Shown: positions 1 to 64,000 of the stretch, piece after piece | Numbering within the stretch: the first letter of the stretch is position 1 | Layout of the letters: every line of letters begins with the position of its first letter | NCBI GenBank assembly: GCA_035705945.1 | Contig: DASSVR010000025.1 | Coordinates: 11,508 to 75,507 of the forward strand | Direction: 5' to 3' | Length of the DNA: 64,000 bases | From: Solirubrobacterales bacterium | GTDB taxonomy: Bacteria > Actinomycetota > Thermoleophilia > Solirubrobacterales > 70-9 | Program-made: the position numbers and the translations under genes | The notes under the pieces: model-generated | The model's database searches: none | Seen by the model: only the letters and a program-made list of their open reading frames with translations | What the model was told of the DNA's origin: nothing

Positions 1-316
1 GGGCCAGCTCGTCGTCGCAGGCGACCAGGTTGGCGTCGCAGGCGGTGATCTCACGCTTCAACTGGTCGAGGCGGCCGCGCCCGAAGTAGCGGTCCGGGTC
101 GGGCTGCGATCGTTGCTGGGTCGCCACTCCGGCCGTTGCCACACCCGCCGTGCGCAGCAGCTCCTTCAGCTCCGCTAGCGGCTCGCCGTCCTCGTGCCCG
201 CCGACGATCCCGATCGCCAGCGCCCGCTGGCGGGCGCGTCGGCTCGCTGCCCCGGCACCGTTCACCGACCCCGCGTAGCGGGTCTGCCGCTGCCTGTCGT
301 TTCGCGAACCCTTCAC
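1..316 (-). CDS. hflX: GTPase HflX, N-terminal part only (gene continues past the left window edge)
   Basis: Hand translation of the minus strand from GTG at 316..314 gives VKGSRNDRQRQTRYAGS...RALAIGIVGGHEDGEPLAELKELLRTAGVATAGVATQQRSQPDPDRYFGRGRLDQLKREITACDANLVACDDELA. This is the typical HflX N-terminal domain pattern. It is absent from the ORF track because the window edge truncates it. The exact start is uncertain. Confidence 0.7.
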   Translation of the reverse strand, partial: MKGSRNDRQRQTRYAGSVNGAGAASRRARQRALAIGIVGGHEDGEPLAELKELLRTAGVATAGVATQQRSQPDPDRYFGRGRLDQLKREITACDANLVACDDELA

Positions 317-324
317 TCAGGGGA

Positions 325-330
325 ATTGTA
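325..330 (-). promoter_or_regulatory. -10-like hexamer TACAAT 8 nt upstream of the hflX GTG (leaderless-mRNA candidate)
   Basis: The minus strand reads TACAAT-TCCCCTGA-GTG and there is no Shine-Dalgarno sequence in between. Confidence 0.3.
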
Positions 331-363
331 TGCGGCGCTCCCCGCCCGTTAGGGTTGGGAGCC

Positions 364-1371
364 GTGAAGGTCTTCGTGACGGGAGGGACCGGCTTCATCG
401 GCGGCGAGGTCGCGCGCCAGCTGCGCGAGCGGGGTGACGAGGTCGTCTGCCTGGTCCGCAGCCCGGAGAAGGGCGAGCGCTTGACGCAGCTCAGCTGCGA
501 CCTCGTCGCGGGCGACCTCGGCGACGAGCGCGCGATCCGGCGGGGGCTCGAGGGGTGCGACGCCGTCATCCACGCCGCCGCCGTCTACGAGGTGGGTATC
601 CCCGCCTCGGAGCGCCAGGCGATGCGCGAGGCCAACGTCGGCGGCACCGAACGGGTGCTGGGAGCGGCGCTGGAGGCACGGGTTCCGAAGGTCGTCTACG
701 TCTCCACCGTCGGCGTCTTTGGCAACACCCACGGGCGCATCGTCGACGAGTCGTACGAGCACCCCGCCCAGGACTTCACCTCCGCCTACGAGGAAACGAA
801 GTGGGAGGCCCACCAGGTGGCGAAGCGGCTGATCGGCGAGGGCCTTCCCTGCGTGATCGCCCAGCCGGGTGGCGTCTACGGCCCCGGCGACACCTCCTCA
901 ATCGGCCGCCTGCTCGATCAGTACCTGTCCGGGAAAATGCCACTGGTGCCGTTCCCCGAGCTGGGGATCTGCCTCACCCACGTCGAAGACATCGCCGGCG
1001 GCATCCTGCTCGCCCTCGACAAGGGCACGCCCGGAGAGGCCTACGTGATCAGCGGCCCCACCACGACCGTACGGGAGGCGCTCACCGTCGTCGCCGGCCT
1101 GACCGGCCGCAAGCCACCGAAGCGGGCGCTGCCGACGCCGTTGCTGAAGGCGATGACCCCGATCGGCCCGCTGGTGGGCAAGGTGATGAACCAGCCTCCG
1201 AACCTCCGAGAGATGATCTCCTCGGCCGACGGCGTGACCTTCTGGGCTTCCTATGACAAGGCTCAAAAGGAGCTGGGATACGAACCACGGGGCCTCGAGG
1301 AGGGCCTGCGGGCACTGCTCATTGCGGAGGGTCGGATTTCTGCGAGCCCCACGGGTTACGGTAGGTCTTAA
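364..1371 (+). CDS. NAD-dependent epimerase/dehydratase (extended SDR family)
   Basis: ORF 136..1371 trimmed to the in-frame GTG at 364, so the N-terminus is VKVFVTGGTGFIGGEV (Rossmann GxxGxxG). A YEETK (YxxxK) catalytic motif is present. Confidence 0.8.
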   Translation: MKVFVTGGTGFIGGEVARQLRERGDEVVCLVRSPEKGERLTQLSCDLVAGDLGDERAIRRGLEGCDAVIHAAAVYEVGIPASERQAMREANVGGTERVLGAALEARVPKVVYVSTVGVFGNTHGRIVDESYEHPAQDFTSAYEETKWEAHQVAKRLIGEGLPCVIAQPGGVYGPGDTSSIGRLLDQYLSGKMPLVPFPELGICLTHVEDIAGGILLALDKGTPGEAYVISGPTTTVREALTVVAGLTGRKPPKRALPTPLLKAMTPIGPLVGKVMNQPPNLREMISSADGVTFWASYDKAQKELGYEPRGLEEGLRALLIAEGRISASPTGYGRS

Positions 1372-1398
1372 TTCGGGGCGGACCTTACCTTTAGAGGA

Positions 1399-1425
1399 GG
1401 AGCCGCCCCCCGAGGGGGCGGCTCC
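1399..1425. terminator. GC-rich hairpin between convergent genes
   Basis: GGAGCCGCCCCC-cga-GGGGGCGGCTCC is a 12-bp perfect inverted repeat. Neither side has a clear U-tract. Confidence 0.4.
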
Positions 1426-1461
1426 AGTTGCTGGTTGGTCTACCTGACCCTCAGCGTCTGC

Positions 1462-2061
1462 TTAACTCGATACGCCGAGACCATGCGGGCTTGTGACTGT
1501 GTATGTCGCTTCCCATTTTGCGGAGGGAATCGCGCCGCAGTCGATCACGGCGTCGACGTGCAAGGTCGCGTGACCTGAAGCGACTCCTGTCAGTTCGCCG
1601 AGGTGCGTTTTTTCAACGGTAGTGCAGTGTACGTACCCGATTAGAGGCACTCTCACTGTTACTGTTGCATCCTTAGACCACACTGTTCCGTTTGTGCCGG
1701 AGGTCCATTCAACTGTAAGTGTGCCCGGATCGTGGACTGTGACCAATCTCGTGCAGCCACTGAAGCTGAGGCCTGCTTCGGGATTTGGGCCCCCGTGTTC
1801 TGTGCCTTCACCCTGGATATGGGTCCCGGTGAAGGTCGTCGTGACTCCATGGACATGCGATGCGGTGCATGTGTTCTGGACGCTGCCCGATGTGTTTTTC
1901 AGGACTGCCGTGGTTTCTGGAGTAAGGCTTGCTGTGATTGTGACGGAGTCGTGTTGTGTCACCCCTGTTTCCTCGAGTGTCGTCGCCGAGGCGGTGCTGG
2001 CGAATGCCATGAAGGCCATCGCCGACACGGCGGCGAGGCCGAGCATCTTCAGATACTTCAT
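1462..2061 (-). CDS. Small secreted Thr/Ser/Val/His-rich protein, unknown function
   Basis: The 199-aa ORF has a Sec-type signal peptide (MKYLKMLGLAAVSAMAFMAFASTASA) and a strong RBS (AAGGAGAAATCAC-ATG). It has 4 Cys. Its G+C is clearly lower than that of its neighbours. Confidence 0.75.
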   Translation of the reverse strand: MKYLKMLGLAAVSAMAFMAFASTASATTLEETGVTQHDSVTITASLTPETTAVLKNTSGSVQNTCTASHVHGVTTTFTGTHIQGEGTEHGGPNPEAGLSFSGCTRLVTVHDPGTLTVEWTSGTNGTVWSKDATVTVRVPLIGYVHCTTVEKTHLGELTGVASGHATLHVDAVIDCGAIPSAKWEATYTVTSPHGLGVSS

Positions 2062-2220
2062 GTGATTTCTCCTTTGTCCGCCCGGGTAAGAGCCCGGGTC
2101 CTACTTGGGTACGAGGAGAGTCCTATCATCCCTGGGGCGCCATAGTCAAGGGGATTTGAGTAGTTTCTCGAGAGGAAGCGGCGTCCAGTCAAGAACGCCT
2201 AGGTATTCAGAGGGCCCGCC

Positions 2221-4881
2221 CTAGCAGGGCAAGCCGATCCGCGGCTTGCTCAGCTGCGTGCGCCCGTTCTGGGCGCGGAGGCGGATCTCGACGCGTGGTC
2301 TGACCTTGCAGAGGTTGCGGCTGTTTTCGATCAGGCCGCGTTTGCCGCCGAAGAGGTTCATCTGGAAGCTGGTGACGGGGGCATCGGGGAGGCCGAGGAA
2401 GCGGGTGCGGACCCTCGAGGTGCCTTTCTTCTGCACCGAGTCGATGAAGCCGACGAGGATGATCCGCAGCTGGCCGCGCAGGTCGGCGACGATGTCGGGT
2501 AGTTCGCGGGCGCCGCCGTTACTGCGGAAGTAGACGTTGCCGCTCAGCGGTTGGTCGAGCAGCGGGCTCTTCGCGGTGACCCTGCCGAGGATCGATTTCG
2601 GCGGGCAGGCCTCGGCCGCGAACTGCACCCGGGTGCAGGGGTTGTTGATGTGGGCGTTGTCGATGAACTGTGAGGCGGGCAGGCTCACGGTGGCGTGGGC
2701 GGTGTTGGCCTGGCCCGGTTTCTGGGTCAGCTTCGCCCGCACCGCCGGGTTGCCGGTGCGTTTGGTCGAGCCTTTGAAGGCGAGGCGCAGCTTCGGTTTG
2801 TAGGGGAGCTTGGCGCAGTCGCTGGCCCGGAAGACGCTTGAGGGCTCGGCGATCGCGCCGGTAGTGGCGGTGACCGTGGCGGTGATCTTCTTGGTGGCGC
2901 AGCTCGTCGGGTTGAGGGTGAATTCGGGGCGGTCGACCAGGACCCGGATCTCGCGGTAGGCGATCGGTACCCCTTCGAGGATCTGCGGCAGCGGATCGGT
3001 GGTGATCGTCGCCAGGGCGGTTTCGGGGTCGACGTTGATCGCGGCGCGGTTGACCACCACGCCGAGGTCGAAGGGTCCGGCCTGGGCGGGGACCACCGAG
3101 ACGACCGAGTAGGGCGCTCCTTTGTAGGGGCCGGCCAGGTAGGCGGTGGGGGTGGGCTTGCCGGGCTGCGGGATCCAGAGCGGCGCACCGCCCACGCCCG
3201 AGGAGGCGGCGAGGCTGCCGAGCCTGGAGCCGAGCGGGCAGGCGCCGGTGGCCGCCGCGACCTCGGGGCAGAGCTCCACCCCGGCGAGCTTCGCGAGGAG
3301 GCCCTTCGGCATGTGCAGGGCGATCGTCTGCGGGTTGGCTTCGCCGTCAGAGCGGGTCAGGGTGAAGGCGAAGGGGGTGTATTGGCCGCCGGAGGGGACG
3401 AGGCTGCCGGCGGCGAGCTGCGGGGAGAAGCCGCCCTTGCCGCAGCCCTGGGTGACGTGCAGCGGGGTCTGGCCTTCGAGCGGCGGGGTCCCCGACCAGG
3501 GGGTGAAGGAGTAGTCGATCAGGTAGGTGCCGCAGGCGGCCGGGGTGGCGATCGGCGCCCGCGGCCCGCCGAAGACGTTCAGCCGCAGCGCTGAGACCGG
3601 CACCTGGGGCAGGCCGCCGAGGGTTTCGATCCCGTCGAAGACGGTGGTGATCTGGCCGCTCAGCGGGTTTGCTTCGATCTCCGCCGGCAGCTTCAGGTGG
3701 ACGCCCTGGTCGTCGGCGACGACCCAGAAGCCGAAGAGGCGCCCGGGCTCTGGGGTGCGCTGGTAGACCGAGCCGTGCAGGGTCTCCTCGAGGGCCGGCA
3801 CCTCGGCTTCGATCGTGCCGATCTTCGCTGCATCGGGGCACTCGGCGGCGACGTTCTCGCCGAAGTGGACCTCTTCGGCCGAGCAGGCCTCGAGGCCGTC
3901 GGCGGCGGCGGGGTTGATCGAGAAGCCGGCCGGCAGGCTCACCCGGGCGCTCTTCAGGGTCGAGGTGGCGTTGCCCTGGGGGGATTCGTTCTGGGGGATC
4001 ACGAGTTCGGTGTCGATCCCCGTGGGGGCGGCGGCCTCGGGGTTGGTCAGATGGGCGCTGAAGGTGGGGGCGAATTTGACGTTGCCGCAGCCGGTGATCT
4101 GCGGGAAGGGGGCGCTCATCGTCGAGGGCTGATCGGGCAGCTGGTAGCTGCGGGCGGTGACCACGACTTCGCGTTTCAGGCTGCAGTCGGTCGGGTTGGA
4201 GATGAACGGGACTTCCGGCGTCGATACCGGTCTGCCGCCCGGCGGGGTTTCCCCGTTCACCACCTCCATCGGGGTGACCCGCTCTTCGTCGTGCTCGGAG
4301 GAGGCGGGGATCCCCCAGACCGTCGTCGTCGCTTCGGAGAGGCCGGTCACCGAGGGCAGGCTCTCGGCGGTGGCGATGACGCTGTAGTCGGTGGGGTCGA
4401 TGCGGACGTTGACGAAGGCCGGGTAGGCGCCGGCCATCAGGCCGAAGCGGGCGACGATGTCGGTGCCTTTCGGCGCCACCATGTTGTAGAAGGGCTCGTT
4501 GAAGACGAAGACGTAGGGCTGCAGGGTGCGCACCGCGGAGATCCCCACCTGGGACTCGAACGGGCAGGCGCTGGTTTCCGGCGCGGTGCCGAGCTGCTCG
4601 GCGGTGCAGCGGGGGATCGCCTGCGGGTTGCCGATCACCCCGGGCGGCAGCTCAATCTCGATGTCCTTGGCGGCGGCGTAGGGGCTGTTGCCTTTGCGGG
4701 TCAGGGCGACGCCGATCGTCATGTCGGCGTGGGCGCCGGCCTGTTTGTCGCTGAGGCTGACGAAGACCGATTCGATCGCGAATTTGTCGAATTCGTCTTC
4801 GCCCGAGGCGGGCGCGGCGAGGGCGGCGGCGAGGGCGAGCGCCGTGGCAGCGAGGACGGCGATCCGGCGCGCGGCGCTCAT
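2221..4881 (-). CDS. Large secreted protein, unknown function (886 aa)
   Basis: ORF 2221..5310 trimmed to the ATG at 4881 (MSAARRIAVLAATALALAAALAAPASGEDE, a signal peptide). This ATG overlaps the upstream stop as ATGA. The part of the ORF upstream of it is Arg-rich out-of-frame overlap with the preceding gene. Confidence 0.8.
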   Translation of the reverse strand: MSAARRIAVLAATALALAAALAAPASGEDEFDKFAIESVFVSLSDKQAGAHADMTIGVALTRKGNSPYAAAKDIEIELPPGVIGNPQAIPRCTAEQLGTAPETSACPFESQVGISAVRTLQPYVFVFNEPFYNMVAPKGTDIVARFGLMAGAYPAFVNVRIDPTDYSVIATAESLPSVTGLSEATTTVWGIPASSEHDEERVTPMEVVNGETPPGGRPVSTPEVPFISNPTDCSLKREVVVTARSYQLPDQPSTMSAPFPQITGCGNVKFAPTFSAHLTNPEAAAPTGIDTELVIPQNESPQGNATSTLKSARVSLPAGFSINPAAADGLEACSAEEVHFGENVAAECPDAAKIGTIEAEVPALEETLHGSVYQRTPEPGRLFGFWVVADDQGVHLKLPAEIEANPLSGQITTVFDGIETLGGLPQVPVSALRLNVFGGPRAPIATPAACGTYLIDYSFTPWSGTPPLEGQTPLHVTQGCGKGGFSPQLAAGSLVPSGGQYTPFAFTLTRSDGEANPQTIALHMPKGLLAKLAGVELCPEVAAATGACPLGSRLGSLAASSGVGGAPLWIPQPGKPTPTAYLAGPYKGAPYSVVSVVPAQAGPFDLGVVVNRAAINVDPETALATITTDPLPQILEGVPIAYREIRVLVDRPEFTLNPTSCATKKITATVTATTGAIAEPSSVFRASDCAKLPYKPKLRLAFKGSTKRTGNPAVRAKLTQKPGQANTAHATVSLPASQFIDNAHINNPCTRVQFAAEACPPKSILGRVTAKSPLLDQPLSGNVYFRSNGGARELPDIVADLRGQLRIILVGFIDSVQKKGTSRVRTRFLGLPDAPVTSFQMNLFGGKRGLIENSRNLCKVRPRVEIRLRAQNGRTQLSKPRIGLPC

Positions 4882-7800
4882 CGGCGGCCCCCCTGCGCTC
4901 GGCGCTGGCGTGGTTTGTGTTTTTTGACGCAGATGACCTTGCCGGCGCGTTTGACCTTGCGCTTGCCCTTGCCGCAGCGCTTGGGTTTGGGACTCGGCTT
5001 GGCGCCCAGCGCGAGGGTCTGCACCGCGAAGGGCGCCGGCGGCGGGCTCATCCCCGGGCGGCAGCCTTCGCCCGCGCATTCTTCTTTCACCGCTTCGGCG
5101 AAGCCGCCGCCGACCCGGGCGTCGTAGATCGAGGGCGTCGCGTCGACGTCTGAGCCGGTCAGGAGCTCGGCGCTGAAGAAGAAGACGTCCTCGCCCGTCG
5201 GGCTCACCGCCCAGAGGAATTCGTTGCGAAGGCTCTGGGGGGAGGAGATCAGGTAGAGGCAGCCCTCGGGTGCCGGCGGAGCGCAGCTGCCGACGCCCTC
5301 GGCCTCCCACTCATAGACGTCCTTGAAGCCGTCTGAGTCGCCGCCGACCAGGGGCTCGCTCGACTCGAAGAAGGCGCGCTGGCCGTCGGCGCGCAGGTTC
5401 TCGATCCAGGCCTGCGAGAAGGAGAGGGGGATGTTTTCCTCCCGTCTTTCGGTCTGCAGGGTCGCGTCTTCGTTAGGCGGGGCGCCGGTCGGGTTGCAGG
5501 AGAGGCACCAAAGCTCCCCGGCGGCGGAGTCGTAGCGGTAGATCTGCGCTTTTTCGGCGGGGTCGTAGTCGCTCAGCTGGGCGCGTGATTTGAACAGGAG
5601 GACGCTGCCGTCGGCGCTGGCGCGGGCGGGGACCTTGCCGAAGCGCCCGGGGAACTGGGGGTTTGCGGCATCGACCCAGAGGCCGAGCCCGTCGACGGTT
5701 TCGATCCCCGAGAGGACTTCCCCTTCGACGTCGCGGTCGGTGAGCGTGGCGACGAAGCTGACCTGCCCCTCCTCGGAGAGGTAGAGGTTCTGCGCCGCGG
5801 CCTGGGGTTCGTCGCCCTCGGGGTTGGGGCCCGATCCCGAGATCGCGGTCTCCGAGACGAAGTAGGCGGCTGACCCCCCCTGGGCGAGGAAGACCGGGAC
5901 GGCGTCGCCCGTTTCGCTGAACTCGATCACTTCCTCGCTGCTCGCGTCGAAGGCCTTCAGGTCGCCGTCTTCATCGACATAGAGGATCCGCCCGCCGCCT
6001 TCGGCGAGGCCGGCGTAGGTGATCCCTTCGCCGATCTCGAAGGTCTCTTCGTTTTGGTAGCGCAGGTAGAGCGTCGTGCCGACTTTGAAGGCGACGAGCT
6101 CGCCGTCGAGCGAGGCGCCCATGTAGAAGGCGTCTTCGCCGGCGCCGAGGGGGACCTCGCCGGGCAGCAGCGAGACCACCTTGGTTTCCCGTTCGCCGGC
6201 TTCGGGGCCGGGGACGCGGTCATAGATCGCGATCGTGCCGTCCGGCGCGGCGGTGGGCTCGAGCTGGATCGCCGGCGTGTTGCCGCCCGAGGTGAAGACG
6301 ATGTGGCCGCCGCCCCCTGAGATCAGCCGGCCCACCGCCCGGGGGTCGGTGCCGAGGCTGCCCTGGCCGATCAGCTCCGAGTGGCCGTCGGGGAAGCGCA
6401 CGTAGTTGGTCGGCTCCCCTCCCACCACCGCCGTGCCCGCCACCTCCGCGACCCAGAAGCTGTGGCCCTGGTCGGGCGAGCCGGTGCCGGCGATCACCGA
6501 TTTCGCCTCGGCGCCGGTGGGGCCGATGTAGGTGGTCTGCCAGCCCGCTTCGGTGCGGGTCGAGAGGTAGGGGTCGCCGAGGAAGGAGCCGGTGCCGGGG
6601 AAGCCCGGGATCGAGCCACCCTCGACCTTGAACGGCACCGCTTCGCCCCCCGGGGAGACCTGGCGGATCGTGAAGGAGTTGATCTCGCGGGTGGTGCCGA
6701 TCGGCGCCCGGCCGTTGGTGTCGGGCGGCGTCACCAGCTCATAGGCGCGGCAGTCGGGCAGAAGCGCCGAGAGGCCGGTGCGCAGCAGCGGGTTCGGGCA
6801 GAATTCCGGCGGCTCGACGGGGAAGCTCGGGTAGGTGGCGAAGCCCGCCTGGGCTTCGTCGTCCCCCAGAGAGTTCTCGGCGAAGACCCGGAAGCGGTAG
6901 CTCCTCCCCGCTTCGAGGCCCGTCAGCGCCGCCGAGACCTCGAGGTCGAGGTTGCCGGCCGGGAGCGTCCCTTCGCCGGCGAGCGTCGCCCCTTCGAAGG
7001 GGTCTTTGGCTTCTTCTTCGTTTTGCGCCGCCAGCTGGGCGGTGATGTAGTGGAGGGTGTAGGTGGTTTCGAGGTTGCGGGGGTTGACCTTGGCCACCAG
7101 TTCGGCTTCGGTTTCGCTGACGTTGGTGGCTTCGGGCGCTTTCACCTCCGGCTCGTCTTCGGTGACTTCCTCGAAGGCGAAGGAGTGGCCGGTCCCGGTT
7201 TTGTGGGAGGGGACGTAGAGGTTGCCCTTGCTCAGGCTGGTGGACCCGTTGTCGACCCCGATCTGCGCCCCGATCTCCCCGTCGAAGCCGCCTTGGATTT
7301 TGATCTCCGTCACGAATTCGCCGTCGGCGGTGAACTCGTAGAGTTTCTTGTTTTCCGTGTCGTGGGCGAACAGGTGGCCAGTGTTTTCGTCCACTGCCAG
7401 CGAGATGAAGTTGCCGATGTCTTCCCCCGGCAGCGCCGACTCTTCGATCGTGTCGACTTTTTCGTATTCGCCCGGCGGCGGCCCCACCACGCTCGTCAGG
7501 TCGAAGATGTCGATCCGCCTGATTTCGAGACCGCCCGGTTCGAAGCTCGCGTAGAGCCGGCCGCGTGAATCGTCCACCGCCACCCCGACGCCCCGCGCCA
7601 GAGCCGTTCGGACTTTTACGTTCCCTTCGGCGGCGGAGGTGTACTCGGTCACACCATCGCCCCTGGAGTTGACGAACAGGTGGTCGTTATCGGCGTTGAT
7701 CGCCAAGGCGGACGGTCGCTGGCCCGGGTCGGGGGCGAAGGCCACCGGATCGCTGCAGTATTCGATGTTGCCGGCTTCCGGTTCGTAGGGAGCGCACGGC

Positions 7801-8348
7801 GTGTAGCGGAGGATTTCCTTGCCGGGTGAAATGAAGACCCCGGCATATAGAACACCCTGGCTATCGACCGCGAGCGACATCGGGCCGAAGTTGAACGGGG
7901 CGTCGAGCACGATCTCCTCGATGAAGAGGCCGGACGGGTCGAAGATGTCGATCCGCCCTTGCGTGCCTTCGTCGTTTTTCCCGAAGACGCCGACGTAGAT
8001 GTTGCCGTGGAAGTCGGTGGCCACCGCCCTCGGGTCGTCGAACTTTTCGAGAGGATGATCGACCCCCGCCACCCCGGGCGGAATTGGACACAGCCCGGGG
8101 TCGGGGACTTCGTCGATCGCCGAGGTGCTGCAGTCGCCGGTCAGAGAGAGTTCCGGGTCGAAGACGCGTTCGCCTTCCGCCGCCAGCGCGGTCGGAACAG
8201 CCATGACCGCAAGCACGAGCCCGACCGCAAAGGTCCAGCGCAGGATGAAAGAACTTCTCCCGCCGCTCTTGCCTATCGCGTCCCGATTCAATGTAAGCCC
8301 CCCAATGATTCGTTCCCTGATAAGACCTCTGCTATTCCTCGTCAGCAC
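4878..8348 (-). CDS. Very large secreted multi-domain protein with NHL-like propeller, FN3-like module, PD40/TolB-like propeller and a Cys-containing polybasic tail
   Basis: The 1156-aa ORF has an N-terminal hydrophobic segment (FAVGLVLAVMAVPTALAAEGE). It contains repeated DxxGNIYV / VDSQGVLYA / VDDSRGRLYA-type blades, then an FN3-like stretch (GLEAGRSYRFRVFAENSLG), then DVYEWE / SIYDAR PD40-like motifs. The annotated start is GTG 8348. An alternative TTG at 8291 is preceded by GGGGGG. Confidence 0.75.
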   Translation of the reverse strand: MLTRNSRGLIRERIIGGLTLNRDAIGKSGGRSSFILRWTFAVGLVLAVMAVPTALAAEGERVFDPELSLTGDCSTSAIDEVPDPGLCPIPPGVAGVDHPLEKFDDPRAVATDFHGNIYVGVFGKNDEGTQGRIDIFDPSGLFIEEIVLDAPFNFGPMSLAVDSQGVLYAGVFISPGKEILRYTPCAPYEPEAGNIEYCSDPVAFAPDPGQRPSALAINADNDHLFVNSRGDGVTEYTSAAEGNVKVRTALARGVGVAVDDSRGRLYASFEPGGLEIRRIDIFDLTSVVGPPPGEYEKVDTIEESALPGEDIGNFISLAVDENTGHLFAHDTENKKLYEFTADGEFVTEIKIQGGFDGEIGAQIGVDNGSTSLSKGNLYVPSHKTGTGHSFAFEEVTEDEPEVKAPEATNVSETEAELVAKVNPRNLETTYTLHYITAQLAAQNEEEAKDPFEGATLAGEGTLPAGNLDLEVSAALTGLEAGRSYRFRVFAENSLGDDEAQAGFATYPSFPVEPPEFCPNPLLRTGLSALLPDCRAYELVTPPDTNGRAPIGTTREINSFTIRQVSPGGEAVPFKVEGGSIPGFPGTGSFLGDPYLSTRTEAGWQTTYIGPTGAEAKSVIAGTGSPDQGHSFWVAEVAGTAVVGGEPTNYVRFPDGHSELIGQGSLGTDPRAVGRLISGGGGHIVFTSGGNTPAIQLEPTAAPDGTIAIYDRVPGPEAGERETKVVSLLPGEVPLGAGEDAFYMGASLDGELVAFKVGTTLYLRYQNEETFEIGEGITYAGLAEGGGRILYVDEDGDLKAFDASSEEVIEFSETGDAVPVFLAQGGSAAYFVSETAISGSGPNPEGDEPQAAAQNLYLSEEGQVSFVATLTDRDVEGEVLSGIETVDGLGLWVDAANPQFPGRFGKVPARASADGSVLLFKSRAQLSDYDPAEKAQIYRYDSAAGELWCLSCNPTGAPPNEDATLQTERREENIPLSFSQAWIENLRADGQRAFFESSEPLVGGDSDGFKDVYEWEAEGVGSCAPPAPEGCLYLISSPQSLRNEFLWAVSPTGEDVFFFSAELLTGSDVDATPSIYDARVGGGFAEAVKEECAGEGCRPGMSPPPAPFAVQTLALGAKPSPKPKRCGKGKRKVKRAGKVICVKKHKPRQRRAQGGRR

Positions 8349-8487
8349 CTTATCTCATTGCCCAAGCTGTCTAGGCCCCGGAGAAGGATCCGGTCCGCTG
8401 TCGGCGGTGCAGTCAAGAGCAGTTGAGTTACTAAAAACTGAACTATCGTTGCGGCGGAGTGAGTCTAGAGCTCCCTTTCAGCGGAAT

Positions 8488-9363
8488 ATGCTGCCGGCCG
8501 TGCGTTTGATCGACGTGATGCATCTGGGGCGGCCGCATGTGATCGGCTGCTGGGAGGTGGATGGGGTCCTGGTCGATCCTGGGCCCGAGCCTTCCCTCTC
8601 GACGGTGCTGGAGGCGCTGGGCGACGAGCGGCCGCGGGCTGTGCTCTTGACCCACATCCACCTCGACCACGCCGCGGCGACCGGCGCCATGGTGCGGAAG
8701 TGGCCTGGGCTCGAGGTCTACGTCCACGAGCGCGGCGCTCCGCACCTGATCGACCCCTCGAAGCTGCTGGCGAGCGCGGAGCGGCTCTACGGAGACAAGC
8801 TCGGCTACCTCTGGGGGGAGATCGTGCCGGTGCCCGAGGAGAACGTCCGCACTTTGAGCGGCGGCGAGACCGTGTTGGGGATGCGCGTCGCCTACACCCC
8901 CGGCCACGCCTCCCACCACGTCTGCTACCTGCACGAGGAGAGCGGCACCGCCTTCGTCGGCGACGTCGCCGCCTGCCGGATCCCGCCCTCGGGCCTCGTG
9001 GTTCCCCCCACTCCCCCGCCCGACATCGACATCGAGACCTGGGAGGAATCCTTGGACCTGGTCGCTGCCTGGGAGCCGGAGCGATTGGCGCTGACCCACT
9101 TCGGAGCCATCGAGGGCGACGTCCCAGGTCATATCGCCCAGGTGCGGGCGAAACTGCGCGAAGAGGCCGAGCTAGCCCAGCGGATGGAGAAAGACGCCTA
9201 CAACGAAGGTCTGGAGCGCCGTATCCGCGCCCATCTCGCCGACGAAGGAATCGAGGGCGACACCGTCGAGGAGCTGCTGCAGGCCGTGCCTACCGCCTAC
9301 CAGTGGGGCGGCCTCGATCGCTACTGGCGGAAGAGGGCGGAGCGCGCGGCCGCTGGTGCTTGA
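8488..9363 (+). CDS. MBL-fold metallo-hydrolase
   Basis: ORF 8125..9363 trimmed to the ATG at 8488 (MLPAVRLIDVMHLGRPHVIGCWEV). The HxHxDH motif is LLTHIHLDHAAATG. Confidence 0.8.
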   Translation: MLPAVRLIDVMHLGRPHVIGCWEVDGVLVDPGPEPSLSTVLEALGDERPRAVLLTHIHLDHAAATGAMVRKWPGLEVYVHERGAPHLIDPSKLLASAERLYGDKLGYLWGEIVPVPEENVRTLSGGETVLGMRVAYTPGHASHHVCYLHEESGTAFVGDVAACRIPPSGLVVPPTPPPDIDIETWEESLDLVAAWEPERLALTHFGAIEGDVPGHIAQVRAKLREEAELAQRMEKDAYNEGLERRIRAHLADEGIEGDTVEELLQAVPTAYQWGGLDRYWRKRAERAAAGA

Positions 9364-9419
9364 GGAACCGCTGCGCGGGTAGGGGTCGGACGATCGTCTG
9401 ACGACAGGGGAGGTCCCTC

Positions 9420-10262
9420 ATGAGCACCCGTCCTGGTTACGCATCGCGCGGCTGCGCTTGCCTGGCCGCTTTGGCCCTAGCCGCAGCGGTGGTTTCGTGC
9501 GGAGGCGGCGACGACCCGCAGGAACTCGACTACACCGCCGAAGCGGCGGGCAAAGCCGTAAGGATCGCGGCACCCGAGCAGGCCGAGGCGGGGCTTGCGG
9601 AGATCACCTTTAACAACGACAGCGATTCCGAAGCCGACCTGCAGCTGATCCGGGTCGAGGGCGATCGCACCCCGGAGGAAGTGGTCAAAGGCCTCGGAGA
9701 AGCGATTCGGGGCAAAGCCTTCCCTGACTGGCTCTTCGCCGCCGGTGGAGTCGGCTCTTTGGGCCCGGGCGAGACCGCCACGGTGGAGCAGGTGCTGCAG
9801 CCTGGCGACTACTACGCCTTCAACACCGAAGGCGGCCCGCCGGCAGCGAAATCGGCTGCAACGACCGAAGTGACCGGCGAGAAGTCCGACACGGAGATTG
9901 GGGAAGGCGATGGCGCCGTCGAGGCCGCCGAGTACGTCTTCAACGCCGACACCCTCCCCTCCGGTGAAGTCGAGATCGCTTTCGACAACATCGGCGTCCA
10001 GCCCCACCACCTGATCGCCTCGAAGATCAAAGGCGATGGCACCGTCGAGGAAGTCGAAGCGGCCTTCAAGGAAGAAAAAGGCCCGCCGCCGCTGATTGAA
10101 AAAGGCACGCAGGCGACCGCGGTCCTCGAAGGCGGCGAAGGCCAGTTGGTCACGCTAGATCTCGAGCCCGGCCGCTACGCCCTCTACTGCTTCATCACTG
10201 ATCGCCAGGGCGGCCCCCCGCACGCGCTGAAAGGGATGGTCGACGAAGTCGAGGTGGAGTAG
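9420..10262 (+). CDS. Lipoprotein with two cupredoxin-like halves
   Basis: The RBS is GGGGAGG. The signal plus lipobox is ALAAAVVSC-GGG. The second half carries candidate type-1 Cu ligands (PHH ... YALYCFITDRQGGPPHALKGM). Confidence 0.55.
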   Translation: MSTRPGYASRGCACLAALALAAAVVSCGGGDDPQELDYTAEAAGKAVRIAAPEQAEAGLAEITFNNDSDSEADLQLIRVEGDRTPEEVVKGLGEAIRGKAFPDWLFAAGGVGSLGPGETATVEQVLQPGDYYAFNTEGGPPAAKSAATTEVTGEKSDTEIGEGDGAVEAAEYVFNADTLPSGEVEIAFDNIGVQPHHLIASKIKGDGTVEEVEAAFKEEKGPPPLIEKGTQATAVLEGGEGQLVTLDLEPGRYALYCFITDRQGGPPHALKGMVDEVEVE

Positions 10263-10265
10263 ACC

Positions 10266-11435
10266 TCAGGCGAGGTGCTCGCGCATGCGCTCGACGGCCT
10301 CTTCGATGCGGTCGTCGGGCGCAGTCAGGGCGATGCGGAAGAAGCCCTCGCCGCTCGGCCCGTACATCGAGCCAGGCGAGATGACGACAGCTGCCTCCTC
10401 GAGGACGAGCTCGCAGAAGGAAGTCGAGGTGTGACCCTCGGGGACGGGAGCCCAGACGTAGATCGTGCCTTTCGGCGTCGCCACCTCGACGCCGATCTCG
10501 CGCAGGGCGGAGACGACGCGGTCGCGACGGCGGGCGTAGGTCTGGTTCATCCGCTCAAGCGGACCGCCTGGGCCCTCGAGAGCGGCGACGCCCGCCATCT
10601 GGATCGCCTCGAAAAGCCCGGAGTCGACGTTGGTCTTGAGGCGCCAGTAGGTCTGGATCGCTTCGGCGTTGCCGAGGATCGCCGCGCAGCGCCAGCCAGT
10701 CATGTTGTAGCCCTTGGAGAGGGAGAAGACCTCGACGCCAACCTCCTTCGCCCCTGGGGTGGCGAGGAAGCTCGGAGCGACGTAGCCGTCGTAGGTGGTC
10801 TCCGAGTAGGCGTTGTCGTGGACGACGAGGATTTCGTGCTCGCGGGCGAAGGAGACGACCATCTCGAAGAACCCGTCCGGGACGATCGCGCCGGTCGGGT
10901 TGTTCGGGTAGTTGACGAACATCAGCCGCGCCTTCGCGGCGACGTCGGCCGGGACGGCGCTGAGGTCGGGGGCGAAACCGAGTTCGGGGACGAGCGGCAG
11001 CAGCTCGGCCCTGGCGCCGGCGAGGATCGGGCCGCCGGTGTAGACGGGGTAGCCGGGATCGGAGGCGAGGGCGACGTCACCAGGGTCGAGGAAGGCGAAG
11101 CAGAGGTTGTAGATGCACTCCTTGGCGCCGATCGCCGGGATCACCTCGGACTTGGCGTCGATCTCGACCCCGAAACGGCGCCCGTAGAACTCGGCGAACG
11201 CCTGTCGGAACTCGTCGCGGCCGCGGTTGCTCGGGTACTGGTGGTAGGCCGAGTCGGCGACCGCCGCCTGCATCGCCTTGACCACGTGCGGATAGGTCGG
11301 TTCGTCGGGGTCGCCGATCCCGAGGCTGATCACGTCGATCCCGGCGGCGCGCTTGTCGGCGATTTGCTGCTCGAGTTCCTGGAACTTGTACGGCGGAATG
11401 GCCTCGAGGCGCTTGGATGGGGCGGCGATACCCAT
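10266..11435 (-). CDS. dapL: LL-diaminopimelate aminotransferase (class I/II aminotransferase)
   Basis: The N-terminus is KRLEAIPPYKFQELEQQIADKRAAGIDVISLGIGDPDEPT and the PLP-lysine motif is SLSKGYNMTGWR. The gene is adjacent to dapF. Confidence 0.7.
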   Translation of the reverse strand: MGIAAPSKRLEAIPPYKFQELEQQIADKRAAGIDVISLGIGDPDEPTYPHVVKAMQAAVADSAYHQYPSNRGRDEFRQAFAEFYGRRFGVEIDAKSEVIPAIGAKECIYNLCFAFLDPGDVALASDPGYPVYTGGPILAGARAELLPLVPELGFAPDLSAVPADVAAKARLMFVNYPNNPTGAIVPDGFFEMVVSFAREHEILVVHDNAYSETTYDGYVAPSFLATPGAKEVGVEVFSLSKGYNMTGWRCAAILGNAEAIQTYWRLKTNVDSGLFEAIQMAGVAALEGPGGPLERMNQTYARRRDRVVSALREIGVEVATPKGTIYVWAPVPEGHTSTSFCELVLEEAAVVISPGSMYGPSGEGFFRIALTAPDDRIEEAVERMREHLA

Positions 11436-11464
11436 GGGCGCGGGAATCTATGCGATGGCGGCCG

Positions 11465-12313
11465 CTACTCGCCGTCCAGCTCGGTGAGCGCCTGAACCAG
11501 CTCCGGCGAGAGCTCACCGCGGAAGACCGGCTCCGCCCAGCCGTCGAGCCGCACCCCCAGGTCCTCGGAGATCTCGACCTGCAGCTCCCCCCCTTCGAGC
11601 TCGACGACGATCGGGCTGGGGGCGCCGCGCAGGTAGGCGGTTACGGCGGCGCCGCTGGCGCCGGTGCCGGAGGAGAGCGTCTCCCCCACCCCGCGCTCGA
11701 AGATCCGCGCCCGCACCCGGCTGCCGTCGATCGCCAGGAAGGAGACGTTGGTCCGGTTCGGGAAGAGCTGGTGGCCTTCGATGCCGGGGCCGATCTCGCC
11801 GAGGTCGAGCTCATCGAGCTCCTCGCCGACGACGATCGCGCACTGCGGGTTGCCGATCGAGACGTGCTGGAACTCCCACTCACGTCCGGCGGCCTCGAGC
11901 GTGCCGCGGCCGTCCTCGCCGCCGGAGGGAAAGTCTTTCGAGCTCGTCGAGGCCCGCCCCATGTCGACCGAGCAGGTCAGCTCGCCGGTGATCGTCGGCC
12001 GGATCGGCCCGGCGACGGTGCCGATCGCGAACTCGTCCTCCTCCGTCCAGCCGTTCCGCCGCAGGAAGAGGATCGCCTCGCGGGCTCCGTTGCCGGAGAG
12101 CTCTGCCTCGGAGCCGTCCGGGTTGAAGATCCGCAGCTCCGCGACCAGCTCCGGGTCCTCGCTGCGGGAGAGCAGCAGGATCCCGTCGGAGCCGACCCCG
12201 AAGTGCTGGTCGCAGAGCCACTCGACTCGAGTCGGCGTCAACTCCCATGGCAGGAGCTCAGACTCGATGATCAGGTAGTCGTTGCCGAGGGCCTGCCACT
12301 TCTCGAATTTCAC
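11465..12313 (-). CDS. dapF: Diaminopimelate epimerase family protein with both catalytic Cys positions occupied by Ser
   Basis: MKFEKWQALGNDYLII, IFNPDGSEAELSGNGAR and FERGVGETLSSGTGA align residue-for-residue with the DapF signatures, except for Cys->Ser at both active-site positions. Confidence 0.8.
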   Translation of the reverse strand: MKFEKWQALGNDYLIIESELLPWELTPTRVEWLCDQHFGVGSDGILLLSRSEDPELVAELRIFNPDGSEAELSGNGAREAILFLRRNGWTEEDEFAIGTVAGPIRPTITGELTCSVDMGRASTSSKDFPSGGEDGRGTLEAAGREWEFQHVSIGNPQCAIVVGEELDELDLGEIGPGIEGHQLFPNRTNVSFLAIDGSRVRARIFERGVGETLSSGTGASGAAVTAYLRGAPSPIVVELEGGELQVEISEDLGVRLDGWAEPVFRGELSPELVQALTELDGE

Positions 12314-13047
12314 GGGCCGGACCCTATCCCGATGAGCAACCGCTCGGCGACCTCTTCGTCGGTGAGGTCAGCGCGGTCGATCAGACGGAGGTTCGGGAGC
12401 TTGCGCATCCAGGTCAGCTGGCGGCGGGCGTAGTTGCGGGAGCGCTTCTTCATCGTCTCCAGGTCGCCGGCGAGGAGCTCGTCGAAGCCGAGGGCTTTGC
12501 GGGCGGTGCGGCCGGGGCCGAGGGCGTCGGCACGGCGGGCCTCCTCGGCGGCGCCGGCGGCGACGATCGCCTCGACCCGGGCGTCGATCCGCTCGTAAAG
12601 CTGCTCGCGGTCCATGTCTAGGCCGAAGATCGTGGTCGGGTGCCGGGTCTCGGGCGACCAGAGCTCGGAATCCTCGGTTTCGGGGGGAACCTTGTTCAGC
12701 GACAGCTCGGCCAGCGCCGCGCGCAAGTAGAGCCCGGTCCCGCCGACGACGATCGGCCTCCTCCCCGCTGCCAGCGCCGCGTCGATCTCGCGGTGGGCGA
12801 GCGGCATGTAGTCGCCGACCGAGAAATCCTCGGTGACCGGCACAAACCCCAGCAGCCGATGCTCGAGGCGTTCCTGCTCCTCCGCGGTAGCGGCGCCCGT
12901 CAGTGCCTCCAGCCCCTCGTACACCTGGAGCGCGTCGCAGTTGATCGCGATCGGGTCCTGCCCCCGCTTCCGCAGCAGCTCCGCCAGCGCGATCGCCACC
13001 CCGGTCTTGCCGACCCCGGTCGGGCCGAAGATGGCGATTACGTTCAA
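12310..13047 (-). CDS. miaA: tRNA dimethylallyltransferase (short form)
   Basis: The P-loop is IFGPTGVGKTG and GGTGLYLRA is present. There is a 4-nt overlap with both neighbours. Confidence 0.85.
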   Translation of the reverse strand: MNVIAIFGPTGVGKTGVAIALAELLRKRGQDPIAINCDALQVYEGLEALTGAATAEEQERLEHRLLGFVPVTEDFSVGDYMPLAHREIDAALAAGRRPIVVGGTGLYLRAALAELSLNKVPPETEDSELWSPETRHPTTIFGLDMDREQLYERIDARVEAIVAAGAAEEARRADALGPGRTARKALGFDELLAGDLETMKKRSRNYARRQLTWMRKLPNLRLIDRADLTDEEVAERLLIGIGSGP

Positions 13048-14369
13048 AGAAGTGGGGTGAGGGGGCGCGTCAGGACCCCGCTCAGCGTCTGCGAAGTCGC
13101 CGCTTCGATCTCGACGGGGACGACCTCGCCCGCCTCCGCGATCCCGTCGAAGTTGACCGCCTTGCCGTGGCGGGTGCGCCCGCGCAACCTAGTCTCGTCG
13201 GTGCGGCTGGTGCCTTCGACGAGTACGTCGAGCGTCCGCCCGACGAAGCGCTGGGCACGCTCCGCGGCTCGGCGCTGGACGACCTCGACGAGGCGTTCCA
13301 GGCGCTCCACCTTGACCGGATGCGGCAGCTGCCCGTCCATCGTCGCCGCCTCAGTTTCCCGCCGCGGCGAGAAGATGAAAGTGAAGGCGCCGTCGTAGCC
13401 GACCTCCTCGACCACCTCCATGGTCTCCTCGAAATCGGCCTCGGTCTCGCCGGGGAAGCCGACGATGACGTCCGTGGTGATCGCGCAGTCTGGAACGTGC
13501 TCGCGGATCAGCGCCACCCGGTCCAGGTAGCGCCGGCGGTCGTAGGTCCGGCGCATCCGTTTGAGGATGGTGTTGGAGCCCGACTGCAGCGGCAGGTGGA
13601 TCTGCTCGCAGAGGGCCGGCAGCTCGGCGTGCGCGCGGATCACATCCTCCTTCATGTCCTTCGGGTGGGGACTGGTGTAGCGGATGCGCTCGATCCCCTC
13701 GATCGCGTCGACCCGTCGCAGCAGATCCGCGAAACCGATTCGCTTCTCCAACGACAGGTCGCGTCCGTAGCTGTTGACGTTCTGCCCGAGCAGCGTCACC
13801 TCGCGGACGCCGTCGGCGGCAAGAGCCTCCGCCTCGGCGATCAGCTCGTCGGGGTCCCGGCTCACCTCGCGACCGCGGGTTGAGGGGACGATGCAGTAGG
13901 AGCAGACGCAGTTGCAGCCCTGGGAGACCTGCAGCCAGCCCTGGAACTCGCGCTCGCGGCGGGTCGGCAGGTGGCCGGAGAAGTCCTCGAACTCGAAATA
14001 GCCCTGGGCGGTGATCGAATCGGAATTGAGGAACTCGGCCAGCTTGTGGATCTGCCCCGGCCCGAAGGCGACGTCGACGAAGGGGAAGCGCTGGAAGACC
14101 TCCTCCTTGACCGATTGCGCCCAGCAGCCGCCGACGCCGACGACCCGCGCTGGGTCTTCTGACTTAAGCCTCTTCGCTTGCCCGAGGTGGGCGATGAACC
14201 GGCTGTCCGCCGACTCGCGGATCGAGCAGGTGTTGAAGAGGATCAGGTCAGCTTCGTCGCGCTCTGCTGCCTCCTCGTAGCCGAGCGAGGCCAGCATCCC
14301 CCGCATCCGCTCGGAGTCGTGCACGTTCATCTGACACCCGAAGGTGGTGACGTGGAACTTCTGCGCCAT
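13044..14369 (-). CDS. miaB: tRNA-2-methylthio-N6-dimethylallyladenosine synthase (radical SAM methylthiotransferase)
   Basis: The N-terminus is FHVTTFGCQMNVHDSE, the radical-SAM motif is GCNCVCSYCIVP, and there is a C-terminal TRAM-like region. Confidence 0.9.
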   Translation of the reverse strand: MAQKFHVTTFGCQMNVHDSERMRGMLASLGYEEAAERDEADLILFNTCSIRESADSRFIAHLGQAKRLKSEDPARVVGVGGCWAQSVKEEVFQRFPFVDVAFGPGQIHKLAEFLNSDSITAQGYFEFEDFSGHLPTRREREFQGWLQVSQGCNCVCSYCIVPSTRGREVSRDPDELIAEAEALAADGVREVTLLGQNVNSYGRDLSLEKRIGFADLLRRVDAIEGIERIRYTSPHPKDMKEDVIRAHAELPALCEQIHLPLQSGSNTILKRMRRTYDRRRYLDRVALIREHVPDCAITTDVIVGFPGETEADFEETMEVVEEVGYDGAFTFIFSPRRETEAATMDGQLPHPVKVERLERLVEVVQRRAAERAQRFVGRTLDVLVEGTSRTDETRLRGRTRHGKAVNFDGIAEAGEVVPVEIEAATSQTLSGVLTRPLTPLL

Positions 14370-14480
14370 CAGACGCAGAGTAGCGGCGTGCAGACCAAGC
14401 AGGTCGGTGGACGCAGGGAGCGTGGCGTGCTCCGCACGCGAGCGACCGAGGACGCCGAGATGCGCAGTGTCTGCGCGTCG

Positions 14481-15065
14481 CTACTCGACGGTGAGCGTGC
14501 CTTCCATGCCCGCTTGGGCATGCCCCGGGACGGTGCAGAGGAAGGTGTAGGTGCCGGCCTCCAGCTCGGCGGAGACCGACTCACTGCTTTCGCTGATCAC
14601 CGCCGTGCCGGCGATTTCCTCACCGTCTTTCTCGATCACCGCGTTGTGCGGGATCGCGGACGGGTTGTCGAAGTCGATCGTGACTTTGCCTGGCTTCGCA
14701 CTCAGCTCGGTCGTGTCGAAGGCGATTGCCGCCGGGTCGGCGGCGAGCTGCAGGGTCGTGGCGCCTTCTTCGGCCTCCTCGGGTTCGCCGCCGGGGGCTC
14801 CCCCTTCTTCTTCGTGAGGCTGTTCCTCGGCCTCTTCGATGTGTTCACCGGCCTCGTGGAGCTCGGCGGCGTGCGCCTCCTCGTGTTCCTTCGCCTGGAG
14901 GACCGAGTAGGTGGTGGCGCCGCCGACCAGGACGACGAACCAGAGGACGATCACGGGGAATGCCCGCCCCGGGAAGTTCTTCAGCTTCAGGCCGGCGAAG
15001 GTGAGGACCACGGCCGAGACGGCCAGGGCGATCCCGAGGATGTAGAAGACAGTCTCGTCGCTCAT
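14481..15065 (-). CDS. Membrane-anchored cupredoxin (plastocyanin/azurin-like)
   Basis: There are two N-terminal TM helices and an acidic linker. The C-terminal Cu site is PHNAV ... FLCTVPGHAQAGMEG. Confidence 0.75.
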   Translation of the reverse strand: MSDETVFYILGIALAVSAVVLTFAGLKLKNFPGRAFPVIVLWFVVLVGGATTYSVLQAKEHEEAHAAELHEAGEHIEEAEEQPHEEEGGAPGGEPEEAEEGATTLQLAADPAAIAFDTTELSAKPGKVTIDFDNPSAIPHNAVIEKDGEEIAGTAVISESSESVSAELEAGTYTFLCTVPGHAQAGMEGTLTVE

Positions 15066-15122
15066 GCAGAGGCCGTGATCCTATAGAGGTCCCGGCGCGA
15101 CCCGCGTCGAGAGAAGGGGGCT

Positions 15123-16217
15123 CTACGCCGCCTTCGCCTCGGCCGCCGGCGCGGCGCTCTCAGGCTCGGCGGCAGGCGCCGCGGGAGCCTCGCCGTCGAT
15201 CCCCAAGGCGGCCCTGACCCTGGTTTCTATCTCCAGGGCCAACTCCGGGTTGTCGACCAGGAACTGTTTGGCGTTGTTGCGCCCCTGGCCGAGACGGGTC
15301 TCACCATAGGAGAAGAAGGAGCCGGATTTCTGGACAAGGTCCTGCTCCATCCCAAAGTCGAGCAGCCCGCCCTCGCGGGAGATCCCGACCCCGTACTCGA
15401 TGTCGAACTCGGCCTGGCGGAAGGGCGCGGCGACCTTGTTCTTGACCACTTTGACCCTGACCCGGTTGCCGACCGCCTCGGTGCCTTCCTTCAGGGTCTC
15501 GATCCGGCGGATGTCGAGCCGCTGCGAGGAGTAGAACTTCAGCGCCCGCCCGCCCGGCTGGGTCTCCGGCGAGCCGAACTGGACGCCGACTTTTTCGCGG
15601 ATCTGGTTGGTGAACAGGCAGACCGTCTTCGTCCGGTTCAGGCTCCCGGCCAGTTTCCGCAGCGCCTGCGACATCAGCCGCGCCTGCAGGCCGACGGTGG
15701 TGTCGCCGATCTGGCCGTCGAGCTCTGCTTTCGGCGTCAGCGCTGCGACCGAGTCGATCGCGACCACGTCGACCGCCGCCGAGGCGATCAGCCGGTCGGC
15801 GATCTGCAGCGCCTGCTCGCCGTAGTCGGGCTGGGAGACGAGCAACTCGTCGGTGTCGACGCCTATCGCCCGCGCGTACACGGGGTCGATCGCGTGCTCG
15901 GTGTCGATGAAGGCGCAGACGCCGCCCAGCGCCTGGGCCTGGGCGATGATGTGGTTGATCAGCGTCGTCTTGCCCGAGGACTCGGGGCCGAAGATCTCGA
16001 CGATGCGCCCGCGCGGCACGCCGCCGATCCCCAGGGCCAGGTCGAGCGCCAAGGCACCGGTCGGGATCGCGTCGACCTTGACCGTCCCTTTGTCGCCGAG
16101 GCGCATCAGGGATCCCTGGCCGAAGTCGCGCTCGATCTGCGTCACCGCGGCCTCGAGAGCCGCGTCCTTCGCCTTCGCCTCTTTCGCCGAGGCCTCTTTC
16201 AAGTTCACTTTCGACAT
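15123..16217 (-). CDS. recA: Recombinase RecA
   Basis: ORF trimmed to [10 protein letters not shown]. Walker A is GPESSGKTT, and [15 protein letters not shown] is present. Confidence 0.95.
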
Positions 16218-16227
16218 CTCGATCACC

Positions 16228-16866
16228 TCACTGCCGCCCTGCTCCGGGCAGCTCGACTTGGGCCAGGGGTACGTACTGCGCACCCGTCGGCTTGAGTTCA
16301 GAACGGTAAAGCGTCATCCGGCGGCAAATCCGTGCCTCCGAGAGGGTCTCCGGCAGCTTCCCCGGAGGCTCGCCGACGACCGCCGGCCGCCTCGATCCAC
16401 GGGCCTCGGAGCGAATCCGAGCCACCGTCACATGCGGCCAGAACGGCCGCTTCTCCGGCTCGTAGAAGCCCTCCTCGGCAAGGCGCCGCCCAACCCCCGC
16501 CTGCAGGGCCTCCGTCCCGGGCGACAGCGCCGGCAAGGCGTAAATCCGCGCCCTGCCCCGCGGCGGCCTCTGCACCGGGTCGAGCAGCTCGACCCAGGGC
16601 GCCGGGCCGGCGAATCCACGCACCGCCTCGGCGATCCGGCCGATCTCCTTCTCCGGCCGGTAGCCGAGGAAGGCGAGGGTGATGTGGAGCGACTCCGGCG
16701 CCACCGGGCGCAAGGCGGGATCGGCCAGCGCCTCCCGCCCCCACGCCACGATCCCCTCCCGCACCTCGTCGGGAAGATCGAGCGCTACGAACAGGCGCGC
16801 CCGCGGGCTTTTCAGTCGCTCCTTTGCCACGGCCGCCACGCTACGGGGCCGGAACGCGCGAAACAA
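16228..16866 (-). CDS. thpR: RNA 2',3'-cyclic phosphodiesterase (2H phosphoesterase, LigT/ThpR)
   Basis: There are two HxT motifs ([10 protein letters not shown] and PHVTVARI). The start is uncertain, because TTG at 16866 is only the ORF maximum. Confidence 0.75.
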
Positions 16867-16887
16867 CGCGCTAAAGCAACTTTTCCG

Positions 16888-18165
16888 TCAACTCTCTGCA
16901 ACCTCTTCGCCACCGAGCAGCATCCGCAGCAGGTGCATCCCGACCAGCGACGAGCGCTCACGCACGTCTTGCCTTCCCCCGGGGATCACGGGGTCGCGGG
17001 CGATCGCGGTTCCGTCCGCCAGCCGGGCGTTGAAGCAGACGTAGCCGACCGGCTTCTCCTCGCTACCGCCCCCGGGTCCGGCGATGCCGGTGATCGAGAC
17101 CGCGACGTCGGCTGCGAAGCGCTCGATCGCCCCCGCCGCCATCGCCTCCGCCACCTGGGGCGAAACCGCCCCGTGGGCCTCGATCAGCCCCGCGTCCACG
17201 CCGAGCAGCTCCACCTTCGCCTCGTTCGAGTAGGCGACGACGCTCCCCGCCATGTACTCCGAGGCGCCGGGGAGATCGGTGACCCGCGCCGCCATCAGCC
17301 CGCCGCTGCAGGACTCGGCGAGGCCCAGCCGCCGCCCTCGCAGCAGCGCCGCCACCTGCTCGTCGATCGTCTCGCCGTCGAGGCTGAAGGTCTCGCGTGG
17401 GTGCCGTTCGGCCAGCCCCTCCCGCACCGCCGAAGCGACATCCAGGGCCTCGTCCCGGTAGCGGACGTCGATCTCGATCTCGCCGCGGCGCAGGCAGGTG
17501 GTGATCTCGACCGCGCCCAGCTCCACTCCACCTGCCTCCATCTCGCGCAGGCTTTTGGCGATTTCCGACTCGGGCACGCCGAACATCCGCACCGTGTAGC
17601 CCCGCAGCGGCGTCGCCCGGCTCAGCAGCTCCCGCACCGGCTCCGTCTCCAGCGCCCGCGGCCACATCGGCCGCAGCTCGCGCGGCGGGCCGGGCAGGAC
17701 GATCACGGTTTGTCCATCGGCGGGGACAACCAGCCCCGGCGCCGTCCCCACCGGATCGAGCGGAACGGCCCCCTCGGGCACCATCGCCTGCTTGCGGTTC
17801 GCCTCCCGCAGCGCCGCTTCGTCGAGCTTGAACCGCCGCGCGAAGCCGCTCAGGATCTCGGCGATCTTCGCCTCTATCTCCTCGTCGAGTGCCATCTCCC
17901 GGCCGGCGAAGCGCGCCACCACCTCGGCGGTGAGGTCGTCGGCGGTCGGACCCAAGCCTCCGGTGGTGACGATCAGGTCCATCCCCTCGGCGGCCATGAA
18001 GCGCAGGGCGGCATCGAGGTCGCCGGGGCGGTCGGCGACGACGAGGATATGCGCCACCTCGACACCGAGCTCGGCCAGCCTTTCCGACACCCAGGGGCCG
18101 TTGCTGTCGGGTATCCGGCCGGTGATGACCTCGGTCCCGGTGACGACGATGCCGGCCCGGATCAC
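16888..18165 (-). CDS. cinA: Competence/damage-inducible protein CinA (MoCF-binding plus nicotinamide-nucleotide amidase domain)
   Basis: The N-terminus is [20 protein letters not shown], and the C-terminal CinA domain contains ESCSGGL. Confidence 0.9.
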
Positions 18166-18935
18166 GTGCAGGTCGGCCGTTCGCCTTCGGGCAGCTCGCG
18201 CACGGCCCCCCGCGAATCGACGGTGAACCCGATCGGGCTCGCCGGTTCCGAGAGGTTCTGCTCTTTGCCGTCTACGGTCATCGTTACCGCGCCGTTGCCG
18301 AGCGCGACGGTGAAGCTATCGGACCGGAAGGGACCCTCGGCTTCGCCGGGCAGGAGGATCGCGCCGTCGACCAGCGGCACCCCCCGCCCATCGAGCAGGC
18401 AGACCCAGACTTCCCCCGTCGCCACCAGCTCAAGCGAGTGACCCTGGGGAGCGGCATCGCTCCGCGGCGAGTCATTGGCCGGGGTCGCGGCCCCGAGCTT
18501 TCCGTCGGACTCTGGCTGCGGGCCCGTACTCGCTTCCTCGTCACTTCCGGTTGAGAGGCCGATCACAACCAGCGCGGCGACGACGAGCGCCGAGACGCCC
18601 ACCGTCGCCAGCCGTGGGTCGATTCGCCGCCGCTCGCGCCTACGGACGACCCGCCGCGGGCGCGGGTCGACGCGGGGAAGCCCCTCCCCCGGCCGCGCGG
18701 CGCCGCGCTCGTGCCGCTGTTCCTCCGCCAGCCGCTCGCCGTCGAGTCCGACAAGGCTGCCGTAGGTGCGGATGAAAGCGCGGGCATAGGTCTCGCCCGG
18801 CAGCTGGTCCCAATCTTCGTTCTCGATCGCCTGCAGGTAGCGGCCGCGGATCTTGGTCGCATCCTCGATCTCCCCCAGGCTCAGCCGCTTCCGCGTACGC
18901 GCCTCACGCAGCTTGGTTCCGACACCATCGGCCAC
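18162..18935 (-). CDS. RodZ-like HTH (XRE family) membrane protein
   Basis: The HTH is [31 protein letters not shown] single TM helix ([14 protein letters not shown]) is followed by a C-terminal beta-rich domain. Confidence 0.7.
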
Positions 18936-18983
18936 GCCTTCATTCTGCGGCCCCCGAGCCCCAGAAGCAATGGATTTTCGCTG

Positions 18984-21221
18984 CTAATCCTCCGGCTCGG
19001 CGTCGACCGCAACCGGCTCCTGCGCCGGGTTGCCGCCGCTAAGCACGCGCGGAAGGTCAGCCTGCGTGATCAAGACCTGGCGGGGTTTGGAGCCCTCGTA
19101 GCCGGAGATCACGCCACGCCGCTCCAGCATGTCGATCAGCCTGCCGGCGCGGGTGTAGCCGACCCGCAGGCGCCGCTGGACCATCGACACCGAGGCGGTC
19201 TCGGTCTGTACGACCAGGCGTATTGCCTCGTCAAGCAGGTCGTCGCTGTCCGGGTCGAAGTCGTCGTCACGACCTTCGTCGGCGGCCTCCTGTGGGGTCT
19301 CCAGCAGCTCGTCCTCGAACTCAGGTTCTCCCTGCTTCGCCCAGTGCGAAGTGATGCGGGCGATCTCGTCCTCGGTGACGAAGGCGCCCTGGACGCGCTG
19401 TAGCTTCGAGCTGCCGGCGCCGCGGAAGAGCATGTCCCCCTGCCCGAGCAGGGTCTCCGCCCCACCCTGGTCGAGGATCACGCGGGAGTCGGTCTGGGAG
19501 GAGACGGCGAAGGCGATCCGCGAGGGGATGTTGACCTTGATCGTGCCGGTGATGATGTCGGTCGACGGTCGCTGGGTCGCCAGCACAAGGTGGATCCCGG
19601 TCGCCCGTGACTTCTGCGCCAGGCGGATGATCGAGTCCTCGACTTCAGCCGGGGCGACCATCATCAGGTCCGCGAGCTCGTCGATCACGCAGAGAATGTG
19701 CGGCAGCGGCGCCTGGCCCTGCCGGTGGCGGACGCGGTTGAGCTCGTTCAGGTTGCGCGCCCTGGCCTCGCTCATGATCCCGTAGCGGCTCTCCATCTCG
19801 CCGATCAGGTTGGCGAGGACGTTGGCCGCCAGGCGCGGCGAGGTGACGACCGGCGTCAGCAAGTGCGGGACGTTCTCGTAGTGGTTGAGCTCGACCTGCT
19901 TCGGGTCGACGAGGACGAGCCGGACCTCGTTCGGCGAGGCCTGCATCAGGATCGAGGAGAGGATCGCGTTGACGCAGCCGCTCTTGCCCGAGCCGGTGGT
20001 GCCGGCGACGAGCACGTGCGGCATCTTCGCGAGGTCGGTCCAGACGGCGTTGCCGTCGATCCCCTTGCCGAGCCAGGCGACCAGCGGCGAGGTCTTCTCG
20101 GGACGGCCGGCGTAGATGTCGCCGAGGCGGACCATGCGGCGACGGCTGTTTGGGACCTCGACTCCGACCGCCTGCTTCCCCGGGATCGGAGCGAGGATGC
20201 GGATGTCGGTCGAGGCGAGCGCGTAGGCGATGTCGTTGGCGAGCTCGGTGACTTTCTTGACTTTGGTCCCCGGAGCGAGACGCAGCTCGAAGCGCGAGAC
20301 GTGGGGACCGCTGACGATGCCGACGATCTTCGCCTCGACGCCGAAGTGGCCGAGCGTCTCGACCAGCTTGCGACCGACCGCTTCGTGGTCGCGTGGATCC
20401 GGCCCTTTGTCGCCTTTCCCGCGCTCCAGCAGCTTCGGCGACGGCGACCGGTAGTCGATCTCCTCGGACATGGTCACGCCGCGCTTGTTGCCCATCGGCG
20501 TTAGACCGGCGTGCGCCCGATCGCCCTCGTCGACCACCGCGACGGCGTCCTCGGAGTTGTAGTTCTGCAGCTCCACTTCGGTCTCGGTCTCCTGTTCGTC
20601 CCCTTCCTCGCTCTCGGCGTCGAACATCTGCGCGTCGTAGTCCTCGTCCTCCGCGAGCGCGACGGTGGGTTCGAAATCGTCGTCGTGCTCTGGGTATGAA
20701 CTCATCACGTCGGTGGGACCGGCCAGGGTGGCCGCCTCGGCGCGCGCCTCGCGGTGCTCCCGCCAGTCGGCGTGGGTCTTGGCCACCGTCCGCGCCGCCG
20801 CATCCCCGCCAACGAAGATGCCGCGGAAGATCGCCCGCAGGCCGCGGCCCAGGCCCCGCGCCAGCGCCGAAACGGAGGTCCCGGTTAGGAGCATGCCGCC
20901 GACCACGAGCAGCAGGACGGTGAAGATCCGCGCCCCGACCTCCCCGAACAGGTAGGTCAGCGCGGTTTCTGCCCCGTAGCCGACCTTGCCCCCCTCCCAG
21001 CCAAAGAAAAGGACGAAGACGAGGTAGACGCCGAAGGCGACGAGGAAGAGAGCGATCAGGTCGAGGTAGCGTTGCTCGAGACCAGCCGGCAGGTGCAGGC
21101 CGACTCTGGCCTTCGGCTTCCGCTTCGATGCAGCCTTGGCCCTCCGCGCCGCGCCGGCGCGCTTCTTGCGAACGAACATGGTCTCCCGTTCGACGCCGAA
21201 GCCCGCTCCCCTGCGAGCCAA
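18984..21221 (-). CDS. ftsK: DNA translocase FtsK
   Basis: There are N-terminal TM helices, Walker A is GTTGSGKSG, and a C-terminal gamma domain (VSMVQRRLRVGYTRAGRLID) is present. An alternative ATG lies at 21179. Confidence 0.9.
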   Translation of the reverse strand: MARRGAGFGVERETMFVRKKRAGAARRAKAASKRKPKARVGLHLPAGLEQRYLDLIALFLVAFGVYLVFVLFFGWEGGKVGYGAETALTYLFGEVGARIFTVLLLVVGGMLLTGTSVSALARGLGRGLRAIFRGIFVGGDAAARTVAKTHADWREHREARAEAATLAGPTDVMSSYPEHDDDFEPTVALAEDEDYDAQMFDAESEEGDEQETETEVELQNYNSEDAVAVVDEGDRAHAGLTPMGNKRGVTMSEEIDYRSPSPKLLERGKGDKGPDPRDHEAVGRKLVETLGHFGVEAKIVGIVSGPHVSRFELRLAPGTKVKKVTELANDIAYALASTDIRILAPIPGKQAVGVEVPNSRRRMVRLGDIYAGRPEKTSPLVAWLGKGIDGNAVWTDLAKMPHVLVAGTTGSGKSGCVNAILSSILMQASPNEVRLVLVDPKQVELNHYENVPHLLTPVVTSPRLAANVLANLIGEMESRYGIMSEARARNLNELNRVRHRQGQAPLPHILCVIDELADLMMVAPAEVEDSIIRLAQKSRATGIHLVLATQRPSTDIITGTIKVNIPSRIAFAVSSQTDSRVILDQGGAETLLGQGDMLFRGAGSSKLQRVQGAFVTEDEIARITSHWAKQGEPEFEDELLETPQEAADEGRDDDFDPDSDDLLDEAIRLVVQTETASVSMVQRRLRVGYTRAGRLIDMLERRGVISGYEGSKPRQVLITQADLPRVLSGGNPAQEPVAVDAEPED

Positions 21222-21286
21222 GGGCCTGTCCTAAATTCGCGGTAAATACTGCGCGGAGCGGCGATTTCCGGGGCTACCATCGCATT

Positions 21287-21979
21287 GTGCTGAGCGAGGT
21301 CGATCATCTGGGCGGTCGCGTCCTCGTAGTCGAGGACGACGCGGACATCGCCGACGTCCTCCGCCGCTCCCTCCGCAACGCGGGGTACGAGGTGCGCACC
21401 TCCGCCGATGGGGCCGAGGCGTTGGACGTCGCCGCCGGGTTCGTGCCGGATCTCGTCGTCCTCGATCTCGGCCTGCCTGGCCTCGACGGAGTCGAGGTCT
21501 GCCGCCGCCTGCGCCGGGACGGCGACGTGCCGATCCTGATGCTGACTGCCCGGGCCGAGACCGAGGACCGAGTCGCCGGCCTCGACAGCGGCGCCGACGA
21601 CTACCTGGTCAAGCCGTTCGAGCGGCAGGAGCTGCTGGCACGGATTCGCGCGCTCCTGCGCCGCCGCCCTCCGCGCGGTTCCGCTTCCCTGGAGGTCGGA
21701 GACCTGACACTGAACCCAGACACCCGTGAAGTGCACCGCGGCGAGCGAGAGATCGAGTTGACCAACCGCGAGTTCGAGCTGCTCGAGTTCCTGATGCGCA
21801 ACGAGCGGCTGGTGGTTTCGCGCGAGCGGCTGCTAGACGAGGTCTGGGGATACGACCCGATGGCCGCGACCAACACGATCGACGTCTTCATCTCCAACCT
21901 GCGGCGCAAGCTCGAGGGGGGCGGGGAGTCGCGCCTGCTCCACACCAAACGCGGCGCCGGGTATGTCCTCAAATCTTGA
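21287..21979 (+). CDS. OmpR/PhoB-family response regulator
   Basis: ORF 21128..21979 trimmed to the GTG at 21287. The receiver domain starts RVLVVEDDADI and contains VVLDLGLPGLDG. The winged-helix output domain ends LHTKRGAGYVLK. Confidence 0.85.
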   Translation: MLSEVDHLGGRVLVVEDDADIADVLRRSLRNAGYEVRTSADGAEALDVAAGFVPDLVVLDLGLPGLDGVEVCRRLRRDGDVPILMLTARAETEDRVAGLDSGADDYLVKPFERQELLARIRALLRRRPPRGSASLEVGDLTLNPDTREVHRGEREIELTNREFELLEFLMRNERLVVSRERLLDEVWGYDPMAATNTIDVFISNLRRKLEGGGESRLLHTKRGAGYVLKS

Positions 21980-23429
21980 GCTGAACTTGGGGCCCCATCC
22001 GCTGAGCCCCAAGTCCTGGCCGGTCCGCTGGCAGCTGGCCGCGGTCTCCTCGGGGCTCACCCTCGTGATCCTCGTCCTCTTCGGCGGCGCGATCGGCACG
22101 ATCGCCACCGAACGGATCCGCGACGACTTCAACGGCGAGGTCAGCAGCGCGGCGAAGATCCTCGCCGGCCAGTTCCAGGTCGTCTATCCCCCCTTCGGCG
22201 ATCCGGAAGCGATCGAAGGCCCGCAGCTCAACGCCTTCGTCCTTCCCGACGACGCCTCGGCGCGCGTCTACGACAGCAGCGGCAACCTGATCAATTCCAG
22301 CACCGACGCCGCCGTGCTCGGCCCCCTGCAGGAAGGGCTGACCGACTTTCACGGGCTGCGCGTGGCCACCGAGCCGATCCTGAGCGAAGCAGGCGTGGTG
22401 ACCGGCTACGTCCAATATGGGCGCAACCTCGACCACGTCGAAGCGACGATAGACCGAGTCTGGCTCTTGATTTTCGGCGGGATCCTCGTCGGCACGCTGT
22501 TGGCCGTCGTCGCCGGCCTGGCCATCGCACGCCGAGCGATGCGGCCGATCGCCTCGCTCACCGCCACCGCGCGTGAGATCGCCGCCACCGGCGATCCCTC
22601 CCGGCGGATGCCGCAGCCGGCGCTCGAGGATGAGGTCGGCGAGCTGGCGCAGACGCTGGAGAAGATGCTGCGGTCGCTCGACGCCGCCCGCGCCGAACGG
22701 GAGGGGCTGATGCAGAGGCAGCGGGAGTTCGTCGCCGACGCCTCGCACGAGCTGCGTACGCCGCTGACCAGCATCCTCGCCAACCTCGAATTACTGCAGG
22801 CTTCGCTTGCGGGGCAGGGGCAGTCTGAGGATCGGGAGATCGTCGACTCTGCGCTGCGCTCCTCGAAGCGAATGGCCCGCCTGGTCGCCGACCTGTTGCT
22901 GCTGGCGCGTGCGGACGCCGGGCGGTTGGAGTCGCATCGCCGCGTTGACCTCGCCGAGATCGTCGGCGAAGCCGCCGCGGAGGTCGCGCCACTGATGGGC
23001 GATCGCGAGCTGGTGATCGAGAACGAGCGCCCGCTGCCCGTGGAGGGAAGCCGCGACGAGCTGCACCGCGCGCTGCTCAACCTGCTCGACAACGCGGTCC
23101 GTCACACCCCGTCCGGCTCGCGGATCGAGCTCAGCCTGAGCGAGGAGGACGGGCGAGCGGTCGTCGAGGTCGCCGACGACGGTCCGGGAATCCCCGAGCC
23201 GATGAGGACCCAGGTCTTCGACCGTTTCGTGCGCGGGCGGGGATCGGCCGACACCGCTCGCGGTGCCGGCACGGGCCTGGGCCTGTCAATCGTCAGCGCG
23301 GTCGTCGATTCCCATGGCGGCCGCATCGAAGCGGGTCAGTCCCCCAGGGGCGGCGCCCTCTTCGTCCTCCAGATCCCCCTCGCCGGAAATCCCGGGAAAC
23401 CGATCTCCAAGCCTTTAGAGGCGCTTTAG
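21963..23429 (+). CDS. Sensor histidine kinase (TM-HAMP-HisKA-HATPase)
   Basis: The H-box is FVADASHELRTPLTSI, the N-box is LLDNAVRHT and the G-box is GTGLGLSIV. It overlaps the regulator gene by 17 nt. Confidence 0.85.
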   Translation: MSSNLELNLGPHPLSPKSWPVRWQLAAVSSGLTLVILVLFGGAIGTIATERIRDDFNGEVSSAAKILAGQFQVVYPPFGDPEAIEGPQLNAFVLPDDASARVYDSSGNLINSSTDAAVLGPLQEGLTDFHGLRVATEPILSEAGVVTGYVQYGRNLDHVEATIDRVWLLIFGGILVGTLLAVVAGLAIARRAMRPIASLTATAREIAATGDPSRRMPQPALEDEVGELAQTLEKMLRSLDAARAEREGLMQRQREFVADASHELRTPLTSILANLELLQASLAGQGQSEDREIVDSALRSSKRMARLVADLLLLARADAGRLESHRRVDLAEIVGEAAAEVAPLMGDRELVIENERPLPVEGSRDELHRALLNLLDNAVRHTPSGSRIELSLSEEDGRAVVEVADDGPGIPEPMRTQVFDRFVRGRGSADTARGAGTGLGLSIVSAVVDSHGGRIEAGQSPRGGALFVLQIPLAGNPGKPISKPLEAL

Positions 23430-23468
23430 GGCGAGCGCCTACCGTCCCTCGCGGACGAGACACACTAC

Positions 23469-23515
23469 GCCCGCCGGAGCTTCTCCCCAGACATTGGCTC
23501 CGGCGGGCCTTTTTC
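23469..23515 (+). terminator. Intrinsic terminator after the histidine kinase gene
   Basis: GCCCGCCGGAGC-N16-GCTCCGGCGGGC is a 12-bp stem followed by CTTTTT. Confidence 0.7.
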
Positions 23516-23518
23516 GTC

Positions 23519-25183
23519 TCAGACCTCGATCACCACCGGCAGGACCATTGGGCGGCGGCGCAGGCGCTGCCAGACGAACTTGCCGATCCCCTCATGCAGG
23601 TCCTCCTCGATCAGGTGGGTCTCGCGGCGGCCCGCGGCAGCGGCCTCGTCGAGCTGGTCTTCGACCAGGTCCTTGAGGTCCTCGACCAGGGCGTCCGCCT
23701 CCTCGAGGAAGGCGACGCCGCGGAAGATCACCTCGGGATCGGCGACGATCGCGCCGTCATCGGAGGAGACCGTCGCGACGACGATGAAGATGCCGTCGGC
23801 GGAGATCTCGCGGCGGTCGCGCAGGGCGGCGTCGTCGGGCTCCCCGATGTTGACGCCGTCGACGTAGATGACGCCGGCGTGGATGTCCTCGCCGAAGCTG
23901 GCGCCATCGGCGTCGATCTCCAGCGGCAGGCCGTTGCGGCCCTGGAAGACGCGCTCGCGCTCGATCCCGACCGCCTCGGCCAACTCGGCGTGCAGGCGCA
24001 GCCGCTTGTAATCACCGTGGACCGGCAGCACGTAGCGGGGTTTGGTCAGGTTCAGCATCAGCTTCAACTCCTCCTGCCAGCCATGGCCGGAGGCGTGGAT
24101 CGGCGCGTCCTTGGCGGTGATCACGCTGGCGCCGATCTCATAGATGCGGTCGATCGTCTCGTTGACGGCGCGCTCGTTCCCGGGCACCGGGGTCGCCGAG
24201 AAGACAACCGTGTCGCCCGAGTGCAGCCGCACGTCGCGGTGGTCGTTGTTGGCCATCCGCCGCAGCGCCGAGAGCGGCTCCCCCTGGCTGCCGGTCGAGA
24301 TCACGACGACCTTCTCGTCGGGAAAATCCTCGATCTCCCGGGGCTGGATGAAGATCCCCTCCGGCGCCTTCGCCAGGCCCAGGTTGGAGGCGATGTTGAA
24401 GTTCTTGCGCATCGAGCGCCCGACCAGGGCGACTTTGCGGTCGAGCCGGTCGGCGGCGTCGATCACCTGCTGGACCCGGTGGATGTTGGAGGCGAACGAG
24501 GTGACGATGACCCGGCCCCTGCAGCGGGAGAACTCCTGCAACAGCGCCGGCCCGACCGCTGACTCCGACGGGGCCACTCCGGGGCGATCGGCGTTGGTCG
24601 AGTCGCCGCAGAGCAACAGCAGCCCTTCCTTGCCGAGCTCGGCTAGGCGCGAGACGTCGGCTGGGCGCCCGTCGACCGGGGTCTGGTCGAACTTGTAGTC
24701 GCCGGTCATCAGAACCGAGCCGAGCTCGGTGTTCAGCAGCACCCCACGCATGTCAGGAATCGAGTGGGCGAGGTGGATCAGCTCGATCTCGAACGGGCCG
24801 CGCCGAACTTTCTCCCCCGGCGGCAGCTCCTGCAGCGGCGTCGACTCCCCCAGCTTGTGCTCGTCGAGCTTCGAGCGGACCATGCCGATCGTCAGCAGGC
24901 CCCCGTAAATCACCGGCGGGATGCCGATCTCCCTCAACACGTAAGGCAAAGCGCCTACGTGGTCCTCGTGCCCATGGGTGAGGACAATCGCCTCGATGTC
25001 CTCGGCGCGGTCGCGCAGGTAGGAGAAGTCCGGCAGCACGAGGTCGATTCCGTGCATTTCGGCGGTCGGGAACATCAGCCCGGTGTCGACGACGACGATT
25101 CGTCCGTCGTACTCGACCACGGTCATGTTCTTGCCGATCTCGCCGAGGCCGCCCAGGGGCAGCACTCGAAGTTTGCTTGGCAC
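23519..25183 (-). CDS. rnj: Ribonuclease J
   Basis: LRVLPLGGLGEIGKNMTVVE is present, the MBL motif is LTHGHEDHVGALP, and the architecture is beta-CASP. Confidence 0.9.
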   Translation of the reverse strand: MPSKLRVLPLGGLGEIGKNMTVVEYDGRIVVVDTGLMFPTAEMHGIDLVLPDFSYLRDRAEDIEAIVLTHGHEDHVGALPYVLREIGIPPVIYGGLLTIGMVRSKLDEHKLGESTPLQELPPGEKVRRGPFEIELIHLAHSIPDMRGVLLNTELGSVLMTGDYKFDQTPVDGRPADVSRLAELGKEGLLLLCGDSTNADRPGVAPSESAVGPALLQEFSRCRGRVIVTSFASNIHRVQQVIDAADRLDRKVALVGRSMRKNFNIASNLGLAKAPEGIFIQPREIEDFPDEKVVVISTGSQGEPLSALRRMANNDHRDVRLHSGDTVVFSATPVPGNERAVNETIDRIYEIGASVITAKDAPIHASGHGWQEELKLMLNLTKPRYVLPVHGDYKRLRLHAELAEAVGIERERVFQGRNGLPLEIDADGASFGEDIHAGVIYVDGVNIGEPDDAALRDRREISADGIFIVVATVSSDDGAIVADPEVIFRGVAFLEEADALVEDLKDLVEDQLDEAAAAGRRETHLIEEDLHEGIGKFVWQRLRRRPMVLPVVIEV

Positions 25184-25210
25184 TAGTTACTCACTCTCTT
25201 TATGCGGTGT

Positions 25211-26086
25211 CTAACTGGCGACCGCGACACCGGCAGCGTCGAGGCCGGCCTTGATGGCGGCTCGCTGCTCGGCGTCGGCGGATACCAGGGGAAGTCTCAG
25301 CCGGTCCTCGCACAGCCCCAGCATCGCCAGGGCCGCCTTCAGCGGGATCGGGTTGGTGGTCACCGAGGTCGCCTCGTAGACGGGCGTGATCTCGGCGTCG
25401 ATCTGGCGGGCGCGCTCGACGTCGCCGGCCTCGGCTGCCTCCCACATCTCGCGCATGCGGTCTCCGACGATGTGGGAGCTGACGAGGATCCCGCCCCCAC
25501 CGCCGAACTCGAGCACGCGGAGGAAGACGTTGTCGTTGCCGGCCAGCACGGTTAGTCCCTCGATCGGCCCGAGCTCGTCGTCGTTGGCCTGCTTGACGGC
25601 GACGATGTTCTCGACCTGCCCCAACTCGGCCAGCAGCTCGGGATCGGCGTTGACAATCACCCGTGAGGGGATGTTGTAGATCACCATCGGCAGGTCGGGG
25701 ACCGCTCCCGCGACGGTTTCGAAGTGGGCGCGGATCCCTGCCCGGTTCGGCTTGTTGTAGTAGGGGCAGACGACCAGGGACGCATTCGCCCCCGCATCCG
25801 CCGCCATCTTCGTCAGTTCGCAGGAGTGTCGGGTGTCGTTGGTGCCGGTGCCGCAGATCAGCAGGGCCTCGTCCCCCACCTCGGCTCGCACCGCCCGCAG
25901 TAGCTCGATCTCCTCGCCGTCGGTGAGGGTCGGGCACTCGCCGGACGTCCCCGCGATCACCAGCCCATGGGAGCCGTGCTCGAGGAGGTGAGCAGCCAGT
26001 CGCCGCGCCGCTTCGTGGTCGACCGCGCCGCTCTCGTCGAACGGGGTCGCCATCGCGGTGATGACTCCCTTGATCTCCTTCACCAT
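25211..26086 (-). CDS. dapA: 4-hydroxy-tetrahydrodipicolinate synthase
   Basis: GVITAMATPF, IAGTSGECPTL and YNIPSR are present. Confidence 0.9.
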   Translation of the reverse strand: MVKEIKGVITAMATPFDESGAVDHEAARRLAAHLLEHGSHGLVIAGTSGECPTLTDGEEIELLRAVRAEVGDEALLICGTGTNDTRHSCELTKMAADAGANASLVVCPYYNKPNRAGIRAHFETVAGAVPDLPMVIYNIPSRVIVNADPELLAELGQVENIVAVKQANDDELGPIEGLTVLAGNDNVFLRVLEFGGGGGILVSSHIVGDRMREMWEAAEAGDVERARQIDAEITPVYEATSVTTNPIPLKAALAMLGLCEDRLRLPLVSADAEQRAAIKAGLDAAGVAVAS

Positions 26087-26120
26087 GCCCAGGGTATCCC
26101 GTCAGTCGGCCGCCGCGCGA

Positions 26121-26786
26121 CTAGAGCAGCTTCTCCAGCCCGACCGTGAATCGATCGGGGAGGTCAGCCACCTTCCGGCAGGCAAGGACGACCCCTGGCA
26201 TGAAGGAGCGGCGGTCGATCGAGTCGTGGCGGATCGAGAGCGTCTGGCCGACGCCCCCGAAGATCACTTCCTGGTGGGCGACGAGACCCGGCAGTCGCAC
26301 CGAGTGGATCGGCTGGTGGACGTTGCCGCCCGCCGCGTCGATCAGCTCCTGGGTGCGCTTCGCGGTGCCCGAGGGCGCATCGAGCTTCTTGTCGTGGTGG
26401 AGCTCGACGATCTCGCACTCGGGCATGTGCCTGGCGATCGCCTGCGAGGCCTCCATCATCAGCACCGCGCCGATTGCGAAGTTGGGGGCGACAAAACAGT
26501 TGGCCCCGGAAGCCTCGGCCGCCTCGCGGGCTGCGGCGAGGTCGAAGCCGGTGGTGCCGACGACGGCGTGGACGCCGGCTGCGAGGCAGGCGCGGACGTC
26601 GTCGAGGGCGGCGTCGGGACGGGTGAAATCGACGACAACGTCCGCGTCTCCCAGGACCTCGCTCAGCTCGGTGCCGAGGGCCGGGTCGGCGCGGCCGCTC
26701 AGCTCCAGGCCATCGGCCTCTTCGACCGCCTCGCAGACGGTCTGGCCCATTTTCCCGGCGGCGCCGGCTACGGCAACCCGGATCAC
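26121..26786 (-). CDS. dapB: 4-hydroxy-tetrahydrodipicolinate reductase (short form)
   Basis: VAVAGAAGKMG is present, and the signature is ELHHDKKLDAPSGTA. Confidence 0.9.
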   Translation of the reverse strand: MIRVAVAGAAGKMGQTVCEAVEEADGLELSGRADPALGTELSEVLGDADVVVDFTRPDAALDDVRACLAAGVHAVVGTTGFDLAAAREAAEASGANCFVAPNFAIGAVLMMEASQAIARHMPECEIVELHHDKKLDAPSGTAKRTQELIDAAGGNVHQPIHSVRLPGLVAHQEVIFGGVGQTLSIRHDSIDRRSFMPGVVLACRKVADLPDRFTVGLEKLL

Positions 26787-28057
26787 GCCGCCACCAGCGC
26801 TTCGCTGACCGGGGCCAGTGCCGAGCGAAAGCGGCCTTCGTCGGCGCCGACGCAGGCGGCCGAGAGCCGCTCCGCGCCGTAGAGCTCCGCGGCGAGATCG
26901 GTCAGATCGCCGACCTCTATCGCGTTCACTTTGGCCAGCATCTCATCGAGGCTTTCGATCGGCAGCCCGAACAGCGTCGCGCGGGAGATTCGCGTCATCC
27001 GCGCCGCGGTCGACTCGGAGGAAAGGACGAGGCGTCCCTTGACGCTCTCCTTCGCCCGCGTCAGCTCCTCCTCGGAGACCGGCTCGGAGCGCAGCCGCGC
27101 CATCTCCCGGCCGATGATCGAGCAGGCCTCCTCGACGTTGTCCTCGCGCGTGCCGACGTAGGTGGCGACGAGTCCGTTGTCGGTGAACTGCTCGTTGTAG
27201 GAACCGACCGAGTAGGCGAGGCCGCGCTTCTCGCGCACCTCGCGGAAGAGCCGTGAGGAAGTCGAGCCGCCGAAGATCGCGTCGAGCACCGCCAATGGGA
27301 AGCGGCGCTGGTCGTCCCGCCGCAGCCCCGGCGCCCCGAAGCAGATGTGGTACTGCTCGGTGTCCTTCTGCAGGAAGCAGAGGCGCGAGTCGGCCTCGAC
27401 CTGCACCTCCGAGATCCCCCGCCCGTCTTCGGCGGGAGCCTGAATCAGCCGCCCCGCCAGCTCGACGATGCGCTCGTGCTCGAGGCTGCCGGCGGCGCCG
27501 ACGACGATCTGCGGTGCCGCGTAATGGGCGCTGCGGTAGGCCTCGATATCGGGAACCGGAATCGAGGCGATCACCTCCGGCTCACCGAGCACCCGCCGCC
27601 CCAGCGGATGCTCGCCGAAGACCGCCTCGGCCAGCACGTCGTGGACGCGGTCCTGCGGCTCGTCGTCGTACATCGCGATCTCCTCCAGCACCACCTGGCG
27701 CTCGGAGTCGATGTCGGGATAGGTGGGCGCGAGCAGCATCTCCGCGAGCAGGTCGAAGACCGCCTCGGTGTGCTCGTCGAGAAAGCGGGCGTGCAGATGG
27801 GTGGTCTCCTTGCCGGTGGCGGCATTGACCGAGGCACCGAGCCCGTCGAAGTGCTCGGAGATCTCGATCGCCGAGTAGCGCGCCGTGCCCTTGAACAGAA
27901 GGTGCTCGAGGAAGTGCGAGACCCCGGCCTGCGCCGAGGTCTCGTTCCTGGACCCGGTCCGGACCCAGAGCCCGAGCGCCACGGACCGGACCGAGGGAAC
28001 CTCCTCGGTCACGACCCGGACGCCCGAGTCCAGCTCGGTGAGCCTGGCGCCGCTCAA
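26783..28057 (-). CDS. M16-family (pitrilysin/insulinase-like) zinc peptidase
   Basis: The inverted zinc motif HFLEHLLFKGT is present. The gene sits between pnp and dapB, as in other actinobacteria. Confidence 0.85.
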   Translation of the reverse strand: MSGARLTELDSGVRVVTEEVPSVRSVALGLWVRTGSRNETSAQAGVSHFLEHLLFKGTARYSAIEISEHFDGLGASVNAATGKETTHLHARFLDEHTEAVFDLLAEMLLAPTYPDIDSERQVVLEEIAMYDDEPQDRVHDVLAEAVFGEHPLGRRVLGEPEVIASIPVPDIEAYRSAHYAAPQIVVGAAGSLEHERIVELAGRLIQAPAEDGRGISEVQVEADSRLCFLQKDTEQYHICFGAPGLRRDDQRRFPLAVLDAIFGGSTSSRLFREVREKRGLAYSVGSYNEQFTDNGLVATYVGTREDNVEEACSIIGREMARLRSEPVSEEELTRAKESVKGRLVLSSESTAARMTRISRATLFGLPIESLDEMLAKVNAIEVGDLTDLAAELYGAERLSAACVGADEGRFRSALAPVSEALVAA

Positions 28058-30301
<2,244 letters not shown>

Positions 30302-30344
30302 TTAGTTGTCTACCTCCGGCCGCCCGGTTGGCGGCCCATTGCGT

Positions 30345-30824
30345 TCAGAACTCTCGTTCTCTAACTGCGACAAGGGTACATGCATCGAAAAGCGCTGGAG
30401 TTCCAGCTACTCCGCCGCGAATGCCCGATTCGAAATCGCGCCTGACCCTGGCCTCCACCTCCGCGGATCGGCGATCCGCCTCGAAACGCTCCGAATCAAG
30501 CCCCAGCTGCTTCGCCCGCTCCCACAAATGCGGGTCATCGACCCGGCCGCGGTCGGCGTAGAGGGAGTCGACCATCGCGAAGAAGCGACCCTGGAGCCCG
30601 GCCGCCTCCGCGGCGGCGTGCAGGGCCGGCGAGCGGGGGTGCTTGCTGGTGACCGGGAAATGGCGGAACACAAGGCGCCCGGGCCGCTCGCTCAGCCGCG
30701 GCCACGCCCCGGCGCAATGCGGGCAGCCAAGGTCGGCGTAGACGATCAGTCCCTCCTCCCCCGCGCCGCGCACGTGATCGTCGGTCCCGACGGGCGGAAT
30801 CGGGGCACTGCTTAGGTCGCTCAT
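30345..30824 (-). CDS. DsbA-like thioredoxin-fold protein
   Basis: The CPHC redox motif lies in YADLGCPHCAGAW. No signal peptide is evident. Confidence 0.7.
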   Translation of the reverse strand: MSDLSSAPIPPVGTDDHVRGAGEEGLIVYADLGCPHCAGAWPRLSERPGRLVFRHFPVTSKHPRSPALHAAAEAAGLQGRFFAMVDSLYADRGRVDDPHLWERAKQLGLDSERFEADRRSAEVEARVRRDFESGIRGGVAGTPALFDACTLVAVREREF

Positions 30825-30829
30825 GCGCC

Positions 30830-30872
30830 GAGTCTGCCGAATCCGGCGATATACGCCGGTTTTCGCAGACTC
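30830..30872 (-). promoter_or_regulatory. Long imperfect hairpin filling the peroxiredoxin/DsbA-like spacer
   Basis: GAGTCTGCCGAA-T-CCGGCG-ATATA-CGCCGG-TT-TTCGCAGACTC has about 18 paired positions and ends 6 nt before the downstream ATG. Confidence 0.5.
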
Positions 30873-30875
30873 GCG

Positions 30876-31325
30876 TCAGGAGAGGGCGTCGAAGATGACG
30901 TTGGCGCCGGGGAACTCGCCGGGGTTGGGCGATTTGTAGGTCCAGGTGACCTTGCCCTCCTCGTCGACGAGGATGAGGGTGCGGTCGGCGATCCCGATCT
31001 TCTCGATGTATGAGTCATAGGCGCGCGCGACCGCCCCCTTCGGCTCGAAGTCCGAAAGCAGCGTGGTGTCGATGCCGAGCTTCTCCTGGAAGGCCTTGTG
31101 GGCGAAGATGCCGTCGACGCTGATCCCGAGCATCTCGACTCCCTTGGCGGTGATCTCCGGCTTGACCTCCTGATAGATCGAGAGCTGGTCGCCGCAGATC
31201 GGGCTGAAATCGCCCGGGTAGAAGACCAACAGCACCTTGCGGCCGCGGTAGTCCGAGAGGGAGACCTTTTCCCCGTCCTGGTTGCGAAGCGTGAAGTCGG
31301 GGGCCTGCTCCCCGACCGCGATCAT
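30876..31325 (-). CDS. Peroxiredoxin (AhpE/Bcp-like thiol peroxidase)
   Basis: ORF 30876..31598 trimmed to the ATG at 31325 ([18 protein letters not shown]). The peroxidatic Cys lies in [12 protein letters not shown]. The start overlaps the rpsO stop as ATGA. Confidence 0.85.
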
Positions 31326-31591
31326 CGCCGCAGGCCGAGCTCTTTGACCAGCGCGCGGTAGCGCTCGAGGTCGGTGCGTTCGAGGTAGCGCAGCATCCGG
31401 CGGCGCTTGCCGACCAGCATCAGCAGGCCGCGGCGCGAATGGTGGTCTTTGGCGTGCTCGCGCAGGTGCTCGGTGAGCTCGTTGATACGGGCGGTCAGCA
31501 GCGCGATCTGGACCTCGGCCGAGCCGGTGTCCTTGTCGCCGCGGCCGTATTTGCCGATCAGCTCGCTCTTCTTCTCTTTGGTCAGGCTCAT
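31322..31591 (-). CDS. rpsO: 30S ribosomal protein S15
   Basis: ORF trimmed to [43 protein letters not shown], giving 89 aa. Confidence 0.95.
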
Positions 31592-31596
31592 CTCGC

Positions 31597-31625
31597 AAAA
31601 ACGCCGCACACTCGGGTGCGACGGC
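31597..31625 (-). terminator. Terminator-like hairpin plus U5 in the rpsO 5' leader
   Basis: The minus strand reads GCCG-U-CGCAC-CCGA-GUGUG-CGGC followed by GUUUUUG. It ends 5 nt before the rpsO ATG. Confidence 0.45.
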
Positions 31626-31693
31626 TGCTGGAAGCTAGCACAACCGAGCCGGTTCGATTGACTTCCGCCGACCCCTTTGAAAGGGTCGCGTCC

Positions 31694-33031
31694 GTGATAG
31701 TGCATCGAGTTTTTCTATCCGTCGGGATCGCCCTGCTCGGAACCCTTGCCTGGGCCGTTTCACCCGCGCAGGCAACGACCAACGTCTTCAGCCACACCGG
31801 CAATGAGCAAACCTTCGTGGTGCCGAGCGGAGTACATCTCCTGCACGTCCTGCTGATCGGCGGCAGCGGCGGCCAGGGAGGCGTCGCCGCCGAAGGTGGC
31901 GCCGCCGCCGAAGTCATGGCCGATCTGGAAGTCACCCCCGGGGAAACCCTCTACATCGAGGTCGGCGGCACCGGTAAAGACAACAGCGAGGGTGGTGCGG
32001 GCGGCTTCAACGGGGGCGCAAATGGCGGCGGTGGCGCTGGGGGCGGCGGCGGCGCATCCGACATCCGACTCGTGCCGGGCTCGACGCTGCTCTCGCTGGA
32101 AAGCCGCCTTGTCGTCGCGGCGGGTGGAGGCGGCGGTGGAGGCGATGGCGTAACCAGTCCGCCTGGCGACGGCGGCGACGCCGGGAGCGCCGGCGAAAGC
32201 AACGAAGCCGGCAACGAAGGCGGCGGCGCGGGAACCGAATTCGGCGGAGGTGGCGGCGGCTTCGGCAACGGCGAATCCGGCGACAGCGGCGAACTGGGCT
32301 CCGGCGGTTCCGGCGGCAACGGCGAAGTCGGGACCAATGGCGGCGGCGGAGGCGGCGGAGGCCTCAACGGAGGAGGCGGCGGAGGCGGCGGCCTGAACGC
32401 CGGCGGCGGAGGCGGCGGAGGGGGTTCGTCCCTCGTTCCGGCGGAAGGGGAACTCGAAATCGCCGCCCCCAGCGCGTCGCCCCGGATAGTGATCACGTAC
32501 GCCCCGCCTCCCGACATCAACATCACCTCCCCCACCGGCGGTGCCACCTACACCCTCGGGCAGGCGGTCACCGCGATTTACTCATGCACTCCGCAGGTAG
32601 GCGTCGGCCTGGTCAAATGCGCCGGGCCAGTGGCCAACGGCGCCCCGCTCGACACCTCGACCCTGGGCCAGCACGCCTTCACGGTCAACGCCGAAGACAC
32701 GGATGGGGGCACGAGCTCGAAAACCGTGGGCTACACGGTACTCGCAGCAGCCCCAGTCGGCCCGCCGAACACGACAATTGCCTCACACCCGCGGAAAGTG
32801 ATCAAAACGGCGGCTAAACGGGTCAAAGTCAAATTCACCTTCCACTCGCCGACGGCGGGCGCGAGCTTCGAATGCAAGCTCGACAAACGTGCCTACGCTG
32901 CCTGCACCTCGCCCAAGCGCTACAAAGTCAAAGTCGGGAAACACAAATTCTCAGTGCGGGCGGTCAAGGGCGGCGTCGCCGACCCGACGCCGGCCAGCTT
33001 CAAATTCAAAGTCGTGAAAAAAGCTGCCTGA
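31694..33031 (+). CDS. Secreted glycine-rich protein (poly-Gly domain plus C-terminal Ig-like/basic domains)
   Basis: ORF 31439..33031 trimmed to the GTG at 31694. The signal peptide is [45 protein letters not shown] ... [11 protein letters not shown] is followed by runs of up to 8 Gly. The C-terminus contains [33 protein letters not shown]. Confidence 0.75.
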
Positions 33032-33047
33032 GGAAGCGCGCTGCCTC

Positions 33048-33929
33048 TCAGGTGAAGGCGCCGCAGACCCGCCGCGCGTCCTCGACGTCGCGGTGCATCT
33101 GGGCGATCAGCTCGTCGACCTCGTGGTAGGCGCGCTCGCCGCGGAGACGCTCGACGAAGGCGACCCGCAGGGTCTTGCCGTAGAGGTCCTCCTCGTGGTC
33201 GATCAGATAGGTCTCGATTAGGACGCCCCGGCCGCTCTCGAAGGTGGGCCGGATACCGACGTTGACAGCCGCTGGGACGCCGTTGGCGAAGGCCGCGTAG
33301 ACACCGTGGCCGGGAATGACCAGGTGGTCGTCAGGAACGAGGTTGGCCGTGGGGAAGCCGAGTGTGCGGCCGCGCTGGTCGCCCTGCACGACGGTCCCCT
33401 CGACCATGAAGGGCGAGCCGAGGCAGCGCCGGGCCTGGGCCATCTCGCCCGCGGCCACCAGAGCCCGGATCCGCGTCGAGGAGACGGTTTCGCCGTCGAC
33501 CTCGACCAGGGGAACCACCCGGGTCTCGAACTCCGGGTGGGCTTCCAGCATCGCCGGGTCGCCTTTGGCTTTGGCGCCGAAGCGGAAGTTCTCGCCGACC
33601 GAGACCTGCTTGGCGCCGAGCTTCTCCACCAGCACGCGCTCGATGAAGTCCTCGGCGCTCCGCTGGGCGAAGTCCCGGTCGAAGGGGATCACCACCAGCT
33701 CCTCCACCCCCAACCCTTCAATCACGTCGCGCTTGACCTCGAAGGGCATCAGCAGCTTCGGCGTCGCCACCGGGTGCAGGACCTCGAGCGGGTGCGGGTC
33801 GAAGGTGAGGACGGTGTCGGCGCCCTCGATCACCGCCCGGTGCCCGAGGTGGACGCCGTCGAAGGTGCCGATCGCGACGTGCCGCGGCCGCGGCTCAACA
33901 TCCGGCAGAGCGGTTACGGCGAGGCTCAC
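33048..33929 (-). CDS. ribF: Bifunctional riboflavin kinase / FMN adenylyltransferase
   Basis: VAIGTFDGVHLGHRAVI is present and the C-terminal riboflavin kinase domain contains GFPTANL. Confidence 0.9.
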   Translation of the reverse strand: MSLAVTALPDVEPRPRHVAIGTFDGVHLGHRAVIEGADTVLTFDPHPLEVLHPVATPKLLMPFEVKRDVIEGLGVEELVVIPFDRDFAQRSAEDFIERVLVEKLGAKQVSVGENFRFGAKAKGDPAMLEAHPEFETRVVPLVEVDGETVSSTRIRALVAAGEMAQARRCLGSPFMVEGTVVQGDQRGRTLGFPTANLVPDDHLVIPGHGVYAAFANGVPAAVNVGIRPTFESGRGVLIETYLIDHEEDLYGKTLRVAFVERLRGERAYHEVDELIAQMHRDVEDARRVCGAFT

Positions 33930-34573
33930 CGCAGCGCCTCCGCAACCGCCGGGACCAGCTCTGCCACGCGCTCGGTCGGGATCTCCTCCCCGGCGTCCTC
34001 GACCCGGAAGGGGCCGACGGCGGTGCGGCGCAGGTCGGAGCAGTAGGCGTCGTCTAGCGTCTCAACCAGCGTCCGCACATAGGTGCCCGCCGAGCATTCG
34101 ATCTCGTAGTGGGCGCGCTCGCCGTCGCTGGAGAGCAGCTCGGCGCGGTGGACCTCGACGTCCCGCTCCGGCGTCTCCACGACCTCCCCCCGGTGCGCCT
34201 TCTTGTATAGGCGCTCGCCGCCGACCCGCACCGCCGAGGTCATCGGCACCCGCTGGCGCACGGTCCCGGTCGGCAGTTCCAGGGAGCCCGGGATCCGCCC
34301 CGTCTCGGTCAGCTCGCCGTCGGGATCGCCGGTGCTCGACCGCCAGCCGAGGCGGGCGGTCGCCAGATAGGTCTTCGGCAGCGCGACCAGGAAGCGCTGC
34401 AAACGGGTCGCCCGTCCCAGCAGGATCAGCAGCAAGCCCGTGGCAAAGGGATCGAGCGTCCCCGCGTGGCCCGCTTTCGCGTCGCGTTCGCGGCGGACCC
34501 TGGCGACGACGTCGTGCGAAGTCAACCCGGCTGGCTTGTCGCAGAGCAGCACCGTGCCCGCGTCGGCGCTCAT
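33926..34573 (-). CDS. truB: tRNA pseudouridine(55) synthase, short form without a PUA domain
   Basis: [15 protein letters not shown] is present and the catalytic Asp motif is [14 protein letters not shown]. The protein is only 215 aa. Confidence 0.85.
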
Positions 34574-34575
34574 TC

Positions 34576-35580
34576 TCAGAGGCCGAGCTGGGCCGAGACC
34601 TCGCGCGAGAGGAACTCGACCAGTTGCTCGAACTCGAGGTCGGTAGAAAACCCGGCGGCGCGTTTGTGCCCCCCTCCCCCGTTAAGGCGGGCGATCGCCG
34701 AGACGTCGACCTCGCCGGCGCTGGAGCGCAGGCTCACCTTGCGGGCGGCCCGCCCGCGGTTGCCCAGGTCTCTGATCACCGCGGCGACCTTGACCCCCTC
34801 GATCGAGCGCAGGTGGTCGATCAGGCCCTCGGTCATCTCCTCGCCTGCCCCCGTCGCCTCGTAGTCGGCCATCGTGATGTAGCTGATCACGAGCGCGCCT
34901 TCGCAATGGCTGGAGACCCCGTCGAGGGCGCGCGAGACGAGCCGCAGCTTCTCCAGCGGGACGTGCTCGTAGAGCCGGCGGTAGGTGTCGTCGACGTTGA
35001 CGCCCGCTTCGATCAGCTCCGCGGCAATCCGGTGGGTATGCGCGTTGACGTTCTCGTACATGAACTTGCCCGTGTCGGTGATCAGGCCGACGTAGAGCGC
35101 CGAGGCGATCTCCGGCGTGATCTTCGCCTCGAGCAGCAGCGCGAGCTCGTAGACGATCTCGGCGGTGCAAGAGGCGCCGACGTCGACCAGGTTGATGTCG
35201 CCAAAGCAGGTGTTGTCGTGGTGGTGATCGATGTTGATCACGTCGTTGTCGCCGGCGGTCAGCCAGTCGACCGGCATCCGGTCGATGTTGCCGCAGTCGA
35301 GGAAGATCACCGTGCGGCAGCCCATGTCGGCCGGCGGCTCGTGGAAGACCTCCTCCAGGGGCAGGAAGCGGTACTCGACCGGCAGCGGGAACTCCTTCGC
35401 CGCCATGAACATCACCGAGTCCTTGCCCAGCTGGGAGAGGATCTTGTGCAGCCCGAGCAGCGAGCCGAGGGCGTCGCCGTCGGGCCCCTCGTGGGCGGTC
35501 AGCAGGAAGCGGTCGCGGGCGCGCAGCTCGGCGCCGACGCGCTCCAGGTCGGAGGTGGCGATGCCGGGGGCCGAGGTCAT
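34576..35580 (-). CDS. nrnA: DHH/DHHA1 phosphoesterase (NrnA-type oligoribonuclease/pAp phosphatase)
   Basis: [17 protein letters not shown] and [10 protein letters not shown] motifs are present. Confidence 0.85.
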
Positions 35581-35915
35581 TCTTCGTCCTCGAGAAGTTC
35601 GGAGATCCGCGCGCCCTTCTCGATCGTGTCGTCGTAGTGGAAGGTCAACGTCGGCGTCCGCTTCATCCGCGTCTCGGCGGCGATCCGGGACTGGATCACG
35701 CCGTGCGAGGAGCGCAGGCCGCTCAGAGTCGCCTCCCGCTCCTCCTCGTCGCCGAGCACGCTGACGAACACCTTTGCGGTGCGCAGGTCGGGGCTGGTCT
35801 CTACCGAAGTCACGGTCACGAAGCCGATGCGGGGGTCACTGAGCTCACCTGCGATTGCCGCCCCCACGACCTCGCGAAGCACCTCGTTGATGCGCCGCAT
35901 GCGGGGGCCGGCCAT
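35577..35915 (-). CDS. rbfA: Ribosome-binding factor A
   Basis: ORF 35577..36011 trimmed to the ATG at 35915 (MAGPRMRRINEVLREVVGAAIAGELSDPRIGFVTVTSVETSPDL), which is preceded by GGAG. The longer in-frame N-terminus lies inside a structured spacer. Confidence 0.8.
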   Translation of the reverse strand: MAGPRMRRINEVLREVVGAAIAGELSDPRIGFVTVTSVETSPDLRTAKVFVSVLGDEEEREATLSGLRSSHGVIQSRIAAETRMKRTPTLTFHYDDTIEKGARISELLEDEE

Positions 35916-35924
35916 GCTACTCCG

Positions 35925-36088
35925 AGTGCCTGTGCGGATGCCCGCGCGTGCAGCTGGCGAGAACCGGACCGAGCGGGGATAGGACGCAGGGAGGTCGAAT
36001 GGCATCGCCATTTGGCCGACCGAGGACGACCACCCGCGAAGTGTGTCCGGTGCCGCCAGATGTGCGTGGGGGCATCCGCACAGGCACT
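35925..36088 (-). repeat. 19-bp perfect inverted repeat bracketing the whole infB-rbfA spacer
   Basis: AGTGCCTGTGCGGATGCCC at 35925..35943 is the exact reverse complement of GGGCATCCGCACAGGCACT at 36070..36088. The arms are 126 nt apart. Confidence 0.85.
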
Positions 36089-38337
36089 TACTCGAGGGTC
36101 TGCTCGACCTGTTTCGTCTGGAAGAACTCGAGCACGTCGTCCTCCTTCACGTCGGCGTAGCCCTCGAGGACGATGCCGCACTCCTGCCCCTCCTCGACTT
36201 CCTGGACGTTGTCTTTGAAGCGGCGCAGGGATCCGAGCTCGCCGGTCCAGATCACCGTGCCCTCCCGGATCAGCCGGACGCTGGCGGTGCGCACGGCTTT
36301 GCCCTCGGCCACGATGCAGCCGGCGATGCGGCCGACCTTGGAGGCTTTGAAGGTCTGTTTGACCAGCGCCTCGCCGATCGTCTCCTCGACCTCGACGGCC
36401 TCCAGCAGACCCTCCATCGCGTTGCGCAGGTCTTCGGTGATTTTGTAGATGACCGAGTAGGTGCGGACGTCGACGCCCTCGCGCTCGGCGGCGCGTTTTG
36501 CGTCCAGCAGCGGCCGCACGTTGAAGCCGATGATGATCGCGTCGGAGGCCGAGGCGAGCATCACGTCCGACTCGTTGATTCCGCCGGTCTGCGAGTGGAT
36601 GATGTTGATCGCGACCCGGTCCTGCGGGACCTTCGCGAGCTCGTCCTGCAGCGCCTCCAGGGAGCCGGCGACATCTGCCTTGAGGACGATGTCGAGCTCC
36701 TTGATCTCGCCCTCCTGGGCGCGGGCGAAGACCTCGTCGAGGCTGACCTTGCGCCCCTGACGACGGGCCAGCGCCTCGGCCTTGAGCCGGTTGCCGCGTT
36801 CCTGGGCCATCGAGCGCGCGCGGCGGTCGTTCTCCACCGTCTGCACGAACTCGCCGGCGTCGGCGACGCCGTCGAAGCCGAGCACCTCTACCGGCATCCC
36901 CGGCACAGCCTCCTTGACCGCCCTGCCGGTGAAGTCCTGCATCGCGCGGACGCGGCCCCACTGCGGCCCGGCCACTAGCGAGTCGCCGACCCGCAGCGTG
37001 CCTCGCTCGACCAGGACGGTCACCACGGGGCCCCGCCCGGGGTCGAGCTGGGACTCGATTACGTGCCCGGAGGCGGGGGCGTTCGGGTTGGCGGAGAGCT
37101 CCTCCAGCTCGGTGACCAGGAGGATCATGTCGAGCAGGTTGTCGAGGCCCTGCTTCGTCTTCGCCGAGACTTCGCAGAAGACGGTGTCGCCGCCCCAGTC
37201 CTCGGGAGACAGCCCTTCGGAGGCCAGCTCGCCGCGGACTTTTTCGGGGTTCGCCCCCTCTTTGTCGATCTTGTTGACGGCGATCAACATCGGCACGTCG
37301 GCGGCGCGAGCGTGGTCGATCGCCTCTTTCGTTTGAGGCATGACGCCGTCGTCAGCGGCGACGACAACGACGACCACGTCGGTGACCTTGGCGCCGCGGG
37401 CCCGCATCGCGGTAAAGGCGGCGTGGCCCGGCGTGTCGAGGAAGGTGATGGTCTTTTCGTCGTGGTGGACCTGGTACGCGCCGATGTGCTGGGTGATCCC
37501 GCCCGCCTCGCCGGCGGCCACCTCGGTCTCGCGGATCGCGTCCAGCAGCGAGGTCTTGCCGTGGTCGACGTGGCCCATGATCGTCACCACCGGCGGCCGT
37601 TCGACCAGGTCCTCGTCGGCGTCGGAGAACTCCGGCTCCTCCGGCTCCTCGTCGGCGGCGTGGACGATCTCGATCTTGCGGTCGTACTCCTCGGCGATCG
37701 CCTTTACCGAGTCGTCGGTGAGCGTCTGGGTCAGCGTTGCCATCTCGCCCATCATCATCAGTTTTTTGATCACCTCGGCCGGGGCCAGGCCAAGTGACTC
37801 GGCCACCTCGCGAACCGTCACCCCGGAGTTGACCTTCGTCGCCTCGGGCTCAGCGGGCGTCTCCGGTTTCGCCGGCGGCTCCTCCAGCAGCGGCCGGCGG
37901 CGGCGTCCCCCTCGGCGGCGCGGCGGCCGCTGCGGCGGCGGACCGCCTGGCTGCTCGCGGCGCGAAGCCTGCGAATCGATCACGACCCGGCGTTTTTTCG
38001 ATGCCGCTCCTCCACCCCCGCCGCCTCCGCTCTGCTGGGCTCCGGCGGCGCGGACGGGTTTGGTCGACGTCTGCGACCCTTTGGACGCAGCCGGTTTGGC
38101 GGCTCCTTTCGGCGCCGCGGCTGCTGCCGGTTTGTCGGCTTTCGGGACCGGGGCCTTCTTCGTCGCTTCGGCCCCGCCATTCCCTTTCGCGGCCGAAATC
38201 GCCTTCAGCGCATCGGCCTCCTCAACGCTCGAAGCGGCGGCTTTCGCTTCCACCCCGGCTGCTTTCAGGGCGGCCAGCAGCTCTTTCGAGCTGACGCCCT
38301 GCGCTTTGGCGATCTCGTGAACCCGTTTCTTGGCCAC
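36088..38337 (-). CDS. infB: Translation initiation factor IF-2
   Basis: The G1 motif is [14 protein letters not shown], with DTPGH and NKID also present. The N-terminus is Ala/Lys/Gly-rich. The GTG start overlaps the nusA stop by 1 nt. Confidence 0.95.
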
Positions 38338-40010
38338 TAAGCCTGCTCCGCCTCCTCGGGTACCTGTTCAGCCTGCTCCGCCTCCGCGGCTTCCGGGTCG
38401 TCGCCGAGCGTCTCACCCTCGACCTCCTCAGCTTCCCGCGCCTCCTCGGCAATGTCCTCTTCGATCTCCTCCTCGGTAGCGGCTTCATCTGCCGACTCTT
38501 CCGGGGCGGCCGTATCTTCGCCGTCCGTCTCAGCCGCCTCTCCAGCGGGTGGCGCGGATGAGGGGTCCTCGCCCGCAGCTTGCGAGGACGAGGGCCCCTC
38601 GTCCGCGACAGGACCCGCTGGCCCGGCGTCCTCAGGCTCGGGCTCTACGAAGTTCGCTTCAGCACGGGTCACGATCTCTTCGACCTGCCCCGCATCGGCA
38701 TCCGGATCGGCCAGGATCGCCACCTCCGTCTCCGACACGTCCGTCAGCACCGCCACCTGGCTCGTCTCGAATCGCGAGAGCGCCTGGTGCTGCGGCAGCC
38801 CGCAGTAGGTCGACCCCGGCAGCGCCGCGTTCGGGCAGCGGCGGCCGGTCGTCAGCACCGCCATGCAGCGGCCGTCGAAGGTTTCCTCGCCCTCGATCTC
38901 GATCTCCTGTTCTTCGGAGGCGAACTCGGTCTCGGACTTGATGTCGACGCGCCAGCCGGTCAGGCGGGCGGCGAGGCGGGCGTTCTGGCCGTCGCGACCG
39001 ATCGCCAGCGAGAGCTGGTCGTCGGGCACGATCACCGTCGCCTGACGCTCCTCGTCATCGACGATCACCTCGCGCACCCGCGCCGGCGAAAGCGCTTTGG
39101 CGACGAAGCGGGCGGGCTCGTCGTTGTGGGGGATGATGTCGATCTTCTCGCCGCGCAGCTCGGAGACGACCATCCGCACCCGCGAGCCGCGGGGGCCGAC
39201 GCATGCGCCGACCGGGTCCACCCCGTCGGCGTGCGAGACGACGGCGATCTTCGAGCGGTAGCCGGGCTCACGGGCGACGCCGACGATTTCGACCAGCTTG
39301 TCGGCGATCTCCGGCACCTCGAGCTCGAACAGGCTTTTGATCAGCTCCGGGCTGCGGCGGGAGACGACGATCGCCGGGCCTTTGGTCGAGTCGGAAACGT
39401 CGGTGATCACGGCCTTGACCCGCATCCCGTGGTCGTAGCGCTCGTTGTAGACCTGCTCGGACTTCGGCAGCAGCGCCTCGACCCGCTCGCGCAACTGGAC
39501 TAGCGTGTAGCGCTTGTCGGACTGCTGGATGATCCCGGTGATCAGCTCGCCGACCCGGTCCTGGTACTCGTCGTACATCATCTGCCGCTCGGCCTCGCGG
39601 ATCCGCTGCAGGATCACCTGCTTGGCGGTCTGGGCGGCAATTCGGCCGAAGTCGTCGGGGGTGACGTCGCGGGTGGAGATCTGGTCCTCGTAGGGGGCGA
39701 TCATCTCCGGGTCGAGCTCCGGCTCCTCGGGCTCTTTCATCTCCCCCGTCTCCGGGTCGATCTCCGGCTCCTCCTGCTGCTCGGCCGCTTCGGCCAGCAG
39801 CTTCTCCTCCAGCTCGGGAGGCAGGATCAGCTCGAAGACGCGGAAGTCGCCGGTTTCGTGGTCGAGATCGACGCGCGCGTATTTGGCCGCCCCGGGAGTC
39901 TTCTTGTAGGCAGAGAGGAGCGCGTCCTCGAGGGCATCCATCAGCGTGTCGGCCGAGATTCCCTTCTCCTGCTCGAGCGCTTTGACTGCGTCGACGATCT
40001 CCTTGGTCAC
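38337..40010 (-). CDS. nusA: Transcription termination/antitermination factor NusA with acidic insertions and a Cys-containing C-terminal extension
   Basis: The N-terminus is [19 protein letters not shown], the S1 region is [22 protein letters not shown], and the KH domains contain [11 protein letters not shown] and [13 protein letters not shown]. About 190 extra C-terminal residues follow. Confidence 0.9.
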
Positions 40011-40264
40011 TGAGGCGACTCCTTGCTTTCGGAAGCGGTGGCGTTGCGGTACTTGGGGCCCGGCGAGGAAACCTCGAGCGAATAATCAACCAGCAGGTGC
40101 CTCAGGTGCCGGGTAACTCTTTCGCAAAGAGCGAGATCGACCCCCTCGGGATGGTCGACGAAGAGGCGGAGAGCGTCGTTCCTGGGCTGCTCCAGGGCAA
40201 CCAGGTGGATCTCCGTGTCCAGTTCGGATAGGTGCTGCTGGATGTTCTGCTCGAGGTCGTTCAT
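40007..40264 (-). CDS. rimP: Ribosome maturation factor RimP, N-terminal domain only (85 aa)
   Basis: It contains the RimP hallmark YSLEVSSPG, then ends 16 residues later. There is a 4-nt overlap with the nusA start. Confidence 0.6.
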   Translation of the reverse strand: MNDLEQNIQQHLSELDTEIHLVALEQPRNDALRLFVDHPEGVDLALCERVTRHLRHLLVDYSLEVSSPGPKYRNATASESKESPQ

Positions 40265-40279
40265 GGGGGATTCGGCCGT

Positions 40280-40303
40280 AAAAAAAGTGGGCCAGGCCCA
40301 CTT
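40280..40303 (-). terminator. Intrinsic terminator between coaBC and rimP
   Basis: The minus strand reads AAGUGGG-CCUGG-CCCACUU followed by UUUUUUA. It ends 15 nt before the rimP ATG. Confidence 0.75.
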
Positions 40304-40351
40304 CTCGACACGAATAGGGGGACAGAAAAGCTTGCGACCAGTATAGCCCGC

Positions 40352-41599
40352 TCAGGCTCGTCGCTGCCCGGCTTTTTCCCGCAAGCGGGCAACTTCGTCC
40401 AGGATCGCCTCGGCGATCGCCTCCTTGGAGGCGATCGGGACCTCGGTCTCGCCCTCGGCACGGATCAGCGTGACGGCGTTGTTCTCGCTCTCGAAGCCGA
40501 TCTCCGGGTCGGAGACGTCGTTGAGCACGATCATGTCGGCGCCCTTGCGGATGAGCTTGCCGCGCGCGCGCTCGAGTGCCTCCCCCCCGTGCTCGGCGGC
40601 GAAGCCGACGATCGTCTGTCCCGATCCGCGCTCCGCCGCGAGCGACGCGAGGATGTCCTCGGTCGGCTCAAGCGATAGCTCCAGCGCGCCGGAGCGCTGC
40701 AGCTTCCCCGCGGCCGCCTCGGCGGTGCGGAAGTCGGCCGGAGCCGCGGCCATCAGGAGCACGTGCGCCTGCCCGAACTCGGCGGCGGCGGCCGCGGCGA
40801 GCTCAGCCGTGGTCTCGAGGTCGATCCGCCGCACCCCCGCGGGAGCGGGCAGGGCGACGTTGGCGGCGAGGAGCGTCACCTCGGCGCCGCGCTTCGCCGC
40901 GGCCGCCGCGAGGGCGATCCCCATGCGGCCGCTGGAGCGGTTGCCGATGAAGCGGACCGGGTCGATCGGCTCGCGGGTGCCGCCAGCGGTGACCAGCACC
41001 CGCAACCCGTCCCAGGGACGGTTGCCGGCCGGCAGCGCCGCTTCGACCCGGGCGAGCAGCGCCTCGGGATCTGGCAGGCGGCCGCGCCCGTGCTCGCCGC
41101 GGGAGGCGAGCCTGCCCTCGTCCGGCTCGATCACCTCGATTCCGCGACCCCGCAGCGTCTTCAGGTTCGCCTGGGTGGCCGCGTCCGCGTACATGCGGTC
41201 GTTCATCGCCGGCGCCACCAGCCGCGGCGCCGCGCAGGCTAGGAACGAGGTGGTGAGCATCGACTCGGCGGCGCCGGCCGCGAGCTTGGCGATCGTGTTG
41301 GCCGAGGCGGGGGCGATCAGGTAGACGTCGCAGCGGGCCGCCAGCTCGAGGTGCCCGATCGGGTCGTGCGCCGCCTGCTCCTCGCCAGGGAAAGCGCCGC
41401 GCATCGGATCGCGCTCGAACTCGGAAGTCAGGACGGGCGCGCCGACGATCCCCTCGAACGAGGCGGCGCCGACGAAGCGCGTCGCGGTTTCCGTCATCAG
41501 GACGCGGACGCCGTGGCCGCCGAGCGTGGCGAGTCGCGCCAGCTCCAGGGCCTTGTAGGCGGCTATGCCACCGCTGACGCCAAGCAGAAGTCGAGCCAT
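40352..41599 (-). CDS. coaBC: Bifunctional phosphopantothenoylcysteine decarboxylase / phosphopantothenate-cysteine ligase
   Basis: The N-terminus is LLGVSGGIAAYKALELARL and the CoaB half contains FIGNRSSGRMG. Confidence 0.9.
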   Translation of the reverse strand: MARLLLGVSGGIAAYKALELARLATLGGHGVRVLMTETATRFVGAASFEGIVGAPVLTSEFERDPMRGAFPGEEQAAHDPIGHLELAARCDVYLIAPASANTIAKLAAGAAESMLTTSFLACAAPRLVAPAMNDRMYADAATQANLKTLRGRGIEVIEPDEGRLASRGEHGRGRLPDPEALLARVEAALPAGNRPWDGLRVLVTAGGTREPIDPVRFIGNRSSGRMGIALAAAAAKRGAEVTLLAANVALPAPAGVRRIDLETTAELAAAAAAEFGQAHVLLMAAAPADFRTAEAAAGKLQRSGALELSLEPTEDILASLAAERGSGQTIVGFAAEHGGEALERARGKLIRKGADMIVLNDVSDPEIGFESENNAVTLIRAEGETEVPIASKEAIAEAILDEVARLREKAGQRRA

Positions 41600-41645
41600 A
41601 CCGGCTCCAAATTACGCCCTCGGGTCGCCCGGCGGGGGCGGCGCG

Positions 41646-41879
41646 CTAGGCGCGGTACTCGTATTTCAGCTTGCCCTCGGCGAGCTCTTCCAGCGACATC
41701 GAGAGGTAGTTCCTCTCGGCGTTGGTCTCGACCATCGGCGGCGGGTACTCGCCGAAGCCGCCCTCTCCGAGGTTGTGGAAGTAGCTGTTGATCTGGCGAG
41801 CGCGCTTTGCCGCGACGACGACGGCAGCGTAATGCGAATCGGCGTGCTCGAGGAGCTTGTCTACGCGTGGCTTGATCAT
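41646..41879 (-). CDS. rpoZ: DNA-directed RNA polymerase subunit omega
   Basis: The 77-aa protein contains DKLLEHADSHYAAVVVAAKRARQIN. Confidence 0.9.
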   Translation of the reverse strand: MIKPRVDKLLEHADSHYAAVVVAAKRARQINSYFHNLGEGGFGEYPPPMVETNAERNYLSMSLEELAEGKLKYEYRA

Positions 41880-41911
41880 CGACGCGCGAGTCTAGAGGAT
41901 CGGCCCCTCGG

Positions 41912-42481
41912 TCAGGGCTCAGGCGCCTCGCCCAGCTCCGCGCGCACGATCGAGACCAGCTCGCCGGCCGCCCGTCCCAGGTCGTCGTTGACGACGCGGT
42001 AGGCGAACTCGTCCTGCGCCGCCATCTCCTGCGCCGCCACCTCCAAGCGCGCATCGATCGCTTCGGCGGAGTCGGTCCCCCGCCCGTGCAGGCGGTCGCG
42101 CAGAACCGCCGGATCGGGCGGCGCGATGAAGACCTGCACGGACTCGCGCATCGCCGCACGCACCTGCCGCGCGCCCTGCACCTCGATCTCGAGCACGACC
42201 GAGCGGCCCGCCGCCAGGCGCCGCTCGACCTCGCTGCGAAGGGTTCCGTAGAGGTTGCCGCTGTAGGTGGCGAACTCGAGGAAGTCTTCGGCGGCGATCC
42301 GCTCGTCGAACTGCTCCGGTGTGAGGAAGTGGTAGTCACGCCCGTCGACCTCCCCCTCCCGCGGCGCCCGCGTCGTCGCGGAAACCGACAGCTCGAGGTC
42401 GGGAACCCGCTCCAGGAGCCCCTTGATCAGGGTTCCCTTGCCGACCCCGGAGGGCCCGGTGATGACGAAGACTTTGGCCAT
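41912..42481 (-). CDS. gmk: Guanylate kinase
   Basis: The P-loop is ITGPSGVGKGTL. Confidence 0.9.
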   Translation of the reverse strand: MAKVFVITGPSGVGKGTLIKGLLERVPDLELSVSATTRAPREGEVDGRDYHFLTPEQFDERIAAEDFLEFATYSGNLYGTLRSEVERRLAAGRSVVLEIEVQGARQVRAAMRESVQVFIAPPDPAVLRDRLHGRGTDSAEAIDARLEVAAQEMAAQDEFAYRVVNDDLGRAAGELVSIVRAELGEAPEP

Positions 42482-42512
42482 GGGGGCGGCATCATTACCG
42501 CCGCGGCGGTCG

Positions 42513-42848
42513 CTATCGACGGAGCTGCGAGACGAGCTCTGCGCGCTGGCGCTCCGAGAGGCCGCCGATCGTCTTCGAGGGCGAGATCCGGCACTGGTTG
42601 AGGATCCGATTCGCCTTCACGCGGCCGTACTTGGGGACCGCCAGGAGCATGTCGAAGACCTTCGCCGTGAGGACGTACTCGGGCGGGTCCAGGAGGATCG
42701 CTTGGATGCTGGCCCGGTTCGCCTTCAGGTCCTTCTTCAGTTTGGCGCGGGCGGTGCGAATGTCGTTCGCCCGTTTCAGCGCCTCCATCCTCTGGTCGAG
42801 CGACCGCTCGGGGGCGGCGAGCGAGGGTTTGACTGGGGGGGCCGGCAT
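42513..42848 (-). CDS. mihF: Actinobacterial integration host factor mIHF
   Basis: RMEALKRANDIRTARAKLKKDLK ... VPKYGRVKANRILNQCRISPSKTIGGLSERQRAEL is present. The position upstream of gmk-rpoZ-coaBC is conserved. Confidence 0.85.
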   Translation of the reverse strand: MPAPPVKPSLAAPERSLDQRMEALKRANDIRTARAKLKKDLKANRASIQAILLDPPEYVLTAKVFDMLLAVPKYGRVKANRILNQCRISPSKTIGGLSERQRAELVSQLRR

Positions 42849-42858
42849 GTGGGCGGCG

Positions 42859-42886
42859 AGTATAGCCGCGCTTCAGCGGCCTGCAA
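42859..42886 (-). promoter_or_regulatory. Sigma-70-type promoter for mihF (near-leaderless)
   Basis: The minus strand reads TTGCAG-N16-TATACT, and the ATG lies 10 nt after the -10 hexamer with no SD. Confidence 0.5.
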
Positions 42887-42925
42887 GGCCCTAAACCCAG
42901 ATTGTCTGGAAATTCATCTCAACCT

Positions 42926-43822
42926 CTAGTCGAGGTCGAGCACGGGAAGGGGGAGCGAACCGGCGCCAGCAGCGATTTGGAGCTCCTTTGCTATGCGGGA
43001 GCCCGCCCGAGGATCTCGGAAGTTCTCAGTCCCCACCGCGACGAGACTCGCCCCAGCCGCGAGGAATTCCCCAGCATCGGCGCCGCTGGAGATGCCCCCC
43101 ATGCCGATCACGGGCAGGCTTGCAACGGATCTGACAGCTCGCAGCTGCTGCAGCGCAATCGGCCGCACCGCCGGTCCCGAGAGGCCTCCGTGACCGGCGG
43201 CCAGAGCAGGTGCGCCGGTGCTTGGATCGATCGCGGACCCCTTCAGGGTGTTGATCAGCGAAACCGAATCCGCCCCTCCCTCTTCGGCTGCCACCGCAAC
43301 CGAGCCAGGATCGGCGATGTTGGGGGTGAGCTTCACGATCAGAGGCTTGTCGGTCAGGGGCCGCAGCGTCTTCATCAGCGCTTCCGTCTCCGCCGGCTGC
43401 TCGCCGACGATCAGCCCGGAGTGGACGTTGGGGCAGGACACGTTCAACTCGATGCCGGCGACCTCGTCCCTCTCTGCCACCGCCTCGACCATGCGCGCAA
43501 AACCCTCACGGTCGGTCGCCATGACCGAGACGATCAGCGGCACTGGCAATTCCGCCAGCTGCGGCAGGTCCTCCGCAAGGAACCCCTCCAATCCCTTGTT
43601 CGGCAGCCCGATCGAGTTGAGCATCCCCCCCGGCGTCTCCCAGATCCGCTGCGGTTCGTTGCCAGCCCGGGGCTCGGGCGTGATCGTCTTCGAGACGAAT
43701 GCCGAGAACGGGAACTCCTCCAGGAGCTGGTCACCGAAGACCTTGCGCGCCGCGATCGCGTCATACGTCCCCGACGCATTGATCACTGGATGCGCCAGCT
43801 CGATCCCGCAGAGCTCAGGCAT
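42926..43822 (-). CDS. pyrD: Dihydroorotate dehydrogenase, class 1B catalytic subunit
   Basis: ORF trimmed to [21 protein letters not shown]. The active-site Cys lies in ELNVSCPNV. Confidence 0.9.
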   Translation of the reverse strand: MPELCGIELAHPVINASGTYDAIAARKVFGDQLLEEFPFSAFVSKTITPEPRAGNEPQRIWETPGGMLNSIGLPNKGLEGFLAEDLPQLAELPVPLIVSVMATDREGFARMVEAVAERDEVAGIELNVSCPNVHSGLIVGEQPAETEALMKTLRPLTDKPLIVKLTPNIADPGSVAVAAEEGGADSVSLINTLKGSAIDPSTGAPALAAGHGGLSGPAVRPIALQQLRAVRSVASLPVIGMGGISSGADAGEFLAAGASLVAVGTENFRDPRAGSRIAKELQIAAGAGSLPLPVLDLD

Positions 43823-44653
43823 GGGCAACCTCGGCAACAGCGTCGCCCCGCACAACCGGGCCGTCCACGCACAGCCGCATATAGCCACCGTCCGGCTTCG
43901 GGACCGCGCAGCCGAAGCAGGCGCCGAAGCCGCAGGCCATCGGCGACTCCATCGCCAGCTCGCAATCCACACCGCCGTCGTCGCACATCGCCCGCACGGC
44001 CTCCAGCATCGCCGGTGGGCCGCATGAGTAGACGACGGCGGTGCCGGCGTCGTCGCCGGCGAGCATGGTCGCGAGCAGGTCCGTTACGTAGCCCTGGTGG
44101 CCGGCGTGGCCGTCCTCCGATGCCAGGCGTACGTCGGGACAAAGCGAACCGCCTGAGCAGAAGAGCTCGTTCAGGCCCCCTGAGTGCTCCTGGTTGCGGA
44201 AGCCCAGGAGGACTCGCAGCGGGATTCCCTGCTCGACCAGGTGGCGGCGCCAGATGGCGAGGGGGGCGATGCCGATGCCGCCGCCGACCAGAATCGCGCC
44301 CGCCGAGTCCGGGTTCACCTCTTTCGGCGTCGAGAAAGAGTTGCCGAGGGGTCCGGTGACCCACACTCCCTCCCCCGCCTCCAGCTCGCAGAGCCGGTCG
44401 GTGCCCGGGCCTACGCCCTCGATCAGGAAGTCGAGACGGATGCCTGCCTTGGCCGGCGCCGTCTCGGCGACGGAGATCGCCCTGGGCAGGAAGGGCCGGC
44501 CGCCGCCCTCGCCCCAGCTGTCGGCGGTGGCGAGCATGTAGAACTGGCCTGGCTCGGGAACCGGGCCCGCGCGGTCGAACAGGGAGAAGATCCGGTATCC
44601 GCCGGAGGGCTTGCTCTCGGCGACCTCGCAGAGCCGGCGGCCGAATGGCGCGG

Positions 44654-44657
<4 letters not shown>
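43815..44657 (-). CDS. pyrK: Dihydroorotate dehydrogenase electron-transfer subunit (FAD/[2Fe-2S])
   Basis: ORF trimmed to [21 protein letters not shown] is present and the C-terminal cluster motif is [13 protein letters not shown]. The start overlaps the carB stop as ATGA. Confidence 0.85.
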
Positions 44658-47770
<3,113 letters not shown>

Positions 47771-47780
47771 CGGTCCTCCG

Positions 47781-48890
47781 TCAGGCGGCGAGAGCGAGGA
47801 AGCGGTCGAAGAGGTGGCGGGCATCGTGCGGGCCGGGGCCGGCCTCGGGGTGGTACTGGACGGTGGCGCCGGCGACGTCGCGCAGGACCAGGCCCTCGAC
47901 CGTGCGGTCGTAAAGGTTCAGCTGCGAGAGCTCGGCGACGCCGAAGTCGGTGTCCCAGCGGACCGGCTCGTCGCCCTCGATCTTCGGCTCGCCGCCTGGG
48001 CCGACGACGGCGAAGCCGTGGTTCTGGGAGGTGATGTCGATCCGACCCGTCTCCAGGTCCTTGACCGGGTGGTTGGCGCCGCGGTGGCCGAAGGGAAGCT
48101 TGTAGGTCTCGAGGCCGACGGCGCGGCAGAGCAGCTGGTGGCCGAGGCAGATCCCGAAGACCGGCCGCTTTCCGACCAGCTCGCGGACCGTCTCGACCAC
48201 GTAGTCGAGGGCGGCCGGGTCGCCGGGGCCGTTGGCGAGGAAGACGACGTCGGGGTCCTCGGCGAGGACCTCCTCCGGCGTGCTGGTGCAGGGAAGGAGG
48301 GTCAGGCGGCAGCCGTGCTCGCGCAGCTGGCGGACGATGCTGAGCTTGACGCCGGTGTCGATCCCGACCACGTGCGGGCCGTCGCCCTCGAAGCGGACCG
48401 GCTCGGCCGGCGTCACCGTGCGGGCGAAATCGGCGCCGGCCATCGAGGGCTCGGCGGCGATCCGTTCGCGCGCCTCCGCTTCCCCCGTCGCCGCCGGGAA
48501 GATGCCCCCGCGCATCGCCCCCTTGTCGCGGAGGTGGCGGACCAGCGCCCGCGTGTCGACGCCGCTGATCCCGGGGACGCCGCAGTCGCCGAGCCAGTCG
48601 AGCCAGCCGCCCTCCGCGGTGGCGACGTCCTCGCGGTTCTTGGCGTCGCGCATGACGACGCCGCGGGCGTGGACGCGGTCGGACTCCATCGCCGCCGCGG
48701 AGACGCCGTAGTTGCCGATCAGCGGATAGGTGAAGACGATGATCTGGCCGGCGTAGGAAGGGTCGGTGACCGACTCCTGGTAGCCGGTCATCGCGGTGTT
48801 GAAGACGACCTCGCCGGTGACCGCTCTTTCGTGACCGCAGGCGAGGCCGTCGAGGCGGGTTCCGTCCTCGAGCAGCAGGTAGGCGCTCAA
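47781..48890 (-). CDS. carA: Carbamoyl-phosphate synthase small (glutaminase) subunit
   Basis: ORF trimmed to the TTG at 48890 ([15 protein letters not shown]), which overlaps the pyrC stop as TTGA. The GATase nucleophile lies in [11 protein letters not shown]. Confidence 0.85.
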
Positions 48891-50236
48891 GCCGCCACTC
48901 CCAGGGAGAAGCTGCGCAGGCGGAAGGCGACCTGGCCGGCGGCGACCGTGATCAGGACCCGGCCGGTGAGGGAACGGCCGGCGCACCAGGAGTTGGCCGA
49001 GCGGCTCTCGTAGCCGTCCTCGCCGACGGTCCACTCGGCACCGAGGTCGCAGAGGGCGACGTTGGCCTCCGACCCCGGCGCCAGGCTCGGGCGCTGGAGG
49101 TCGAAGGGCTCGGCGCCCCCGCTCATCCGCTCGACGAGAAGGGCGAGGTCGATCACGCCCGGCAGCACCAGCTCCGTGTGCAGCGCGGCGAAGGCGGTCT
49201 CGAGGCCGGTCACCCCGAACGCCGCCTGCTCGAAGGGAACGTCCTTTTCCTCCGGCTGGTGCGGGGCGTGGTCGGTGGCGATGCACTCGATCGTGCCGTC
49301 GCGCAGCCCGTCGATCAGGGCCTGGCGGTCGCGCTCCTCGCGCAGCGGCGGATTCATCTTGAAGCGGTGCGGGTCGAGGCTGCGCACCGCCTCGTCGGTG
49401 AGGCAGAGGTGGTGCGGGCTGGCCTCGGCGCTGACCCTGACGCCGGCCGCCTTGGCGGCGCGGACGATCCCGACCGACTCGGCGGCGGAGAGGTGCTGGA
49501 GGTGGATGCGAGCCTGCTCGTATCCGGCCAGGGCGACGTCCCGCCCGACCATCGTCGACTCCGAGACCGAGGGGATGCCGCCGACCCCGAGCGCGGCGGA
49601 CGCCGGCCCCTCGTGCATCGCCCCGCCCTGGGTGAGCCGCGCGTCCTCCTCGTGCAGGGCGATGTTGCCGCCGCAGAGGTGCTGGTACTGGAGGGCTCGA
49701 CGCATGACGCCGGCGTCGGCGATCGGCAAACCGTCGTCGGAGAACCCGACCGCGCCGGCTTCGCGCAGCTCGACCATCTCCGTCAGCTCCCCGCCCTGCA
49801 TCGCTTTGGTCACGGTCGCCAGGAAGCCGACCGGGACCGAGGCGCTCGCCCTCGCCTGCTCGCGCAGGGCGGCGATGTCGGCGGGGGTCGAGACCGGCGG
49901 CTCGGTGTTGGCCATCGCCAGGATCCCGCAGTAGCCGCCCGCGGCGGCGGCGCGGGTGCCGGTCTCGACATCCTCCTTGTGCTCGTGGCCGGGGGTGCGG
50001 AGGTGGACGTGCGGGTCGAAGAAGGCGGGGAAGGCGTGCAGGCCCTCGGCCTCGACCACCTCGGCCCCGTCGGTGTCGGCCTCGCCCGGTGAGGCAAGGG
50101 CGGCGATCTCGCCGCCGCGGACGACGACGTCGTGGACCGAGTCGATGCCCGCCACGGGGTCGAGCACCGTCGCCCGGCGCAGGACCAGGTGCGCGTCCTC
50201 TCCCGGGCGCACGTCGAGCAGGTCGGCGAGGCTCAC
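48887..50236 (-). CDS. pyrC: Dihydroorotase
   Basis: The metal motif is FDPHVHLRTPG. There are 4-nt overlaps on both sides. Confidence 0.9.
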   Translation of the reverse strand: MSLADLLDVRPGEDAHLVLRRATVLDPVAGIDSVHDVVVRGGEIAALASPGEADTDGAEVVEAEGLHAFPAFFDPHVHLRTPGHEHKEDVETGTRAAAAGGYCGILAMANTEPPVSTPADIAALREQARASASVPVGFLATVTKAMQGGELTEMVELREAGAVGFSDDGLPIADAGVMRRALQYQHLCGGNIALHEEDARLTQGGAMHEGPASAALGVGGIPSVSESTMVGRDVALAGYEQARIHLQHLSAAESVGIVRAAKAAGVRVSAEASPHHLCLTDEAVRSLDPHRFKMNPPLREERDRQALIDGLRDGTIECIATDHAPHQPEEKDVPFEQAAFGVTGLETAFAALHTELVLPGVIDLALLVERMSGGAEPFDLQRPSLAPGSEANVALCDLGAEWTVGEDGYESRSANSWCAGRSLTGRVLITVAAGQVAFRLRSFSLGVAA

Positions 50237-51192
50237 GCTGGCGTTCCGATCGGGGTCGGGCGACTGCCCTCGCCCTCGGCGGCGGGAGCGGTGCCCTCGC
50301 CGCCGGCGAGCAGCTCGTAGAGGATCGCCATCCGCACCACCAGGCCGGCGGCGACCTGCTCGGCGATCAGCGATTGCGGCGAGTCGATCGCCTCGCCGGA
50401 GAGCTCGACGCCGCGGTTGACAGGGCCGGGGTGCATCAGCAGCTGGCGCGGGTTGAGGCGCCGTGTATCGATCTGGAAGTTGGCCGCGTACTCGCGCAGC
50501 GAGGGGACGAAGCTCTCGCTCATCCGCTCCTTCTGCATCCGCAGTGCGTAGACGACCTCGGCTTCCTCGAGCCCCTCGAGGCTGTAGGAGACCTCGCAGC
50601 CGAGCTCCTCGATCCCGCGCGGGATCAGGGTCGGCGGGCCGCAGACCGTGACCTCGGCCCCCATCCGCGCGAAGGCGATCAGGTTGGAGCGGGCGACGCG
50701 ACTGTGGAGGACGTCGCCGACGATCCAGATGCGGATGCCGTCGAGCGAGCCGAGGCGGCGACGCAGGGTGTAGACATCGAGCAGCGCCTGGCTCGGGTGC
50801 TCGTGCTTGCCGTCGCCGGCGTTGACGACCGCCGCGGTGGTCCAGCCGGCGACCATCTGCGCGGCACCGGCGTAGGGGTGACGGATCACGATCGCCGCCG
50901 GGTCGTAGGCGGAGAGGGTGGCGACGGTGTCCTTCAGCGACTCGCCCTTCTCGACCGAGGAGCCGGCGGCCTTGACCGAGACCAAATCGGCGGATAGGCG
51001 CTTGGCGGCGAGGTCGAAGGAGCTCGAGGTGCGGGTGCTCGACTCGTAGAAGAGGGAGACGACGGTGCGGCCGCGCAGCGTCGGCACCTTCTTGATGTCG
51101 CGGCGACCGACCTCGGCGAAGCTCTCGGCGCGATCGAGGATCGCCTCGATCTCCTCGCGGGAAAGCTGTTCGATCGAGAGCAGGTGCTTCAT
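50233..51192 (-). CDS. pyrB: Aspartate carbamoyltransferase catalytic subunit
   Basis: FYESSTRTSSSFD and HPSQALLD are present. Confidence 0.9.
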   Translation of the reverse strand: MKHLLSIEQLSREEIEAILDRAESFAEVGRRDIKKVPTLRGRTVVSLFYESSTRTSSSFDLAAKRLSADLVSVKAAGSSVEKGESLKDTVATLSAYDPAAIVIRHPYAGAAQMVAGWTTAAVVNAGDGKHEHPSQALLDVYTLRRRLGSLDGIRIWIVGDVLHSRVARSNLIAFARMGAEVTVCGPPTLIPRGIEELGCEVSYSLEGLEEAEVVYALRMQKERMSESFVPSLREYAANFQIDTRRLNPRQLLMHPGPVNRGVELSGEAIDSPQSLIAEQVAAGLVVRMAILYELLAGGEGTAPAAEGEGSRPTPIGTPA

Positions 51193-51749
51193 GGCGTCAC
51201 CTCCACCGGGCTGGGCTCGGAGATCGTCACCTCGTCGGCGCCGTCGATCTCCTCGAGGCGGACGTTGACCCGCTCCTCGCGCGCGGTCGGCAGATTCTTG
51301 CCGACGTAGTCGGGGCGAATCGGCAGCTCGCGGTGGCCGCGATCGCAGAGGACCGCAAGCTGCACCCGCTGGGGCCGGCCGTAGTCGAAGAGGGCCTCGA
51401 TCGCGGCGCGGACGGTGCGGCCGGTGAAGAGGACGTCGTCGACAAGGACGATGGTGCGCTCGCTGAGGTCGAAGTCGATGTGGGAAGCGTGGACGACCGG
51501 CTGCGAGGCGGGCGCCTTGGCGCCGACGTCGTCGCGGTAGAAGGAGATGTCGATGTCGCCGATCGGCAGATCGGCGCCGGTCAGCTCGGCGAGGAAGGCG
51601 TGGAGGCGACGGGCAAGCACCGCGCCCCGGGTGTGGATGCCGACTACCGCCAGATGCTCCGGCTCGGGGTTCTTCTCGGCGATCTCGTGGGCGATCCGCC
51701 GCAGCGTCCGCCTCAGATCGTCGTGCTCCAGCACGACCTTCTCGTTCAC
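51189..51749 (-). CDS. pyrR: Bifunctional pyr operon regulator / uracil phosphoribosyltransferase PyrR
   Basis: The start is GTG. The PRPP motif is IVLVDDVLFTGRT. Confidence 0.9.
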   Translation of the reverse strand: MNEKVVLEHDDLRRTLRRIAHEIAEKNPEPEHLAVVGIHTRGAVLARRLHAFLAELTGADLPIGDIDISFYRDDVGAKAPASQPVVHASHIDFDLSERTIVLVDDVLFTGRTVRAAIEALFDYGRPQRVQLAVLCDRGHRELPIRPDYVGKNLPTAREERVNVRLEEIDGADEVTISEPSPVEVTP

Positions 51750-51767
51750 TTCGATTGCTTCCTTCCT

Positions 51768-51781
51768 GGCCTCACGGGACC
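51768..51781 (-). promoter_or_regulatory. Putative PyrR-binding RNA loop next to the pyrR RBS
   Basis: The minus strand reads GGUCCCGUGAGGCC, resembling the PyrR box UCCAGAGAGGC. It is immediately followed by AGGAAGGAAGCAAUCGAA-GUG, which is the RBS and start. Confidence 0.55.
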
Positions 51782-51820
51782 GGGTTAAAGGACGTCCTCA
51801 CAGTAGCAGTGGTGGTGGCG

Positions 51821-51877
51821 GGAGGGGTAGGCCCTCTCCTCGCAAAATGGGGAGGCTCGTCGAGGGCCTACCCCTCC
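51821..51877 (-). promoter_or_regulatory. 16-bp perfect hairpin overlapping the rnz stop codon, upstream of pyrR
   Basis: GGAGGGGTAGGCCCTC at 51821..51836 and GAGGGCCTACCCCTCC at 51862..51877 are separated by a 25-nt loop. There is no U-tract. Confidence 0.6.
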
Positions 51878-52827
51878 CCGTCTCGATCCACGGCTCCGTT
51901 CGGTACGAGATGGGGCTCGCCTCGCTCGGGAAACGGCAGTTCGATGACGTCGAAGTCTTTGGGGGCGATCGTCGGTTCGAAGACCTTGCGCGCCTCCTCG
52001 ATCACCTTGCCTACGTGATAGCGGGAGGAGATGTGGACGAGGGCGAGCAGCTTCACGTGCGCCTCGGCGGCGACAGCCGCGGCCTGCCCGACGGTGGAGT
52101 GCCCGGTTTCAGCCGCCCGCTGGGTCTCTTCCTCGGCGAAGGAGGCGTCGTGGATCAGGAGGTCGGCGTCGGCGGCGGCGGAGACGGTGGCGGGGCTGGG
52201 CGCGGTGTCGCCGGTGACGACGATCGTGCGACCCGGGCGGCTGGGGCCCATCACCCGGTCGGGGGCGACGATCCCGGCTTCGCCCTCGACCTCCTCCCCA
52301 CGCTGCAGCGCCGCGTAGGCCGGGCCTTCGGGAACGCCGGCGGCAGCGGCGGCGTCCGGGTCGAAGCGGCCCGGACGCTCGGCCTCGACGAGCGCGTAGC
52401 CGTTGGCGCGGGCGCTGTGGGCGCCTTCGAACGGCCGCACCTCATATCCGTCGTGCTCGACCACGTCACCGGCCTTGAGCTCGATCAGGTCGACGGTGAA
52501 CCTCAGCCTGCCGACCAGGGGCGAGAAGATCTGGAACAGCTCCGAGAGCCCCGGCGGCCCGTAGATCTTCAGCGGCACCTGCCGGTCCGTGAGGTCGTAG
52601 GTCTTCAACAGCCCCGGCAGCCCGAGGATGTGGTCGGCATGGAAGTGCGTCAGGTAGATCTCGTCCACCTGCACCAGCCCCAGCGACCGCTGCATCTGCC
52701 GCTGCGTCCCTTCACCGCAGTCGAACAGCAACCGCTCTCCCCCACGCGCCACCAAAACGCTCGCGGTAGAGCGCCGCGCCGAGGGCACCGAGCCGCCCGT
52801 CCCGAGAAAAGTCACAGCCAAATCCAT
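51868..52827 (-). CDS. rnz: Ribonuclease Z
   Basis: The N-terminus is FLGTGGSVPSARRSTASVLV and the MBL motif is LTHFHADHILGLPGLL. Confidence 0.85.
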   Translation of the reverse strand: MDLAVTFLGTGGSVPSARRSTASVLVARGGERLLFDCGEGTQRQMQRSLGLVQVDEIYLTHFHADHILGLPGLLKTYDLTDRQVPLKIYGPPGLSELFQIFSPLVGRLRFTVDLIELKAGDVVEHDGYEVRPFEGAHSARANGYALVEAERPGRFDPDAAAAAGVPEGPAYAALQRGEEVEGEAGIVAPDRVMGPSRPGRTIVVTGDTAPSPATVSAAADADLLIHDASFAEEETQRAAETGHSTVGQAAAVAAEAHVKLLALVHISSRYHVGKVIEEARKVFEPTIAPKDFDVIELPFPERGEPHLVPNGAVDRDGEG

Positions 52828-52870
52828 CGGCGGCGAGCCTACGTCAGTTACCGGTTAATCTGCCGACTGG

Positions 52871-52944
52871 GCGCCCGTAGCTCAGCTGGATAGAGCGCTT
52901 CCCTCCGGAGGAAGAGGCCACAGGTTCGAATCCTGTCGGGCGCG
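52871..52944 (+). tRNA. tRNA-Arg (anticodon CCG)
   Basis: The hand-folded cloverleaf has acceptor GCGCCCG/CGGGCGC, D arm GCTC-AGCTGGATA-GAGC, anticodon arm CTTCC-CTCCGGA-GGAAG and T arm ACAGG-TTCGAAT-CCTGT. No CCA is encoded. Confidence 0.9.
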
Positions 52945-52955
52945 CTTCTTGTTGT

Positions 52956-53855
52956 TCAGGCTTCGGCGGCCTTGAACCTCGCCCGCCACTCGTCGCGGTC
53001 GAACTGGGCGGGCTCGGTCTCGGCGAGGAAGCGTTCGAGGACGGCGATGAAGCGGCCGGGGCGCTCGAGCTGGGGGATGTGACCGGTGTTCTCGAAGATC
53101 TCGAGGCGGCTGCCGGGGAGCTGCTCGTGGGTGGCACGGCCGTGGTCGGCGGGGATGATCGGGTCGTTCTCGCCCCAGACGATCAGGAGCGGCAGCGCCT
53201 CGGCGAGGTAGAGCTTGTCGAGGGCGGCGACGCGTTGGCCCTCGGTTCCGACCACCGATCGAAGGGTTGCGATGAAGGCCTTGCGGCGGGCCGGGTCGGT
53301 CAGCGTCCCAAACCCGCGCGTCACCTCCTCGAGGTCCGCGTTCGGGCGCAGGCCGGCGAGGCCTAGCCCGCGGCCGATCACCGATCCGATCCGGCTTCCC
53401 ACGTTCGCGGTCGCCGTGATGAACAGCTCCGCTCCGGGCAGCGCCGCCGCCCGCAGCACGGGGCTCACGTCCCGCCCGAGCCCGCCGCTGGAGACGAGCG
53501 CCAGCCGCTCGACCATCTCCGGGAACTGGTAGGTGAACTGCATCGCGACGCCGCCGCCGAGGGAGTGGCCGACGAGGGTCGCCCGGTCGTGCCCGAGGGC
53601 CAGCATCAGATCCCGGAGGGAGCTGGCGAGGGCGCCGAGCGAGTAGTCGCCGCCGCCGGGCGCCGATGCGCCGTGGCCGGGGAAGTCTGGGGCGATCACC
53701 GTGTGGTTGATCGCCAGCGGCTCGATCACCGCTTCCCAGTTGGCACACGTCCCCGCCATCCCGTGGATCAGGAGGAGAACCGGGCCTGAGCCGGCTTCGA
53801 CGAAGTTCATCGGCCGTCCGTGGACATCGATCGTCCTCGACCTCGGCTCGGCCAT
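52956..53855 (-). CDS. Alpha/beta-fold hydrolase
   Basis: HGMAGTC and the nucleophile elbow GHSLGGG are present. The start was chosen at MAEPRS, while the ORF maximum is 53897. Confidence 0.75.
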   Translation of the reverse strand: MAEPRSRTIDVHGRPMNFVEAGSGPVLLLIHGMAGTCANWEAVIEPLAINHTVIAPDFPGHGASAPGGGDYSLGALASSLRDLMLALGHDRATLVGHSLGGGVAMQFTYQFPEMVERLALVSSGGLGRDVSPVLRAAALPGAELFITATANVGSRIGSVIGRGLGLAGLRPNADLEEVTRGFGTLTDPARRKAFIATLRSVVGTEGQRVAALDKLYLAEALPLLIVWGENDPIIPADHGRATHEQLPGSRLEIFENTGHIPQLERPGRFIAVLERFLAETEPAQFDRDEWRARFKAAEA

Positions 53856-53959
53856 GTTCAGCCGCGTCACTTTCCCTGCCACGGGTGGAACGTACACCTC
53901 CTGCCGGTTGCGGTATCCCAGCGGGGCGGATCTTTGACGAATTTCAATACTGTCGCGCT

Positions 53960-54775
53960 GTGAACGAGGCCCAGGGAGGCACCACGCAGGACAAGCGCCC
54001 GCCCCGCGGCGCCCTGATCGTCGTCGCGGTCGGTCTCGTCGCCTGCGTCGTCGCCGCCCTCGCCGCCACCGGCAAGGGAGAGGGCGAAGCGGCCCCGCTC
54101 GAATGGGTGCAGGCGGGCGAGGGACCCGACTCGGGGGTGGTGTCCATCCCGGGCGGCAACGGCGAGATGCGGCTGACCGATACCCGCATCCGCGCCACCG
54201 GCACCAACTTCAGCGGCTACTCGCTGTTCATCGTCGGGACCCGACTCACCGTCTCGGCTGGCTCGTTGATCGCCGACGGCCGCGTCCTCTGCGCCGTCAA
54301 GGCCCGGAAAGGGACCGAAATCGGGCAGAGCGGCGGCGACTTGAGGGGGACCTATCCGCGCTCCTCCGACGCCGGCATCTACAGCCAGGAAGTGCCGGAC
54401 ACCGTGCTGATGCAGTTCAGCGCCCGTGGCGCGGAAATGGCCTCGCTCGAAGTGCCCGACCGGCCGCAGAGCTTCACCACCGAAAAGGGCGTCAAGCTCG
54501 AATGGCCCGAGTACCGGGTCGGCGAAGAGCGCCTCAAGTACCTCATCACCGGGAACCCGAAGCAGGAGCTGGTGCTTCCCTTCTTCACGGTCTGGAAGAC
54601 GACCGACATCCCCTCTGCCAAGCTCAGATGCACGCTTGAAACCAGCGCCGGCACCTCGACCGTGCGCACCGAGGTCGCGCTGGCGAAGCGCTCGCCGCCG
54701 ATCGACGAAGAGGCCGAAGAGCAGAAAGCCCAGGAACGCGACGAACGGGAAGAGGAAGAAGGCGAAGGGGGTTAG
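53960..54775 (+). CDS. Membrane-anchored hypothetical protein with an acidic C-terminal tail
   Basis: ORF 53885..54775 trimmed to the GTG at 53960. There is a single TM helix (ALIVVAVGLVACVVAALAA). The tail is DEEAEEQKAQERDEREEEEGEGG. No family was recognised. Confidence 0.5.
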   Translation: MNEAQGGTTQDKRPPRGALIVVAVGLVACVVAALAATGKGEGEAAPLEWVQAGEGPDSGVVSIPGGNGEMRLTDTRIRATGTNFSGYSLFIVGTRLTVSAGSLIADGRVLCAVKARKGTEIGQSGGDLRGTYPRSSDAGIYSQEVPDTVLMQFSARGAEMASLEVPDRPQSFTTEKGVKLEWPEYRVGEERLKYLITGNPKQELVLPFFTVWKTTDIPSAKLRCTLETSAGTSTVRTEVALAKRSPPIDEEAEEQKAQERDEREEEEGEGG

Positions 54776-55608
54776 GCGTCGAGCGTCGCCTGCGGCGCGA
54801 CCAGCAGCTCCGGCCCCTCCGTCATCCCTTTCCCCACCTTGTTGAGCGCCGGGTTCGCGGGGGCGCTCGACATCCGCCCCGCGTCGAGCGGCCCGCACAT
54901 CGCAACCGCGTCCTCGGCGCTGAGGTCCGGCCGCAGCCACGCCGTCTCCGCCTCGGGGGTCGGCAGGATTGCCGGCATCCGATCGTGGACCGGCGCCACC
55001 ACCTCGTTCGGCGTCGTCGTCACCAGCGTGCAGGTGTAGATGTGGCCGTCGTCATAGCCGCGCTCATCGGGGTCCCCCCACTCCTTGCGGGTGCAGAGGC
55101 CGGCGAAGGCGAACGGCTCGCCCCCGTCGACCTGGAAGTGCCAGGGTTGGCGCGGCTGCTTCGGGTCCTCGGCCTTCATCCACTCGAAGAAGCCGTCGGC
55201 GACGATCAGGCAGCGGTGGCGGAACTTGCCAACCAGCGGACCGTAGGCCCGGCTCTTCATCAGGTTCTCTTTTTTCGCGTTGATCATCCGGTAGCCGACC
55301 TTGAGGTCCTTCGACCAGACCGGGACCAGGCCCCAGCGCATCAGCCGCGCCTCCCGCTCCCCCTGCGCCGCCTCGTCAGGGTCAGGCGAGGCACGCACGA
55401 CGAGTACCTCCTGCGTTGGCGCCACGTTGAAGCGGCCGAAACCGGGCGGACCTTTCTCTTTACCGCCGTCCTCTTTCCCGCCGTCCCGCGCGCTCTCTTT
55501 CGCCGCACCCGCGGCAAGCTTGCGTTCCAGCGCCTTCTCCAGGTCGACCTGAAAGCGGTCGGCGACCTTCTTCGTGTCCTTGGTGGTGACGGTGAAGCGC
55601 CCGCACAT
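54772..55608 (-). CDS. SOS response-associated peptidase (SRAP/YedK-type abasic-site processing protein)
   Basis: The N-terminal catalytic motif MCGRF is present. FNVAPTQ, MRWGLVPVW and NAKKEN motifs are also present. Confidence 0.85.
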   Translation of the reverse strand: MCGRFTVTTKDTKKVADRFQVDLEKALERKLAAGAAKESARDGGKEDGGKEKGPPGFGRFNVAPTQEVLVVRASPDPDEAAQGEREARLMRWGLVPVWSKDLKVGYRMINAKKENLMKSRAYGPLVGKFRHRCLIVADGFFEWMKAEDPKQPRQPWHFQVDGGEPFAFAGLCTRKEWGDPDERGYDDGHIYTCTLVTTTPNEVVAPVHDRMPAILPTPEAETAWLRPDLSAEDAVAMCGPLDAGRMSSAPANPALNKVGKGMTEGPELLVAPQATLDA

Positions 55609-55612
55609 GGGG

Positions 55613-56605
55613 TCAGCCTAGCGGCGAAGCCTCCTGGCCCCTGGGGCGCAGCTTGGGGTGCCCGCGATACCAGTCGAGGGTGCGGATCAGCCCGTCACGC
55701 AGCTCGATCTCGGGCCGCCATCCGGTCTGCTCCCGCAGCTTCGTCGAATCGACGAACTGGCGGTCGATCTCGCCGTCCGGGTTGCCGGTGCCAAGGAATT
55801 CGGGCTCGAGATCGGCTCCTGAGACCTCGACCACCGTTTTCAGCACCTCCGCCACCGAGTAGGGCCGCTCGCCGCCGGCGTTGAAGGCCTCCCCCGCCCC
55901 CGGCCCACCGGCGCCGACGGCGTGCTCGACCGCGAGGTAGGCGGCCACGGCGTCGGCGACGTAGAGGAAGTCCCGTTCGGGGCTGCCGTCGGAGCGGATC
56001 TGGGGGCGGCGGCCGTCGAGGACGGCGGCTATCGCCTCGGGAATCAGGCGCGAGAAATTAGGGTCGCCGCCGCCGTAGATGTTGGCGAAGCGGGTAACCG
56101 CGACCGGCAGCCCGTAGGCGGGGTGGTAGCTGAGGGCGATCGCGTCTGCCGCCGCCTTGCTCGCCTCATACGGAGAGGCCGGCTGCAGGCGCATGTCCTC
56201 GCGGTATGGCAGCTCATCGCTCGGGCCGTAGGCCTTGTCGGAGGAGGCGACGATCACCGCCGAGACGTCGGCGCGGCGGCAGGCCTCAAGCAGGCTCCAG
56301 GTGCCGCGGACGTTGACTTCGAAGGTCTGCGCCGGATCGGCCATCGCCGGGCCGACCAGCGTCTGCGCAGCGAGATGGAAGACGACGTCGAACTCGCCGG
56401 CGGCGATCGCCGCGTCGACCGCGGAGACGTCGCGGAGGTCGATCTGCAGCAGCTCCACCTCCGAGTCGATCCCCTGCAGGGCCAGCCCCGAATGCGGCGG
56501 CGGCGCCAGGTCCAAGACGCTGATCGCGTCGCCTCGTTCCAGCAGCGCCCGCGCCAGGTTCGAGGCCACGAAGCCGTGGCCGCCGGTGACCAGAGACCGC
56601 TTCAT
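55613..56605 (-). CDS. NAD-dependent epimerase/dehydratase (CDP-sugar 4,6-dehydratase candidate)
   Basis: ORF 55613..57124 trimmed to MKRSLVTGGHGFVASNL. YEASK (YxxxK) is present. The ATG overlaps the upstream stop as ATGA. Confidence 0.75.
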   Translation of the reverse strand: MKRSLVTGGHGFVASNLARALLERGDAISVLDLAPPPHSGLALQGIDSEVELLQIDLRDVSAVDAAIAAGEFDVVFHLAAQTLVGPAMADPAQTFEVNVRGTWSLLEACRRADVSAVIVASSDKAYGPSDELPYREDMRLQPASPYEASKAAADAIALSYHPAYGLPVAVTRFANIYGGGDPNFSRLIPEAIAAVLDGRRPQIRSDGSPERDFLYVADAVAAYLAVEHAVGAGGPGAGEAFNAGGERPYSVAEVLKTVVEVSGADLEPEFLGTGNPDGEIDRQFVDSTKLREQTGWRPEIELRDGLIRTLDWYRGHPKLRPRGQEASPLG

Positions 56606-57336
56606 GAAATTTCCGTCGCGGCCGCGTCCCAGATCCGCCAGGGCGCGCGACCGGCCGTCCAGAGATCGTTGAGGACGATCGCGTCCTTGTAGGTGTCCAT
56701 GCAGTCCCAGAAGCCCCCATGGCGGAAGGCGCGCAGCTGCCCTTCGGCGGCCAGGCGCGCCAGCGGCTCCCGCTCGAGCACGCTGCTCTCGCCCAGGTGG
56801 TCGAGGACGCCCGGCTCGAAGCAGAAGAAGCCCCCGTTGATCCAGTGCTCGCTGCGCGGCTTCTCGACGAAGCCGGTCACCTCGTCGCCATCCAGCTCCG
56901 CGACGCCCCACTGCAGGTCGGGGCGGACGACGGTGACGCTGCCAAGCGCACCATGGCCTTCGTGGAACTCCAGCAATGCGTCGAGGTCGACGTCGGCGAC
57001 GCCGTCGGCGTAGGTGGCGCAGAACCGCTCGCCGCCAACTCGCTCGGCCAGCGCCGCCACTCGCCCGCCGGTCGGCGTGTCGAGCCCGGTGTCGACGCAC
57101 TCCACCCGCACTCCATCCGGCCACCGCTCGCGCCCCGCGAATTCCTCGATCGCCTCCCCCATGTAGCCGGTTGCGAGGAGGAAGCGATCGAACCCCTGCG
57201 CGGCGTAGATCTGGATCACATGCCAGAGGATCGGACGCCCGCCGATCTCGACCAGCGCCTTCGGCACCGACTCGGTCCGCTCGCGCAGCCGCGTCCCGCG
57301 ACCGCCGCAGAGGATGACTACCGGAGGTTTCAGCAA
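56602..57336 (-). CDS. rfbF: Glucose-1-phosphate cytidylyltransferase
   Basis: VVILCGGRGTRLRERTESVPKALVEIGGRPILWHVIQ ... GGFWDCMDTYKD ... GRAPWRIW closely follows the RfbF pattern. The only plausible start is TTG at 57336, which overlaps the upstream stop. Confidence 0.8.
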   Translation of the reverse strand: MLKPPVVILCGGRGTRLRERTESVPKALVEIGGRPILWHVIQIYAAQGFDRFLLATGYMGEAIEEFAGRERWPDGVRVECVDTGLDTPTGGRVAALAERVGGERFCATYADGVADVDLDALLEFHEGHGALGSVTVVRPDLQWGVAELDGDEVTGFVEKPRSEHWINGGFFCFEPGVLDHLGESSVLEREPLARLAAEGQLRAFRHGGFWDCMDTYKDAIVLNDLWTAGRAPWRIWDAAATEIS

Positions 57337-57605
57337 CCGCCGGCTACCGCGGGGAGGATCGTTACCTCGTCGCCATCGCTGATCGACGTCTCGAGGCCGT
57401 CTTGGAAGCGGATGTCCTCGCCGGAGACGTAGACGTTGACGAAGCGGCGCAGGTCGCCGTCCTGGGTGATCCGGTCGCGGAGGCCGCCGTGGGCGTCGAA
57501 GACCGCGTCGAGGACCTCGCCGACGGTCGCGCCCTCGACCTCCAGCTCGGCCTGGCCGTCGGTGGCGGCGCGCAGCTGGGTCGGGATCTTCACGGTGACT
57601 GACAT
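57330..57605 (-). CDS. CysO/MoaD/ThiS-family sulfur-carrier protein ending in GG-Cys
   Basis: The 91-aa protein reads MSVTVKIPTQLRAATDGQAELEVEGATVGEVL ... FVNVYVSGEDIRFQDGLETSISDGDEVTILPAVAGGC. This is very similar, from memory, to mycobacterial CysO (...VTILPAVAGG). Confidence 0.8.
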   Translation of the reverse strand: MSVTVKIPTQLRAATDGQAELEVEGATVGEVLDAVFDAHGGLRDRITQDGDLRRFVNVYVSGEDIRFQDGLETSISDGDEVTILPAVAGGC

Positions 57606-57769
57606 TGGCCGCCGATTCTACGACTGAGTGCGCCTGGGGGCGCGCAGGGTCGAGCAGATCGAGGACGCAGGGTGCAGCCCTTGCTGGAGGCAAGGGCAAA
57701 CCCGAGGACGATGAGATGCGAAGGCGATGCGCGTCATCCAGGTGTGCTCAGTCGTGGGATTGGTGGCCA

Positions 57770-59002
57770 CTAGGCGGGTACCTCCTGGCGGAACTCGGCC
57801 TCGAAGCTGTCGAGGCTGGGGTCGATCTCGTGCATCTGGAACGTATCGCGGGTCGCGTCCAGGGTCTTCAGGCCCTCGCCGGTGATGTAGACGACCACCT
57901 TCTCGCCGTCTGCGATCTCCCCACGTTCCGCGAGCTTGCGAAGAACCCCCACGGTGACGCCGCCAGCGGTCTCGGTGAAGATCCCGGTGGTCTCCGCCAG
58001 CAGCTTGATCCCTTCGCGGATCTCGGCATCGGTGACGGCGTCGATGCCGCCGCCGGTACGGCGCGCCTGCTCGACCGCGTAGGGACCATCGGCTGGGTCG
58101 CCGATCGCGAGGCTCTTGGCGATCGTCTCCGGCCGCTGCGGCTTGCAGACTTCCCAGCCTTCGGCGAAGGCGGTCGCCACCGGGCTGCAGCCGTCCGCTT
58201 GGGCGCCGTTGAAGACCGGTTGCGACCCGGAGACGAGCCCGAGGTCGAGCCACTCCTGGAATCCGCGCCCGAGCTTGGTGAAGAGCGAGCCCGAGGCGAT
58301 CGGGCAGACCACCCGGTCCGGCAGCTTCCAGCCCAGCTGCTCGACGGTCTCGTAAGCGAGCGTCTTCGAGCCCTCCGCGTAGTAGGGCCGCAGGTTGACG
58401 TTGACGAATGCCCACGGGCGCGTCTCGGCGAGCTGGGTGCAGAGCCGGTTGACGTCGTCGTAGTTGCCGCGCACGCCGACAAGGTTGGTGCCGTAGACGC
58501 CGGTCGCGAGCAGCTTCTGCTCCTCGAGGTTGGCGGGGACGAAGACGTAGCTCTCGAGGCCGGCCGCGGCGGCGTGGGCGGCAACGGCGTTGGCGAGGTT
58601 GCCGGTCGAGGCGCAGGCGACGGTCTCGAAGCCGAGCTCCTTAGCCTTGGCGATCGCCACGGCGACGACCCGGTCCTTGAAGGAGTGGGTCGGGTTGGCG
58701 GCGTCGTTCTTGATGTGGATCTCGGCGTCGACCCCAAGCCGCTCGGCGAGCCGGTCGGCGCGCAGCAGCGGCGTCAGGCCCGGCTCCAGCGGATCGCCAG
58801 GTCTGCCGGCGAAGGGCAGGAAATCTGCGTATCGCCAGATCCCCTGCGACCCGGCCTGGATCCGCCGCTTCGCCGACGCCGCGTCGAGGTCGCCCAGGTC
58901 GTAGGAGACCTCGAGCGGGCCGAAGCAGTTCTCGCAGACGTAACTGGCGTCCAGCTCGTACGCCGTCCCGCACTCCTTGCACTTCAAGCTCTCAACTGAC
59001 AT
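57770..59002 (-). CDS. Threonine synthase-family PLP enzyme with an N-terminal zinc ribbon (MetM-like candidate)
   Basis: ORF trimmed to MSVESLKCKECGTAYELDASYVCENC. The PLP-lysine motif is NPTHSFKDR. It lies directly downstream of a SAM-I riboswitch. Confidence 0.8.
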   Translation of the reverse strand: MSVESLKCKECGTAYELDASYVCENCFGPLEVSYDLGDLDAASAKRRIQAGSQGIWRYADFLPFAGRPGDPLEPGLTPLLRADRLAERLGVDAEIHIKNDAANPTHSFKDRVVAVAIAKAKELGFETVACASTGNLANAVAAHAAAAGLESYVFVPANLEEQKLLATGVYGTNLVGVRGNYDDVNRLCTQLAETRPWAFVNVNLRPYYAEGSKTLAYETVEQLGWKLPDRVVCPIASGSLFTKLGRGFQEWLDLGLVSGSQPVFNGAQADGCSPVATAFAEGWEVCKPQRPETIAKSLAIGDPADGPYAVEQARRTGGGIDAVTDAEIREGIKLLAETTGIFTETAGGVTVGVLRKLAERGEIADGEKVVVYITGEGLKTLDATRDTFQMHEIDPSLDSFEAEFRQEVPA

Positions 59003-59027
59003 CCGATCCTCTCTTCGACTCTCAACG

Positions 59028-59057
59028 AAAAAACCTCCGCCTTTCGTGGGGCAGAGG
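59028..59057 (-). terminator. Intrinsic terminator (expression platform of the SAM riboswitch)
   Basis: The minus strand reads CCUCUGCC-CCACGAAA-GGCGGAGG followed by UUUUUU. It lies 25 nt upstream of the ATG at 59002. Confidence 0.8.
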
Positions 59058-59073
59058 TCCGATCGGACGTCCC

Positions 59074-59188
59074 CCACATCTTCCAGGCCTTCAACTGCAC
59101 CTGCTGGAGTTGGCACCTGCCTCGAACTTGCGTCCGAGATGGTTGCCGGGGCTTCACTGGGCCAGTCCCTCCACCCCTCTTGATGTGG
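59074..59188 (-). promoter_or_regulatory. SAM-I (S-box) riboswitch aptamer
   Basis: The minus strand reads CCACAUCAAGAGGGGUGGAGGGACUGGCCCAGUGAAGCCCCGGCAACC...GGUGCCAACUCCAGCAG...GAAGAUGUGG. This matches the conserved S-box core, and P1 is CCACAUC/GAUGUGG. Confidence 0.9.
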
Positions 59189-59325
59189 CGCTTATGTGGA
59201 GGGGAAGATACTTGACAAACCGCAAGTTGTCCATCTCCGAGACGCATCGCACACGCTCTTCCGCACGCCCGTCTAACCTAGGCGCACGATGAACCCGCTG
59301 CGCGACGAGACGATGGGCCGAAACG

Positions 59326-60333
59326 ATGCCGAACCTTCCGAAACCGAGGCTGCGGCGGCCTGGCCGGCGCGGCGAGCTCGTCTCTCGGCCGGCGGCGCCT
59401 GAGCCGCAGAAGCCCAACGTCGAGCAGATCGATTCGCACGGACTGCGTTGGGTCAACATCGAGTGGCCGGGATCGCTGGAGCGGAGCTGGCTGGAGGAGC
59501 ACTTCCAGTTCCACGCTCTCGACCTCGAGGACGTGCTCTCGCGCAATCAGCGGCCGAAGATCGACGTCTACGACGACTACCTCTTCATCGTCCTCCACCT
59601 GCCGGTCTTCGACCCCCAGGCAGGTCGGCTCGGGGCGGGCGAGCTCGACGTCTTCGTCGGCCCCGACTACGTGGTGACGATCCCCAACCTGCCGCTGCAG
59701 CCGGTCGAGTACCTGTTCGAGCGTTGCCGGGCCAAAGAGGAGCTGCGCGAACAGCTCTTCTCCCGCGGCTCGGGCTACCTGCTCTACCGCCTAGTCGACG
59801 ACAGCTTCGACTACTGCTTCCCGATGCTGCGCAAGATCGGCAACAAGCTCGACGCGCTCGAGGACGACATCTTCGAAGAGCGCGCCGAGGAGGTGGTCCG
59901 CGACATCTCCAACGTCAAGCAGGAGATCATCAACTTCCGCAAGGTGATCCGGCCGCAGCGGCCGGTGCTGCGCGACCTCGAGAAGGTGAAGCAGCGCTAC
60001 CTCGCCTCCGACCTCGACCTCGAGATCTACTTCGACGACATCGTCGACGCACACGAGCGGATCTGGGACATGCTCGAGAACTACAAGGAGGTCGCCCAGG
60101 CGCTCGAGGAGACCAACGAGTCGCTGATCTCCCACCGCCTCAACGACATCCTCCGCGCGCTGACGGCGATGAGCGTGATCATCCTGCCGCTCACCCTGAT
60201 CGCCAGTGTGATGGGGATGAACACCTGGGTGCCGGACGAGGGCGAGGAGACCGGGTTCTTCGTCGTCCTCGGGGTGATGGCGCTGGTGCTGTTCGGGCTC
60301 GTTGCCTACTTCCGCAGGCGCCGCTGGCTCTGA
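59326..60333 (+). CDS. corA: Magnesium/cobalt transporter CorA
   Basis: The GMN motif lies in SVMGMNTWVP, flanked by two C-terminal TM helices. Confidence 0.9.
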   Translation: MPNLPKPRLRRPGRRGELVSRPAAPEPQKPNVEQIDSHGLRWVNIEWPGSLERSWLEEHFQFHALDLEDVLSRNQRPKIDVYDDYLFIVLHLPVFDPQAGRLGAGELDVFVGPDYVVTIPNLPLQPVEYLFERCRAKEELREQLFSRGSGYLLYRLVDDSFDYCFPMLRKIGNKLDALEDDIFEERAEEVVRDISNVKQEIINFRKVIRPQRPVLRDLEKVKQRYLASDLDLEIYFDDIVDAHERIWDMLENYKEVAQALEETNESLISHRLNDILRALTAMSVIILPLTLIASVMGMNTWVPDEGEETGFFVVLGVMALVLFGLVAYFRRRRWL

Positions 60334-60365
60334 GCGCTCAGCCCGCTCAATAGGATGGGCGGCCC

Positions 60366-60854
60366 GTGGCAAATTTCCGCATCTGGGCGCCCTGGCGCCT
60401 CGCCTACGTGAAGGACGCATCGAAGGACATCGAGGAGGAGTGCATCTTCTGCGCCAAGCCGGCGGCGGAAGACGACGAGACGAGCCTGATCGTCCACCGC
60501 GGCGAGCGCAGCTTCGTGATCCTCAACCTCTTCCCCTACACGAACGGCCACTTGATGGTGGCCCCCTACGAGCACACGGCGCGTCTGCAGGACCTCCCGG
60601 CGGAGACGGTGGCGGAGATGATGGCGCTGGCACAGCGGGCGATGGACCGCCTCGAGCAGGTTTACGAGCCGCACGGCTACAACGTCGGCTTCAACCAGGG
60701 CCGCGTCGCCGGCGCCGGGGTCGAGCACCACATCCACATGCACGTCGTGCCGCGCTGGGCCGGGGACAACAACTTCATGCCGGTGATCGCCGACACGAAA
60801 GTGATGCCGCAGTCGATCGAGCAGAGCTACCAGGCACTGAAGGGAGCTTTTTGA
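60366..60854 (+). CDS. HIT-family (histidine triad) nucleotide hydrolase/transferase
   Basis: The histidine triad is VEHHIHMHVVPRW. Confidence 0.85.
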   Translation: MANFRIWAPWRLAYVKDASKDIEEECIFCAKPAAEDDETSLIVHRGERSFVILNLFPYTNGHLMVAPYEHTARLQDLPAETVAEMMALAQRAMDRLEQVYEPHGYNVGFNQGRVAGAGVEHHIHMHVVPRWAGDNNFMPVIADTKVMPQSIEQSYQALKGAF

Positions 60855-62251
60855 TGACGCGATTTACGCCCGGACGCGGAGTGGAGGACGTAAATCCCGA
60901 CATTTTCAAGGCCTATGACATACGGGGCCTCCATGGCTCGGAGATGGACGAAACGACGGCGCTGGCGATCGGCCGCGCCTTCGCCCGGGTTCTCGGGCGC
61001 CTGCGCGCGAAGGAGCCAAGCGAGCTACGGGTCGGCCTGGGCCGCGACATGCGACTGACCGCGCCGGCGTTGGCGGAGGCGATGCGCGATGGGCTGATCG
61101 CCGAGGGGGCCACCGTGATCGACGCCGGCATGGTCGCCACCGAGATGCTCTACCACCTGGTCGGCTCGCGCGAGCTCGACGGGGGCGCGATGGTCACCGC
61201 CTCCCACAACCCCAAGGCCTATACCGGCGTCAAGCTCGTGCGCGAGGGGGCGCTGCCGCTCTCCGGCGACGCCGGCATCGGCGACGTCAGGGCCGAGATC
61301 GAAGCCGGGCTCGGCGAGGCGCCCGGCGGAGGATCGGCGGAGGAGGTCGACGTATGGGACGAGTTCCGCGCCCACGCCCTCTCGTTCATCGACCCAGGGA
61401 ACGTGAAGCCGATGCGGGTCGTCGTCGACGGCGGCAACGGCATGGCGGGCCCGATGGTGGGCCCGATTCTGGCGAAGCTGCCGCTGGAGCTGGAGGAGAT
61501 GTACTTCGAGCCGAACGGCGAGTTCCCCGACCACGAGCCGAACCCGCTGCTGGAGGAGAACCGGCGGATGATCATCGACCGGGTGCGGGAGACCGGCGCC
61601 GATCTCGGGATCGCCTGGGACGGCGATGCCGACCGCTGCTTCTTCATCGACGGGGAGGGGAGCTTCTGCGACGGCGACTTTATCTGCGCCCTGCTGGCGC
61701 GCTCGGTCCTGCGCAAGAGCCCCGGGGCGACGATCCTCTACGACCCTCGCTCGAGTCGTGCCGTGCCCGACCTGGTCGCCGCCGAGGGCGGTTGCTCCGA
61801 CCTCTCGCGCGTCGGTCACGCCTTCTTCAAGGCGAGGATGCGCGAAGAGGACGCTGCCTTCGGCGGCGAGGTTTCCGGCCACTACTACTTCCGCGACTTC
61901 TGGAACGCCGACTCCGGGACGATTCCGGCGCTGCTCGTGCTGGAGCTGCTCTCGCTCGACGGCCGCGGCATCGCGGAGCTGATCGAGGAGTTCCGCTCCA
62001 AGTACTTCATCTCCGGCGAGATCAATTCCGAGGTCGACGACCAGGAGGCGAAGATGGAGGAGATCGCCGCGCACTACGCCGACGGAGAGATCACCCGGCT
62101 CGACGGGATCTCGGTCGACTACCCCGACTGGCACTTCAACGTCCGGCCTTCCAACACCGAGCCGCTGCTGCGGCTCAACCTCGAGTCGCTCGTCTCTCGC
62201 GAGGACATGGAGCGGCGGCGCGACGAGGTGCTCGGGCTGATCCGGGCGTGA
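60854..62251 (+). CDS. manB: Phosphomannomutase/phosphoglucomutase
   Basis: ORF 60302..62251 trimmed to the ATG at 60854 (MTRFTPGRG..FKAYDIRG). The phosphoserine loop is TASHNPKAYTG and the metal loop is DGDADR. Confidence 0.85.
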   Translation: MTRFTPGRGVEDVNPDIFKAYDIRGLHGSEMDETTALAIGRAFARVLGRLRAKEPSELRVGLGRDMRLTAPALAEAMRDGLIAEGATVIDAGMVATEMLYHLVGSRELDGGAMVTASHNPKAYTGVKLVREGALPLSGDAGIGDVRAEIEAGLGEAPGGGSAEEVDVWDEFRAHALSFIDPGNVKPMRVVVDGGNGMAGPMVGPILAKLPLELEEMYFEPNGEFPDHEPNPLLEENRRMIIDRVRETGADLGIAWDGDADRCFFIDGEGSFCDGDFICALLARSVLRKSPGATILYDPRSSRAVPDLVAAEGGCSDLSRVGHAFFKARMREEDAAFGGEVSGHYYFRDFWNADSGTIPALLVLELLSLDGRGIAELIEEFRSKYFISGEINSEVDDQEAKMEEIAAHYADGEITRLDGISVDYPDWHFNVRPSNTEPLLRLNLESLVSREDMERRRDEVLGLIRA

Positions 62252-63249
62252 CGGCAACCCCGGAGCAGGCGCTCGACCAGGCAGCGCTGGCGGGCATCCA
62301 CCGCTTCGCGATCCCGACCCCGTTCGCCGTCGGGCGCGTCAACTGCTACCTGATCGAGGACGAGCCCCTGACGCTCGTCGACACCGGGCCGAACTCCGGC
62401 AAGGCCCTCGACGAGCTGACCGCCCGGCTGGCCGAGCGGGGCCACGCGCTTGCCGACCTCGAGCAGATCGTCGTCACCCACCAGCACATCGACCACCTCG
62501 GCCTGGTCGAGATCCTGGTCGAGCACTCCGGCGCCGAGGTGGCGGCGCTGGGCGCGGCGGCCCAGCGCCTCGCCGCCTTCCAGGAGGACGCCGAGCTGGA
62601 GGACGAGTTCGCCGTCGAGGTGATGCTGCGCAACGGCATCCCCGAAGACGTCACGGTGGCGCTGCGCAGCGTCTCCCGCAGCTTCCGCGGCTGGGGCTCG
62701 CACGTGGCCGTCACCCGTCCGCTGGACGACGGCGGCGTCCTCGAGCTGGCCGACCGTCGCCTCGAAGTCCTCCACCGCCCCGGCCACAGCCCCTCCGACA
62801 CTGTCTTTTGGGACGCCGAGCGCCGCATCCTCATCGCCGCCGACCATCTGCTGCCCAACATCTCCTCCAACCCGCTGATCTCCCGCCCCCTTGACGGCTC
62901 ATCGCGGCGGACGCAGGCGCTGGTGACCTATATCGAGTCGCTGGAGAAGACTCGAGAGATGCCGGCCGAGATCGTCCTCCCGGGTCACGGCGAGCCGATC
63001 ACCGACCACGCTGCCCTGATCGACTCCCGGCTCGCCGGCCACGAGCGCCGCAAAGAAAAGATCCACCGGCTGATCGCCGAACGCCCGCGCAGCGGCTATG
63101 AGCTGGCCCAGGCCCTCTGGGGCAACATCGCCGTCACCCAGGCCTTCCTCACTCTCTCCGAGGTGATCGGCCACGCCGACCTGCTCGTCAACGAGGGGCG
63201 CGTGCGGGAAACGGACGACGGCGCGGTGATCCGCTACGAAGCGACGTAG
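62248..63249 (+). CDS. MBL-fold metallo-hydrolase
   Basis: ORF trimmed to the GTG at 62248, which overlaps the manB stop. The motif VVTHQHIDHLG is present. Confidence 0.75.
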   Translation: MTATPEQALDQAALAGIHRFAIPTPFAVGRVNCYLIEDEPLTLVDTGPNSGKALDELTARLAERGHALADLEQIVVTHQHIDHLGLVEILVEHSGAEVAALGAAAQRLAAFQEDAELEDEFAVEVMLRNGIPEDVTVALRSVSRSFRGWGSHVAVTRPLDDGGVLELADRRLEVLHRPGHSPSDTVFWDAERRILIAADHLLPNISSNPLISRPLDGSSRRTQALVTYIESLEKTREMPAEIVLPGHGEPITDHAALIDSRLAGHERRKEKIHRLIAERPRSGYELAQALWGNIAVTQAFLTLSEVIGHADLLVNEGRVRETDDGAVIRYEAT

Positions 63250-63593
63250 CGGCCGAGCGCGACAGCGGCCAGCCCGATGGCGATGCTGAGGAGCAGGTTG
63301 GCGACCGCCAGGTGCCGCTTGCCCGCCTCCCCCAGCAGCTGCGTCTCCAGCATCCAGGCGGAGAAGGTGGTGTAGGAGCCGAGCGCGCCCGCGCCGAGCA
63401 GCAGGCGCGCATCCCCGCCGGGCTCCGTCCCGGCCAGCAAGCCCAGCAAGAAGGCGCCGCTGATGTTGACGGCAAGAGTGCCGAGCGGGAGGTGCGGATG
63501 CAGCCGATCGGCGACGAGCAGCGTCAGCCCGAACCGGGCCAGCGCCCCGCAGCCGCCGAACAGGGCGACCCCTACCCACGCGGCCGCGCTCAT
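63234..63593 (-). CDS. crcB: Fluoride channel CrcB (second of a pair)
   Basis: ORF trimmed to MSAAAWVGVALFGGCGALARF. GSYTTFS is present. The ATG overlaps the upstream crcB stop as ATGA. Confidence 0.85.
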   Translation of the reverse strand: MSAAAWVGVALFGGCGALARFGLTLLVADRLHPHLPLGTLAVNISGAFLLGLLAGTEPGGDARLLLGAGALGSYTTFSAWMLETQLLGEAGKRHLAVANLLLSIAIGLAAVALGRYVAS

Positions 63594-63967
63594 GCCGCCT
63601 CCGCTCGCCGCGGGACCGCGATCGCCGCCCGCGCAGCCAGGAGACCGACGGCGACGCTGACGGCGAGGTATAGGCATGCGGGGCCGACCCTGCCAGCGTC
63701 GAGCATGTCCAGCAGCTCGAGCTGGACGGTGGAAAAGGTCGTCAGCGCTCCACAGAACCCCGTCGTCAGCAGCGGTCGTCGATAATGCGTATGCGGCAGG
63801 GTCACGAACCAGTAGCCGAGCAGGGCGGTTCCGGTCACGTTGACAAGGAAGGTTGCCCACGGCCACCCCGTCCCAGGAGCGGGAAACACTTCCGCAAGCA
63901 CTGCCCGCAGCAGCGCCCCGATCGCCCCGCCGAGAAAGATCGCGCCCAGCTCCCGTCGGTCGATCAT
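63590..63967 (-). CDS. crcB: Fluoride channel CrcB (first of a pair)
   Basis: The 125-aa protein contains FLGGAIGALLRAV, NVTGTALLG and GALTTFST. Confidence 0.85.
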   Translation of the reverse strand: MIDRRELGAIFLGGAIGALLRAVLAEVFPAPGTGWPWATFLVNVTGTALLGYWFVTLPHTHYRRPLLTTGFCGALTTFSTVQLELLDMLDAGRVGPACLYLAVSVAVGLLAARAAIAVPRRAEAA

Positions 63968-64000
63968 CGGCGGCAGCCTAGGCGAAGCGTCTCGGCATTA

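Follow-up and report, generated by a model that had tools for sequence, protein, structure and literature searches.

The conserved unit at the locus described here is a cassette of the form [C]n-A-B-[C]n, in which two coupled genes for secreted proteins (A and B) are flanked by a variable number of genes for small secreted proteins (C), and which is often present in several copies in uncultured soil actinobacteria. The copy analysed lies on the minus strand of a 64-kb stretch of DNA (hereafter the window) from a Solirubrobacterales bacterium, a member of the Actinomycetota. We tentatively read it as one of the copies of a lineage-specific cassette whose products form an extracellular structure associated with the cell surface, a reading to which we give slightly less than even confidence, and the architecture would suit a role as adhesin, fibre or surface-layer accessory. 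If these cells have a dedicated means of facing soil particles, phages and neighbouring cells, the cassette would be the foremost candidate.

Gene organization of the locus

Gene A (positions 4878..8291 of the window, minus strand) encodes a secreted protein of ~1137 aa from a probable TTG start, gene B (2221..4881, minus strand) a secreted protein of 886 aa, and gene C (1462..2061, minus strand) a secreted, Thr-rich, all-beta protein of 199 aa. The three ORFs lie on the minus strand at the positions given in a preliminary description of this DNA, apart from the start of A, which had been placed at a GTG at 8348. The ORF does stay open to that codon, but the resulting 1156-aa product is probably too long, as the alignment of homologues favours the TTG at 8291 (1137 aa), and so does the 1138-aa A product of the closest relative. 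The sequence collection's own call of a 1108-aa protein, which would remove the A leader, was rejected. Given that A has 361 detected homologues, B 903 and C 399, the three are genuine genes and not chance ORFs. Metagenomes very commonly contain their relatives, and a definition of the three families would give annotations to thousands of genes now labelled 'hypothetical'.

The stop codon of A and the start codon of B overlap in an ATGA at 4878..4881 (minus strand), preceded by a GGGGGG Shine-Dalgarno-like run, an arrangement indicative of translational coupling. Both this overlap and the 159-nt gap between the B stop (2221) and the C start (2061), already noted in the preliminary description, are seen in the sequence. 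The window holds just one C gene, that adjoining A-B, and the neighbours of the cassette encode an epimerase, an MBL hydrolase, a lipoprotein, an aminotransferase, DapF, MiaA and MiaB.

Conservation of the cassette in other genomes

Related loci were identified in 77 cases, all in Solirubrobacterales or Thermoleophilia MAGs, and every related locus fetched came from a metagenome or MAG of uncultured origin. Wherever upstream DNA is available in the 77 loci, the gene immediately upstream of B is A; of the 79 A-B junctions, 75 have the ATGA overlap and two more have TGATG. A and B would be made in fixed proportion from a single transcript by means of this conserved stop/start overlap. Moreover, residues 517-1143 of A are fused to B in three proteins (P0369, P0373 and P0385, in which the C-terminal half of A is matched by blastp at 35-37% identity, E 1e-75 to 1e-84), and the NHL/FN3 part is fused to B in three others (P0400, P0421 and P0438). 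Because some lineages thus encode the C-terminal propeller of A and B as one polypeptide, the two proteins appear to be two halves of one functional unit.

The C family is represented by 151 ORFs in 58 of the 77 loci, and 146 of them share the strand of A-B. Within 0.5 kb of A-B there are 7.2 of these ORFs per 10 kb, and at a distance of 5-10 kb only 0.05 per 10 kb, corresponding to a more than 100-fold enrichment directly beside A-B. The association survives at B identities of 43-49%, and it is still there in the closest relative, in which the cassette lies in a different genomic context. C varies strongly in copy number and in the side on which it lies (0 to 10 paralogues flanking A-B, on either side), about a quarter of the loci have no C inside 10 kb, and C arrays without A-B also exist (e.g. 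locus L079); C may for these reasons work independently of A-B. The cassette spans roughly 7 to 10 kb, and several may be carried per genome, with three or four copies found in single MAGs, one of which is a 2.56-Mb chromosome. No transporter was consistently linked to the cassette across the 77 loci.

The preliminary description had proposed a three-gene module that is dedicated, exported and undescribed. The gene-neighbourhood check in related genomes bears out the strong co-occurrence of the genes in these 77 loci, although what co-occurs is not a fixed trio: the core is A-B, accompanied by 0 to 10 C paralogues, C arrays are found alone, and the NHL/FN3 half of A is dispensable in some lineages. 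The wording 'dedicated, exported, undescribed' is supported as well, since the genes co-occur and since B and C could be assigned by profile searches and Foldseek to no characterised family.

Export signals and possible wall attachment

Sec-type leaders, as described earlier, can be read directly from all three sequences. The leader of A (8181..8291, minus strand) ends in ...RSSFILRWTFAVGLVLAVMAVPTALA, with cleavage (after ...AVPTALA) predicted before AEGE, and the mature N-terminus AEGERVxDPxLSLxGxC is kept among homologues (alignment A4). Those of B and C read MSAARRIAVLAATALALAAALAAPASG, with cleavage before EDE, and MKYLKMLGLAAVSAMAFMAFASTASA, with cleavage before TT. Together with conserved Cys pairs and the absence of cytoplasmic-type domains in profile searches of A, B and C, the leaders are signs of export. 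On re-checking A, B and C no LPXTG, lipobox or PEP-CTERM signal was found, in agreement with the preliminary description, nor a C-terminal hydrophobic anchor, a TM segment serving as classical anchor, or a Pfam match to SLH, CWB2, LysM or GW domains. Furthermore, no sortase gene is present among the flanking genes, and no sortase-like cluster recurs across the 77 loci.

Domain architecture of protein A

The domain order proposed earlier for A, i.e. NHL-like propeller, FN3-like module, PD40-like propeller and Cys/basic tail, is backed by profile matches and by Pfam matches in the family. The N-terminal domain (7149..8171, minus strand; approximately residues 60-400 of the 1156-aa ORF) is predicted to be a six-bladed NHL-repeat beta-propeller of the PF01436 clan. 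The family profile of this part matched the NHL domains of TRIM3/TRIM2 in the PDB with E-values of 4e-13 to 2e-10 and the PknD sensor with 1e-7, and Pfam recognises SBBP in 22 and NHL in 7 of 33 A-family members; the window's A alone scores slightly below the Pfam cut-offs for these models. A putative fibronectin type III domain follows (6819..7136, minus strand; ~residues 405-510), for which fn3 or FN3_DSCAM matches were obtained in 24 of the 33 members, with the window's A scoring 18.2 bits against the fn3 cut-off of 25 bits, and the A profile also matched titin FN3 in the PDB. The C-terminal half contains a second, PD40-like propeller region (5094..6800, minus strand; ~residues 517-1085), PD40 repeats being matched in A-family members, and this half is the portion always paired with B: several lineages lack the NHL/FN3 half and keep the C-terminal half and B.

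The protein ends in a Cys-rich polybasic tail (4881..5078, minus strand) that includes a conserved disulfide-type loop of 16 residues, C-x14-C (RCGKGKRKVKRAGKVIC; 4929..4976, minus strand). The body of A is acidic (169 D+E vs 83 K+R), whereas the tail is strongly basic. The basic loop is kept in the fusion proteins, where it can be internal.

Protein B, a chain of four homologous modules

B is made up of four modules of ~200-235 aa each (about 215), all on the minus strand: M1 (4087..4794), M2 (3442..4086), M3 (2815..3441) and M4 (2224..2814). The modules are homologous to one another (hhalign probability 94.7-99.6%), and the 16 invariant Cys of the protein could form two disulfides per module. 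The AF2 model is all-beta (pLDDT 78), and its Foldseek matches include the Ig-like domains of PrgB (E 1e-12), AgI/II C123, integrin alpha legs, a large-adhesin tandem repeat and an archaeal S-layer protein, the top ones being 8beg_B (E 1e-12) and 7l0o (E 2.5e-7). TM-scores are low (0.11-0.31), and the matches reflect generic tandem Ig-like folds and not one specific family.

Sequence and profile searches of Pfam, NCBIfam and the PDB returned no family for B, and the B module (~215 aa, two conserved Cys pairs) likewise matched no Pfam family. At 50% identity the B family falls into more than 6,800 clusters. Its members include giant relatives of up to 7167 aa with many modules and Lys/Arg-rich C-terminal tails, and B relatives show 5 to 16 matched stretches, each up to the length of the whole of B.

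Protein C and its expression signals

C is Thr/Gly/Val-rich with four invariant Cys, and like B it lies outside every described family in Pfam, NCBIfam and the PDB by sequence and profile searches. Its leader (1984..2061) is hyper-conserved. Mean column identity is 0.83 at the mature N-terminus (TTLEV.GV) and 0.77 at the C-terminus (YTVTSPxGLGV), and 0.57-0.65 in the variable middle, where loop insertions occur. The monomer model is all-beta and apparently complete (pLDDT 87); Foldseek found no structural neighbour for it in the PDB or in BFVD (viral), the best matches being insignificant (E >= 0.04, TM <= 0.39).

A promoter-like element, TTGACT (2144..2149) and TAGGAC (2120..2125) separated by 18 nt, can be read upstream of C on the minus strand (2120..2149). 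It was missed by a strict sigma-70 scan, and a looser pattern (TTGA[CT], 16-20 nt, TAnnA[ACT]) is found upstream of 45 of 86 C-family genes. The element is followed by a 5'-UTR hairpin, CCCGGG-ctctta-CCCGGG (2081..2098, minus strand; MFE -13.8 kcal/mol, z -2.1), and then by a Shine-Dalgarno sequence, AAAGGAG (2069..2075, minus strand); such a 5' hairpin is present in 71% of the 86 C genes and a GGAG-type Shine-Dalgarno sequence in 86/86. On the 3' side of the C stop, a GC-rich hairpin, GCCGCCCCC-tcg-GGGGGCGGC (1402..1422, minus strand), missed by a T-run-dependent scan, is a likely terminator. Promoter-like element, 5' hairpin, strong Shine-Dalgarno sequence and terminator could be taken as signs of high C expression. 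C codon usage is atypical and unlike that of A and B; if anything, it would appear contrary to the usual signature of highly expressed genes.

Proposed function and alternative readings

In the assembly that we favour, the four tandem beta-sandwich modules of B, each with two conserved Cys pairs, would form an elongated stalk, and A would provide the heads (NHL propeller, FN3 and second propeller). The disulfide-closed polybasic loop of A might hold the structure non-covalently on anionic wall polymers; retention by this route is a conjecture, because no LPXTG, SLH, lipobox or TM anchor was found. The Lys/Arg-rich C-terminal regions of the giant single-chain B relatives may play an equivalent role. 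C would be a set of small beta-rich proteins, abundant and each transcribed on its own, with loops that vary; their conserved leader, N-terminus and C-terminus suggest that they bind or extend the A-B scaffold, and A, B and C together could make up a variable outer coat or adhesive fibril.

In a sharper form of this reading, C subunits would assemble by themselves into a filament through donor-strand or edge-strand polymerisation, needing neither sortase nor usher, and A-B would be the nucleator, tip or basal anchor. The best-conserved ends of C around a variable middle with loop insertions, the tandem paralogue arrays with strong-expression signals on each gene, and the Thr/Gly/Val-rich, all-beta composition with four invariant Cys are consistent with it. 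We nevertheless consider it rather unlikely, as the confident model of the C monomer seems whole, with no missing strand evident, and shows no fold likeness in Foldseek to a known pilin, TasA or Ena subunit, and as C arrays are also found away from A-B. Harder still to credit is the fuller proposal that C is the new-fold subunit of a novel surface filament or coat in monoderm Actinomycetota, with a dedicated hyper-conserved leader and a stalk-and-propeller nucleator (A-B), independent of sortase, usher and type IV machinery, and with paralogue arrays generating surface variation. Another position, that only A-B is a functional unit and that C genes adjoin it without any functional tie, both being expanding, mobile paralogue families that settle at shared permissive spots, would account for the C arrays without A-B, for the variable copy number and side, and for the distinct codon usage and separate transcription signals of C. 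It is hard to reconcile with the enrichment and shared strand of C beside A-B and with an association that holds at 43-49% B identity and in new contexts, and we regard it as highly improbable.

C could alternatively be a soluble, barrel-like ligand binder, with paralogue-specific ligands, that is released and then docks on a surface A-B receptor. C comes nearest in Foldseek to barrels that are closed or bind ligands (AttH, DynF, the TbpB barrel and designed barrels), its paralogues are diverse, and beta-propellers often serve as docking platforms; yet all these fold matches are insignificant, no transporter is consistently tied to the cassette, and the invariant columns of C include no conserved polar or His site, so that such capture and delivery seems very unlikely. 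The NHL propeller of A, for its part, could have an enzymatic and not a binding role, given weak matches to SGL, strictosidine-synthase-like (SSL), PAL-type, SdiA-regulated and ScyF propellers. A would then be an extracellular lyase or lactonase (NHL/SGL/PAL-type propeller), B a scaffold or substrate-binding stalk and C unrelated cargo. H223, H388, E235, E321 and D366 are invariant in the NHL part, but H325 is not conserved, hence there is no PAL-like three-His site, every enzyme-family match is below curated cut-offs, and the NHL half is absent from several lineages in which the core of A C-terminal half and B stays. We give this option little credence.

Comparison with known systems

Among known systems, B resembles the Antigen I/II family and PrgB fibrillar adhesins in being a secreted stalk of tandem Ig-like beta-sandwich modules, as judged from fold matches, and in having relatives that reach several thousand residues by repeating the module. 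The four homologous modules and Ig-like stalk matches of B correspond to the repeated stalk of fibrillar adhesins, with a polybasic loop or tail as the only candidate anchor. B differs in lacking sequence homology and an LPXTG/sortase signal, in its ~215-aa module, which has two conserved Cys pairs and no Pfam family, and in the division of head (A) and stalk (B) between two translationally coupled proteins. As regards intramolecular isopeptide (DEv-IgG/CnaB) domains, the likeness of B is confined to its match with PrgB and AgI/II at the level of the fold. The fusion forms (propeller, then B modules) share their overall layout with integrin alpha chains, whose legs are among the best B fold matches (E 1e-8, but TM ~0.12). 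This likeness is one of layout only: the cassette propeller has PD40-like and not FG-GAP repeats, and there is no beta-subunit partner or transmembrane segment.

In the Lactobacillus S-layer proteins SlpA and CbsA a highly basic region binds teichoic acids and holds the proteins on the wall. A likewise combines a secreted, mostly acidic chain with a strongly basic segment and has no covalent anchor, and basic C-terminal regions recur in the giant B-family proteins; there is, however, no sequence similarity, and the basic element of A consists of a Cys-bracketed loop of 16 residues and a short tail. As to S-layer proteins with SLH or other known wall-binding modules, the resemblance is confined to a remote match in fold between B and the N. 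maritimus S-layer protein (E 6e-6, TM 0.12).

C is comparable to TasA, Ena, chaperone-usher pilins and archaeal threads as a small secreted beta-rich protein with conserved termini, variable middle, paralogue arrays and strong individual expression signals, but matches none of them in sequence or fold. It has no Peptidase_M73 (TasA/camelysin) match in Pfam or the PDB and no adjacent signal peptidase gene, and no SipW-type peptidase, chaperone or usher gene is present nearby. A chaperone-usher system also received no Pfam match and no pilin or chaperone match in Foldseek searches with the B and C models; Actinomycetota of this kind have a single membrane. Finally, the N-terminal domain of A, which by profile resembles TRIM-NHL proteins and the extracellular domain of PknD, has no RING or kinase domain attached; it is followed instead by FN3, the second propeller and the basic tail, and is dispensable in some lineages.

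Layout and export signals of the three genes

Three consecutive minus-strand ORFs occupy positions 1462..8348 of the window, as the preliminary description had stated: gene A (4878..8348 when read as a GTG-started ORF), gene B (2221..4881) and gene C (1462..2061). The stop codon of A and the start codon of B overlap in an ATGA at 4878..4881, just preceded by a GGGGGG run, and B is separated from C by 159 nt, both in agreement with that description. Its claim that all three products begin with export leaders also stood, canonical n-h-c leaders opening B and C as well as A, but the 1156-aa length given to A from the GTG start did not. Alignment of homologues, together with a product of 1138 aa in the closest relative, favours the TTG at 8291 as the likely start, which would give a protein of 1137 aa with a predicted leader ending ...AVPTALA/AEGE. 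The 1108-aa call for A in the sequence collection would delete this leader. The reported absence of LPXTG, lipobox and PEP-CTERM signals from A, B and C was borne out, and a search of the three proteins for a C-terminal hydrophobic anchor found none.

The cassette is flanked by ordinary chromosomal genes (NAD-dependent epimerase, MBL-fold hydrolase, aminotransferase, DapF, MiaA and MiaB). A SAM riboswitch (83 bits; 59073-59189, minus strand) and a tRNA-Arg(CCG) (52871-52945, plus strand) are likewise ordinary features of the chromosome. On the upstream side of A, two genes away and in the opposite orientation, 9420-10262 (+) encodes a predicted 280-aa lipoprotein (leader ...AVVSC) without a Pfam match.

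Conservation of the cassette in other genomes

A and B are co-inherited, translationally coupled and able to be one polypeptide. A genome scan with alignment A2 of the B family (the diverse alignment A3 being too divergent for scanning) yielded 75 loci, all in MAGs of Solirubrobacterales, Thermoleophilia or unclassified Actinomycetota. The gene neighbourhood expected of a dedicated assembly, as first proposed, was found: an A homologue directly precedes B, in the same orientation, at every locus with upstream DNA. This adjacency holds across B identities of 43-76%, with an ATGA overlap in 75 of the 79 A-B junctions and TGATG in two more. Some genomes carry three or four cassettes, tandem A-B-A-B arrangements also occur, and in the closest relative, whose B is 82% identical, the order is C-A-B-C in a different neighbourhood. 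The constant A-B linkage, the multiple copies and the new context in the closest relative together indicate that the cassette has been inherited and duplicated as a unit. In three B-family representatives, B is fused at its N-terminus to a region matching A residues ~517-1143 (35-37% identity, E 1e-75 to 1e-84), and in others it is NHL and FN3 domains that are fused to B; the fusion proteins keep the basic Cys-bracketed loop, followed by a Pro/Ser/Ala linker. In some loci A lacks its NHL/FN3 half, and the core of the cassette therefore consists of the C-terminal half of A together with B.

The C-family HMM detected 151 ORFs in 58 of the 77 loci of the comparison set, 146 of them on the strand of A-B. 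They number 7.2 per 10 kb in the first 0.5 kb from A-B but drop to 0.05 per 10 kb at distances of 5-10 kb. The window has exactly one C gene, adjoining B; across loci the copy number ranges from 0 to 10 and the side varies, and one locus has C arrays without A-B.

Other genes recur beside the cassette. A ~246-aa protein adjoins A-B in locus L001 (13538-14329) and 37 other loci (e.g. L017, L028, L042, L044, L047, L058, L064, L065, L072 and L074), including non-syntenic contexts. The protein combines a membrane anchor at its N-terminus with a basic stretch, GXY repeats of collagen type and a C-terminal head that contains Cys; it has no copy in this window. Often a 150-aa lipoprotein comes next. 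In L034, L037 and L054, an array of five or six mce-like (MlaD-type) genes begins directly after B, which is probably coincidental synteny.

Domain organization of A and B

The NHL-like propeller and FN3-like module initially seen in A could both be recognized, the family profile matching six-bladed NHL propellers (TRIM3/TRIM2, E 4e-13, and also the PknD sensor) and FN3 domains. Among 33 A homologues, Pfam assigned fn3 in 24, SBBP repeats in 22, and NHL and PD40 in seven each. The second, PD40-like propeller region (residues ~517-1085) had no relative among PDB sequences in a profile search. The Cys/basic tail proved to consist of a conserved CxGEGC motif, a Pro-rich spacer, a Cys-x14-Cys loop full of Lys and Arg (RCGKGKRKVKRAGKVIC) and a basic tail, whereas A outside its C-terminus is strongly acidic (169 D+E versus 83 K+R). 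A PAL-like three-His site in A was ruled out, as H325 is not conserved.

B gave no match to Pfam, NCBIfam, PHROGs, PADLOC or PDB sequences, either as a single sequence or as a profile. It is made up of four mutually homologous modules of ~200-235 aa (pairwise hhalign probability 94.7-99.6%, E down to 1.5e-23), with 16 invariant Cys spaced two pairs per module. The AlphaFold2 model is all-beta (pLDDT 78) and closest, by Foldseek, to strings of Ig-like sandwiches, with TM-scores that are low throughout. The best fold match was to the Ig-like domains of PrgB (E 1e-12, low TM-score); others, also of low TM-score, were AgI/II C123, integrin alpha legs, complement MG domains, factor XIII barrels, a large-adhesin tandem repeat and a Nitrosopumilus S-layer protein.

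A word-indexed search retrieved 903 B homologues, the best 120 of which are 66-82% identical, ~886 aa long and all annotated 'hypothetical'; every match with a named organism came from a Solirubrobacterales MAG. Clustering at 50% left 6,811 representatives of the B family. Among these are giant proteins of 2,100 to 7,167 aa (P0361-P0366 and P0511 (MBI4897769.1), all annotated hypothetical), in which 5 to 16 stretches match B, each covering up to one whole B. The giants, which thus consist of many B modules, open with a signal peptide and close with a C-terminal region of ~140 aa that is rich in Lys and Arg. A recurrent 250-aa secreted neighbour ('sec6') was rejected as a single B module by both hmmsearch and hhalign.

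The C family

C is all-beta, contains 20% Thr and four invariant Cys, and gave a confident structure model (pLDDT 87). Foldseek comparison of this model with PDB and BFVD found no significant neighbour (nothing better than E 0.026, TM 0.40), and neither the C sequence nor its profile gave anything useful when searched against Pfam, NCBIfam, PHROGs, PADLOC and PDB sequences. A diverged single B module or a relative of A was ruled out (hhalign probability <=5%), as was a metal-binding role suggested by the many His, none of which falls in columns conserved at >=90%.

Homologues numbered 399 for C and 361 for A. The most conserved part of C is its leader (MKYLKMLGLAAV..ASA/TT; 1984-2061, minus strand; C-family alignment A1), with a mean column identity of 0.86 versus 0.66 for the mature part, followed by the N-terminal eight residues of the mature protein (0.83) and by the C-terminus (0.77). 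The leader motif is nearly exclusive to the family, its 54 occurrences among ORFs of the 77 loci being 53 C ORFs and one other. This conservation and exclusivity may reflect a dedicated step of export or processing, or else a constraint acting on the 5′ end of the mRNA. In L060, a short way before a distant homologue of A, 5576-6220 (+) encodes a secreted, Cys-rich 214-aa protein with a C-like leader that was missed by the C HMM and may represent a diverged C-like family.

Possible nature of the cassette

No described family includes B or C. The cassette was tested for membership of the sortase pili, chaperone-usher pili, TasA fibres and SLH-type S-layers and failed each time, and literature searches for surface structures of Solirubrobacterales or Thermoleophilia gave nothing relevant. 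The A-B layout resembles that of fibrillar adhesins, and the fused forms share with integrin alpha a propeller-on-legs arrangement. We class the products of the cassette as putative secreted stalk-and-head surface proteins, and there is a real chance that the C component is something new.

Export leaders and conserved Cys pairs are common to A, B and C. In the surface structure that we tentatively propose, and to which we give slightly less than an even chance, B would form a disulfide-braced Ig-like stalk and A would provide propeller heads, the polybasic loop of A holding the complex to anionic polymers of the wall. Such retention has an analogy in the basic regions of Lactobacillus S-layer proteins. 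C proteins would be abundant, variable partners coating or extending the A-B scaffold; that they are true polymerising filament subunits of this structure seems rather unlikely. Two other functions can be considered, a capture-and-delivery system with C proteins as soluble binders, which we regard as improbable, and an extracellular enzyme complex built around the NHL propeller of A, which is a shade less probable still. C genes are physically linked to A-B far beyond chance, and a fortuitous adjacency is given equally little credence.

Expression signals and codon usage of C genes

By its predicted signals, every C gene forms an expression unit of its own. In the window, reading of the minus strand revealed a promoter-like element (TTGACT-N18-TAGGAC, 2149..2120), a GTACCCAA box upstream of C, a GC hairpin (2098..2081) before the Shine-Dalgarno sequence AAAGGAG (2075..2069), and a further GC hairpin past the stop codon (1422..1402). 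These signals are visible through comparison of paralogues only: a strict sigma-70/terminator scan found no promoter, and terminators that were only antisense or weak. Among 86 non-identical C upstream regions, all have a GGAG-type Shine-Dalgarno sequence, 71% a hairpin with z < -1.5, the stem being kept while its sequence varies, and 45 the promoter-like pattern. A second TTCTTGACT element (2187-2192, minus strand), 43 nt upstream of the conserved promoter-like element, agrees with the extended -35 consensus seen in other C genes, but its -10 (GAGAAA) is poor; it may be a tandem promoter. ACTCAnnTGnTCTTGAC was ruled out as a shared operator of A and C, being found upstream of A in this window alone (1/60); other A genes are preceded by ordinary TTGACA-N17-TAnnnT elements.

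The GC3 of C is 0.62, compared with 0.87-0.93 for A, B and most neighbours and 0.78 for the adjacent lipoprotein gene, and ACA makes up 19 of its 36 Thr codons versus 0 or 1 elsewhere. The bias is general in the C family (median GC3 0.71; ACA/Thr 0.29 versus 0), and may stem from rare-tRNA regulation, from the avoidance of structure in the mRNA or from an evolutionary history particular to the family.

Follow-up and report, generated by a model that had tools for sequence, protein, structure and literature searches.

The window analysed here, a 64,000-nucleotide stretch of DNA from a Solirubrobacterales bacterium, a placement (class Thermoleophilia, Actinomycetota) that the names of close homologues also give, carries a run of four genes lying head-to-tail on the minus strand. 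The run begins with miaB (13044..14369), encoding a radical-SAM methylthiotransferase (PF00919, PF04055 and PF01938), and continues with miaA for a tRNA isopentenyltransferase (12310..13047; PF01715), dapF for a Ser/Ser diaminopimelate (DAP) epimerase (11465..12313) and dapL for LL-diaminopimelate aminotransferase (10266..11435), whose product scored 536 bits against NF006756 (cut-off 507) and matched PF00155. The dapF reading frame is intact, starts with GTG and encodes 282 amino acids; its start overlaps the miaA stop by 4 nt, and 29 nt separate its stop from the dapL start. recA (15123..16283) lies upstream of the operon. The miaA-dapF position is one that the window has in common with other Actinomycetota. 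The sequence-only reading had placed the gene in an hflX/dapF/miaA neighbourhood next to dapL; the adjacency to miaA and dapL held, but hflX is about 11 kb off, straddling the window start (G000:C25:10675-11697; window coordinates up to ~190). The usual dapF-hflX adjacency is broken by two partly overlapping long open reading frames between dapL and hflX (2221..5310 and 4878..8348, both on the minus strand; 1029 and 1156 aa), which gave no significant Pfam match and one sub-threshold SdiA-regulated match. Two further neighbours end alike: a 194-aa membrane-anchored protein encoded between miaB and recA (14481..15065, minus strand) has a cupredoxin-like C..H..M ending (CTVPGHAQAGMEG), and a 280-aa lipoprotein encoded beside dapL (9420..10262, plus strand) has a similar C-terminal motif (YCFITDRQGGPPHALKGM) and no Pfam match.

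Against TIGR00652, the equivalog model for DapF (cut-off 114.65 bits), the dapF product scored 191.5 bits with an alignment running from profile position 1 to 268 of 270, and it matched PF01678 with 130 bits in two domains, which makes it a full-length DapF by the curated equivalog score. The phmmer alignments to three solved DapFs (cyanobacterial 9mro, A. baumannii 5ha4 and Arabidopsis 3ejx) set SEAELSGNGAR of the window DapF over SEPEMCGNGIR, and GETLSSGTGA over G.TLACGTGA. As judged from these alignments, serines occupy both catalytic cysteine positions, because the flanking motifs align unambiguously with those of the solved enzymes. Ser73 (codon TCC, 12095..12097) takes the first position, that of Cys73 in the H. 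influenzae and E. coli DapFs, and Ser215 (codon TCC, 11669..11671) the second, that of Cys217; the textbook Cys/Cys pair is thus lacking. The sequence-only reading had named both replacements: the alignments verified them, the two codon positions proved exact on a minus-strand count from 12313, and the profile scores and alignments bore out its view of an orthologous DapF at a conserved locus whose signature is otherwise unbroken.

Three other cysteines, C34, C114 and C158, had been proposed as possible active-site residues, and none turned out to be a specific replacement. Cys/Cys DapFs conserve C34 to the same degree, Ala stands in for C114 in 2 of 17 Solirubrobacterales sequences, and the cysteine of the GNPxC motif (C158) is shared by many canonical DapFs and missing from the Ser/Ser enzymes of family f9.

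The AlphaFold2 model of the window DapF, built from a 37-sequence alignment, reached a mean pLDDT of 96.2 and a pTM of 0.92 and shows the two-domain pseudo-symmetric DapF fold. In this model, Ser73 directly precedes helix 74-86 and Ser215 directly precedes helix 216-228, so that each of the two central helices is predicted to have a serine at its N-terminus, as is the DapF arrangement. A Foldseek search of the PDB returned DapFs as all of its top matches, with TM scores of 0.82-0.87 normalised to the query (8qzy, 4ijz, 9mro). Apart from the catalytic pair and the His of GNPH, every residue of the known binding motifs with a conservation of 80% or more among Cys/Cys DapFs is retained: N11, N64, D66, G67, G74, N75, G76, R78, N155, P156, N189, E206, R207, G208, T212 and G216. 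The DAP-binding motifs GND, FNxDGSE, GNG.R, GNP, R.N and ERG.GET are present; the His of GNPH is not, its place being taken by Gln157 (codon CAG, 11843..11845). Compared with the canonical Cys/Cys DapFs (EC 5.1.1.7; 9mro, 4ijz, 1gqz, 5ha4, 3fve), the window DapF is 35-45% identical and alike in its two-domain fold and binding motifs, but differs in both catalytic residues and in Gln157. A sequence search of the PDB found no solved natural Ser/Ser DapF, just the engineered H. influenzae C73S and C217S enzymes (2q9h and 2q9j), which are also structural neighbours of our model (Foldseek ranks 5 and 9). Those enzymes likewise have Ser at a catalytic position of the DapF site, but each carries a single laboratory change in a Cys-adapted enzyme, whereas the window DapF has both serines, evolved order-wide. 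Our literature searches on the C73S/C217S DapFs found nothing.

Both serines are fixed well beyond this one genome. A dapF orthologue is present in 39 of 41 related genomes, at 59-90% identity, and the survey of orthologues that the sequence-only reading had called for gave Ser/Ser in all 29 that were extracted, at 60-90% identity and from six families of Solirubrobacterales. In these 29 the motifs PDGSEAELSGNG and ET(L/M)(S/A)SGTGA are almost invariant, while the codons vary: Ser73 is written TCC, TCG or AGC, and Ser215 TCC, TCG or TCT. Such synonymous turnover among genomes points to purifying selection for serine. Both serines are also carried by metagenomic proteins that number in the thousands and are 79-93% identical to the window DapF.

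Nearly every Solirubrobacterales genome searched has a single DapF-family match. A PF01678 search of the window's own genome (96% complete, 105 contigs) found no Cys/Cys paralogue, which removes the suggestion that a canonical dapF elsewhere has left the window copy to decay. The same search did find one further DapF-like gene, on contig C43 (2,025 bp). This gene (L003:1332-2024, minus strand) encodes 230 aa with the N-terminus at the contig end, is itself Ser/Ser (EMSGNGTR / ETASSGSS) and adjoins a transposase-like open reading frame (191..1246). In the FastTree phylogeny its product groups with the DapFs of family f9 of the same class, and C43 is for that reason probably a mis-binned contig or a horizontally transferred copy.

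The pathway context suggests that these bacteria need meso-DAP and the enzyme that makes it. LysA is encoded in the same genome (TIGR01048, 435 bits), and so is a MurE with the DNPR motif, a hallmark of MurE enzymes that add DAP. Since DapL delivers the LL form of DAP, the pathway cannot do without an epimerase. The same requirement follows from the cell walls, because all cultured Solirubrobacterales have meso-DAP as their diagnostic wall diamino acid (PMC3035278), and a new species of Solirubrobacter bore this out (PMC10722151). A supply of meso-DAP through meso-DAP dehydrogenase (Ddh, TIGR01921) was considered and rejected: a search of the window's own genome (96% complete) did not find the enzyme, and among 61 Solirubrobacterales genomes, each at least 90% complete, it exceeded the cut-off in one. 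That single genome (G112, C63:7029-8000), which belongs to the same family as the window genome, has a 450-bit Ddh beside a Ser/Ser DapF. The window DapF is the only DapF-family candidate for the required epimerase. Proteins of the alanine-racemase fold in the genome comprise Alr, YggS, a YhfX-like protein and one further weak PF01168 protein. The YhfX-like PLP enzyme (L037:1108-2439, minus strand, on G000:C41) combines PF01168 (Ala_racemase_N) with PF21279 (YhfX-like_C) and has no NCBIfam name.

Whether two serines can sustain this reaction has been addressed in the literature. As related in PMC13728532, natural DapFs with two catalytic serines and the same fold work as epimerases (Lamer, van Belkum, Chen et al. 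2025, J Mol Biol 437:169375, PMID 40774471), and replacing Ser by Cys inactivated the Ser/Ser enzyme of Anabaena sp. YBS01. According to the same account, that strain pairs a Cys/Cys DapF with a Ser/Ser one, possibly to withstand oxidative stress. The work of Lamer et al., as it is presented there, removes the premise of necessarily poor Ser/Ser catalysis and makes the window dapF a further member of an already described kind. The Solirubrobacterales enzyme resembles the reported ones in its DapF fold and in having naturally fixed Ser at both catalytic positions, and the reaction, LL-DAP to meso-DAP, is presumably alike. One difference lies in copy number: in Anabaena sp. YBS01, as described, the Ser/Ser copy stands beside a Cys/Cys one, whereas nearly every Solirubrobacterales genome searched has no other DapF. 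The working enzymes reported through PMC13728532 supersede the earlier expectation of very weak racemase catalysis by a Ser/Ser pair, and with it the step from there to a different role, a different enzyme or an acceptance of LL-DAP; cultured Solirubrobacterales, moreover, all have meso-DAP walls (PMC3035278). The suggestion of a different chemistry survives just insofar as Ser hydroxyls replace thiols in the same reaction.

Ser/Ser DapFs are also widespread elsewhere. Among the best 150 representatives of 50%-identity clusters, 56 were Ser/Ser and 25 Cys/Cys. A second, large Ser/Ser clade, about 40% identical to the window DapF and marked by the motifs EAEKSGNGLRIF and YTLASGSS, spans at least 595 species-level genomes; its hosts include Methylomirabilota, Dadabacteria, Thermodesulfobacteriota, Bacteroidales and Nitrospira, as well as Verrucomicrobiota, Chloroflexota, Myxococcota and others, and the best 80 genome loci of the clade included no cyanobacterium. 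In four of five genomes tested from other phyla, the Ser/Ser DapF of this clade is the sole DapF. Clostridium sp. LS (G117; L172 and L177) has two TIGR00652 matches, one of them of the Ser/Ser type; the pair may recall the Anabaena case. Within Thermoleophilia, families f7, f8, f10 and f12 are Cys/Cys, f9 and f13 are Ser/Ser, and f11 is mostly Cys/Cys, with Ser/Cys hybrids in its genus g30. The g30 hybrids (L046, L049, L050, L052, L056) have Ser at the first position (AGT, AGC or TCC) and Cys at the second. Each is the lone DapF match of its genome, and together they are nested inside a Cys/Cys clade with 98% support; they are possible intermediates of the Cys-to-Ser change. P0247 is another Ser/Cys representative.

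In the FastTree phylogeny of 125 sequences, the Ser/Ser proteins fall into about five groups with weak deep branches, and the Solirubrobacterales sequences do not group with the large Ser/Ser clade that spans many phyla, again across weak deep branches. The tree as drawn needs five changes to Ser/Ser, while its well-supported branches force one, so that a single origin is compatible with it. Column-by-column comparison revealed substitutions particular to the order. Gln157 is present in all 17 Solirubrobacterales-type sequences; the GNPH His is kept in all of the tabulated Cys/Cys (55/55) and Ser/Cys (6/6) DapFs and in the Ser/Ser DapFs of the other two clades (37/37). Position 191 is Ser in the Solirubrobacterales clade, as opposed to Glu in Cys/Cys and Gln in other Ser/Ser DapFs, and three further replacements, of Trp205 by Phe, Ala221 by Gly and Pro259 by Trp, are likewise confined to this clade. 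The window DapF's own second-shell set of Ser191, Phe205, Gly221 and Trp259 thus differs both from Cys/Cys DapFs and from the other Ser/Ser clades. Because the second shell differs and the clade stands apart, activity is not simply transferable from the characterised Ser/Ser enzyme. It is even conceivable, though we hold it only tentatively and think it rather doubtful, that the Solirubrobacterales DapF represents an independently evolved and mechanistically distinct form of thiol-free DAP epimerisation, in which case the Ser/Cys hybrids would be living Cys-to-Ser intermediates.

Taking the above together, we consider it likely, with good confidence, that the window dapF encodes a functional thiol-free Ser/Ser DAP epimerase, the housekeeping DapF of this bacterium. 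What we observed is its family membership, fold, serine positions, retained residues, conservation, sole-copy status and pathway context; the activity of natural Ser/Ser DapFs comes from the literature (as related in PMC13728532), and from all this we infer that the enzyme of the Solirubrobacterales lineage is active and that Ser73 and Ser215 act as its acid/base pair. The predicted enzyme would keep the normal two-base DapF architecture, with the hydroxyls of Ser73 and Ser215 replacing the Cys thiols at the helix N-termini. The adjacent DapL would make LL-DAP, DapF would convert it to meso-DAP, and meso-DAP would pass to LysA for lysine and to MurE for peptidoglycan.

An improbable alternative is that the window DapF is dead or very weak and kept for a non-catalytic role, for example as an RppH partner, while another racemase makes meso-DAP. 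The E. coli DapF does moonlight with RppH independently of catalysis (PMC13728532), and the missing His157 makes the window protein catalytically odder still. E. coli without dapF still grows, on a side activity, so meso-DAP could in principle come from a weak alternative racemase, and the PLP-dependent DapF2 of Staphylococcus, an Alr-type enzyme, complements an E. coli dapF mutant (both PMC13759103). Besides Alr and YggS, the YhfX-like enzyme (G000:C41) and the weak PF01168 protein are the only visible candidates for such a racemase in the window's own genome. However, these extra PF01168 proteins match no NCBIfam racemase model, and an equivalent of DapF2 was not identified among them. A dispensable active site also sits poorly with substrate-binding motifs that are all conserved under strong purifying selection, with a gene translationally coupled in its operon directly upstream of dapL, and with natural Ser/Ser DapFs being reported as active (Lamer et al. 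2025, via PMC13728532).

It is less probable still, indeed very unlikely, that the protein is a DapF-fold enzyme with a changed substrate or reaction, whether another amino-acid racemase, a dehydratase or an isomerase. The fold has precedents for such change in O-ureidoserine racemase, histidine racemase, PddB and PhzF; the O-ureidoserine racemase 7vdy is among the structural matches of the window DapF, histidine racemase (PMC11602996) and PddB (PMC8225329) attest to repeated diversification, and both the catalytic residues and position 157 are unlike those of canonical DapF. Against this, the TIGR00652 score lies well above the equivalog cut-off, and the distal-site residues that recognise DAP (N64, N155, N189 and E206/R207) are kept. 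The gene moreover occupies the conserved actinobacterial miaA-dapF position adjoining dapL, and DapF of this type is the lone DapF in genomes that need meso-DAP. Finally, the idea that errors in sequencing or assembly produced the serines, with TGC to be expected at both codons on resequencing, or that they mark a decaying paralogue or pseudogene, has nothing in its favour beyond the rarity of Ser/Ser in textbook enzymes and can be given practically no weight, since the same residues recur in 29 independent genomes, the frame of the window gene is intact, its AlphaFold2 confidence is high, and the differing synonymous Ser codons exclude an assembly artefact.

A functional Ser/Ser enzyme at this locus would mean that the thiol-free DapF of 2025 is not a second-copy curiosity, being the only predicted DAP epimerase of a very abundant soil actinobacterial order with meso-DAP walls. 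Thiol-alkylating DapF inhibitors, such as aziridino-DAP and similar compounds, would probably not act on Ser/Ser enzymes, and annotation rules that demand the Cys pair would miscall them inactive. The order-specific His-to-Gln change, together with the Ser/Cys hybrids of a sister family, offers natural variants for asking what gives a serine the basicity to deprotonate C-alpha.

Follow-up and report, generated by a model that had tools for sequence, protein, structure and literature searches.

The locus occupies positions 57330..59233 on the minus strand of the window, by which we mean the whole 64-kb stretch of DNA analysed, from the MAG of an uncultured member of the Solirubrobacterales (Thermoleophilia). 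Listed in the direction of transcription, its features are as follows.

59205..59233, minus strand: sigma-70-like promoter candidate (TGGACA, 17 nt, TATCTT), a consensus match only
59073..59189, minus strand: SAM-I (S-box) aptamer, from the RF00162 covariance model and the MFE fold
59046..59077, minus strand: alternative antiterminator helix, predicted by folding without the terminator 3' arm
59028..59060, minus strand: intrinsic terminator, stem ACCUCUGCC / GGCGGAGGU with an 8-nt loop and a U6 tract
57770..59002, minus strand: MetM-like PLP enzyme, 410 aa from ATG (PF00291, TIGR00260, clade signature)
57606..57769, minus strand: palindromic intercistronic element of 163/164 nt, between the metM-like TAG and the metO-like ATG
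57330..57605, minus strand: MetO/CysO-like carrier, 91 aa (PF02597, NF041918, CysO-type matches in the PDB)

All elements named by an initial annotation of this DNA were found, with coordinates off by 1-3 nt at most. The S-box aptamer that it had placed in front of the enzyme gene was matched by RF00162 over the full length of the model (1-108 of 108) with 83.3 bits, where the gathering score is 44.4 (E 3.6e-18), and the MFE fold of the leader reproduced helices P1-P4 of SAM-I. The strong terminator claimed behind the aptamer was likewise recovered, as a hairpin at 59060..59031 with a T6 run behind it at 59033..59028, and this was the sole terminator-like site in a scan of 57000..59600. In the predicted folds, the 3' arm of P1 (GUGGGG) pairs with CCCCAC within the 5' half and loop of the terminator, forming an antiterminator of -17.9 kcal/mol when the terminator 3' arm is left out of the folding; this helix is incompatible with both P1 and the terminator. 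By this model the leader is a SAM OFF switch, whose expression platform couples P1 to termination. At high SAM, P1 would be stabilised and the terminator freed, aborting transcription; at low SAM, the P1 3' arm would instead form the antiterminator and both genes would be transcribed. Such OFF polarity is what a gene of methionine or SAM biosynthesis should have, and therefore counts for a role on the methionine side. The promoter candidate lies upstream of the aptamer at a distance of about 15 nt, has 9 of 12 consensus matches, and is unique in 57000..59600, with 0.1 such sites expected in shuffled sequence.

The first gene was described initially as encoding a ThrC-family PLP enzyme, and its product indeed matched PF00291 with 240 bits and the thrC equivalog model TIGR00260 with 286 bits (cutoff 167). 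In a wider comparison of HMMs, the enzyme missed the five other threonine-synthase models, including the closest full-length ThrC model, PRK08197 (266.5 bits vs 303). The match to the cysteate-synthase model TIGR03844 was weak (76 bits vs a cutoff of 325), and the cysKM model TIGR01136 gave 38 bits vs 344. The protein is 100% identical to one deposited 410-aa Solirubrobacterales MAG protein, the relatives listed in the protein search all share at least 91% identity with it, and every database match to the enzyme clade carries the name "threonine synthase". A sequence search of the PDB returned ThrCs and one threonine dehydratase, with no MetM-like structure among them.

The enzyme shares 35-38% identity with crystallised ThrCs across its entire catalytic domain, and 59-61% with cyanobacterial members of its own clade. 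Its catalytic lysine, Lys109 in the motif SFKDR, aligns with K61 of ThrC, as expected for the fold-type II PLP family. The clade is marked by the signature L136, R205, Y208, A236 and T380, at positions where ThrC has T88, N, R160, G and D; 63 of the 93 sequences in the alignment carried this signature, the most distant of them at about 37% identity, with R205 invariant across the clade and the catalytic lysine retained. When the enzyme was compared with four crystallised ThrCs, T88 was replaced by L, the N154-S155 motif by NVN, R160 by Y, and GNAGN by ASGSL. These replacements (L136, the NVN motif, Y208 and the ASGSL motif) fall on the ThrC phosphate-pocket residues, which we take to be T88, S155, R160 and N188 in Thermus thermophilus ThrC, where the numbering agrees. 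Judged by aligned active-site positions, the clade is separate from the crystallised ThrCs. The enzyme also carries an N-terminal zinc ribbon (CxxC...CxxC), to which a Pfam "NinF" match spanning residues 7-31 only corresponds. The ribbon was considered as a clade discriminator and rejected, since the sequence P0247 combines it with ThrC motifs.

A ThrC homolog with a sulfur carrier had been mentioned in the initial annotation as a recent Streptomyces finding, and that report exists. As represented in papers that cite it (PMC12172450; bioRxiv 10.1101/2024.10.14.618325; bioRxiv 10.64898/2026.09.15.751699), the MetM/MetO/Mec/MoeZ system of S. albulus converts O-phosphohomoserine (OPHS) to homocysteine (Hasebe et al., 2024, Appl Environ Microbiol 90:e01247-24). 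MetM is described there as a ThrC homolog and MetO as the carrier, and metM as being preceded by a SAM riboswitch (PMC12172450). Outside Streptomyces a single clade member has been assayed, that of Microcystis, which is 51.6% identical to MetM; it is reported to be a weak threonine synthase as well as a threonine deaminase and did not increase methionine levels in vivo, in assays that contained no carrier thiocarboxylate (PMC12172450).

The Microcystis enzyme is reported to turn over OPHS in a threonine-synthase assay, and together with the TIGR00260 score, the identity to crystallised ThrCs and the agreement of database names this would suit a genuine threonine synthase, with the riboswitch tuning the Thr/Met branch at O-phosphohomoserine and the carrier an unrelated neighbour. 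We regard this explanation as highly improbable, because the residues of the phosphate pocket are systematically replaced throughout the clade, the PRK08197 threshold is missed, and a SAM-OFF switch would starve the cell of threonine at high SAM. In plants, SAM activates threonine synthase, which is the opposite of a SAM-OFF switch acting on ThrC.

The second gene had been claimed to encode a CysO/MoaD-like carrier, in agreement with the beta-grasp ThiS/MoaD profiles that its product matched (PF02597 ThiS, 60.8 bits; NF041918 SAMP1, 72.7 bits; TIGR01687, 56 bits). Its PDB matches were 4N6E_B (E 1.9e-26) and Mtb CysO (3DWG_C, E 2.7e-22), and by sequence comparison it is nearest to solved CysO-type proteins, including the member of the Mtb CysM-CysO complex. 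A look-up of the exact carrier sequence found no deposited copy. The C-terminus reads ...PAVAGGC, so that Gly-Gly is capped by a single Cys, a feature common to the carriers of four loci (L006, L012, L019 and L118); a free GG ends 68 of the 76 carriers of Thermoleophilia and cyanobacterial relatives. The extra Cys would need to be removed, because GG must be exposed for adenylation and thiocarboxylation. A '[MetO]-L-cysteine hydrolase' step, the term given to the Mec step of S. albulus in the citing papers, would fit such a tail.

Since the carrier most resembles CysO proteins, the enzyme might also be a carrier-dependent sulfur transferase that acts on another substrate, for example converting O-phosphoserine to cysteine, or making another thio-amino acid. 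Cysteate synthase is a ThrC paralog that uses O-phosphoserine, and some Firmicutes S-box riboswitches govern cysteine and sulfur-assimilation genes. This possibility is very improbable to us in light of the weak TIGR03844 match and the low cysKM score. Both assayed clade members, the Microcystis enzyme and, as the citing papers describe it, S. albulus MetM, act on OPHS.

The gene order and the riboswitch were then compared among relatives. The best 80 loci of a genome scan all belonged to Thermoleophilia or cyanobacteria, and 76 were informative, having downstream sequence. A ThiS-like carrier gene lies directly downstream of the enzyme gene in every one of these 76, across two phyla, and in the relatives the enzyme stop and carrier start often abut (TAGATG) with a shared Shine-Dalgarno sequence. 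Among the same best 80 loci, nhmmer placed a SAM-I riboswitch upstream of the enzyme gene in 60 of 61 from Thermoleophilia, and the Rfam test of Thermoleophilia leaders was positive for 8 of 8 (76-82 bits). SAM-I also precedes the enzyme gene in Micromonospora coriariae (69.2 bits) and Nonomuraea gerenzanensis (68.7 bits), and riboswitch and enzyme gene are associated in three actinobacterial orders. The carrier gene likewise follows the enzyme gene in Nonomuraea, and the riboswitch-controlled gene of Micromonospora has no adjoining carrier gene. The matches listed in a search from a Micromonosporaceae representative were all from Micromonosporaceae, and the Streptomyces records of the plasmid collection carried canonical thrC only. 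Nonomuraea also encodes a separate canonical ThrC, 9 Mb from the enzyme gene and with 65% identity to that of Mtb, and cyanobacteria keep a canonical ThrC2 besides the clade enzyme (PMC12172450). These separate ThrCs argue further against a genuine threonine synthase, as does a synteny in two phyla that is no chance neighbourhood. In our judgement, the name "threonine synthase" is wrong for the enzyme clade.

The partners that a thiocarboxylated carrier would require were looked for in the surroundings. The absence of E1, rhodanese and JAMM proteins from the window, as initially stated, stood when all plausible ORFs of the 64 kb were scanned for E1/MoeZ, rhodanese and JAMM/Mec genes. In 14 neighbourhoods from cyanobacteria and 17 from Thermoleophilia, the 25 families that occur most often included no MoeZ, Mec or rhodanese. 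An alpha/beta-hydrolase encoded at 52959-54209 was considered as a MetX candidate and rejected, as it scored below every curated cutoff and gave no MetX match. The lack of a linked E1 or JAMM partner in the neighbourhoods examined, the Micromonospora gene without an adjoining carrier gene, and an insertion in the present genome that may weaken carrier translation would each agree with homocysteine formation from OPHS and free sulfide, the carrier serving another purpose or being an optional sulfur donor. MoeZ and Mec are, however, unlinked from some of the carriers that they serve in other actinomycetes too, and the adjacency of enzyme and carrier genes is strictly conserved in the informative loci, often down to abutting stop and start codons and a common Shine-Dalgarno sequence. 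In addition, Na2S with the Microcystis enzyme yielded only an unidentified product (PMC12172450). We therefore hold the use of free sulfide to be very improbable.

The insertion, overlooked by the initial annotation, is a 163-nt palindrome that sits exactly between the enzyme and carrier genes, at a site that is empty in the closest genomes. It consists of an invariant 50-nt core hairpin (TTGCCCTTGCCNCCAGCAAGGGCT) and a covarying, subfamily-specific outer stem that extends from the stop codon of the preceding gene to the start codon of the following one. The element is one of a family of structured elements located between cistrons, whose copy number in the sampled sequence is low. No Rfam family matches the element, and neither BLAST against plasmids nor a first metagenome pattern (terminal repeat) returned anything. 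Carrier expression in this genome is not assured, because the insertion moves the shared Shine-Dalgarno sequence away from the carrier start. MIRU, REP/BIME, ERIC and Correia are small intergenic repeats. Like them, the element is a short palindrome, co-transcribed and located between the cistrons of operons, mostly in sense orientation; unlike them, it has its own invariant core, subfamily-specific outer stems and no Rfam family. A rather doubtful proposal, which we advance only tentatively, is that it represents an undescribed family of soil Thermoleophilia whose folding re-apposes stop codon, start codon and Shine-Dalgarno sequence, and which may be tolerated or even used in tightly coupled operons, for example those of ribosomal proteins and metM-metO. 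If so, the element would act at the RNA level, in coupling, processing or stability, rather than being just a passive MITE.

The homocysteine module proposed in the initial annotation, a ThrC paralog with a CysO-type carrier under SAM control, is supported by the riboswitch, the residues of the clade, the synteny and the likeness of the carrier. We consider it likely that the two genes form a SAM-repressed module of the MetM/MetO type, by which this member of the Solirubrobacterales synthesises homocysteine. The riboswitch-governed threonine-synthase look-alike and the small sulfur carrier most likely make homocysteine, the methionine precursor. The enzyme would bind O-phospho-L-homoserine and eliminate phosphate in the manner of ThrC, leaving PLP-bound vinylglycine. 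The C-terminal thiocarboxylate of the carrier would then be taken at C-gamma, instead of water at C-beta; it may be accepted in place of water because the enzyme appears to be without the phosphate-retaining pocket of ThrC. By analogy with CysM/CysO, an S-to-N acyl shift and hydrolysis, or direct release, would yield homocysteine and regenerate the carrier. To serve as donor, the carrier would have to shed its extra Cys and undergo adenylation and sulfuration, the work of MoeZ/Mec-type enzymes presumably encoded elsewhere in the genome.

As the MetM/MetO pathway was published from Streptomyces in 2024, the locus counts as a mis-annotated addition to a known system and not as a new system. It would extend the thiocarboxylate route to methionine to the Thermoleophilia, abundant and almost uncultured soil actinobacteria in which the module is conserved in dozens of species genomes. 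The uniform naming as "threonine synthase" would mislead metabolic reconstructions into predicting either methionine auxotrophy or a duplicate thrC. The motifs STGNL, RPYYAEG, ASGSL and GLKT, together with an adjoining carrier gene and a SAM riboswitch, provide a key for re-annotation, and the altered phosphate pocket offers a hypothesis for how the ThrC scaffold could switch from beta-hydroxylation to gamma-thiolation.

Among known systems, the S. albulus MetM/MetO pair, as far as the citing papers describe it, shares with the present locus a ThrC homolog, a ThiS/MoaD carrier, a SAM riboswitch and the misnaming as threonine synthase. It differs in that the host here belongs to the Thermoleophilia, mec and moeZ are not nearby, and the 163-nt element splits the genes; the two enzymes can be related only through intermediates, the Microcystis and cyanobacterial clade members at the identities given above. 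With ThrC (6CGQ, 2ZSJ, 1UIM, 2D1F) the enzyme shares the fold-type II PLP domain, the SFKDR motif of the Schiff-base lysine and, probably, the OPHS substrate and the same initial phosphate elimination. From ThrC to the window enzyme, STGNT changes to STGNL, N-SVNPxRxEG to NVNLRPYYAEG, GNAGN to ASGSL and GLKD to GLKT, and the N-terminal zinc ribbon, the adjoining carrier gene and the SAM-riboswitch control are further differences. The Mtb CysM/CysO/Mec/MoeZ system (3DWG) has a carrier of the same family, which aligns with the present one from end to end and shares the tail ...ILPAVAGG, and likewise combines an O-phospho amino acid substrate with a thiocarboxylate sulfur donor, as predicted here. 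CysM itself is of the CysK/CysM fold; the present enzyme, by contrast, is ThrC-like and its expected product is homocysteine, not cysteine. In Wolinella succinogenes, the HcyS/HcyD/HcyF-MetY system of Krishnamoorthy and Begley reportedly carries out a thiocarboxylate-dependent homocysteine synthesis. It resembles the present module in the predicted use of a protein thiocarboxylate as the sulfur source of homocysteine and in the need for C-terminal processing of the carrier, but employs a fold-type I MetY with O-acetylhomoserine, and involves no ThrC homolog and no OPHS.

The locus as a whole occupies the minus strand of 57330..59233 in the order promoter, aptamer, terminator, enzyme, spacer and carrier, and the coordinates of the initial annotation were correct to within 1-3 nt. 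Its features are as follows.

59233..59205, minus strand: weak candidate sigma-70-like promoter (consensus match)
59189..59073, minus strand: full-length SAM-I aptamer (RF00162, 83.3 bits against a gathering score of 44.4, E 3.6e-18)
59060..59031, minus strand: terminator hairpin, then a U6 run at 59033..59028
59002..57770, minus strand: enzyme ORF, 410 aa (PF00291 and TIGR00260 thrC matches)
Between enzyme and carrier ORFs, minus strand: spacer of 164 nt
57606-57769, minus strand: inserted palindromic element, 163 nt, placed precisely between the stop of the metM-like gene and the start of the metO-like gene
57605..57330, minus strand: carrier ORF, 91 aa, ThiS/MoaD family, C-terminus ...PAVAGGC

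The near-consensus S-box aptamer read earlier from the sequence was thus recovered by the RF00162 search, and the terminator proposed between it and the enzyme gene is present. When the leader was folded from the P1 3' arm on with the terminator 3' arm left out, the P1 segment GUGGGG paired with CCCCAC in the terminator 5' half (-17.9 kcal/mol). On this model the alternative helix is the classic S-box antiterminator, which would make the riboswitch an OFF switch.

The enzyme, which is 100% identical to a Solirubrobacterales MAG protein, was aligned with four crystallised bacterial ThrCs (B. subtilis 6CGQ, A. aeolicus 2ZSJ, T. thermophilus 1UIM and M. tuberculosis 2D1F), to which it is 36-39% identical. 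The Schiff-base motif SFKDR is retained, and the motifs housing T88, N154/S155, R160 and N188 of Thermus ThrC are replaced: canonical STGNT reads STGNL in the window protein, N-SVNPxRxEG reads NVNLRPYYAEG, GNAGN reads ASGSL, and GLKD reads GLKT. We take these Thermus residues to form the substrate-phosphate site, and a check of the numbering found their numbers and identities in agreement with this assignment. Searched exhaustively with HMMER, 1.84 billion representatives gave 1,823 matching proteins at E <= 1e-30. In a 93-sequence alignment of full-length representatives, Micromonosporaceae proteins, translated loci and PDB ThrCs, the clade signature (window-type residues at the altered ThrC positions) occurs in 63 sequences, reaching down to ~37% identity, and the ThrC signature is confined to the PDB ThrCs and one homologue, P0247. 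Judged from these alignments, the enzyme is distinct from canonical ThrC at the clade level; that it is a true ThrC, for which the TIGR00260 match would speak and against which the altered pocket stands, is very improbable. P0247 combines an N-terminal zinc ribbon with the ThrC signature, and the ribbon is therefore not diagnostic and was discarded as a clade marker. Three of its four cysteines (C8, C23 and C26) are invariant in a 17-sequence clade alignment. A Pfam 'NinF' match (28 bits, just over the cutoff) covers only this CxxC...CxxC ribbon (enzyme residues 7-31; 58912-58986, minus strand); it was taken as a motif match, and a relationship to phage NinF was rejected.

The closest solved relatives of the carrier are CysO-type proteins (4N6E chain B, E 1.9e-26). 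It aligns over its full length with the CysO chain of the M. tuberculosis CysM-CysO complex (3DWG; E 2.7e-22) and shares the ILPAVAGG tail of that protein. A free GG forms the C-terminus in 68 of 76 carrier relatives, and a minority extend one residue beyond it (C in three, R in three, A in two). The GG-Cys end of the window carrier (57330-57341, minus strand) recurs at genome loci L006, L012 and L019 and in L118, a contig with an element copy. Because the one-residue cap is scattered over lineages among the carriers of the best loci (L001-L080), either maturation needs may differ among close relatives or an unspecific carboxypeptidase may trim the cap.

Scanning one genome per GTDB species with a degenerate pattern yielded at least 599 loci; the top 80 comprise 61 from Thermoleophilia (64-93% identity) and 19 from cyanobacteria (~60% identity). 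Among these 80, the carrier gene lies directly downstream of the enzyme in all 76 loci having downstream sequence. By nhmmer, a SAM-I leader precedes 60 of the 61 Thermoleophilia loci, the sole exception being a truncated locus, and Rfam confirmed it in 8/8 divergent Thermoleophilia loci checked (76-82 bits). No leader was detected at the cyanobacterial loci (0/19 by nhmmer, 0/3 with Rfam), in agreement with the statement that Microcystis lacks a SAM riboswitch at its homolog (PMC12172450). In Nonomuraea gerenzanensis, a riboswitch (68.7 bits) is followed by an enzyme of 53% identity and, after 24 nt, by a carrier of 91 aa that ends ...PAVAGG. On the same chromosome, 9 Mb from the module, lies the gene for a canonical ThrC that shares 65% identity with its Mtb counterpart. 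The record, NZ_LT559118.1 (L082; 11.85 Mb), is labelled 'plasmid I' with a gene table of only 10 features; it is chromosome-sized and therefore usable as a whole-genome test case. Micromonospora coriariae has a riboswitch (69.2 bits) upstream of a 53% identical clade member, and no carrier ORF was found in the 290-nt gap downstream of that enzyme (LT607412.1; L081 9855-11577). Micromonosporaceae enzymes presumably either take sulfide or work with a carrier from an unlinked gene, for example CysO.

In the genomes nearest to the window (L001, L002, L003 and L029), the enzyme TAG abuts the carrier ATG (TAGATG), with an AGGAGG Shine-Dalgarno within the last enzyme codons; in the window, the 163-nt element is inserted precisely at this point. 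Its predicted fold has a free energy of -72.7 kcal/mol (z = -4.4), Rfam offers no match, and 46 soil-metagenome contigs contain the core hairpin TTGCCCTTGCCNCCAGCAAGGGCT; related copies are L050:9-134 and L083-L128. There is one copy in the window and one in ~1 Mb of genome loci. Since L118 and L126 share this junction and insertion, with intact genes (L118 with the riboswitch as well), the insertion is inherited and tolerated, and an assembly artefact is excluded. By our reading of flanking peptides, other copies lie between S17/L14, S12/S7, L22/S3, L15/SecY, TruB/RibF and elsewhere, mostly sense-oriented at operon stop/start junctions, ribosomal-protein operons included (co-directional genes upstream in 30/37 and downstream in 32/37). 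The 37 aligned copies share an invariant core, and their outer stem, from upstream stop to downstream start, covaries, with compensatory changes at 19 of 29 pairs and 92.5% of cells paired versus 32-45% in slid controls; the covariation score is 0.40 versus at most 0.11, and 0/500 shuffles attain 0.40. As the alignment seems to fall into five or six subfamilies, which supply much of this signal, and contains few G-U pairs, an inverted repeat at the DNA level (MITE/REP-like) and an RNA-specific structure are equally likely.

The window carries the housekeeping genes recA, ftsK, rnj, dapA, dapB, pnp, rpsO, ribF, truB, infB, nusA, coaBC, gmk, carAB, pyrBC and pyrR, and the locus itself lies among CorA, HIT, phosphomannomutase, MBL and sugar-nucleotide genes. 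The carrier stop overlaps the likely TTG start (…GGTTGCTGA…; 57326-57340, minus strand) of a gene resembling glucose-1-phosphate cytidylyltransferase, and a sugar dehydratase/epimerase-like gene comes next. The region 3' of the carrier showed no terminator-like site, and these sugar-nucleotide genes may receive read-through from the SAM-controlled transcript. Two very long minus-strand ORFs with coding-like GC3 bias (2224-5310 and 4881-8354, ~1029 and 1158 codons) match nothing in Pfam at E <= 1e-5; their stop-to-stop ranges overlap by ~430 nt. Also missing from the window are thrB, hom, metX/A/Y/B and any second thrC; the alpha/beta-hydrolase encoded at 52959-54209 was considered as a MetX candidate and rejected. 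An ORF scan likewise upheld the earlier observation that ThiF/MoeB-type E1, rhodanese and JAMM genes are absent from the window. Nor do these three rank among the 25 most frequent families when Pfam hits are pooled over neighbouring ORFs (104 from cyanobacteria, 127 from Thermoleophilia). The module accordingly consists of the pair alone, and the enzymes that activate it must be encoded at unlinked sites.

The Streptomyces MetM/MetO report mentioned in the initial annotation exists (Hasebe et al. 2024, AEM 90:e01247-24). According to papers that cite it (PMC12172450, bioRxiv 10.1101/2024.10.14.618325 and bioRxiv 10.64898/2026.09.15.751699), MetM of Streptomyces albulus makes homocysteine from O-phospho-homoserine (OPHS) and MetO-thiocarboxylate, is a ThrC homolog "often misannotated as such", and lies downstream of a SAM riboswitch, with Mec as [MetO]-L-cysteine hydrolase and MoeZ as sulfur ligase. 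For the Microcystis homolog, PMC12172450 describes 51.6% identity to MetM, an adjoining gene 47% similar to metO, turnover of OPHS together with threonine deamination in vitro, assays with Na2S alone and never with thiocarboxylated carrier, and a separate canonical ThrC2 retained in cyanobacteria. Beside these reports, an enzyme acting on a different substrate such as O-phosphoserine, to which the CysO-like carrier might point, is most unlikely. We give similarly little credence to a sulfide-dependent enzyme, since the carrier gene is strictly linked to the enzyme gene. The locus is very probably a MetM/MetO-type, SAM-repressed homocysteine synthase module, because its architecture, switch polarity, altered active site and strict enzyme-carrier linkage agree, another genome that carries this module also encodes a separate canonical ThrC, and the riboswitch recurs in three actinobacterial orders. 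Beyond the observed RNA elements, gene content, clade distinction and synteny, the enzyme would use OPHS, the thiocarboxylate would effect gamma-replacement, and unlinked MoeZ/Mec-type enzymes would be needed. The homocysteine route proposed initially is hence judged right and is not new, the system having been published and this kind of system already built into GapMind 2026; the locus is an additional, mis-annotated member of that system, in a new class, Thermoleophilia.
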